64,000 bases of DNA from Camelus ferus (GCF_009834535.1 NC_045711.1:25110001-25174000); one strand, 5' to 3'. Counted from the stretch's first letter, positions 1-64,000 are shown. Numbers and translations: made by a program. Notes: generated from the letters alone by a model not told the origin.

Positions 1-430
1 AGGAGCGGCACCAGCCTGGTTTGATTTTCGCCTGGGTCCGGACTTCCGGGGTAAGCCGCGCTTAGCCCCGCCCCAGAGGGCGGAAGGGGCGGGGCCGTCG
101 TTGAGCTCTGCGTGCCCGCGCTGCGCGCTTTTAGGCTCTTGGCTCAGGCAGGCGATCGTCTGCACCTGGACGTGGTGATGGATTGCTGCGGGTGCGTCGA
201 AGAGCGCCTCTAGGGCCCTTAGAGGCTCAAAACTGCCGGGGGACGCCCATGTAGGGGACTGTAGAGACTAAAGCACCTCCAGACACCCCTGCATTGAAGG
301 GGCGCAACCCAGGCTCCTCGACCGAGGGACGCTCCCTGGAACGCGTGTGTCGGCTCCCTCTGTTCCGCACGTGGGTCCTTTGACGCTACCTTCTCGTCGG
401 CTTTTCCCAAAAGCCGGACGAATCTGGTAC
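1..430 (-). promoter_or_regulatory. CpG-rich promoter, probably of ARMC7 (gene body lies left of the window)
   Basis: CpG-dense. ETS/GABP motif ACTTCCGG 42-49; GC boxes 65-74 and 86-95. Assignment to ARMC7 rests only on recalled synteny; no ARMC7 coding sequence is in the window. Confidence 0.55.
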
Positions 431-2787
431 CCTCTGCTCCGCTACCCCGAGCAGTCTGCCACCTCTGGCCAGAAATCTCGGGAACTGGGTAATGTCCTAA
501 GGTGTTTTGTCAGCCAGGTGGACAAGGAGCACAACGGGCAGCACTGTCGGGTCCTAGAAGGAGCCCAGGTGTACCGCTTTGGCGGCTTTCTGGGTTGTGG
601 AGCTCCACCCTATGCTGGTCAGGATCTGCTCTATACTCTCTCTAGAGGAATCTCAGGATCAGCTAAGTGTGGGTGCTGGCATCAGAACACCCCATCCTCC
701 CTCATTTGTCCCCTCCTAAGGCTTCAGGGACCCTCATCCTTGAGGAGGAATTCCTAGAACCTAGTTTTGTGCTGAGGGCAGTGACCAGGTCTTATTCCTC
801 CGATTCGTCCCTGGCACACAGTAGATGCTCAATATTTGTTGAACGAATTCTGCCCAAGGATTATTGCCACTCTTGCCTGGAGGGCAGAGAAGGTCAAAGT
901 CCCCCTATGCTGAATGTTTACTGAAATATTTTTTCCTTGAAAGAAACCAGTTTTGGGCAAGTGGGCCTAAAACGGGATGTACAGTGGAAACCCTTGTGGC
1001 TACTAGCACCAAAAGCATTCATCTATCCACTAGCCCGAACTCTCTCCTTTTCCACTCAGTTAAGATGGAGAGGGAGACAAGACCTGGTAAAATGGGTTCA
1101 AGAATTCCCCCTTAGGTACACAAGCTATATAGATGGTGACCAAACACATGACAGGGCTGGGAGCAGTGAGGCAGCAGGGGTCTTCAGATTCAGACTTTTC
1201 AAACTGGAAGAGACTTTAGCTTATCTAGACCAACCTTCCCCTTTTTCAAGACCCAGAGATGGTAAACAATTTGCCCAAAGTCACACAGCAAATTGTGGCA
1301 GAGTCAAGCATGAATTTAGGTCTCTTCCCCAGAGCAGGTGAAGCTCTTTGCTTCACCTCTGTTCTACCTTCTTTGGCCATAAGGGGGCACTCACAGGTCC
1401 TGGAGAAGACAGTACATCCCCAAGGATGCTTACTCATGCCAGTTGGCCATGTGTTAGAGGAAAGCTGGAGTCCAGTCATGAAAATATAATCAATTCTCCT
1501 GATAAAGTTTTCTTGTTGAAGCCTGGTTGAGCTTGAATCAACAAACAAGGTCCTGGGACGGGACAGCCCTGAAGGGGAGCGGGAGGAAACTTACTCCAGA
1601 CCTCTGTTTTCTAGCTTCATTAGTTCAGAGTTTATAGTATGCTGCAGAAAATGTTTTTGTGTGGAGTTCAAACAAACTCTGTTTGCCTGTCCCCTTGGTT
1701 GGTACCCAGCTGGGACAAGCCTGGGCTGATGACAGCCAGCCCTCATGGGATGACCTCAGGGAAGGGACCAGCGAAAAGAGTGTGTGTGGTGGGGAGCTCT
1801 GACTCCCAGGCCAGACGCACGGGCCAACAGGGAGCAGCAATGGCTTGGCAGCTGGCCCAGCCAGCTACTTACCTCAAGGTTGACACCTTGGACACAGTAG
1901 GGAGAAACGGATGCCAGGAGAGGGGAGTGGAAGGGCTTCTGTGGCAAAAGCAGCTCCATTTTCACAGAGGTCCTCGGGCCCTGCCCAGCAGTCTTCCATC
2001 CCCTGGTCAGATGTCTGGCATCCTCCCACCCCAGCACCAATCTTCCCAAGGAGGGAGGAGATGCTGGAGCAGGCCTGCTAAGTGTGCAGGGGCCCCTCAG
2101 ACTTCACTGATTCTGGGACCCAAGCCAGGGGCTCCCCTCCAGTTCTCTGCACAGACACCAGGACGGGTACTCCACCCGACATTTAATCTGTCCCGGGCCT
2201 GCCTCCAGGCTAACCCCTCAGCCTGGCCCTCTACCACCACAGGCCACGACTCATTCTCTCACAAGGCCCTTCTTCCCCAGGTTCCAGTCAGCAGGAGGCT
2301 AGGCAAGGGAAGAAGCGGGTCAGGAGGGACTCAGAGGAGGGTTGAGCTCTTTGGAACTGTCTGGAGGGTGGGGAAGGACAAAGAGATAACATGGGGGGCA
2401 CCCAGGCCAGACCTGAGGGTCCAGTGTGTTGACTGTAGCAGCAGCGGTAGCAGCCAGCCGAGCCAAGCCGGCCATGACAGACCCGAGATGGTCTGAGACC
2501 CACCTTCCAGGGCCCCAGGTACCATGGTACCCAAGGAAAAAAAGTCAGGAGGACCCGCTCCTGGATTCTGCTAGTTGGAAGGAACCCTGAGTCTTTTGAA
2601 GCCAGCCCCTAAGGTCCCAGCTCCCAGCTGAGTCCCAATGGGCAGAGCAGAGCCTCAGGTTCAGGCTTCCTGGGCAGCCCTTCACCCCGGCCCCTGGCGA
2701 AGCAGCCAGATCCCATTCCTGGACGGAGGCAGTCGTCACTGACTTCAGGGCTCAGATGCTGCTCACACTTGTGAGTGACCCCGGGGA

Positions 2788-3035
2788 TCAGACACTGGTC
2801 ACGTACATGATCTCCGTGTGCAGCCGCTTCTCGGAACTGTCTGTGTCTTCCACAGTGAGGGTCCCCTCTGGGGCAGCCTCCGTGACGGCTCCTTCTGCCT
2901 GCACCTGCCGGCTCTGCCTCTCCTTCTTCCTCAGGGCGCAGAAACTGCCACTCATGAAGAGGGCGGCTGAGACAAGGAAGAAGCTTGACATATAGAAAAC
3001 GTAGCTGAAATTGTTGGTGGTGTCCAGGAGGAGTC
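2788..3035 (-). CDS. SLC16A5: SLC16A5 last coding exon ending ...EIMYVTSV*
   Basis: Acceptor gtccctcAG|; GLLLDTTNNFSYVFYM...; TGA at 2788-2790. Confidence 0.9.
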
Positions 3036-6000
3036 CTGAGGGACAGAGAGAAAAGAGAAAATTAGGCCACTGCCCAGGCTACTGGGCCTCCCCTGACTCT
3101 CTGATCCCTGCTAACTTGCATGCTCAGCAAGAGCAGGGGTTTTATTTTTGTCTCTGCTGCATCCCCAGTACTAGGAACTGTGGCTGGCACCTAGTAGGCA
3201 CTCAATAGGTATTTGTTGAATGAAAGGAAACACTAAACCAGCCCTGGTACTGGGCAGGAAGAGTCTTTGGGTCAGAGGGCATTAAAGGGCATGTTTCCTC
3301 TACCCTTGGTGGCAGGAAGCCAAGGACTCAAGGGGCAGTGGAGTCTGGGATATCTGCTCAGCCACGCCCTGGGCCCGTGATACCTCCTCCTGTATAGTTC
3401 TACCCCCTTGCTGGCTTGGAGAACTCCCTTGGAAACTGGGATTTCCAATGCCACACTCAGGAAGGTCTTAATGTAATAACTGTGTTGTCTGTCGACTGCC
3501 CTCCACCCCCACGGGCTTCACAAACCTTCCCCTTTACTCTGAATGTTACACACTCAGTGGCCCAACAAGTCCACTCGTGTGGGTCTCTGCTTCCATATCT
3601 GTTCATTTCCCTCTGGGCACAAATCACCATTATGATCACTAAGGTGCCTCTTTGCTTTAATCTCTTCAATCAAAAGGTAAGCCCTGAGGGGTGGGGACTA
3701 GTTCTCGATTCAGCCACACCCTCCCAGTGACTGGCACAGGTGTATGAATGGTTATGGCAGGTGTCCTTATCTGCATTTTGCAGATGACATGGCTCAGAGA
3801 AGGAAAATGACTTGCCCAGGTCCCACAGGCAGGAAGTGGGTGAACCAGGACGTTAATAACAGCAAACACATTCATAGCTTACCATGTGCCAGGCTCTCTA
3901 CTGAGCTCTTTAATATGACTTGTGATCATCACAACAATCCTATGAGGTAGATTCCATTATCATCCCCACTTTACTGATAAGACAACACAGAGGTATGGAG
4001 AGGGAGACAAAGGTCTTGGGTAAGTCTGGTAGAAAAAGCCTTCTTTTTAACTGTTCGTACCCTGAGTGCCAGTTGGGGAAAAGGGTGAACTCAGTCCCCT
4101 GGGATGCTTGAGAAAATCCGATTCAAGTCTCTAACCCTGGAGATGCTGAATGGGGCCGAAATCTGTCCAGACTGCTCCTATTTGCACCGCCCCTCCCCAC
4201 AAACCCTACCCACCCAGGCCACACCTGGCCGCCCTTTCTTCCCAGGGCCTCACCAGCCAGTGGAGGGGAGATGAGGATGGAGATGCTTTCCAGGATGGTG
4301 AAGAGGCCCAGGGCACTGGGGAACCGATCCATGGGGACAATGTCCATGAGGACCTGGAAGAGGAGGGCACCAATGCCACTCATGGACACGCTGTACACCA
4401 GGCAGTAGCCCACCAGCACCCGGAAGTCGGCCGACACTGTGCACACCAGGTTGGTGAGCCCGTTGAGCAGGGTTGCCAAGCTGAACAGGTACTTGCGGTG
4501 ACTGGCAAAGTCCTGCCGGCCCGCCACCAGCCCAGCCATGGGCCGCAGAAAGATGTTGCTGAAGCCGATGATGGAGATGAGCAGGGCCGCCCTGTGCTCA
4601 TCCACCCCATGCCGCGTGGCATAGGGCACCAGGAAGACATGCGGCAGTGGGAAACCCATGATCATCCACACGACTCCCAGCGTGTACACACGGTAGCCGG
4701 CGTTGTGAAGCAGGATGTCAAAGGCCAGGTGGCGCTGGATGGCCTGACCACAGGCTACCAGAAAGCCACGTGTGGGTCTCTTGGAAGGCGGAGGGAGGTC
4801 TTCTCTGATCTTGGGGGCCACACTGGTGGCCACGGGCCTCAGGATGGCCCCGGGCCTCAGGATGGCCCCGCAGACGCAGCCGTGGAGCAAAACCCCACCG
4901 AAGATGAGGAAGGTGCCCCTCCAGCCGAGGTCCTCCAGGAGGTAACGGGAGAGCAGTGGCCAGAGCATGATGCCCAGGGAGACGCCTGCTGAGGCCAGTG
5001 CATTGGCCAGCACCCGCCAGCGGGTGAAGTACAACCCCATCGCGGTGATGCTCGACTGAAAGCTGAAGCACATGCCCAGGCCTGTGGAAGGAGAGGCGAG
5101 ACCAGCTCCAGGGTGCAGCCAGCACGGGGGTCCTGGGGTCATGTCCCAGGTCTGTCTTCCTTCCATTCTGGCCCAGACCCCAGGTCCCCAGGGATTTAAG
5201 ATGGCATCAGCATGCTTCATCACCTCCCTAGAAGCATCTGTCCTCCTGAGGCTGCCAGGGGCACACCTGTTCCCTCGGCACAGCACTTGGGGATCCTCAA
5301 AAACCTAAATCAGGTTAAGTCTCTCCCCTGCCTAACACCTTCCAAAGATTTCCCATCACATCCAGGTAAAAAAGCCAAAGTATTTACTAAGCCCTGGAAG
5401 ACTCTGCATAGTCTGGCCCCTGGCCACCTCCTGGGTGCCATCTCAGGCCACTCTCCCTGTCACTCACCACAATCAAGCCACATCAGTTTCTCTTCCTCTG
5501 GACACTAAGCTGCCTGCTACCTTGGCATTGCAGTCAGTTGCCGTTCCCTCTGCCTGGAATATGCTTCCTGCAGACTCTCCTTTCTCGACTCAACCCAGAT
5601 GCCACCTCCACACCCACTCTGCACCTGCCCTGCACCCTGTCTGCTCAAAGGCACATCCCTCCAGCAATTCCCCTCTCCTGTAGTCCATTTTCTCCTCTTG
5701 ACTAGATCATTCTCCTTCATTGTTATTTCTCCCATTAAAACAAAACAAAACTTTGTCTGGACCCCAGTCTCTTCTGGGTCCCAGCCCATTTCTCTGCTCC
5801 TCTTCCATCAAAATATCTTGGAAATACTGTTTATCTTCACTGTCTCCAGTTTCCCTCCTCCTGTTCCTTTTTGAACCTATTTCAATCAGACTCATCCTCA
5901 CTGCTGTTCCTGAATTCCTCTTCTCCAGGCTGCCAACCTCCATGTTGTCAAAGCCAAAGACAGAGTCTGGTTCTCCTCGGTCTCATCCATCAGCAGCTTC

Positions 6001-9000
6001 ACACAGTCCATCTCCCCCTCCTCCCAAGGAACCTTCCTCACTTCCTTTCTCAAACCCCACTCTCTTGGTTCTCCTCCTACTCTCTGTTCCTTCTTCCTGC
6101 CCAGGCCACTAAGCACTGGAGCGTCCTGGGCCTCAGGCCTCAGTCCTCTTCAGCCATTCTCCCTCGTTCCCTCAGTGACAGGACAGTACCTCATGTCATC
6201 TCAAGACTCGAATACCAGGCATCTCATGATTCTCCATCAGCCCGCTCCAGCTCAGGGCCTGTTCTCTGAACCCGACTGGATACGTCCAACCCCGAGCTTC
6301 CCATCCCCCTGCATGCCTGCTTCCCTCCTAGTTTCCCCATCGTAGTTAGCGGCTACCCCATTCTTCCAGTGACTCAGGGCAAAAAACCTCGATGTCACCC
6401 TTTTCAGCTCTAGGAAACTTGGGTGGTCCTGGTCTCTTCTCTGCTCCTCATGTGCGATCCCGAACCCAACCACATCTCATCCATCATACCACCCTAGATT
6501 AAGGAACAACCACCTCCCGCCTGGGTGATGACCACACCCCGACCTGTCCTCCAGCTCCTAGCCCAGACCCCCAGGTGTCTTCTCAACACGGCAGCCAGAG
6601 CAGTGCTTCACAAACGGCGGCAGCTGGATAACGCCACTCACCCCTCTGCCTGAACCCCTCAAATGGCTTCCCATCCCACTGCACAACCTTTTAGGAACTA
6701 AACCCCTATCCAGCCTCCCCCTGACCCTTCGGACCCGTTCATGCCCCTCCATCCTATCGGCCGCCTCGCTGCTCCTTGCGCACTTCCGCGCCTTTGCCTT
6801 TGCTGTTCCCACTGCCTGAATGCTCTTCCCCAGAGAGTCTGCTGGCAAACTCCCTCACCTCCATTAGCCTTCTGCCCAAATGTCACCTTCTCGGCAGGGC
6901 CTTCCCTGACCTCCCTGTTGAAAGTAGCAACCTCCCCCAACCCTGCTTTACCCGCTGCACTGGCTGTCCTGGTCATGCTACCTCCTGTTTAATCTCTGCC
7001 CACTCCCGCCCAGAGCCAGGACACTATCACATCAGCTGCCCGGTCTTCTCAGCCCCTTGTCATGATCAGAGATAATCCTTTTTTATATGCTCATTGTTCC
7101 TCGGCCTCATGTGACTGTAAGCAGCCCCTGGAGATTAGGATCTCTGCGTGCTGCCCTGTGCGCTTGTGCCTGGCCCTTTTCAGTCTTGCACCCAGGACTG
7201 ACCCAGTAGTTCTTGAAATGGAATGATAGTCACCTGTGATGAATCCTGCCGTGAGGTAGAGCTGGCTAAGGGTGCGACAGAAGGAGCTGGCCACCATGCC
7301 TAGGCTGGCCAGCGCGCCCCCCAGCATCATCGTCGCTCTGCAGCCAAAGCGTCCCACCAGGATGCTGCACAGGGGTCCTGTGGGGAGGAGGAGCCAGCAG
7401 GTGGCAGTGGAAAGAGAGGGGTCCGAGGGAGGGGAAAGAGGGTTTGGGAGGGGGTTCCAGTAGGAACTAGCAGGTGGCTTAAAGGGCACAAATATTTAAT
7501 TTGACCCTGACAAAGCTCCTCAGAGGTGCAGACTGAGGCCCTTCACTGCACTGACCTGAGGCCTCCTCCATCTGGATGAAGCATGATTGGCTTGTGACCT
7601 ATTTGGGTGGGCGAGGGTCCCACGGCAGCTAAATCACAGTGAGCACCTCCAGGCCCTGCTCCCCGCTCCCCCTCCTCAAGAAGACTGGCCACAGCACTCC
7701 CTCTCCATTGCTCTGGCCTCTTGGGGTGCTCTGGAGAAAAGCAGGTGGGGTACATTCTCCCCTCCCCCATACCCTCCAGCCACCACCGAAGATTTGTACT
7801 CAGATGTCCTGCCCCTGGTGGAGAGGGGTCTGTTCTCCTCCACGGTCCCCATCCCCAAACCTAAGCTGCTTTCTCATCAGTCCAGACCCAGAGTAGAAGC
7901 CAGCCAGTCCCATCCAGCTGCCACACCACACCTCACAGGGCCCCCCTTGCCTAGAGCCCTGCCCCCAAGTACACATAATGAAGTTTCTCCAGAGTCACCC
8001 TCCCAGAGTGGAGCCAAAGGGACAGGGAAAATGTATGTGTGCACAAGGCATGAGTCTGCATGATTGGGTGGAAAGAGGATGTGTAGGTGTGAGCCAGTAA
8101 GAGTATGGGAGTAACAGAGGAAGCGAGGGGCCCATCCTTAGAGTTAATCAGGGAGAGGCAGCTGTAGAGGGAGAGGCAAGGCGTTGAAGTGGACCTGACC
8201 GCTGACCCCGCCTTCATACTTTGGCCTGACTTTGGAAAGGTGACATTGCGGAAAGCCCTGAGTCACTGAGTTGGGGACAGGGCACTGGGACGCAGGGTGC
8301 TACCTGCGCAGGGGCGCTGCTTCTGCCCTGAGATCACCCTACAACCTTGGCAAGGCCTTGCACTTTGTGCTTGGCTTGCTTTCCCCATCGCTAAAATGTG
8401 AGGGGGTGAGGGGTACTTAGGATCAAGGATATTTTCAAGTTTAAAATTTCTGCAATACTCTGAATGAGCATGGGCTAAAGGTATGTGTGTACATGAGACA
8501 GACAGACAGACCGGAGTCCCAGGCCGACTGAGATGCTGGCATGTCTGCTAGGTATGAGTCTAAAGCTGGCTGGGGAGTGGGGTCCACACTAGGTGCCTGG
8601 CTCCTAGCCCCTGGACCAGACCCCTCTCTGGCTGCAGGGAAGGAGCCCTCTGGGATTGCCATTTTTGCCCAAACTTGCAGGCAAAAAAACAAAACAAAAC
8701 GGTTATGTGGTCTGGGCCAGGCCTAGTCTTGCATGTTGCCCTGAGCCTGGGCCCCAACCTGCAGGGGTCGTTCAGGGGTCGTTCCAGCGAGGGTGGCTTC
8801 TATCCCAGTCTGACTTCCCTAGCAATTTGAGGGAAGGACCTGGAATAATAAGCCAGCTGCTGGTGCCAGGTGGAGGGTGGGGCAGGAGGTAGCAGGGTTA
8901 TGGCTCAGCTGAGACAAGCAAACACTATGCGTGGGGCGAGCCCTGCGGGCTATGAGATCTGGCTCCAGTTGACCAGGATCCCCCTTGAGGTCACTGCCTG

Positions 9001-9982
9001 CTGGGTCTCCCTGGAGAGCTCCCAGGAGTGGAGGGCAGACCCCTGAGCCCAAGGTTGTTATGGAGAACACTCTGGGCAGCCCCTGCCCCTCCCTTTTCCC
9101 AGGCTCAGGGTGAGGTGGTCACATTCCTGGAGAGTCAATCAGGAAATGAGGGAGGCCGCCTTCCATCCATCTCCCCACCCCGGCAACACCTCCTCTGATT
9201 CCTGATGAGAGACGGGATTCTTGCCCTGCCCTTATCTTGCACCCAGTGTCTTCCTTGAGCCCCCCATTCCTGTCCTGAAACCCTGGAGATGAGGGTGTCC
9301 CAAACACTAATTCAGAGCTGCTTACAGTGCCCTAGCTCTCAGACCCTGCCAGGATCTGCAACCCCATGTGGGAGGTGAGCAGGATGGGATGCTGAGTGTT
9401 ACCCTCATATTGCAGAGGAAAACACTCAGGTGCAGAGAGATCACCCAGCTGGACCCCAAGCCACTCCTCCTCCAGTCTGTGCTGAGTGCTTGGCACTACC
9501 ACCGTCGGGATCCATCCTCCCGCGGTACTCAAGAGGACCAGCTTTACATCTCAGGGGCCTCCCCACCCTGGGCCCCTCCCCAGTTCATCCCAGCCCAGCC
9601 CAGCGGGATTCCAGGCAGGGGGACTGGCCCTGCTGAAATCAGATGAAATCTTAGGAATTCACTGGACAAGGAGGAACCAGTGGCCTCAGAGAGAGAGACC
9701 CAGGAGGCCAGGGAGGTTGTGGCTTCCTCTCCCACCCCAGGCTCCTTCTCACCCCTCCCAGGGTCACTCCCCAGGTTGCTCACCCCCTGCATGGAGCATG
9801 GCTGTCTGGATGGAGGGGAACCAGGAGGTCTCGCTGTTGCTGGCCTGGAACTCATGCTGCAGTTCGGTGAAGAAGATGCCGATGCACGTGGGGAAGCCCA
9901 GGGTGAGGCCCTGGGCCACCAGGCAGGCCAGTAGCACCACCCAGGACCAGCAGCCCTCCGCACGCTCCAGGGCCTGCGGCAT
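2788..9982 (-). CDS. SLC16A5: Monocarboxylate transporter 6 (MCT6), spliced CDS, 472 aa
   Basis: join(9982-9784, 7377-7234, 5081-4254, 3035-2788) = 199+144+828+248 = 1419 nt. All introns GT-AG, frame closes at TGA. Protein MPQALERAEGCWSWVVLLA...GLGMCFSFQSSIT...GLLLDTTNNFSYVFYMSSFF matches MCT6 as recalled. Confidence 0.96.
4254..5081 (-). CDS. SLC16A5: SLC16A5 coding exon 3 (828 nt)
   Basis: GLGMCFSFQ...ISPPLAG. Acceptor cttccacAG|, donor |GTGAGG. Contains an 18-bp tandem duplication. Confidence 0.95.
5290..7125 (+). mobile_element. Fragmented L2 LINE remnants in SLC16A5 intron (shorter L2 3' ends also at about 800-846 and 3130-3225)
   Basis: Pyrimidine-rich L2 motifs such as ccctctgcctggaatatgcttcc and aggcatctca; 3'-end motif gctcaatatttgttgaacgaat. 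Boundaries approximate. Confidence 0.65.
7234..7377 (-). CDS. SLC16A5: SLC16A5 coding exon 2 (144 nt)
   Basis: GPLCSILVGRFGCRATMMLGG...LTAGFITG. Acceptor ccccacAG|, donor |GTGACT. Confidence 0.95.
9784..9982 (-). CDS. SLC16A5: SLC16A5 coding exon 1 (ATG at 9982; exon extends 5' as UTR to acceptor at 10048)
   Basis: MPQALERAEG...AMLHAG. Donor G|GTGAGC; acceptor ttcctcAG| at 10049-10050. An in-frame TAG at 9989-9991 precedes the ATG. Confidence 0.95.
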
Positions 9983-10749
9983 CCTTGGCTACAAATGCTG
10001 CTGCCACAGCCTCACCGCCACCGCCACTGCCACTGCTGCCTGGGCCACCTGAGGAAGGGACGGAATGGAGCTGCCAGCGCTCCCCTGGCCCACCTGCCAC
10101 CTTCCCTGGGCGGCTGAAACCGTCCCTTCCTCTTGCCCCAGCACCAGGTATCACAGAGGGGCACCGCCCCCTGGGAGGTGGCCACATGCCCATGCATTGG
10201 CCTTGGCATCTCCTTTCACCTACTTTCCAGATCAAGTCTGGCAGGAGGGACAGGAGGGGCAGGCAGGTGAGTGGAATTCTTTCCAGTTGTTACATCACTT
10301 AGTGGTCAGCAGATGGGACTTCCTAGCCACCCCCCAACCACCACCGCACACAGCAAGAACTCAATAATTGCTTGTAGAATGGAGGAGACCTCTAGAGCCA
10401 GCATAGTCCCAATGCCCCTAGAAGCACACTCATACATTTTCAAATATTCATAACTAGGCTTCCTGCTCACAAAGATGGGCTTTCGCAATGTTACATTTAA
10501 CAGCCAGCTTCACTGTCAGTGCTGTCGTGAAGGCCACGGTGAGTGAGCTGGTGCTGGTGCAGCCAAGGAGGGTACACAGAACACTAAACCAGGGCAGCAC
10601 ACCAGCAGCTTTCAAGGAGAAGGCACAGGTTTCATCCAAAGGCCCCCTGACATCACCCTACAGTGCTCCTTTCCCAAGGGGCTCACGGCCAAGAGGCAGG
10701 TTCCACAATCAGGCTGAATAATGATCTACCACCTGCAAGGGCTTCTCAC

Positions 10750-11050
10750 ACACATACAAACCACACACACACACACACACATAGTCACACATGAATGTAT
10801 AGCAAGATACACACTCACACAGACAAGTGCAGACACATACACAGATGTGTTCTTGCAGACACACCCAGAACCACCCAGGCACATGTGCAGACACACACAG
10901 TCATACTTTGACACGTATGGACATACAGACACACACTTACACACTCAGACAAGCCCAGAGACATACAAACAAATGCACACAGACACATGCTACACAGACA
11001 TACGGACACATACAAACACACAGGGTCACACACTGTGTAGACACACACAC
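10750..11050. repeat. Degenerate (CA)n-rich low-complexity tract in an SLC16A5 5' intron
   Basis: About 300 bp dominated by cacaca/cagacacac/catacac units. Confidence 0.85.
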
Positions 11051-13899
11051 ATTCTCATATTTTTGGCTCAGTCCTAACTCAGTTCCTCAACACCACCCAG
11101 GCCACACTCCCATCACAGAAGCTGCCTTAACCAGGCCTCGAAGCCCCAACCCCTTCCCAGATGCAGAGCCCTTCTCCAGTCCCCTCCGTCCTGTCCTGGC
11201 TCTCCCCAACTCGCTAGACCTCCAGGGCCCCAGACCTCACCCACACTGCAGGCTGCGGGCTGCTTTTGGTAGGCTGAAGGGCAGCCTGGGCCTTTGTGAA
11301 GCCAAAGGATCCCAGGAGCTCCAGTTCCCACAGCCTCCCTCCTTTTAGCCCCAGGTCCTGAAGATCCTTGGAAACTCAGGAAACTATCAGAAATATGAAA
11401 CCCCTCTTCCTGCCAAGCCCAGCATCCCACACCTTCCCCCTAGGCCCAGAAGCTTTAACGAGGCACCTAAACTGGATCCACCCTAACTGCCTCCTTCACA
11501 GGCTCCAATGCCTTCTCTAGGCACAAGGCCTCCTCCCTCCCCAGAGGACCCCCTTCCCTCCCCTGAGCCCTGCCATGGTGAGTGGGCCATGCATCCTAGC
11601 CTCAGATTGTGTGTGCCTGCGCGCGTGTGTGTGAGACCTTGAGTCCTGTGTGTGGGCTGGGAGCACCTCCTGCCCTCAGGGCTCCTGCACGTGACACTGG
11701 CCCTAGAGAGCCCCCAGCCCAGATCCTCCTGGCCCAGCCCCAAGCTTGGGGCAAACCTCAGATATGGGCTCCTCCAGCAAACTGGCTCTCTCTCGCCCCT
11801 TCCAGGATTTCTGTTCCCTCAGCAAGTGGAAAGGCCACCGGTGCCACCTGATCCTCTCTGTGAATGTCTCCCCCTCCTGCTCTGTGGCTCCCCCCTCCCC
11901 CCACCCCTCAGTCTTCCTGGACCGGCCACTTTCCCCTCTTCCTCCCAGAAGGGCCGCCAGACTTCCTCCACTGCCCTCACTTCCTCTTGCTTGTCCCCTC
12001 TTGGCGCCCCACCCCTGGCACTCCCCAGCCCCAGAACCCTGCCAGTTTCTCTTCAGAACAGCAGGCTGTCACTGATCAGAGGTGGCAGAGAGGGGAGATA
12101 GGAGAGGAGACACATGGGGAGACCCCAGGCCCTGTCCCCAGCTCTCATCCCCTCCTTCACCCTTGTCCTGCCCCTCTTTGGAGAAGATTTAGTGCCCTAC
12201 TCCTCTGAGCCTCTCCCTTCGTGAATTCTGCCCAGAATTCTGACCTTCGTTCCGCACCTACCTTCCCTCTGAACCTTTCAGTGGAGCTGACTCTTCATGG
12301 CTTGTCCTCCCTTCAGGCCACCAGGGACAATCAGAGCCCAGGAAACCCTAAGCACCTTTGTTCTCTTTGCTCCGGCCTCCCTCTGGGAGCTGCCCTGCAG
12401 ACTTCGGCCTTCCACCAGGAGGCTGTCCCCTCCCATACACCCCCAACTCCCAGGTCACACACACAGCTTTTAGGTCCTGTTGATCCTCTGCCCAACCCCC
12501 AACCCCCCCAGCAAGCTGGTTCCTCCTTAGGAACTTGGCTGCTGAGATTCCAAAATCCTTAGCCAGAAAGAAGTCCGGTTGGTCTTTCAAGTTTCAGCCC
12601 CAGCAGCACTTCCAGAAAGCTACCCTGACGCCCACCTCAGGCTGGGCTAGGCCCCTTCCTGTATTTCTCTCCTTAATAGTAGTTTTCACACTACTTTGGA
12701 ATGGATCCTTTCTGTGTTTATCACTGTCACCCCTGCTCCTCCTCCTCCCCTTCGAGACCACGAGAAGGGACCTGTTCACCGCCCCCCCCACCCCCCACCT
12801 CCAGTGGAGCACAAAGGTAATATTAACATTACCCACCTCTGCTCCCTGGGGGGTAGGCAAGCCCAGGACAAAGGGTGACCTGGCTTCCTGGCAGGCAGGT
12901 CCATTCCAGAAGACTCAAGCAGTGCAGAGAAGAGATGGGGGCTCTGGTTCCACCTTGGCCCCAGCAGAGAAGCGGTCTTCCCTTTGTACCGGGAACCATG
13001 AGTCACGATCGCTGCCTAGTGCATGGTTGGGGCAAGGAGGGAAATACGGCTGGAGACTTTTCACTCTGGCAAGGGACCTCTTGCCCAGACTGAGGCCACC
13101 TTCATGCCCAGGTGGCCTGAAGCTGGGTTTGTGGGCTGGGAAAAAGTTCAGACGACATCTCTTGTCCTTCTCCCGTCACACACAGACCCCGGTCTGTTTC
13201 TAGGGCTTCCCCTCTGATGACAGAGGCCTAGCTAAGCCCTCAGGATCAGTTCCTGGTCCCTCTGAGCTTGCAGATGCAGGCAAAAGGGTGAGCGGAAGTT
13301 CTCCTGCAGGGGTTTGAGGTTAGGGGGCTGGTGTGCAGAGTGGAGGGACAGCCTCCTCTCCCTCTGCTCCCTTTCCATGGTCCCAGTGAGAGGGAAGGAG
13401 GAACCAGCAGCCTCACCAGCAGTGAAAGAATGGAGAACCCCCTTCTCTCCCCAGGCTACACATCAGGAAAGATCCCGGGCCTGAAGCCCAGGACACAGGA
13501 CAGGCAGCCGTAGGGTTCCCGCCAGGCAGAAGAGCAGCAAGAGCCAGCTTGAACTTGGGGCTGACAAGCCCTTCAACCCTCCACCTGGCAGGGGCCCTGG
13601 AAGGAAGGAGGCGTTCCAGAGGTGAGCCAGCTGGGGCAAGTCACCCTCCTTCCTCTCTGCCTCCAAACGTGTCCCAACAGTCCTGGAGGGGCCAGCTGAC
13701 CACAGCCTGGAAGGCGGATGGGATAGGCAACAGGAACTTAATGACCTCTGTCACCCTGGCTCAGTCCCTGCCTTCCAGATCCAGTTTCCACCCGGTTTCC
13801 TACCCTCCCCAAGATGGATCTCCTCTGGGTGAGGCTTCTGGGACGTCCAGGCAGTGCCCCCGTGGAGATTTCAGGCCAGGCTTTGGGTAGTGCCTGTCC

Positions 13900-14450
13900 C
13901 CTCACCCCTCAGGCCACGGGGGTCCCCAGCCATCCCAGGCTGGGGAGGCCCAGGACCGGGACAGGAGGCTTTCTCTCCTCCAACAGTCGGGAAGGGGCCC
14001 CGGAGGCCCACGGCGGGGCGGGTCTGCGACAGCGCCGACAGGAAGCCCGGCGGGGGAGGACGCCTCGGGGAGTGTAGGGGGCCCAGGAAGGCCGCTCACC
14101 GGCTCGCTCGGCCAGGCGGCGGAGGGGCGGCTCCACTCCCGCGGAGCGCGGCTTCCAGCGGCCTGCCCCGCCTGCGCTGGAGGCGGCGGGACGCCGGGGC
14201 CGCGGCGAGGACCCGCAGAGACCGGTCGCAGGGCGCCAGTGGGCGGGACCACCTCCGCGCCGCCCGGGAGCCGGGCAAGGAGGCGTCGAGGCGAGGCGGG
14301 AGGGCGTGGCCAGGGCCCGCACCCCTTCACTTAACCTCTCGCGCTCCTCCGGCTTCCGACGCCGGCTAGGCGAGTGTATTTGCACGTGGTTAGCATGCAA
14401 TTTGCATAGCCCACCTGCTCCCCTTCCAGCTTCTCGATTTTCGCCGCCCT
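13900..14450 (-). promoter_or_regulatory. SLC16A5: CpG island: SLC16A5 promoter and non-coding exon 1 (donor after 14100)
   Basis: Very CpG-dense. Minus-strand donor G|GTGAGC at 14095-14099; E-box 14383-14388; octamer 14400-14407. Confidence 0.7.
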
Positions 14451-14749
14451 GGGTTCTAGGACCCCAAGAGTGGAATGGGGACAGCGTGTGATTAAAAGAC
14501 TCCACCTCCCAGCGGAATGGGATGGGAGGCCAGGGTGGAGATCCCTTCTTTGGGGTTTTAGCTGCCCAGGGGTCCTTCCAATGAAAACCTAGAGCTTTGA
14601 GGGCCACACCCAGGGGAGCCCAGCTGTGGGAGAGCGGAGAAGAGGGTGGACCCCTCAGCCCTGGGATCAGGTCAAAGAATGTCCACCACCTCTGCCATGT
14701 GCCCCTTGGAACCGCAGGCTTCTCCCCACACCTGGCCAGCCCTTAATAT

Positions 14750-15485
14750 TCATTGTTTAAAATATATTCAACTACTACAATGTTACAATAATCAAGACAG
14801 TGTGGTACTGGCGTTAAGTGTAGACACGTACATCAGTGAAATCGAATTGGGAATAAACCCTTACATTTATGGTCAATTGATTTTCCAGAAGGGTGCTGAG
14901 ACAATCAGGGTGGGAAGAACAGTCCTCTCAGTAAATAGAGCTGGAACAACTGGGCATCTGCATGTAAAAGAATGAGGTTGGACTTCTACCTCATATCATT
15001 TAGAAAAGAAAAAGGATCACAGATGTAAATTAAAAACAGAAACTATAAAGCTCTTAGAAGAAAATATAGGAGTAAATATTTATGATCTTGGATTAGGCAA
15101 TAGATTCTTAGACAACAGATCAAAAGCACAGGTGACAAAGGAAAAAACACATAAACTGGATGTCATCAAAATTAAAAACTTTCATGCGCTAAAAGACACC
15201 ATTAGGAAAGTGAAAAGATAACCCTCAAAATGGGAAAAATATATATGCAAATCGTAAATCTGATAAAGGACTTGTGTTGAGCATATATGAAGAACTCCCN
15301 NNNNNNNNNNNNNNNNNNNNNNNNNNNNNNNNNNNNNNNNNNNNNNNNNNNNNNNNNNNNNNNNNNNNNNNNNNNNNNNNNNNNNNNNNNNNNNNNNNNN
15401 NNNNNNNNNNNNNNNNNNNNNNNNNNNNNNNNAAATACAAATCAAACCCACAATGAGATACCACTTCCCAGCCACTAGGATGGCT
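14750..15485 (+). mobile_element. L1 ORF2 3'-region fragment (old L1M type) spanning an assembly gap
   Basis: Typical L1 motifs aatcaagacagtgtggtactggc, aaactataaagctcttagaagaaaatatagg, aaatcaaacccacaatgagataccac. Confidence 0.85.
15300..15432. other. Assembly gap (133 N)
   Basis: Run of N; both flanks are collinear L1 sequence. Confidence 0.99.
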
Positions 15486-18400
15486 TAGCTTCTGGGTGAA
15501 TTATGTAGGAGATAACTGTGTCAAGCTGTAAGGCAAGTCTTAGACATAAAACATCACTGTGCCTGTGGTTCATTTTCTTGCAGACAGTCCCAGTGCTAGG
15601 GTTGGCTCTTACTTGGCATATTCTGCTTAGCCTGAGGTTCCCTGGATACAAACATTGGGAGGAGGGGGTTAAGGTTTATCCCATGGTCCTAAAGGGATGG
15701 TCCCAGGCCTTGAGAGGTTTTATGGGGGAAACAGAGGGGATCATACTCCAGGGTCTGCACCATTAAGGCAGTCCTTATCTCAGCCTGGTGCAATACTGTG
15801 AGCGGCAATACCTGCCCTAAGCGCTCAGAACGGGCTGGATGCAATCCTCCACCCCATCCCTAGCTGCTCTAGCAGGACCCAGGGACTCAATACCAGGCAC
15901 TTCCTGGAGGCTTTTACCAGCTCTGAAAAAATCAAATAGGGAGGATTTCCAGGACCCTACTGTCCTCTGGGGGGCCCCACCCTAATCTTCAACCTCTACT
16001 TCATCAAGATGAAATTGATAGAGCTGTGGGGACACCATTCTGGACTCTGGGTACATCTCCAGAATGAGGCTCTCATCAAGCTGGGGCATGATCTCAGTGG
16101 ATGTCACAGGCAGCCCCCATAGCCTTCCCCAGCTTTCCTCTGTGACTTGTCCCTAAGTATAGGTCTGAGCGCACAGCCTAGTCACCGGGCACAGTTTTGC
16201 TAAGGCCTATGACAGCTGTCAATGAGGGGTGGGTGACCAGGGACTCAGAGTTGAAAGGGTTGTCATCCTACAGTTCGGCAAACTGAAGCATCTGCTCAAA
16301 GAGAGAGGGAGGCACCTGCTCAGAATCATACATCTTTAGGAACTAATAGTACGTAATTAGTAGTTACTGGCATAGCTGCTCTAAATCACTAACAATTAAC
16401 AACCACCACCCCATTCTATTGCTGGTCTGCCAAACCCCTGAGATCTTTACATGTGCATGGTTGTTCCCTTTCCCTGGAGCACTCTGTCCTGGTCCTTTTT
16501 TTTTTCAACCTGGTTGGTCCCTAGTTGGCCTTCAGGAGTCACTTAGAAGTTCCTTCCTCCAGGAAGTCCTCCCAGACCTCCCAGTGGAGGCATTAATCCT
16601 GCTGAGTGTTGTGCATCTCCCTCACTAAGTTCCCTGAGGCTTAGTTTTCTTGCCCTGTTGATCAAAGCACCCCCTCCTCTCGTTGATCACACTTCCTACT
16701 TAGTGTGTAGCACAGGATAATAATAACCAGAATCACAAGGATCAACATGTATGGAGTGAGGTTTTATGTGTTGTCCAGATACTGCCTTATTGGTTGAATG
16801 AAGGAATGGAGTATTGACCATCTGGGTCACTCCCCTGTTCCTGGATCTCAGCCTTTAAAAATACTTTAATTACCTGAAAACTCCAGGATGGACTCCTGGT
16901 TCCTCTGTCCCTCTCCCCAGGTCTTGGCCTCTGGCTGTGACCCTGTGGTGTCCCTGGCATGGCCAGAGTGCCCTCTGCTGGGACAATGGGGACACAGTCT
17001 GTCCGGGCTCTTCTGGACACTGCTGGCTTGGGCCCCTGGGTGCCTTCCTGTTTGGGGACCCCTTTCCTTCTCCACCGGCTCTATCCTTTCTCCATGTCAC
17101 CCACCTCTGCCTGTTTGCTCTACTCTGACAGGGCGTGTGGCAGATTGTCAGCTGGCCTTAGAGGCCTAGGCCATACCACCCAGCTGGCTCTTTCCCCAAA
17201 GACCCCCTGAACTCAGGTCTGAGGTGCAGTCTCCCCCACGGATAGCCATAGATGTGAGCCTAATGTTGGGGTACCTACTACCCTGGCTCCTCCTCCACTC
17301 CAGCCCCCACCTCCTGGTGGGGCAGAGATGTCCTGATGGCTCCCACTCAGAGGCAGCAGATTGCCTAATGCTGGGGCCAGCCTGGGGAGCAGGACAAAGA
17401 AACCACAGGATGACCTCACTCATACCTGCTGATTTGGGATTATTCTTGTGCTGAGCCCCGTCCTGATTTTGGGTGTGTGGGAAGGGGTGATGGTCCTAAA
17501 TCAGGCAGGAGGGCATTGCTAGAACTATAGCCTGGGCACAGCCCTTGCTCCTAAGACCTCCATTGCTTTGGGCATCCCCTAGCCCCTGCCCCAAGTTGCG
17601 CCTTCCTTCTCCTGCTTTCTGCTTCTTGCCTTTCTTACCCAGACTCTTTCCTCTATGCCACCCCTCTGTCTGGAGCTCCAAGCCCTTCTCCTTGAAATTT
17701 TCTCATTGTCATCCCAACTCAGCCTGTCCCCACATACCCGCACCATCTTCCTCTCAGACCAGGCTGCACCTCTGTCCTCTAATTCCATCTGATCTGGGGC
17801 CTCCCTCCTTCCCCTTTGCCTTCATCTTCATATCCAGCTGATCATCAGTTTCACTGACTCTTCCTTTGCAGTCTTGCTTTTATGTCTTATCTCTTCCTGA
17901 TGCTGGGGCCACTTTGGGCCCACACGGCCCAGACACTGATGCAGAACATCATTCTCTCCAGTGTTTCCTCCCATGTCTCTGGCCACTTTTGTTTTTTGCA
18001 CTTGACCTTTGAATGACAGAGTTCGACAGGCTCTGACCTTCACCCTCTCCTTTTCTCACTCCACGCCAGTCCCTCCAACTACCGCTTTTGCACTGATCAC
18101 TCCACATTTTCTATGTCCAGCCCAGATATCCAACTTGGCACCTTCATCTGTGTGCTTCAACAGCCCTGAAACCCAACATCATCTGGAACTTGCCATTGAC
18201 ACTGGCCTCCACTGCCCCCGGTGTGGCCACAAGAGCCCTCAGAGCCTGGCTGTTGCCGCCCTTCCAGCCCCAAATCTCTCTTTATCACTTACTGCCCTCC
18301 TGCCACTCTGGGCTTCTCTGCTTGTCATGCTCCCGCAGCTGCGAGAGCTTTGCCCCTGCTGTTCCCCTGCTCGGAGCACTATCCTGACCCTCTTTGCCTG

Positions 18401-18562
18401 GCTAACCCCTGTCATCTCAGATTGAAGGGCAAACATCACTTCCTTTGGGAAGCCTTCCCTGATCTCCCTGGTGAGGCTGGTTTGCTCAGTAATTTCTCCT
18501 CCTAGCACATCTACTTTTCCTCTTGGCCCTGTCCACCATGGTGTGTTTATACTGATTTAAAC

Positions 18563-18890
18563 CAGGAGTTAGCACACTTTTTCAGGGCCAAATGGCAAAT
18601 ATTTTAGGTTTTGCAAGCCAGAGAGTCTCTGTCGAAATGATTCAACTCTGCCATCATGGGCAAATGCAGTCACGGACAATATGAATACAAATGAGCCTGG
18701 CTGTGTTCCAATAAAGCTTTATTTATGGCCACTGAAATTTGAATGTCGTATAATTTCTCATGTGCCACCAAATATTATTCTTTTGATTTTTTTCACATTA
18801 AAAATGTAACAGTCTTAAAAAAAAGTAACACTTTTATTACCTTATGAGCTATACAGAAACAGGCAACAGGTCATAGTGTACTGACTCCTG
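18563..18890 (+). mobile_element. hAT-Charlie MITE, MER58B-like, with perfect 8-bp TSD
   Basis: Termini caggagtt...actcctg; TSD atttaaac at 18555-18562 and 18891-18898; internal gcaaatattttaggttttgc and ggctgtgttccaataaa resemble the recalled MER58 consensus. Confidence 0.85.
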
Positions 18891-19079
18891 ATTTAAACAT
18901 TTCTGTGATTAATCTCGCTCTTGCCATTTCTAGATCACAAGCTCCATGAGGGCAGGGACTGAGCTTGTCTTAGCTCACCACTCTGTCCCCATGTCTGACC
19001 TATGGGAAGAAAACTCTTTCCTCTTTTCCTACCACCCTTCACCCCAGCTCAATGGATATTTGTTGAACGAATGAAAAAG

Positions 19080-19250
19080 GTTAACTCACTAAATCCTCTC
19101 CAAGGTGGGTGCTATTGTTATTTTTGCCTTTTTTCAGATGATGAATCTAAAGCACAGAGAGGTTAAGTAACTCATCCAGGGTCGCACAGTTGTAAGCGGC
19201 AGAGTCAGGCAGGACATTTGGCTTTGGAGTTGATGTGCTTAACCACCACA
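19080..19250 (-). mobile_element. MIR SINE (further MIR pieces at about 1250-1330, 3770-3990, 50520-50600, 59080-59200)
   Basis: ttttcagatgatgaatctaaagcacagagaggttaagtaactcatccagggtcgcacag. Confidence 0.7.
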
Positions 19251-20148
19251 TCATGTTTGGTGGGGACCATCGCGGTGCAAGCTCAGTATGATGTGGCAAA
19301 CAACCTGTCTCCACGCCCGCACCAGCCCCCATCCCCCTTCCAGCCTGCACACACTCCATGTCGCAGGTCAACTTCTCTTCTTTAGGGATGCCTGGTGTGG
19401 GATGGCTCCTTGGTCTCTTCCCCTGAAGAGCCTTTGTCTCAGCAGGTGGCCAGATACACTCACCACCATGGCTGAAGTTAGGGTCTGTCCCCTCAACCAG
19501 GGTTCCCCAGGGCAGAAACTGGGTCTCTCTTGCACACCCTCTGGGGATCCCTGTACCTGGACCACAGGAGCCACTCAGGACACATTTGTGGAACACTGGA
19601 GCAAACCGGGCAGAAATCTAACCATTGGTGTCATCTGCAATTGCATATGATACACAAAAAGCACCAGGGCACATATCCTCCATGCAGGGAGAATCTATAA
19701 ATAAGGAAAACAGCTTCCAGAAACACTTGGTAGGGAGCCAGAAGCCTTTTAATGGGTGCCCTTGAGCTTCTGGCACTTTGACTGTGGTTTGGGCAAGGCT
19801 GAGCAGCGAGTTGAATGTGATTTAACTTTTCACTTGAAGCATCGGTGCAAACATGCATCACTAACAACGGGGCGTTATTGGCACTGTGGGGCATGGACGT
19901 TCTGAGCTCGCAGGACAGTTGGCATCCTTAACACCTGCCCCTGGCCCAGCTACTAAATTCCAGACATGGGACACCCCATCTAGGGTGAGGTGAGTGAAAC
20001 ACTAACCTAGGGCTCAAAATTGACAAGGACACCAGCAAAACTCAGAAATTAAGATAAATAATTTAATAATATGTTTAGAAAGTCAGATCAACAAACTATA
20101 GCCAATGGAGTGGTCACCTGGTTTCATGAAAAGAAGTGTGGCTGGAGT

Positions 20149-20545
20149 CAGGGCTGGGCTTCGTGCGAGGGGCGTGAAGTAGCACAAACGCTGGGTCAGA
20201 TCTGGTCTTTAATTACAATATATTTTTTTGCAATGTTGATATTCTGTCCATAATGGACATTAGTTTTGATTTTGTAAAACGCTGCATTAAAATATTATTA
20301 ATCTCGGAGGGGAGGGAATAGTTCAGTGGTAGAGTGCGTGCTTAGCATGCATGAGGTCCAGGGTTCAGTCCCTAGTCCCTCCACTGAAGTAAACAAACAG
20401 ACAAACAAAAAAACCTAATTACCTCCCCCCAAAATAAAAAAATTTTTAAAATATTATTAATCTTGATTTCTGAATTTTTGGCACCTCCCCTTGAATTCTG
20501 TGCCCTTGGTGAGAGTCTCACTTCCTTCACCCTAGTCCTGGCTCT
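20149..20545 (-). mobile_element. hAT-Tip100 MITE, MER96-like, interrupted by a SINE; second partial copy at about 19980-20090 on +
   Basis: End ...gtgagagtctcacttccttcaccctagtcctgg resembles the recalled MER96-type terminus; the inverted partial copy starts ctagggtgaggtgagtg. Family name is tentative. Confidence 0.5.
20305..20447 (+). mobile_element. tRNA-Ala-derived camelid-type SINE
   Basis: Head gggaggga-atagttcagtggtagagtgcgtgcttagcatgc, tail aaacctaattacctcccccc; perfect TSD ttaaaatattattaatct at 20287-20304 and 20446-20463. Confidence 0.92.
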
Positions 20546-22149
20546 ACCAGAAATGCGCCATTTCCTAACCACCTGGTTTGGGAAGCACTGGGAGTCATAT
20601 AATTTTCAGCAAGTATGAGTGGTTCCCCTAACCGTGCCATTTTATAGATCAGGAAACAGAGGCCAAGAGAGGTCTTCCTCTCCTCTTACTTACCTGCTGG
20701 AGCGTCCTCAGCCTCAAAGAATCTTCAGGCTAGAAGAGAGGTCCAGACAGCAACAGAAGAGGAAGAGGCAGGTCCTTGGCACCCACCTGGATGCAGTGGG
20801 CATGTGAACCTAGCTTCAGGAGGGAACAAAGGGATGGCAAAGGGAGAATGAAATAGGTGAGCAGCCAGGCCTTGGCTAAGAAAGGATGTGAGTGGCCTCC
20901 TGCCCTCCACCCTCAGGAGGGATTCCTCCAGTCCTTGGGTCCATGTGTGTTAAGCACCTGCAATGTGGTAGGCATATGCTAAGCAATGGAGACACAAGTG
21001 AAATACCTAGGCTGCTGCTAGTCTGATGGAGAATTCACACATGAAACAAGGTGGGTGCCAGGAGGGACACAGGCAGAAGGTGTTCTCTTGAGGAGAGAGG
21101 AGGGAATCCCACCTGGCTTTGGGAGAGGAGGGTTCAAGAGTGGCTTCCTGGGATACAGCGCATCTTAGCTGAGTTTTAAGGGCTGAGCAGGAGAAAGTAA
21201 TAAGTAATGAGGAGTAAGGAAGGGGTGAGGGTGGAAATGTGGTCCCAGCAAAGGCCAGGAGGTGAGTTGCTTTGAGGGTGTAGAATGGGGTGGGTGCGGG
21301 TGGTGAAGGACATGAGAACTACTGGAGACTGATGTTTGTGGCAAGGAGCTGGAATGGGTTGGGGTGGGGATGAGTGTGGGATCCAGCCACCAGGGAAGAC
21401 TGGAGATGGTCCACCTCTCCGTAGCTGGTGAGATCTGGTCAAGGTTGCCACTAGGTGCCTTCTTCACAGGAAAACTACAGAGCTGAGTATGTGCTCTCTT
21501 GGGTGAGATGCTCCTGACAGCCACTGGAACCCACTGCGTGCCAGGCACTCCCAATGCCAGAGACTCCCACAAACATCCTCTCCTTTCCACCTCCAGCCTG
21601 AGCACACCCTCTTTTGGCGGGGGGAAGGGTGGAGGCTCCTTCCCAAGGCTCCTGCCATCTGATCCTGCTTCTGGCTCTCCCCTCACCTGTGGGAAGATGA
21701 GACGGATGGAAACGGTTGCTTCCGCCAGCATCTTTCGGCTCCTGCTTTGACCCTCCTGAGTTTGGGTCAAATTTGCAGTAACATCCAGGAAACACCACCT
21801 GTGGCTTTGGCTGGGTTGCCATTTGCCCCCCACGTCTAGAGGGAATCAGGGAAAGAGTCAAAGACAAAACAGAGCTATAGGAAACATTTGCAGGATGTAA
21901 TATGCAGCCAGTGAACAAGTCATTTTTGCATTGTGAAAGTAACTTTGGCAAATGCAATGATATTGGTGAAAATGCTCAGTATCTTCTAGCTATCTACATC
22001 TTCAGCTGACCCATAGCTCTGTCTGTATAAGAGACGAAGATTGCAAGGAAATTCTCAGGAGAGGTTATCTCTGGGTGGAGGTGGTAGGATTATGGTAGGA
22101 ATATATTTTTGTTTCTATATTGTGTAAATTTTCTATAATGAATGTATTA

Positions 22150-22400
22150 TAGGAGAGGTGGTGTAGCCTAGTGATTGAAAAAGCAGACAGTCTGGGTTTG
22201 AATCCTGGCTCCCCAGTTTACGCACTTTCATGATCTTGGGCAAAGCACTTAACCTCTAGTCCTCAGTTTCTGCCTGCACACAATGGGGAGAATTGATACC
22301 TATAATAGGGTTGTTATGAGAAGTAAAGTAGCTCACATTTGCCATGAACGTTTCATTTGCCATGAACAGTGACTGGCACATAGTAGGCACTATGTGTTTG
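22150..22400 (+). mobile_element. MIR SINE
   Basis: ctgggtttgaatcctggctc...ttgggcaaagcacttaacctct...cctcagtttc...agggttgttatgag. Contains a 14-bp direct duplication at 22336-22349 / 22354-22367. Confidence 0.8.
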
Positions 22401-22852
22401 TGAAATAAAAGCAGAAGTACTTTTATAGAAAATACAGATTCATTTAAAATGTATCCAAGTAATATAGGAATACAATCTTCTTGTAAGGAATAACAGCAAT
22501 TTTTTTTAGTGAAATAATCCTAAAGCCTGTTTGAATTCACATTAAAAAAAAAAAAAAAGCAAGCATTCGTTGAGTGCAAAAGCAGGAGCAGGAAGGCGTG
22601 AGAAGTGTGCGGGTTGCATTCCAGGGGCAAGTCCCCTCCCTGCTCTCTCCATCTGGGAAGGGGAGGCTTCACTGATGTGGATTATCCAAGGGCACCGGCT
22701 GATCCTGCACCCCCAAGGCTCCCTCTATGATATTTCCCCCCAGGAGGCACATGCTGAGCCAAGAACCCTGACATTTTGGTTGGCGGACCAGCCTCATTGC
22801 TATACAGGCCAGCTTGCCATTTGGCTTTTTGAAATACTAGGAAGTATTTGAA

Positions 22853-22935
22853 GGGGAGGGTAAGGGCTCAGTGCGAGAGCGCATGCTTAGCACGCATGAG
22901 GTCCTGGGGTCTAACCCCTCCATTGAAAAAGAAAA
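22853..22935 (+). mobile_element. tRNA-Ala-derived camelid-type SINE (short, diverged)
   Basis: ggggagggtaagggctcagtgcgagagcgcatgcttagcacgcatgaggtcctgggg plus a short A tail. Confidence 0.8.
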
Positions 22936-24640
22936 GGTGTTTGAGGACTCCCAGGACCACCACTGGGGATCCCTAGGGGCCTACAAACTTCAAATGAGGA
23001 ACTGTTTAAGCCAATAACATGCCTCTGATGTTCAGATATGGATTTCACACCGTGTGCCTGAGGGTGTCACAGTTCCAGTATCATACGCCACCCAAAAACA
23101 AAGTGCCCTTCAGAGCTGAGAGTAGCTGGCGAGGGTAGACTCCCTCACTGTCAGCTCCCCGATGGGGAAGGACTCATGTCTATGAAGCTGGCCCCTGCTG
23201 TCTCCTTGGGTCTTGAATCTACCTTCTCAGCATCTCTTGACCTTGGCCCATAGATTCGGAAGCCTCCAGCCCCCTTGGCCAGGAAGAATAATCAGGGGGT
23301 AGGGAGGCAAGATTTAGGCATTTTGGGGTACAGGCTTTCTCCTAGATATTGGGGAAAGGTTTAGATTTCATTCCTATCCCTTAACACCAGTAGCAGCTCG
23401 TGAGGAATGAAAGTGATTGGACTGGTGCTGAGCGAAGCTTCTAGGCAGGAAGGTTAACAGTAGTCGCAGCTCAGGCTCAGAGGAGCCGAAGGGCACCCTG
23501 CGCCGACCAGACTGTCAGAGTACCCCCTTACACCTGCCGTGCATCCGGCTCCGCCAGGCTCCACAGTGACGGCCCCCTAAGGAGAAACTGGGGTCACTAA
23601 TGTCTCCGAGAACAGGCCAGGCGGGGATGGAATTCAGGCACACCCTGGTTCTGGACTCTGTTGCCCTAGGGATTTCTCCCCTGTGACTTGGATCATTTCC
23701 TCTTCAGAGTGAATCATTAACCATACCGAGGGCCCCCGCATGAGAAGCCACAGAAACGAGTGGCTGGTTGAGGCTGGAAATGCCCAGGCTGCTACCCCAG
23801 AGGGGCCAAATCCCCAGTCACGGTCCTGCCAGGGTCGCAGGGCAGGGTCCCAGACAGGGTCCAGCCTCTCCCGCCACTTCCACAATCCTGCTGGGCAGGT
23901 CAGGTGGCAGAGTCTGGATGTGAATGGGGAAAACAGCTTTCAGGAACACTAGGGAGGGTGTGGAGTGGCTCTCCACCAGGTCAGCCCCAATTCCATACCT
24001 GCTCCAGGCTGTCAAACACCAGCTGTGTGAGAAATTGCTGGGCAGCTGCCCCAGCCCCACCTGGACTTACGCCCTCAGCCTTTTTGGGGGAAGGGGACTC
24101 TGAGATAATCCTGGATTCCTTGGCTTAATTTCCCAGCCCCCAATTAAGCCAGTAACTCAGACAGAACACCTCTACCCCACGGAGTCAGGTGTCACCTTGC
24201 AGTCTGGCCACCTGCAGGGGAGGAGCCTGAGAGAAGCCACCTGGTCCAAATCCTGCCCATTCTCGGGCAACAGGGTCTTTGGGGACAGATCCCTGAGCCC
24301 CTGGTGTTGAGTCGCCAAGACTAGCCTGGAGAACCAAGGCCAGGGACCTCTGGTGGGGTCTGGGGGCTCAGGGGCGGTGGAGACCGTGCACCCTGGTCAG
24401 GAACCTCCTCTCTGGAGGCCACAGAGCCGTCCTTGTGGTGGACAGAGGTCACTTGGGGACAGAGGGGCCCACCTGTTTCCTGGGATTCCCCAGGTCCTCC
24501 CGGGAACACCGGGCGCCGCAGGTGAAGTCCAGGCAACAGGTTGGGAGGCAGGATCGCCGCCCATCCCTCAACCCCGGGCCAGGGGTCCACCCTCCTCGGC
24601 GCGCCCCTCCCCGCGGGCCCAGCCAGCGCTAGAGTCCAGC

Positions 24641-24646
24641 TTTATT
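24641..24646 (-). terminator. TRIM80: TRIM80 polyadenylation signal AATAAA
   Basis: tttatt on + strand, 9 nt after the stop codon. Confidence 0.7.
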
Positions 24647-24655
24647 TGCCGCCGC

Positions 24656-25218
24656 CTACGCCTCCCCCTCCGGGTGCTGCTTTAGCGTGACCGAGGCGCC
24701 GCTGCTGACCATGACCGCGGGGTAGAGCGGCTCCAGGAAGGCGGCGAGGAAGCGGTAGATGAGGCTCACGCCGCCCGCCACGCCGTAGAAGGAGAGGCAG
24801 CCGGCGCCGCAGTCGAGCGCCACGCCGAGCGTGCGGTGGTAGCCGCCGTGCAGCACCGTCTGCGTGTTATTGTGCCACACGGAGAACTTGAGCGAGTCCC
24901 ACTCAAGGCACCACGAGTAGGGGTTGCGGCCCAGCAGGTAGACGATGTTGCGGCGTGGGCGGCCGCTGAGCGAAGGGCTGCGGCGGTAGGTGACGCCCAG
25001 GCACACCCACGAGTTGGACACCTCGGCCTCCCAGTAGTGGCAGCCCTCGGCCAGGCCGCGCGAGCACAGCACCTGCGGCCACTGCTTGAAGCCCCGGAAG
25101 GGGCCGCCCCCGGCGTAGGGCTCCAGCAGGATGCCCAGGTTCAGCACCGAGTGGGTCTCCTTGAACAGGAACAGCTCCTCGCTGGCCGTGGCGGGGTCGA
25201 AATTCAGGTTGCAGTAAC
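24656..25218 (-). CDS. TRIM80: TRIM80 exon 6: PRY/SPRY (B30.2) domain
   Basis: CYCNLNFDPATA...WPQVLC...HYWEAEV...LGRNPYSWCLEW...LGVALDCGAGCLSFY...LYPAV. Confidence 0.92.
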
Positions 25219-28200
25219 CTGGGCCGAGGCGGATGGGAAAGGGGTCCAAGGTCAGCGGCCCCAGGACAGAGCTGGAGGAGGGAGGTGCGAAGCCCCACGG
25301 CTTTGGCATAGAAGCTGCCAAATGCTTCCACTCCCAGCTCTCAGGAGTGGCTCCCCTGTCCCCTCTCCCCCTTTAAGTCTCCAACTCTGGCCCAGGATGT
25401 GTGTGTGTGATGACATAGTCTGGAAGAATGATTAGTTGAGTGCTGTCCAAAGGTCTGCCTTCCTAGAGAAGTTGAGAACCAAGCGTCCCCCTACCCGCCC
25501 CCCCCCCCCCCCAAACCCTAACATAAGCTTCCTTTTTGTTTGTTCAGGACACAAGATTCAGTGGGACTGAGGAAGAGTCAAGAGCTCCTAGAGGAGATTG
25601 CTCAGAAGGATTCATCAAAGGCAATACAACCTTGACCCTGGAGATCTCAGAGAAATCACTGACAATTTCTCAGAGAATCACTTGGCTCCTAGTCCAGCCT
25701 GGGAGAGGAGCTGGAGGAACATCACATGAAAAAGGAGGTTGTCTGAGGAAGAGATGGACAGGGTCATCCAAGCTGGCTTGGCTAAAGTCTGGGGGAGTCT
25801 GGCAGGCACCTAGTTGAAGGTACCACACCAGGGCCAGGAGAGCTGCAGAGCTGGCCTCTGGGCAGTAGGCAGGACCTTGCCTACCTACTGGGGTGGGACA
25901 GGACAGTCTCCTCCCCTTCCTATCAGGCCTTGGAGTCACAGGCCGAATCCTTCTGAGGCCTCCAGTCTAGAGTGGGAAGTCAGGGCCGGAGAGACCTGGC
26001 ATCTCTCTGGAGCCCTGACCTGAATGGAGGTATGACTGGGTAAGTCAAGGCACCCAAGAGCCCTGCTCCTTTCTTTCCCACCTCTGGGGCTGGACCCCAG
26101 TACTGAGGACTCACACTTGAGAAGTGTTTTCCTGTCCACAGCTGGGGGCAGCACTTCATACGAGTTCATCTTAATGCCTGGGGAAGATGGAGGGGCTTTG
26201 CTGAGGGTGCTTTCACAGCCCAGCATCCTTCCAGAGAGAGGCATGGGCTTCCAGGAGGCTGAGTCACCTGGGGAAGGTGCACACAGACAGGCAGGGCTCT
26301 CTACAAGTGCCGGGAATCCCAACCACTGCCCTGTAGGGCAGTCCCACCCCCAGAATGCAGGTGAGTCTCCAGTGGCCCCAGGTCAGCAGGTACTAACCCT
26401 TCAGGAGGAGCTGGTTGATGAAGCTGAGACCCATGTCCACCAGCCGAGTCCGGAGCTCCGCCAAGGTCTCTGGCAGCTGGAGGAAGCTCTGCTTCTCCTC
26501 ACAGTTGGTGCCCATCAGGGGTTCCATGCAGGCCGGGAAGTTCTTCAGCCTGGGGAGCTCCTGTATGCAAGGAGGGGCCAGCAGTACCACGTGTTAGCCA
26601 GGGCCCAAGCAGATGCCAGGGGCTCCTGCTTATGCCAGGGGCTTAGTGGTCCCCAGAACCATGGGTCAGGGGGAAAAGTTGTCCGTTTTCAAACCTGGAC
26701 ATCTCTCTCCCCTCCTCCTAGATTTTTGGATGCCTTAGATTAGGGATATCAAAGGCACAGCAGCCATTGTGGCCTAGTGCAATAAGCAAAGCGAAGTTTT
26801 AGAAAAGGATGGGAGGGGGGTTTCTTTTGAGCCTTTAATTGCTTGGTGAAAACCTTGCCAGATGCCTCCTTTTGTGCGTGGGGGACAAGGTGAGCAATAA
26901 CCCTAGAAATCTGCTCAGGGATGTGATGGCCACTGAAGAATGAAGATCTGGGCTGGGAGTTCCCAAGCACAGGGTTTGGGCAGCCCCAGGCTCCATGCAT
27001 AGAGAAAGCTCCTGCCATCTCCCTCCCTGACCCCTATTCCTCAGCCTGGTACGCTTTTGCATCTGGGGAAGGAAAATGGATTTCACACCTGGCTGTACAG
27101 ATTGTTCTGGTCTCACTTCCATCCCTGGCTTGGAGGAGTCTGGAGAAATTTAGGTTATTCAGATTCCCCAACTGTTATGGGGAAACAAAGGCAGGAAAGT
27201 TAGGGATAGGCTGAGTGCTGAGGTGGAGGAAGAAGCCACGGGTGCTGGTATACACTCAGGACAGATGACCTAAGATAAGCACAAACCCCAAACACTGATT
27301 ATTTTATCTAAGGTTTGGGCAGCTCGGGTGTGTCTGTGTCTGTGGCTGGAGGGGCAGTGGAGGCTGTGGTGGGCCTGGGGCAGAGGTGGCATGGGGTGGG
27401 GCCTTGCCTGCAGAAATTGCTGGTCGTTCCGATTGGCGAGCAGGGTGCGGAGCCAGATGCTGTCCCCCTCCAGCTTCAGGAGCCGGTTGTGGCTCTGCTG
27501 GATGGAGCTGCCCAGCTTCCCCAGGGCGGCTGCCTCTTCCTTCTCCACGAAATCCAAGACCTTCATCTGCAGCTGTTTGACCTCCTGGATGATCTCTGAG
27601 AAGCAGCTGTTCACCTCATCCCGAGTTGTCTGGATCAATTTCTGCGGGAGTTGGGGAGGATGGTGTGTAGAGCGGCATCTCTGAGCCCCACCCCAACACC
27701 CCACTATCACGGCACGGAGCCGTCCTAGGCATCCCGTCTCTGTCTGCCTGGCCCCACACCATCCAAGCCCTGAGAGCTCCCCTCAGCCTGATCCCCGGCG
27801 CTGGGGGAGCCTGGGCCAACCTTACCGAGAGAAAGGCCACCTGCCCCCGGTGCTTCTGGCTGTCGGAAGTGATGATCAGCATCTGGTTCTCCACATTGGC
27901 CTGGACCTTCCGAACCTCAACCTGGGGTGAGAGTAGGGGGTGGAGGAGGAGAGGGCCCCTGATTCAGAGAAGTGCCCTAGGAGAACCTCTTCTGTAAGCA
28001 GCCCTGTGTCAAAGCGCAGGAGAGACGCACTTCTTACATTCCTAAGAGGTTTGAATGGAAATGAGGATGAGCAGAGCGGAAGCCCAGGGTCCACCCCCTC
28101 TGCTCTTGGTCTCTCACTCCCTGAGTGGCCCTCTCTCCAGCCTTAGGAATCAGGCTTCACAGTGATGACCATAGGGTTTCAGATCATGAGATATGTCTAC

Positions 28201-29570
28201 GGGAGGGTTCAGTGGCTTGAGAGGCCTGGGAGGCAGTGGGGTGAGGAGGGGCCCATCAGACATGGAGCCCTTGGCTCTCTGGAGCCGTGCTGCCAGGCCC
28301 AGGCAGCCATGTGTCCCCAGGTCCTTCTGCATAAGCCTTTAGTCTCACCTGTTCCAGAGGTGGGAATTTTCTTGTTTTACAATATCTTACAGGACACTGC
28401 TATTCCAAGTGCCTGTCTATGAACTGTTGCTGACCCACAACAAAATAAGAAGCTCATGCCAGACTGTAAATTAACACATTGCTTCTTTTGTTGAGAAAGT
28501 CTTGCTGTGAAAAAAGTGTCAGCTGAAGGAAACTGTGATGAATTGGCTTACATTTCGGCATGATCTCCTTGTCTTGCCAGGGACCATCAACAGGGGTTAT
28601 CTGTTATTCAATATACATGATCAAAAGTCTAGAATATAAGTATTCCATCATAGAAAGCAATACAAAGACAGCAAACAAAATTTGAAAATGGAAGATAGGA
28701 GGGGATTTGCCCCACGTGTTTGTATTTTAATTATGTTCTCTTTTAGCCTTTCCTGATTCTATGCAAAAGAATTTAAACAGGATTCATGACACACATTTCT
28801 GGATCCTCATTCATTCAACTTGCCAGCACTTTTTCATCTCATGGTATGACCCTCGTGGCTATCCCTCTACTGGCTGCATCATTTTTCTCCAAGGAAAGGT
28901 GTGCCTGGGGCTTGGGAAAGACTTCCATTTGCCGTGTCAGATTCAGGACCACGAGCCCCGCCCCCCGCCCGGCGCACGGCCTCACCTCCCTGCGGGCGCG
29001 CTCCTGCTCCAGCGGGGCGGTGTCGTGGTCCTTGTGCTCCTCCAGCAGGCAGGCCCCGCACACGCAGCAGCCTTCCGTGCGGCAGTACAGCCGCCGCAGC
29101 CTGCGGTGCTTCCGGCACAGCCGGCTCTTGAGATCCCACACGGGCTCCAACAGCTGGTGGCCCCGGAACACCTGGTCCTCAAAGTGGCTGCGCAGGTGCT
29201 TCTCGCACAGGGAGGCCATGCACTGCAGGCATGACTTGACCGACTTGAGCTTCTGGGGGGAACAGAAGTCGCAAGGCACGTCCCTAGGCCCGGCCAGGTT
29301 CCGTGAGGACCCCTTGGCCTGGGTGAAGCAGGTCACCATCTCCTCCAGGATGACATTCTTGCAGAGGCGGGGCCTGGAGGGGAAGCTCTCTCGGCACTGG
29401 GGGCAATAGAGTGTCTCGCCCACAGTAGCCTGGTGGTCCCAGCAACCTTGGAGGCAGGTCATGCAGAAGTTGTGCCCGCAGGCAGTGGTGACCGGGTGGT
29501 GGAACACCTCCAGGCAGATGGGACAGAGGACTTGGTCCTCAAATGTGTGGAGACTGTTGTCATTATCCAT
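24656..29570 (-). CDS. TRIM80: TRIM E3 ligase (RING, B-box1, B-box2, coiled coil, PRY/SPRY), spliced CDS, 567 aa; TRIM80 orthologue
   Basis: join(29570-28986, 27921-27826, 27641-27408, 26560-26398, 26177-26115, 25218-24656) = 585+96+234+163+63+563 = 1704 nt, no internal stop, TAG at 24656-24658. The 96- and 234-nt phase-0 exons are typical of TRIM16/25/47/65-like genes. Symbol comes from recalled position between KCTD2 and SLC16A5. Confidence 0.88.
26115..26177 (-). CDS. TRIM80: TRIM80 exon 5 (63 nt)
   Basis: GIKMNSYEVLPPAVDRKTLLK. Acceptor cttccccAG|, donor T|GTGAGT; phase 1-1. Confidence 0.82.
26398..26560 (-). CDS. TRIM80: TRIM80 exon 4 (163 nt)
   Basis: ELPRLKNFP...INQLLLK+G. Acceptor ttgcatacAG|, donor |GTTAGT. 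Confidence 0.85.
27408..27641 (-). CDS. TRIM80: TRIM80 exon 3 (234 nt, coiled coil), GC donor
   Basis: KLIQTTRDEV...RNDQQFLQ. Acceptor ctcccgcAG|, donor CAG|GCAAGG. Confidence 0.85.
27826..27921 (-). CDS. TRIM80: TRIM80 exon 2 (96 nt, coiled coil)
   Basis: VEVRKVQANVENQMLIITSDSQKHRGQVAFLS. Acceptor caccccAG|, donor |GTAAGG. Confidence 0.88.
28986..29570 (-). CDS. TRIM80: TRIM80 exon 1: RING + B-box1 + B-box2
   Basis: CPICLEVF..CGHNFCMTC..CPQC; CDFC..SCLQCMASLCEKH..H; CRKH..YC..CVCGAC..H..H. Donor GAG|GTGAGG. Confidence 0.93.
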
Positions 29571-30789
29571 CGGGAACTGACCTTGGGGAGGTCTTGAGGG
29601 CTGGGCAGGGGGCTGCGGGGCTGGGATGTGGTCCTGGACTGGCCCTGGGAAGACAGCAAAGCCATGCTGGAGCCAAGGCAGGAGCAGAGGGGCCTTTGAG
29701 GAGTGGAGGGGCCGGTCCTTCTCTTGGAAGTGGCTCTCTGCTCATGGGGTACAGGGACTGTGCCATCAGTCAACCCACATGGGGGCAGAAATTGGGTATT
29801 GTGTTCTCCTTGTCCCAACCCTAATTCCTGGAACAAATCCTGGACAAGAAGGTGGGTGGGCAGAAAGAAGTCACATCATGACAGGGAAAGGAGCCACTTC
29901 CAATGCTCTTCAGGAGAAAGATCAAAGCATAAGTACTTACGTGAAACCCTCTGCATGTCAAGGAGAGCCAGAGGCTTGGCTGCCCTGTGGAGGGAGGAAA
30001 AAGAGCCCTTGGATACTCAGGTGCGGGGCCCTCACCCCTGGTTCCACCTCACCAGCTGCTGGGAGGATCCCCACCTGTCCGGTGTCCCCCCACCCCAGCT
30101 CTTTATGTCTCGAGGTCTGATGACCACCTCCTCACTTTTCCCTTTGGTTGCTGTTTTGTGGTCTCCCTATCAAGTTGGCCCCACTCCTCAAGACTGCCCA
30201 CAATGTTTGCTCCCTGATGTCACAATTCAAGCGTGACCAGCCCCAGCATCCTGCTTGTGACGTCAGCAGGACAAAAGATGTGCCACCGCACATGCTGCGG
30301 CGCTGATGGGTTCTGCCTCTTCCGGGACACTCTTTGCTCCAGAGCTCCCGGACTCAGCCCAGGAGGTGGAGTCACTGCTGCACCTGGGGTCCCTTGCAGT
30401 GGACTTGGGGGACTTGCGTTACCAACCAGAGAGGGAAAATGGCAATGAAGGGGCAGTGGGACCCTGGGCAACTTGTTTAATCTCTCAGGACCATGGTTCT
30501 TCTCCTGTGAATCAACAGGGATGTTGTAGAAGATGTTATTTCAAGGCCCCTGCTTGGTCTAAAGTTGAGTGATCCAAACATTATCTGATAGGAAACATTA
30601 TCTGATTCTAAAGATTATTGCTTCCCATTCTAGTTCTGATCCTCAGAAGGAAAAGGGATGAGTGAAGCCCTGATCGCTTCTTGTCAGTCTGTTTCCCTCC
30701 CATTCTTCCCCATCTGACAGGATACATGCTCTGAAACATTTGCAACGTATCACTCTTTTGCTCCAAAAAAGTAAGCTTGGCCCTACTTA

Positions 30790-32460
30790 TTGGATAGAAA
30801 TGGAAAATCTTTTTCTCATTTTCGCATCTCAGAGGAAATATTTTTAGCATTTCTCATTAAGTATGACATTTGCTGTAAGTTTTTTGCAGATCCCTGTATC
30901 AGACTATGTAGACTCCCTTTTTTTCCTGGTTTGCTAAGAGTTTTATCTGGAATGGATGCTGACTTTTGTCTAATTATTCTTCTGCATCTTTTGATATGAT
31001 CATAAGATTTGCCTCTTTTATTCTGCTGATGTGGTAAATTTATATTTATTGATTTTCAATTTTTCTTCTTTATTCACAAAAAATTGAAGTATAGTTGGGT
31101 TACATGACTCTCAATTATTAAACCAACCTTGCATCCGGAATGAACTCTTCTTGGTCATAACAAGTTATGCTTTTTATATATATGCTATATTCCATTTGCT
31201 AATAGTTTGTTAGGACTTTTACACCTATGTTCATGAATGAGATTGGCCTGTAATTTTCCTTTATCAAGTTCTGGAGTTAAGGCATGATAGCCTCATAAAA
31301 CAAGTTGGGAACTGTTCTCATTCAGTTCTAAATATAATTTCTATTACGATTTCTTCTGTGACTCATGAGTTATTTAGGAGCACGTTGCTCAATTTCCAAA
31401 AATACAGGTATTTTCTAATGATCATTTTTTATTGTTGATTTCTAACATGGTCAATGCTGGTAATTGTTCCGCATGCACTTCAAATTCAGAACGTGTATTC
31501 TGCAGCTGTTTGATGTCCTGCTTTACATATTTCAGTAATGACATTTGCTGATCATGCTGTTAAAATCAGCTGTATGCCTATTGGGTTTTTGGTCTGTTTT
31601 AACTGAGACGTGACAAGATTCCTAGAATTATTGTGGATTTGCTTATTTCTCCTCTTAGTTCTATCAATTTTGAGGCTAGATCATTAGCTGCACACAAATT
31701 TATAATTTTTCTGTTTTCCTAGTGAAAGGTAGTTTGACCATTATTGATTTTTTATTATTCCATGTTCCCCTTCCTGTTACTTTGGTAGTTACACTTTTAT
31801 TATTATTTTTGGGGTAGTTACCTGAGACATTATAACATTCATCCATGGCTTATCAAAGTCTAATAGATAGTGTTATTTCAATCTTAGATAATGCAAACCC
31901 TTGGACTACTTTCACTTCATTTATCTCATCCCAACGTTTACTATTGTGTGTTTTAATTCTCTTTATATATTTTAGAACTATAAAGTGCTAGTAATGCTTA
32001 AATGGTCAATATCTACATCCATCAATCCATGTATTTCCCCTTTTAATTGCTCTCCACTCCTTCCTATGTCTCTAGCTTCTGGGCTCATTTCCTTCTTCCC
32101 GAGGAACACCTTTCAGGATTTCCTTCAGTATAACGTCTGCTGGTGACAAATACTTTCAGGTTTTTGGTTCTCAAAGTTGCTTTTATATCATCTTCATTCT
32201 TGAGAGATATTTTCACTGGGGATAGAATTCTAGGCTGGGAGCAACTGACTTTTCAGCACTTTGGAGAATTAATTCTACTGTCTTCTGGAATGGCTTACAT
32301 TTTTCTGTTGAGAAGCTGTCTTGATGTTGTTCCTTTGAAAGTAACCTGTCTTTTTTTCCCCCTTTACTGGTGACTTTTAAGATTTTCTCCCTATTTTATT
32401 TTCATTGGTTTTATTATTAGGTATGTTTTTATTTATCCTGCTGAGGGTTTGTAGTGATTC
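30790..32460 (-). mobile_element. Old L1 (L1M-type) ORF2 remnants
   Basis: T-rich antisense L1 motifs, e.g. ttttcctggtttgctaagagtttt, gagattggcctgtaattttcc, gatagaattctaggctgg. Boundaries approximate. Confidence 0.75.
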
Positions 32461-33367
32461 TTGAATATATGGCCGCCTGTAAGTATCTTAGTGGGGCTTG
32501 ATTCGGCTCAGCATTTCCAGCCCTCTGCCTCTGCCCAGGTTTGGATGAACCTTCCCACCGCTAGAGCAGCTGCTTGGCTGCTGCTCCTTTGCCTCCAGCA
32601 CTCCCCCCTCCCACTTGATGTTCTGCAGGACTCTGTGACTCAGCTTTGGTTGCCCAGTGCCCAGCACATTTCTGGGCATGCAGTGGCTGTGAAGCACATG
32701 GCAGCAAAGAAGTCGATGTTTGCTTGGACCCTTACAGAAGTGAAAGAGCTGAGCAACACAGGCTAACCACCCTTCCGCACCTGCCCAAAACCACACCCCT
32801 CCCCAACTTCAGGGTCTAGTTCAAGAACTCTGCGGAGCCTTTCAAAACCTCCCCCACCCCAAATATGTGCTTATTGGCTATCCATCATCATTGTGCAAAG
32901 TAGGGCATGTTTTGAAGATGTTTTGCTCTTTGATTTGCCAACTATGTAGACGATGCATGTGCAAAGGTTATCAGAATGAAATGTGAGTAGAAGCAATAGC
33001 CCAAACTCAGACATAAAGAAACCCAAGACTATCCAAGGGAACTTGCTCACAATTTTCTTACAGGAAAGCTAAGAAATACAAACTACTAGTCTTCTATCCA
33101 TTTTGTTAAGTGTTTTGCTTGAAATAATTAACAGAAAACTGACATGTTAAAGAGACTCAAATTTAAAAATGAGACTTAGATTCTGAGCTGCTAAATTTGA
33201 CTTGAAAATAAACACAGAGGAGGTAACAGCCATAAAAGAAAGCCCACAAGGGAAAAAGCTAGATCTGGGTTAAATTGAATTAAATTTCCACCATAAGATC
33301 TCACAGAAAACAATGATCTTAATGAAAACATTTTAAAGTAAAACTGATAATAGAAAAGTTTGCAACA

Positions 33368-33502
33368 GTGGGAAGAGTATAGCTCAGTGGTAGAGCACAT
33401 GGTTAGCATACATGAGGTTCTGGGTTCAATCCCCAGTACCTCCATTAAAATAAATGAATAAATAAATAAATAACCTTAATTACCTCCTCTCCGCCCCCCA
33501 AA
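33368..33502 (+). mobile_element. tRNA-Ala-derived camelid-type SINE
   Basis: gtatagctcagtggtagagcacatggttagcatacatgaggttctgggttcaatccccagtacctcc; TSD agaaaa(g/c)tttgcaaca at 33352-33367 and 33503-33518. Confidence 0.92.
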
Positions 33503-35143
33503 AGAAAACTTTGCAACATTTTATATAATTTTATAACAATTTTGCAGTGTATAAAAAACTAAGGAATTAAACTGGCTTAACAGAGTAACACCAGTTCACC
33601 CCAGGGGAAAGCTTCACTGATGAAAACCTTTCAGCGTGGTATGATTCTCATTAGAAATTTAGCTCTGAGCTGCCACCTGGACTTTGAGCAGATTTAGTGA
33701 TACTCAAACGATCTGTTGTAAACGATGCCGTATGGAGCCGCCAGCAAGCCCCAACGGGAGAATCACCGTGCAGAACTCCAGGGTTTTGGAACAGACCCAT
33801 GACTCCTTTTACAGAGAACTCTTCCCCTTTTGAGAAACAGCCCCTGCTACCTAACCATGGGAAATCAAGTGACCATGTGGCCTGAGCTGCCCATCAGGAA
33901 CTGGGTGTTGTCTAACTCACCAAGCCAATTTGAGGAGTAATTAACCTAGCCCAGAAATAGATGTGACTGTTTTTCAGACCTGGGAACGATGGCTTTTTGC
34001 ACAGGGTCTCATGTTGTGGGGAGGCTAAGAGCATCTTTGTGTAAAGAGTAGCTGTAACTTGTTACATGGAGACAAAGTTGTTTTTACCATTGCATGATGT
34101 TCAAACGTGCATAGAAGCGCGCTTACGGATGCTGAGTGGCCACAGAGGCGGCAGAGCTGGTAATTATCTCCCAGCCCCGCCCCACCCTCCAGGCTGCCCT
34201 GTGCTGCTGGGGCTGGGAAGCTGCTGCAGGGAACTTGAGGGAGACTACAAGGCTAGAGGAAAAACAGAAGAGATGTGCTCCTTCCTGGTACCAGAGAAAC
34301 CACAGCTCCGCTTGGGCAGCAACGGCTGGTTCCAGCAGCTGGTTCGTTTGCAGTTTCCCACTGTCCCAGAACCAGCCTCATCGAGTTCCGAGACGGCAGT
34401 GTCTCCAATCCAAGGCCCCTCCTCTGAGCCTCTTCCCTTTGCTTCCCAGGTCTGGGAGCAGTAACTGTGTCCTGTGATCACTGCCGCTGTGACACCCGTG
34501 TCCCCTGGGCCCTTTCCTCTCTCCACCTGTTAGCAACTGCCATGCTCTCCGCCTCTCGTTGGAGCTGTTATAGCCCCATACCTTGTTCACTAACTTTGGG
34601 TGTACACGCCATCTCGTAAGCACCCTATGGGAGGGACGGCCTAACGCGTTCTGAGGATCCTACACCCCGCAGGATGCCTTAGTGTTCAGTACTTCACTTG
34701 TTGCTTACTTGACTCTCACCTCATATCCTCGTTATTTCTTACTTATCCTCTTCCCTGCAGAGAAAACGGGCACAGATTCTCTTCTAGGAGGATTTTTTCC
34801 CTTAAAAACCATTTTATACTCCTCTCCCCATCTCCTTCTGGCTCTCCTGTGGGAAGCCCATCTGTCCCCACCGTCTGTTCCCTGACACTCTCTGGGTCCT
34901 TTCAGATTCAGTAAAATGAAAGCCAGGAGGAAGAAGGCCCAGCACCCCCTCGGGCAGTCTCACAGCAGACGTGAGGACTTTGTAAGAAGCCCCACTAGAA
35001 AAATAGAAAAGGTGCAGTGAAATTCATCTCCTGAGAACAGCTGAAGAATCATCACTAGTTAAGTGACAGCAGAAACCAAGGAGGCTGCTGTACTAGAAAA
35101 CATACACCAAAGGTTTCAAGATTTCAGAATTTTGTTTCATCTC

Positions 35144-35149
35144 TTTATT
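35144..35149 (-). terminator. KCTD2: KCTD2 polyadenylation signal AATAAA (3' UTR about 2.8 kb)
   Basis: tttatt on + strand. The intervening sequence is repeat-poor, consistent with a UTR. Confidence 0.6.
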
Positions 35150-37925
35150 GACAGGAAAAAAAAAAGGGTCACAGCATTTCAGACTTTAACACACAAACGG
35201 TCAACAAAGGGCACGCACAAGTGACAGGCATGGTCCCTAAGGTCTGGATCAAAGGCCACGCTGGAGGGTGCGGGTGACTTCTCAGCCCTATTCCCTCAGC
35301 ATCTGTCTGTCCTTGCCTCCTCTGCACCCCACTGACACCCCTGAGATCAGTAACAACGGTGCAGAGACGGAGTCACGCCAGAGGAGGCTGGGCCCCGCCT
35401 CACTGCCAAGAAAGAGCAGGCTCTGAGGAAAAGACAGATGCGTGTTACTGTGTCATCACTTAGGAGATGCCAGGCCGCTCCACAGGCCTGGCCTGCACTG
35501 CCTGTGGCCTCGGACCTGGGCAGACAGTGAGGCAGGGAGATGCTCTGCACGTGGCTGCACTGGGCAGCTGGGAAGTGTGGGTCACTGGTCACGGGATACC
35601 CCCAAGCCAGTGGCCAGACCTCTCTCTGGAGCTATCAGCCAGACTCTCCTGGAGGGAAAAGGCTTCCAAGAAAAAACACCAACTTGGTTCACAACGGGCT
35701 TGGGTACAATACTTTTCCAGAAGCCTTAAGAAACAAATCCTCCTCAGATTTCTGGAGCACTGGAACAACTGAAACCGTCGTCGGGTTGCCATGAGGAGGG
35801 GAGCCTGGTGAAAGAAGCCCTCTAGGAGAGCAGAGAGACCGCCCGAGTCTCAGAGCGCTCAGGAAGGGGCTCACAGTCTTTCCACAGGGCCCACTGTGGA
35901 CCTCTGAGAAACGCACTGGAGCTCATAGTGCATTCTGGTGGCTGGCCCACGGCTGCCCTGCAGCCCTCCTGGCTCCTCCCCACTGGCGTGGACCAGAGGA
36001 TGAGTATAAGGCGAACCCCAGGAAAGCAGATCTGACTGGGCACGAGGTCCCGGATGAAGCTGCTTTCCCTCCTTTCAGTCTGATGTTACTTACTCAAATT
36101 GGCCAAAAAGCACCTCACCCATCATCCTCCGTGCTGCTCTGGTCAGAGCAGCTTTTCCTTGACACACTCAAAACTTTTCTTTTTTCCTGAAAGATGACAG
36201 AATGGATGCCGGGCACCTTTCTGAAGGGGCAACTGCTTTTTTCCTAGGTAGAGGTGCCTCTAACATCACAGCTGTAGAAGTCCTGGGCACCGGCCGGACT
36301 GCAGGGCCGACACGCACCTTCACACTGGTGCGCGGGCGCCCTGTGCACACGTTTCTCTCCTGCTCCGCACACAGAGGATTAAGGTCAGTGTGAGACCCCT
36401 GGAGAGGAGCTATGTCATCTGGGCAGGAGTAGGTCGTAGGCTCAAAAGACAATTGGCACAGTCGACAGTCATTTCCAAAAAACTATGACCCCAGACCCAC
36501 TGAGTGAGCAGCTGAGCTGTGGAGCAGAGAGAATGAACCTCAGCTCCCAAGGTGCCCAGGAGCCATGGGCTTGAGGGGGCATTTATGGATGGAGCAACCC
36601 CCAGGGGCACTGTCCCCTGCTCCAGACCACTGGCCACACTATGAAAGTCATCTGGGGAAAAATAAGGATCCTCTGGCCCCTTGGCATTCCATGACTGCTC
36701 ACCCAGACGCAAAAGCCCAGAGAGCAGGTCCAGTTCTGAGGAGGCTTTGCTCCTTGGCACTCCACAGAAAGAAGTGACGGTGAGGGCTGGGGTCAGAGAT
36801 GCAGGCATCCTCAGGTCGCCCAGCAAACGCACACACACTGCGGGGGATGGTGTGGGGTCACTGACACTGTGGTGACGCAGGCCTGCCAAGGTTAGAAGTC
36901 AGGAAGACACACAAACAAATGTCACGCTTCCAGTCAAGGCCATTTCCAAGGGACGATCACAGAAATGACAACACTTTTGGATACTACAACATAACATATT
37001 TGGCAACTTTCAAAGAAACAGCCGTCCCTACCCCAAGCCATCAACAGAGGGTCCTAAGTCCCTTTATCCTCGGCCGAGTTTAAAAAGTCAGGGAAGGAAG
37101 ATGGGCCAATGGAGGGCAAGAAAAGGCTGCAGAAGCAGTTACACCGATGACCTAAAGCTCCTGTCTGCCTGCCTGCCTGATTCAGTGCAGGATGCTGCCT
37201 GCCTCGAACCTCTTCTCAGGGAGAAAGCAAGCCATCTGGAGGGTCCAGGCTGCTGGAGACAAATGAGGCAAAGCTGAACATGGTAGCAGCTGGGTGCCCT
37301 GAATCCAGAGCTGCCACCCCCAATCTCCAACCACAACCAAGGACACCCCATCCTCCCCCTCCTCAAGGAGGCTTTGCTCATAGGAATGTGGAGTACTCTG
37401 GCAACTGTATCCTTTATCCAAACCTCAGTTCAACCAACTGAAGCTAGAATCCTTTGCATCTGCTGCATTACTTGGGGGTGCACAGGAGGGAAAAGATGGT
37501 GTTACAAAGCGGCTGCAACATTCAACGTGGCACACTCAGGTGAAAACATGGCTCTTTTGTCCACTCCAGCCTCCTTGAAGTACAGCATGTGCAAGGAGCT
37601 GGGCCTTCCTCTTCCCCTCTCCCAGATCCCCAGAAGGGCTCCAACTGGGAACCCAACCCAGCTGCTCTTGTAAAGATTTGTTATAACACTGGCTAAGAAA
37701 ACAAAAGCAGGTTTCTGAAAAGGTATTCTGCAGCCAGAAGCTGCGTGTCTTCAGGTTCCTGTGGGTGGGGGTGGGATTCCTTTGGTTTTGACCAGAACAC
37801 TTCTCCACTGGGGAGGCCAGGCTCAGCTTTGCTTCGCAGTAGCTCGGTTACTGTACAGGAGCGAGATTTAACTTCACAGAGGTGCTCTGCTGCGTTGCTC
37901 TCTTGACAATTTAGGATTCTGGAGT

Positions 37926-37955
37926 TTACATCCGAGATCCTCTCTCCTGAAGAAT
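37926..37955 (-). CDS. KCTD2: KCTD2 exon 6 coding part
   Basis: [12 protein letters not shown]. Acceptor ccccttccAG|. Confidence 0.93.
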   Translation of the reverse strand: MLQERGSRM

Positions 37956-40900
37956 CTGGAAGGGGAAGGTGGGGGAGAGGCCTAAGACCCTGGATGCAGA
38001 CCGTGTTTAGGCTGGGGTTGCTTACCAGACTGCTGAGAGAACAGAAAGAGATTCAGAGCTGCTTTCCACTGGACCCCACCGAGCAGCACAACAATCCCTG
38101 TTACCCCAGGAAGCAGGGCAACCTCCCCTGAAGCACTTCAGTTGCAAAAAACTCTTGCTGAAAGTGGCTGGGCCTGAAGTTTATGTGCTGCTGGACCACT
38201 TCGCCCATGCTAAAGGACACGGTTCAAGCTCATCGCATACTGATGATTTGGAAGCATGTGTGGGTGTGTGTGTATGAGGGAGCACCATGGAAGAAGAAGA
38301 GGTAACAGTGTACAGAAATTTTCCAGTAACTTAAGGGAGCAAGGGGGGAGTCACAAAGGTAACCAAGTATCTTTTCTCTTGAGATAGCAAAAAAAGAGAA
38401 CAATTTCAAAAAATAAAGGCAAAATACTTTCTGATTTTCAGTTTCAGAATCCTCACCTTATAGTAGTTAGCGGCCATAAGCTTTTCTGTTTCATTGATTT
38501 GACAGGGGCTGGGACGAGACTGCCCTATTTCAGTTCACGTGTCCTAAGTGAAAACCTGTCATTGCTCCAAAAATCCCGAATTCAAGTGCAACAGTCAAAA
38601 GGCCAAAATGAAGGGGAAATGTAAAGCTGGCTTGAAAAGGAAAGGGAAGAAACAGCGAGCAAAAGTTCAGGCAAGGCCCGTGCAGGGGCTGGGAACAGAG
38701 TCGGAGACAAAATTCAGGCGAAGTGACTTACCTTTGCCTTTTCGCTCGGCTCTATGACGATACCATTGGTAGAATTATTTAGTTCTCTGGAGACAACACA
38801 GAGGAATTCTGCCTGGTCCTCATTTCCATAGTTATAGGAAGATCCAATGCTGATTAGCTGATAAAACGAGAATATGGTGAACACACAAATGGTGTCTTAA
38901 AATACTAAAGTGCCAGACAACCAAGCCCTCCTCCTGACTGAAATTTGTAGTTTTGCTTCTCAAAGGATGAAGAAGTCTCCGGACCCTTCACAGCCTTGGG
39001 GGATAACAGGATCCCACTCACTCATCAGGGTGTCGTGGACAAGGTTTCCCCGAAGAAGAAAAGTGTGAGTTCTGGACCTGTCTCCCTTGCCCAGGCACTT
39101 GAAACAAGGCTAAAGGCAGCAGCCAGGATTACCACGATCACCTTCTCTCAGGCAAACGCTGAGGGGAAACAGAATGTTTCTGTGAATGAAAATGGACACC
39201 TGTTTCTGCCAGAACACCTACACAGAGCTGGCTCATCTTTAGGCAGAAGTCCTAGCCAGGGGGCCAGCACTCGGGAGGCTCTGGGAAGCACCAAGCGAGT
39301 CCCTGAAGAGCTACCATAGGTCAAATGCTGCTGGTACTTCTAATCTTTTTGGAGAATTGAATTCAAGATCTCGTCTAAGTAGGAAATCCACAAGCAGAAG
39401 GAGACTCTGAGCTGGAGAGTGAGGTCATCCGGCAGGTCTGTAAGGCCTCACGTCGGGAGACCACGAGCGAGTTGCCCTATGACCGGGCTGCGGACACCTC
39501 AGCCTTCCTGCGCCTTAACTTCCTCATCCATGTAATGGAGTCAGTGGGAGCACACCGTGTCCTCCCACAGGACGTTCATAAGTTGAAAAAAAATTAAAAA
39601 TAAAAAGTTATTCATCAGTTTCACAAAGAATACTTAAAGTTTTTAAAATATCCTTTGCTTAAAACTTTGCACCAGGGAAAATACTTCTGGAGTGGAAGCA
39701 TGGCAGCATTTTGCAGCCGACACCTGAACAAGAACTGGGCCGACACGAACAGAGCTGATTCTGTGTGGAATCATCCAGTGTCGGCTCTGAAGACAGAGAA
39801 ACCTGTCTGTTTATCTGTAACATAATACTGTGAGCACAGAGAGCAACTTTTATTTAAGAAGGTAAGCTCATGGTGACAGTTCAACTGACCTCTTCAACTC
39901 TACATAAAAACAGGCGTGATTCACTCAATTTATAAGACAGTCACCCTGTTCATGCTCAGCCTCCCCATGTCTTGAAGACAACAGATGAACAATTCTGCCA
40001 TCTAATGGAAGAAAGCAGTAAAATCCTGCTCTCAGACCCTTTGTTCTGATGCCTCGATCGTGAGCATAAAGATGAAGAACAGAAATCGACTGACAGGAAA
40101 TGACCACGGCTGAGCCTTTCACATCGCACCTGCGCACAGCGCTCTGTGTGGAGGGCAGTGCACGCGCTCAGGATGGCGCGGCGCTGACCCGGGGTAAGCA
40201 AAGGGAGGGCTGCTGCTGAACTCGAGTCTTCTTTACGTGCTTATTCTAGGATGTGTCAACAGAGCACTTCTGGAAGGAATACCTCTGAGGAGGGGAGAGA
40301 AAAATCCCAGAGAGGCACTTTCAAGCCTAAACAAGCTGGCTGGCAACCTCTGGGCACAACTGAGTCAAAATTCTGGCTACGAAGCTGTTCTCAGTTCTCC
40401 CCACTCACCACGTCCAACTGTGCAAAGAATCACATGGGGTGGTTCTCTTTTCCCTTTTTTTTCTTTTGGGTGTCGGGGAGGTCATTAGGTCTGCTTATTT
40501 ATTATTAGTTTTTGTTTGTTTGTTTTTGATGGCAGACTGGGGATTGAACCCAGGACCTCGTGTGTGCTAAGCACATGCTCTCCCACTTGAGCTATACCCT
40601 CGCCCCTCTTTGCTCCCGTTTTTGAAGAGGATCACACCCAGCCCTACCCAACTCCTAGCATGATTAACTGGCTACAGATGATGACTTGGAAGAGTGTGGA
40701 CTCCTAGGCTGACACACAGGGCTGCTACCACTTAAGAAACATTACCTGTTCAAATTTCCAACCATCAGACATCGTGGACACCATCTGCGTGAGCTCCTCT
40801 TCTTGGCACTGCAGGACCCTGTACACGTGCTTCACGGGGCCCTGCGACAACCACAGAAAGACTGTGAAGAACGATTTTCAAGGACACAACGGTTTGCAGC

Positions 40901-43900
40901 TGCCTCAGTGAAGCTCTTCAAGAGAACAGACACTGGAAAGGAGTTTCACATTTTTTTTCCCTTGGCAGCCACCCACTGTCCCCTTTACAAGCAGCTGTCG
41001 TTTTTCAATAAAAACTTATCCAAGGAAACAAAGAAAATAAAGGGTCCAAAAACATGAATCAGTAGGTAAAATAATCTTGCACTTCAGAGGGATGAATCAT
41101 GCGAGAAATTTCCTAAAGTAGAAAGTAAGAGTAAAATTACTTAGGACACGAAAGTCACATTTTGTCCTGAAGTCATTATAGGAGACACACATGCTGGAAA
41201 TGCAGACCATATTTTGGTTTATTCGGGGTGATACCTTATTATGGGAATGATACAGTAAATTGGGGTCCCATAATGTACAACTTTTCAAGCTATTTACCTT
41301 CTCCTGGTGTTACCTGGAAGTCAAAGTGTTTCTGTGTTACACGGTAATACTCCTACTACAGAAGTATAGTATGATAAAAAACAAACATTTGGCCTTTGTC
41401 CCTGGTTCCTGGCACAGAGCTCCCAAATCCTTTGGAGTCTCTTGAGTGACAGCAGTGTCTTTTGTTTGTTAATGAGCTGGTCACCAGAAAGAGCAAGCCT
41501 GTGATTAAAGGGTTAGAACTTTCAGCCCCACCAGAGGGGCTGGAAACTGAGTTCCATCACCAAAGGCCAATGATATAATCAACCTTTCCTACCTAACGAA
41601 AAATCCTTAAAAACCCCTAAGTGACGGGGTTCAGGGAGCTTCCAAGTTGACAAACACATCCATGTGCTGTGTGGGTGGTGCGTGGCGAATGCTAACTACA
41701 CAGACGGAGGCTCCTGCCCTCAGGACTCATTAGGACCTCACCCTATGTATCCCTTCATCTGGCCGTTCATTTGCATCTTTCATAATCAACTATATTAGCA
41801 GGTGTAGCATTTCCTGAGTTCTATGAGTTATTCTGGTAAATTACTGAATGTGAAGGGGGCACTGTGGGAACCCTTGAATTTGCAGGCAAGTTGGACAGAA
41901 GAGCAAGTAACCTGGGGACCTAGGACTTGTGACTGGCGTCTAAAGTTAGGGCATCTTTGGGACAGAGCCCTGAGACCTGAGCAGTCTGACGCTGATTCTG
42001 GGTGGTCAGTGTCAGAAGAGGATTGATCTCTTGGTCACCCAGTTGGTATCAGAGATTCAGAGAGACGTCATTTGCTGGCCAGACTCAACTCTCTAGAACA
42101 TAAGCCAGAATCCAAAAGGCTGAGCAACCAAAATGGGTGCCCCAAAGCTTTATCACTAAGGCCCCTACACTTTACCCACAGGAGAAGCCCTCAAACCTGT
42201 GATGTAGCCCACAGGGGACGAGAAGCCAGTCACGAGAGGGTGGGGGTGGCTGGGGAGGCACACTCGCCAGATGGAGGCTCCCATTCACAGGACAACTGCA
42301 GGCTCATGGGGGGACTCAGTGTTCAGCGATCTGGGGCCACTCAGTGTTGGGTCCAACAGCCGCACATCCACCGCCCATCTCAAAGGGCATGTGGCACAAA
42401 CAGCAACCCAGGTTCATAACAGTGATGCCCGGTCATGGAGAGAAGAGTCAGTTATGCTCAATACGATTTTAAGAAAATACAGGCTATTTCTTCAAGAATG
42501 ATGAAAATTTTGCATTTTTTCAATAGGGCAAGTTGGCTTCAGCTTTCTGAAAAACTAGTTTTAGAGCAACTTGAGAAATACGGGATGAATAAAAACAGCT
42601 ACTGATTACTGAGTGCTACAAGCCCCAAGGGTGACACCCTTCTCCTCTAATCTTCAGGGCAGTCCCGGAAGGCAGGTGCTGGCTTCCTTCTACACGTGGG
42701 ACACGTCGGACACTGGTGTTCAGAGCACAGTGTCTTGTGCAAACTGTACAGCAATTAAGTGGACTGGCTAGGACTTGAGCCCAGGTCTGCCTGACAACAC
42801 TATGTTTTTTCTTCTATACTTTGTCCTTCTAAACGTGGTACAGCTATTATCAAACAAGGTACTAAGGTTAAAAAAAAAAAAAAACTCCTTCCATATAAAA
42901 CAGCACAGGACAAATCTGACGATTTCAATTACTCTAACCATGTGTTTCAGAAACAACCAGGTGTTCTGTATTATCAGATACAGAGCATCACAAAAGACCT
43001 GAGAGCGGCCACTGCTGTCAAAGCCCCAGGTATTTAAGATAACTGCACTGCCTCTCTTTTAGCTTTCTCTTCCAAAGTAAACCACTGGTGCTCTCAAATG
43101 CACCAAGATTAATCACCTAGCCAAAAGGTATTACCAGAGTAGCAGAATGGTGGAAACCATCTGAAAGAGATGTGAAGGCACTGAAAAAAGGTGTGGTAGA
43201 TGCTCCATATCTTGGGCTTCACCGGAATGTCCGCCAGGTGTGCCTCCTTTCAGTGCAGACATGTTAGAGGAGACAATGTGCTTGAAGGGACAGTCACGGA
43301 AATCCATGCTCAGCCTTACAGCCACGTGGGACAAAGGCAAAAGAGGACATCCCTGAACAACATCAAATCCAATGCCCAGAGTTTCACTAAATAAAGAGGA
43401 CAGATGGAAAGATCAATTAACATCAAAAGGGGCTTGACATTCCTAGAGTAAAAAAGCTTCCAACTGGGTATAAATCCACCAGCCTCAGAATCCAGAGGCT
43501 TAATTAACTTAATTGCTGTCATCAAACAGAAACCTTACAATGCTCTCAAGGAACTAGCTATGGCAAAAAGCTGAGTGTTCAGGTACCATGATTTGAATGA
43601 TTTCAAATTATATAATCTATGGTACCACCAAAATTTATACTAAGCAATCAAAAGTTTTTTTTTTTTTGGAATGTGGAAAACTGAGGATAAGGCTAGGTTT
43701 TCAGAATATCTAGGCTATTACGTATCAGTAATAGTGACAGATGTCATGAGATGGCAAAGAGACTGGTGACACTAGATTATATTTCGTAACATAATCTGCA
43801 AACTAACCACAAATTCATCTTTGAACATTAAAAAGGAGGCTTTCAGCCACTGACCAGATGGAAGAGAACTAAATAAGTCCTTCTCTCCACCTTTGCAAAG

Positions 43901-46900
43901 TGCTGGAGATAAGACAACTAAGAGAGTTAATTTTTAATCACAGGTGTCAGATATTTATCCAGATAATTTCATTCAGAGCCAAAAAGTTTTGATACATGAA
44001 GTCTAACACAGGAAGGGCAAGGAATTACTTTTTGCTTTTGAAAAGAAACATATTGCCTTCTTCTTATTTGCAGGAAAATTCTACACTGCATTAGATTAGA
44101 TCTCAAGAAAGCATCCACCACCAGCATCTGATAAGAGGTCCTTCAAGCTAGAGTTCCACTCTGCCCCCCCTTAACTGCAGCTAAACTTTCTTACAATAAA
44201 GCCTAACTACATGAAAGAGTGTTTTTCCTGCTTGACCTTAAGCTTCTTGAGGGCATGGACCTTCTTCTATCAGTCACAGAATCACAGGGGCCTAACAGAA
44301 GCTACTGGGGCCACTTACTTAAGACACAGGATGGGTGGTGTGACATGAAATAAGCTAAGTGTGCTTTACTGCCTTCCCTTCTCAAGCTAGGTGGCAATTT
44401 TTTTTTTTTCAAAACCAGAATACTTATTGCATGACTAATCATTGTTTTCTTTTGTTTTTTGCTTTTCTTAAATTTTTTTTTTATTTTTTGGAGGGAAGGT
44501 AATTAAGGTTTAGTTATTTATTTTTCGGAGGAGGTACTGGGAATTGAACCCAAGATCTTGTGCATGCTAAGCATTCACTCTACCACTTGAGCTGTACCTT
44601 CAACCCTTAGATGGCAAATTCTGTGTTTGATTTTTGTTACTGTATCTACTCGGTTAACATAAAAATCTAGACTCTATAATAAAAAGAGAAGCTTGGCATT
44701 ATTTTCTTAGAAGCATGATTCATACATAAGCTGCTTCTGCGGTCTCTGCCATGAGACTGGTTTTAAGCAGCACTCAGGAGCTGGATGTAACATGGTCACA
44801 CTCTAAAGGCTGGTCCTAACAGAGAAGCCAAAAGGCGGAAGCAAGACCTCTTCTGGCCTCCGTGTGGGCATCTCCCAGACAGACTCTTTGTTGGAAAGAA
44901 CAGGCTTTGAACCTAAACTACTGTGGCTCCTCCCACTGCCGGCTGGCGAGCAGCCACAACCTCCTGTTCTTCTAAAGGGACAAGGGGCTGTTTCATTTTC
45001 CATGTGATTTTCTTCTTCTCTTATTTCCTTGTTCTGAACGAGTCTGGCGGAGTATCGCTGGCTGTCTGGCAGGCAGGCAGGCAGTGTTCCACACAGCCCT
45101 CTGCGTTAAGGGGAGAGGCAGGGCTCTCGCCCAACACATCACCCACTTCAAATCACACCCAGACGCGTGGACAAAGAGAGGCTCTTGAGATACTTTCCCC
45201 TGAACCCATCACCTGTGAAGTTCTGTTCTCGTTGTCCCGTATCCTTTCCTTAACCAGTCGCACAAGAGATGCGATGTTGTAAAACTCGGCTTCTTCCAGC
45301 ACACCTAAAATGGGAACCAACATGCAGTCAGATGTGTGCCAGTTCCCCTAACACAGCAGGAAGAGGCTGGAGTTGACAGGCTTGCTAACAAGCTACATTT
45401 TTTCAAATGTAAGTCTAGTCTGTCTCTTTTCAGCCCGGGAAACTTTCTTTGCTGTTTGGTGTGTTACCCATGACCTTTTTCCCAACGTGAGTGAGTGAAG
45501 CACAAAGGTCTGCTCTGCTTACCCCGTTATATCCCTGCAGCTTCCCACCTGGCACCTTCCCCCCAGCTCTCCCTGCACCTGTCCATTAGCTGCAGGACAC
45601 CTTTACCAGGTGTCACTTAGTCCCTGGAACTAGCCCCTTTAGACAACTCTTGAGCTTGCAATTTTTACCCAGTTTGTCCTAAAAATGACCAAAAGGGTGC
45701 GTATGTGTGTGCAAAATTTATGAGAACCAAATACACTAAGATGCTGATGATGTGAACAGTATAAAAGGCAGTCACTGAAAGAATCCCACGCTAAACAAAA
45801 ATCAACCAATCCTGAGACAGGACAACTAGATGGGGTGTGGGATCCTGTACCAGGGAAAAAATCTGCTATAAAGACCTTTATTGGAACAATTGACAAAATC
45901 AGAATACAAGCTACACAGTATTTATCAATATTAAATTTCTGGAATTTGATAACTATACTGTGGTTACATGAGAGAATGCCCTTGTTCTTGGAAAATATAC
46001 ACTGAAGCATTAAGGGATGAAGTCTGTAATCTAGTCTCAAATAGTCCAGAAATGAAAACTGCGGAAAGGGGAGAGGAAGAATAGGGGGGAGGAGGAGGAG
46101 GAGAGAGGATAAATGAATGACAATGCAAATGTGACCAAAAAATGTTAAAAATTGGTGAACCTGTGTAAAATGAGTTCTTTGTACTATTCTTGCCCTTTTC
46201 TCTAAGTTTGAAATTATTTCAAAATAATTTTTTTTTAAATGGCATTAGAAAAGATGCATAACAGTCCTATTTTCAAGAAACAAGACTACCCATGAGTTGG
46301 TAATTGTTGAAGCTGGATGCTGGGTGAATGGAATTTATTGTACTAATCCCATTACTTTGTATGCATTTGAAATGTCAAAAAAGGTGGGGGGGCATTAAAA
46401 TTGGGGGGAGGTGATTCTTCTTTTGACTGGTTGAAACAGCAGTGTTCTGCAGCCACTTCATTAACTAGCACAGCCATTACAGCTTTCTTATACAGAGTTA
46501 AAGCTCCCAGATCAGGGTGTCCTGGATTTAGGGACAGGACCCATTCAATCTTCAACTGAATGCCTCAATGAGACCACGATAGCCTTTCAGAAAGATGTCT
46601 AGACCCACTGACGTCCAAATGCCCTACAAACCAAAAAGATGAGTCAACTAACGATGCACCTGACAATGGGCTGGACGATGAATTAGGTCAGCTGCAAAAA
46701 TTTACAAGGAAGCATGAGACCAGTCCTACAAGAAATGAGGCCAAGCCTTTATTATTTTTCTTACAGCTGCAAGTTCAAACTAAAATTGAAAGGATAAATA
46801 ACTATGTGTCAGAGATTTGCTGCTCCAGGCTGTAGACATTCACTGCTAGTAATAACTAAATGTAAAAAGGGATCCTGACAATTCTGCAGGTTCAGAGAAA

Positions 46901-49165
46901 ACTCTGGAGGCTATTTCCAAAACTGAGTTCTCTTCCTTCTCATGAAGGGGGCTGAAGAGGGCCCAATGGGGCTCCTTCTAGACCCCCTCAGACCAGACTA
47001 GGTAAGTGGAGGCTCCCTACTTACTTTCATAAACCTTTGCTACATTTGCACATGAGCTGGATGAAAAGCTTAAAACTCAAATCTGTGAAACAGATTTTAA
47101 AGACTGGACCTGAACTTTGAAAATGCCCATGCAAGCACTGTTCTTACCTTCTTCTGCCAACTCCTTCGTGATGATGAGTTTCCCATGGCGGAGGTAGTTG
47201 AGGATAGGACCGAAGTAGGTGGGGTCCCTGTCAATCAGATAGGCCCCTGTCTCGTCCTGCCAACCAAACATAAGGGTATCACTGCTGAGCTTTCAGACTA
47301 AATCAGGGCAGCATTTCAAACTCTGTCACAATTCACCAGTGAGAGGGCAAGTTTTGCTAGATGTTTATAACAAACTATTGGCAAGAGGGCCACCTTTAGG
47401 TATCTTGTACTTTAAGATCATTTCAGGGAGGGTGACAAATGTACATCTAGGTGGTAACTTGAACTTCTAAAGTCTTTACTTGGACACAATTACCAACATT
47501 CTTCTTTTGGGATGTTCGTCTTAAAGAAACGGAGGAAGAAAATGCCATAGTTGCATGATCTAAATTTTTGCTTGAGATGGACATTCTGACTCCTCTATTG
47601 TCCCCAAATCACATTCCTAATTCTAAGAAAACCTCTGTTTAGTTGGCAATGCTCTTGAGCTCAGGGCCAACTTCAGTGGGAGTCTGCACTAGCAGCTGTA
47701 ATTCACACACCCCAGCTCTGTGCTCAAAGGAAGCTTGGCACTGCCAGGACTTGGCTCTGAGCAGTTTTAATCCTACTCATCTTTACAGTAAAGGGAACAA
47801 GAAGAAACTGGCTTCAACTGCAACAAGGAAGATTTAGGATAGATAAAAATAATTTCTTTTTAAGCAAGGGTTTTGGAAACTCTTTACAGTTAGGGCAGGA
47901 CAGGTTTATTACAGGAAAGGTAGATGAATAAATAGAATTGACCAATGTTTACCCACCCCCAATTCTGTTGCAAGGTAACAGCTGAGTGCTATACGGGATA
48001 TAATGTGGTGTAAGCAATGGTCAGTGCCTCTAAGCTGGAAACTAAAAGATGAATGTGTAAAGTTAAAAAAAAAAATTCAAGCAACAGCTCAAACTGGAAA
48101 TGGGTTAAGTGTCTTGTCACCTCTCAACTCTTTGGTTAGCAGCCATGCATCCTGCCCAAGGGCACTTTTGGGTCTTCATTTTCTCTGGTCTTAACGGGTC
48201 AGCTTAGGTTTGCACCGGCAAATGATAACCTATTTCCAAGGAATGTACTGGATCTCAAATACAAACCTAAAACAGTGACAGTTACCAGATATGAGCTCAG
48301 GGACCAGGAGCGCAGGAAAAGAAGTGTGATACCATGAGAAGCACTTCCTGCAGCTGTCAAAGCCGTCATCAGACCCAGGCTTTCACCCAACTTGGCAAAG
48401 CGGTCCGAGAAGAACTCTGAGAAAGCTACAAAGATGTCTTAGCTCACCCTGACCCAGTTCTGGATGCATCTGGCACAGGAGGTGAGGGGCTGACAAGGAG
48501 CCAGGGAAAAACTCATCCAGACCCGAGGGGCTGGGATGACAGACGCAGAGAGGAACACGAAGAAGAGGTGTGGAGTGCGTTTTCGAGGGTGAGGGTGGGC
48601 AAGGAAGCCGCTGAGAACGAAGGGCGGGGTCAGAGAGAGAGCCTTGGTGAGCCTGAGGATGGGGGAGAATAGCCCCCAGAGTTCGTCTGGAGGGGAAAGA
48701 GGAGGAGGAGGGGGCCCTAGCCCGCGGTGCCCGCCGGTGAGAAGCGTGTCGCAGGAATCTGGGGGAAAAGCCTAGGAGGAAGTAGGGGGTCCGAAGGCCG
48801 GGGGCGCGCCCAAGGGCGGGGCGCACCTTGTCTGAGTCCAGCTCCGGGTCCTCCTGGCAGCAGAGGCGGCAGAGAAAAGACTTGGGCTCCCGGCCTAGCG
48901 TCTGCCTGGTGGTCACGAAGTAGGTGCCGCCCACGTTCAGCCGGACCCAGCGGGCAGCCCCACCGCCCCCTGCCCGCTCGGGCGGTCCGGGACCCGGCTC
49001 CAGCGGCTGCGCGGTGGCGGTGGGCGGGCGGCTGTGCCCGCGGAGCGTGGGGCCAGCGGGGCGAGGGCTCGGGGGACCGCGGCCTGGGCCGCCCCCTTCG
49101 CCTAGCCCGCTCCCGCCACCCCCTCCCAGCCCCGCCATCGCCGGGTCCAGCTGCAGCTCCGCCAT
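37926..49165 (-). CDS. KCTD2: BTB/POZ domain protein KCTD2 (CUL3 adaptor family), spliced CDS, 263 aa
   Basis: join(49165-48827, 47256-47148, 45304-45213, 40841-40746, 38857-38732, 37955-37926) = 339+109+92+96+126+30 = 792 nt, all [14 protein letters not shown]...[18 protein letters not shown]...ILQERGSRM*. Confidence 0.97.
38732..38857 (-). CDS. KCTD2: KCTD2 exon 5
   Basis: [42 protein letters not shown]. Confidence 0.95.
40455..40606 (-). mobile_element. tRNA-Ala-derived camelid-type SINE in KCTD2 intron 4
   Basis: ctggggattgaacccaggacctcgtgtgtgctaagcacatgctctcccacttgagctataccctc on + strand. Confidence 0.9.
40746..40841 (-). CDS. KCTD2: KCTD2 exon 4
   Basis: [32 protein letters not shown]. 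Confidence 0.95.
41345..42055 (+). mobile_element. ERVL-class solo LTR, MER21-like, in KCTD2 intron 3
   Basis: tttgtccctggttcctggcacagagctcc, ggccaatgatataatcaa, ggggttcagggagcttcc and gtgggaacccttgaattt resemble the recalled MER21 consensus. Confidence 0.75.
44401..44606 (-). mobile_element. tRNA-Ala-derived camelid-type SINE with an extended 3' tail
   Basis: Standard head and tail plus 35 nt of extra sequence and a second poly(A); degenerate TSD at 44387-44400 and 44607-44620. Confidence 0.88.
45213..45304 (-). CDS. KCTD2: KCTD2 exon 3
   Basis: [31 protein letters not shown]. Confidence 0.95.
45790..46380 (+). mobile_element. L1MC/L1MD-type 3' end fragments
   Basis: ttaaatttctggaatttgataactatactgtggttacatgagagaatgcccttgttcttggaaaatatacactgaag. 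Confidence 0.7.
47148..47256 (-). CDS. KCTD2: KCTD2 exon 2
   Basis: [36 protein letters not shown]. Confidence 0.96.
48827..49165 (-). CDS. KCTD2: KCTD2 exon 1
   Basis: MAELQLDP...PELDSDK. Donor AAG|GTGCGC. Confidence 0.96.
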
Positions 49166-49434
49166 CTTGGGCCGCCGCCGCCGCCGCTGCCCGCGCGCCG
49201 CCGGGCCGGCCCATCTCTCGGCAGGGAGAGCCGGGCCAGCCCATCGGCGGGGGTGGGGCCTGGGGGGGAGGGACGGGAGCGCCCCCAACCAGAGCACGGG
49301 GACCCGCGCGGTGGAGGCGCTGCACCGCCTTCGGAGGAGGGATTTCCGGAACCAGTCCTTGTCTCTATTGGCTGACCTGCGAAACAGGGCCCGCCCCCTT
49401 GGCTTTGAGGTTGGCTGAGGGGAGGCTTTCCGGT

Positions 49435-49488
49435 GACCCACTTCCGTTCCTCACTGCTGTGGACTGTCTGCAGCCGGGGTCGGTGAAG
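49435..49488 (+). other. ATP5PD: ATP5PD non-coding exon 1 (start approximate)
   Basis: ...cagccggggtcggtgaag|GTGAGT; resembles the recalled human 5' UTR. Confidence 0.75.

Positions 49489-64000: not shown

Follow-up and report, generated by a model that had tools for sequence, protein, structure and literature searches.

Gene structure and predicted domains

The window analysed, i.e. the whole stretch of 64,000 nucleotides of Camelus ferus DNA, holds on its minus strand a six-exon gene which is very likely an intact and functional Camelus orthologue of TRIM80, on the TRIM25/16/47/65 branch. The gene appears to sit between KCTD2 (upstream) and SLC16A5 (MCT6, downstream), in the same orientation, the neighbours being named from family matches and from fused gene models. 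The minus strand holds a KCTD5/17-like BTB exon (48383-49441) and a monocarboxylate-transporter ORF (4123-5286); TRIM80 is fused to KCTD2 in gene models of C. ferus, Tupaia and Microtus, and to MCT6 in Alligator.

Splicing and translation of the six exons, all on the minus strand, gave 1704 nt, i.e. 567 codons followed by TAG, with no internal stop and with intron phases 0, 0, 0, 1 and 1, in agreement with the uninterrupted 567-aa ORF proposed in an earlier note on this DNA. The exon coding for the RING, B-box1 and B-box2 (28986..29644) starts at the acceptor at 29644; its coding part runs from 29570 to 28986 when counted from the ATG chosen in the earlier note (29570-29568), the counterpart of the reptile start. 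It is followed by two coiled-coil exons, one of 96 nt and phase 0 (27826..27921), with its size kept from lizard to mammals, and one of 234 nt (27408..27641). Next come two linker exons, placed by the gene model and by exon comparison, of 163 nt (26398..26560, phase 1 at its end) and 63 nt (26115..26177, phase 1 at both ends), and finally the PRY/SPRY exon (24656..25218), which ends with the TAG stop at 24658-24656 and has a GC content of 69%, a GC3 of 0.96 and a CpG observed/expected ratio of 0.89.

Intron 3, which follows the 234-nt exon, is of the GC-AG type, its donor in the camel window being GC (cag/gcaagg) and not GT; this donor, overlooked in the earlier six-exon model, is common to six placentals (Cervus, Capricornis, Mus, Lemur, Eptesicus and Elephas). 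As for the AATAAA reported after the stop, the signal was found 10 nt downstream (24641..24646, minus strand) and, together with the following AGCTGGAC, is kept in all eight placental orthologues examined. The 3' UTR of TRIM80 is very short.

At the protein level, the predicted product is a class-IV TRIM (RBCC-B30.2), with RING, B-box1, B-box2, coiled coil and PRY/SPRY. All eight zinc ligands of the C3HC4 RING are present (C16, C19, C31, H33, C36, C39, C56 and C59), and the domain matches Pfam zf-RING_UBOX (E 1.3e-11). The zinc-binding patterns of B-box1 (C100 to H138) and B-box2 (C152 to H182) are also complete; Pfam matches the latter at 1.7e-8 and the former weakly (E 0.0037), B-box1 aligning in addition with the corresponding domains of TRIM25 and MID1 (2ffw, 1e-4). 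Pfam then recognises TRIM_CC (E 1.6e-11), assigned to the 234-nt coiled-coil exon, and a C-terminal SPRY (1.3e-13) and PRY (1.5e-4). The zinc-ligand check and the Pfam matches thus confirm that the RING and both B-boxes keep their Cys/His patterns and that the PRY-SPRY is complete. Ile18, which we take to be the E2-contact residue, and the CPQCR motif with Arg60, presumably the linchpin as in TRIM25 structures, are kept as in the TRIM25 RING. The AlphaFold2 model of the SPRY (pTM 0.73) is a beta-sandwich whose top Foldseek matches are TRIM25, TRIM16 and TRIM65, its PRY portion being of low confidence (pLDDT about 50).

Upstream exons and start codon

A further coding exon of 44 nt, absent from the earlier model, was located upstream (29941..29984, minus strand). 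Bounded by the splice sites ccacag/GG and CAC/gtaagt, it contains an in-frame ATG (29956-29954, context GACATGC), the probable placental start codon, and joins the acceptor at 29644 to give a 597-aa ORF. The proteins of Bactrian camel and alpaca match this region at 94-100%, and both exon and ATG are kept in Cervus, Capricornis, Mus, mink, Eptesicus and elephant. This ATG is the exact starting point of more than ten gene models of placentals, and many placental models open with MQ(R/K)VSRP. The camel product most likely comprises 597 aa from the upstream ATG; the exons and phases proposed earlier, and the open 567-aa frame, stand, whereas the 567 aa are probably just the conserved core of the longer protein.

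The alternative that the camel protein is the 567-aa form, initiated at ATG 29570 and preceded by exons of purely 5' UTR, is possible, if rather doubtful. The Met at 29570 aligns with the starts of reptile, turtle and caecilian proteins, has a G at +4 and opens the dromedary and elephant models. AUG 29956 is, however, the first AUG on transcripts with the 44-nt exon, is in frame, has a G at -3 and is conserved in most placentals. Moreover, at least nine species (Eptesicus, Rousettus, Nycticebus, manatee, Microtus, Jaculus, Dipodomys, Ictidomys and Cebus) have no Met at the downstream position and must therefore initiate at the upstream one.

Homology to a 76-80-nt exon in the Cervus, Capricornis, Lemur and Mus models suggests that camel TRIM80 probably has one further non-coding 5' exon, a putative segment of ca. 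78 nt (30136..30213, minus strand; donor AAAA/gtgagg; 5' end tentative) within which no ATG was found. Next to it, a non-coding block (30214..30270, minus strand) is conserved from elephant to mouse among nine aligned placental sequences and may serve as core promoter or as a regulatory element. A motif scan found in it a pair of CRE-like motifs, TGACGTCA at 30265-30258 and TGACATCA from 30222 on; in some of the gene models from ruminants and lemur, the latter overlaps a splice acceptor.

Orthology, constraint and lineage losses

Identity to the camel protein is 99.3-99.4% for Camelus proteins, 92% for Cervus, 89% for the TRIM80 of Rousettus (bat), 82% for Mus caroli, 80.6% for the rat 'tripartite motif protein 80', 59% for lizard and 49% for caecilian. 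The TRIM80s of rat, mouse, bat and jerboa, with 80-89% identity over their full length, represent the same gene as that of the camel. The named TRIM80s share with it the domain order, the exon sizes and phases, the GC-AG intron, the upstream start exon, the poly(A) signal and both neighbours, with no substantive difference. From lizard to mammals, nine species show exons of about 585/96/234/163/63/557 nt and the phases 0, 0, 0, 1 and 1. Named proteins, synteny and exon structure all bear out the TRIM80 identity given in the earlier note. Orthologues extend from caecilian to placentals, lizard and turtle included, and the E-values of the family search fall from 1e-113 to 1e-66 outside the TRIM80 group. 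In lizard, an intron-less Logan contig of 1914 nt (run SRR6291263) encodes the full 572-aa orthologue, which is therefore transcribed and spliced as modelled. RNA runs in which intron 1 is contained no less completely than the locus as a whole are uninformative on the mature mRNA.

Concerning the wider family, the TRIM16/25/47/65-clade layout described earlier is also recovered, the closest solved structures being TRIM25 for the RING and B-boxes (1e-33, with CPQCR aligned) and TRIM65, TRIM25 and TRIM16 for the SPRY (2e-25 to 1e-22). The reading of the camel gene as TRIM25 itself, the GenBank name of the dromedary record, or as a recent TRIM25, TRIM47 or TRIM65 duplicate, is given next to no credence. 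Automatic database names do include 'TRIM25', 'TRIM25-like', 'TRIM47-like', 'TRIM65-like' and 'TRIM16-like', and TRIM25 shares with TRIM80 the RING-B-box1-B-box2 module, the helices flanking the RING, the SPRY fold and the domain order. TRIM25 identity was nevertheless rejected, the N-terminal match being paralogue-level (about 45% identity, read by eye from the alignment) and the SPRY identity about 32%. TRIM80 also forms an orthologous group of its own, separate from TRIM25 across tetrapods and reaching back to amphibians, at a different genomic location, with fixed synteny beside KCTD2 and SLC16A5. TRIM25 proper has a lysine-rich RNA-binding motif in its linker, whereas the TRIM80 linker is shorter (76 aa in camel) and holds six scattered Lys without any cluster. 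As for fish, finTRIM, TRIM16-like and TRIM25-like proteins are the next-best N-terminal matches at 44-48% (coelacanth FinTRIM 66; gar, sturgeon and sharks), these expansions being multi-copy and lineage-specific, while TRIM80 is single-copy, syntenic and slowly evolving.

Strong purifying selection acts on all domains of TRIM80. Across nine mammals, omega is 0.094, omega = 1 being rejected (2ΔlnL = 905), which contradicts the dN/dS near 1 that the earlier note had named as the result that would tell against a working gene. By domain, the nine-mammal values are 0.08 for the RING/B-box region, 0.13 for the coiled coil and 0.07 for the SPRY. NG86 pairwise dN/dS between the window and ruminants is 0.16 for Cervus and 0.20 for Capricornis.

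The distribution is patchy, as the earlier note had suggested: no catarrhine protein was present among 115 family matches, frameshifts and deletions break the narwhal copy, that of the marmoset is truncated, and that of the tarsier is without one B-box2 Cys. With such repeated losses elsewhere, the gene is therefore dispensable in some mammals. These losses give some grounds for regarding the camel copy as an intact ORF in a silent or newly dead gene, i.e. an incipient unitary pseudogene as in catarrhines and cetaceans. This seems very unlikely: all 567 codons are open in the window, as they are in the dromedary and alpaca models, and no zinc ligand or splice site is damaged, the upstream ATG and poly(A) signal being intact as well. 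The camel-vs-ruminant dN/dS values given above weigh in the same direction. Frameshift, premature stop, lost splice site and lost start were all looked for in the window copy, and none was found.

Possible function and SPRY partners

By analogy with its relatives, the TRIM80 RING would dimerise and recruit a charged E2, the coiled coil would form an antiparallel dimer presenting two SPRY domains, and the SPRY may use its variable loops VL1 and VL3 to engage a cellular partner that is conserved and probably multimeric. Two variable patches, aa 415-423 and 459-472, coincide with these loops and are the sole poorly conserved parts of the TRIM80 SPRY.

The SPRY clade of TRIM80 also includes the MDA5 ligase TRIM65 and the RIG-I ligase RIPLET/RNF135, with VL1 and VL3 equivalently placed; by sequence, exon 6 matches the SPRY of TRIM65 best (2e-25). 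TRIM80 and TRIM65 share about 33-38% identity in this domain, with indels in the loops. The loops compared (VL1, VL3 and VL6) occupy positions equivalent to those of TRIM65 and differ from them in length and sequence. The number of B-boxes also varies: one in TRIM65, none in RIPLET and two in TRIM80.

The earlier note had proposed an innate-immune ligase, which would bind the filament of a RIG-I-like receptor or another RNA helicase through its SPRY and ubiquitinate it, like TRIM65, RIPLET and TRIM14. This role, drawn from family analogy, appears quite unlikely. In its favour, the TRIM80 SPRY has its nearest counterparts in TRIM65, TRIM25, TRIM16 and TRIM14, a clade with helicase-pairing members (Kato et al.), the panel of these authors was human-only and hence did not include TRIM80, and the variable patches are the very loops used by TRIM65 and RIPLET. 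Kato et al. reported, however, that TRIM65, RIPLET and TRIM14 bound MDA5, RIG-I and LGP2, respectively, and that no others did; each receptor thus already has a partner. In the same study, the SPRY domains of TRIM25, TRIM47 and TRIM16 bound no RIG-I-like receptor, TRIM25 not even RIG-I, and clade membership is therefore no predictor of receptor binding. The limited identity to TRIM65 and the loop indels count against the proposal as well, as does the SPRY omega, which is not an arms-race pattern. Furthermore, in the 2 kb upstream the motif scan found a single loose ISRE core and not one strict ISRE, and the few notices of rodent Trim80 concern toxicant-stressed liver and beta cells, not interferon settings. 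The germ-cell role put forward as an alternative in the earlier note found no support in the analysis.

Another reading, speculative and unlikely as a whole, would make TRIM80 a SPRY ligase of the helicase-pairing clade, single-copy and tetrapod-wide yet absent from humans, whose SPRY partner would be conserved and multimeric, possibly a helicase other than the RIG-I-like ones, and whose expression would be induced by stress through the tandem CRE/ATF-like motifs and not by interferon. If this stress-induced, helicase-pairing reading were true, the independent catarrhine and cetacean losses would mark a pathway rewired in those lineages.

The gene, singled out in the earlier note as the best candidate for unexplored biology, is already in public annotation for many animals and for that reason ordinary as a discovery. 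TRIM80 is nonetheless real, intact and strongly constrained, and in the literature searched seven papers name it, each of them in passing and giving no function for any orthologue; this neglect is likely due to there being no intact catarrhine, hence human, protein on record. Within TRIM biology, TRIM80 is a clean candidate for knockout or interactome work in mouse or rat. The results are also of use to annotation, the start codon probably lying in the 44-nt exon. Camelid records misname the gene as TRIM25 or TRIM25-like, the Bactrian camel is represented by a LOW QUALITY model lacking part of the SPRY, and in the dromedary model, avoidance of the conserved GC donor has produced a spurious insert of 38 aa. 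The name TRIM80P, given in the earlier note to the syntenic human locus, occurs in one paper of the literature searched, where it is applied to a chromosome-11 locus, TRIM53B.

Gene model, splice sites and translation start

Once their splice sites had been located, the six exons on the minus strand (29570-28986, 27921-27826, 27641-27408, 26560-26398, 26177-26115 and 25218-24656), counted from the ATG at 29570, were joined into 1704 nt, or 567 codons followed by TAG, free of internal stops and with phases 0, 0, 0, 1 and 1. The cysteine/histidine patterns of the RING, B-box1 and B-box2 are all complete, and separate Pfam searches of each exon matched RING, B-box, TRIM_CC, PRY and SPRY. An AATAAA lies 10 nt past the stop codon, and GC3 lies between 0.85 and 0.96 in all exons but the 63-nt one (0.62), vs. 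a GC content of 0.48-0.66 in the introns. On these grounds, the earlier note's description, made from sequence alone, of an uninterrupted six-exon ORF with an intact RING, two B-boxes, a complete PRY-SPRY and an AATAAA after the stop is correct, far beyond chance.

The SPRY exon (24656-25218, minus strand) is CpG-island-like, with 69% GC, a CpG observed/expected ratio of 0.89 and a GC3 of 0.96, and it has diverged at synonymous sites about half as much as the other exons. Mouse Trim80 has been listed, in one paper, among regions of allele-specific methylation. At 15300-15432, 133 consecutive N mark either an assembly gap or a masked stretch.

The donor of intron 3 is GC (cag/gcaagg), not GT. 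When the exon structures of nine orthologous loci were rebuilt, each from its own protein, this GC donor proved common to Cervus, Capricornis, Mus caroli, Lemur, Eptesicus and Elephas, while GT is found at this position in the mink and lizard models. The GenBank model of the dromedary locus (L001, from CM016642.2; positions 3001-7909 of L001) skips the GC donor for a GT 114 nt downstream and thereby gains 38 residues seen in no other species, an insert almost certainly due to faulty annotation. The name of this model, 'E3 ubiquitin/ISG15 ligase TRIM25', also looks like an annotation error.

Concerning the start of the protein, an N-terminal extension is present in the alpaca, Bactrian camel, pig, yak and rat proteins, and its first part maps to 30016-29939. 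A 44-nt upstream coding exon was delimited at 29984-29941 (minus strand; acceptor ccacag/GG, donor CAC/gtaagt), which joins the acceptor at 29644. The only ATG of this stretch, at 29956, lies in frame and lengthens the ORF by 30 residues, to 597 aa. Both the exon and its ATG align throughout the placentals compared (only the lemur has ACG instead), and more than ten placental models begin exactly at this methionine. The downstream methionine (ATG at 29570), which the earlier note had taken as the start, is that of reptiles, and it is missing in Eptesicus, Rousettus, Nycticebus, manatee, Microtus, Jaculus, Dipodomys, Ictidomys and Cebus. Given the conserved exon and ATG, the placental models starting there and the absence of the downstream methionine in nine taxa, translation of camel TRIM80 most likely begins at 29956; the 567-aa ORF originally described would be retained, with the start moved to a conserved in-frame ATG upstream.

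Orthology, selection and lineage-specific losses

An exhaustive profile-free search with exon 1 led to a full-length lizard relative, from which two family searches were seeded; these recovered one coherent family, found in squamates, turtles, tuatara, crocodilians, palaeognath birds (partial models), a caecilian, monotremes, koala and most placental orders. The rat member is called 'tripartite motif protein 80' and those of Rousettus, Myotis and Jaculus 'TRIM80', the others bearing automatic TRIM25-, TRIM47-, TRIM65- or TRIM16-like names. Identity of the window protein to its orthologues falls from 99.3-99.4% (the three Camelus records) through 98.8% (alpaca), 92% (red deer) and 81% (rat Trim80) to 59% in Sceloporus and 49% in Microcaecilia. 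The name TRIM80 proposed beforehand is mostly correct, and the gene, already annotated in camelids and many other species, is not new. TRIM25 was considered as an alternative identity and ruled out, since its N-terminus is no closer to human TRIM25 than a paralogue would be (E 1e-33; ca. 45% identity in an alignment read by eye). The SPRY of TRIM80 is about 32-33% identical to those of TRIM25 and TRIM65.

Family matches placed a KCTD5/17-like BTB first exon, probably of KCTD2, at 48383-49441 and the large exon of a monocarboxylate-transporter ORF, probably SLC16A5/MCT6, at 4123-5286, both on the same (minus) strand as TRIM80. Public models mis-fuse KCTD2 with TRIM80 in Camelus ferus, Tupaia and Microtus, and MCT6 with TRIM80 in Alligator, which gives the gene order KCTD2, TRIM80, SLC16A5. 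One paper puts mouse Trim80 at chr11:115.44 Mb.

The window and eight mammals were put into a codon alignment, which was analysed with IQ-TREE (GY+F3X4); rat Trim80 (no DNA record for the protein) and koala (a LOW QUALITY model that would join only with a frameshift) were left out of the dN/dS set. A dN/dS near 1, which the earlier note had named as an argument against its own reading, was not observed: omega is 0.094 overall, 0.08 in the RING and B-boxes, 0.13 in the coiled coil and linker and 0.07 in PRY/SPRY, and fixing it at 1 costs 905 in 2ΔlnL. Nei-Gojobori values of the window are 0.16 vs. Cervus and 0.20 vs. Capricornis. In a set of 44 mammalian orthologues, identity to camel is 82-87% in every domain and the sole variable patches are residues 415-423 and 459-472, which an AlphaFold2 model of the SPRY (pLDDT 69.9, pTM 0.73) places in the two long loops matching VL1 and VL3, the variable loops used by TRIM65 and RIPLET for receptor contact.

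All 115 family members with E < 1e-60 were listed. The primates among them are lemur, loris, tarsier, capuchin, squirrel monkey and marmoset; no catarrhine protein was found, as would be expected, on this indirect evidence, if the human copy is a pseudogene. In the literature searched, the name 'TRIM80P', which the earlier note gives to the syntenic human locus, occurs in a single paper, where it is another name for TRIM53B on chromosome 11. In marmoset (Callithrix, two models, P0023 and P0257), exon 5 and the N-terminal portion of the RING are missing, one B-box2 histidine is lost and the end is out of frame, and tarsier (Carlito, P0228) has lost one B-box2 cysteine; these defects suggest that TRIM80 has also decayed in some non-catarrhine primates. 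As for Cetacea, the sole entry is a narwhal model (Monodon monoceros, P0259), which reads through frameshifts and is missing RING and B-box1 cysteines. Since no other cetacean protein was found among the 115 members, TRIM80 may be a pseudogene in this group. With the catarrhines absent, the narwhal and marmoset copies broken and the tarsier B-box2 altered, 'lineage-patchy', as the gene had been called, is a fair description.

Predicted function, upstream region and expression

By homology with other class-IV TRIMs, the RING would dimerise and recruit an E2; an antiparallel coiled coil would likewise make TRIM80 a dimer, whose two SPRY domains would recognise a partner. The CPQCR motif and the first-loop Ile of camel TRIM80 align with those of TRIM25, and would play the roles that they have in TRIM25 RING structures.

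A conserved non-coding block was found by motif scan and alignment at 30270-30214 (minus strand), next to a putative non-coding exon of about 78 nt placed at 30213-30136 (minus strand) by alignment of the upstream sequence. Kept from elephant to mouse, the block holds two CRE/ATF-like motifs 44 nt apart, TGACGTCA and TGACATCA; most other species have TGACATCA where camel has TGACGTCA. The ruminant and lemur gene models have a splice acceptor that overlaps the second of these motifs. The motif scan of the 2 kb upstream of TRIM80 revealed one perfect CRE and one loose palindromic TTCNNNGAA site at about 31619; NF-kB, ARE and CARE motifs were absent, as were a strict ISRE and a GAS site of the strict form TTCCNGGAA.

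Among the human SPRY proteins of the panel of Kato et al., which does not therefore include TRIM80, only TRIM65 (MDA5), RIPLET (RIG-I) and TRIM14 (LGP2) bound a receptor; the SPRY domains of TRIM25, TRIM47 and TRIM16, which are related to that of TRIM80, bound no RIG-I-like receptor, TRIM25 showing no binding to RIG-I. With these results and no strict ISRE in the 2 kb upstream, the link to RIG-I-like receptors proposed in the earlier note found no support. In rat, Trim80 is expressed in beta cells and is induced, along with Hmox1, Maff, Adm2 and Trib3, in liver injured by toxicants; together with the two CRE/ATF-like sites, this hints at stress regulation, as a lead only. The literature searched contains seven passing mentions of TRIM80 and no functional study.

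Two further observations concern the 5' region. Cervus and Capricornis carry a ruminant-specific insertion of about 640 nt, probably a transposable element, just before the conserved block and upstream of a 76-nt exon. The 'LOW QUALITY' Bactrian camel model begins with a short far-upstream exon at 34439-34612 (minus strand) and uses another acceptor, at 30016; this exon may be read-through from the KCTD2-like gene and not a true first exon.

In the RNA runs, word content covered 0.13-1.00 of intron 1 vs. 0.16-0.78 of the whole locus. Four runs labelled 'reproductive system metagenome' (X1-X4) contained 55-78% of the whole-locus words and 68-100% of those of intron 1, a signal that could be unspliced RNA or DNA carry-over. 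These shares were dropped as expression evidence because intron 1 is about as full as the locus, so that mature mRNA is inseparable from pre-mRNA or DNA carry-over. No mammalian TRIM80 mRNA contig was found in Logan, only a lizard cDNA contig: the full lizard orthologue is encoded by an intron-less contig of 1914 nt from run SRR6291263, and the orthologue is thus transcribed and spliced in a squamate.
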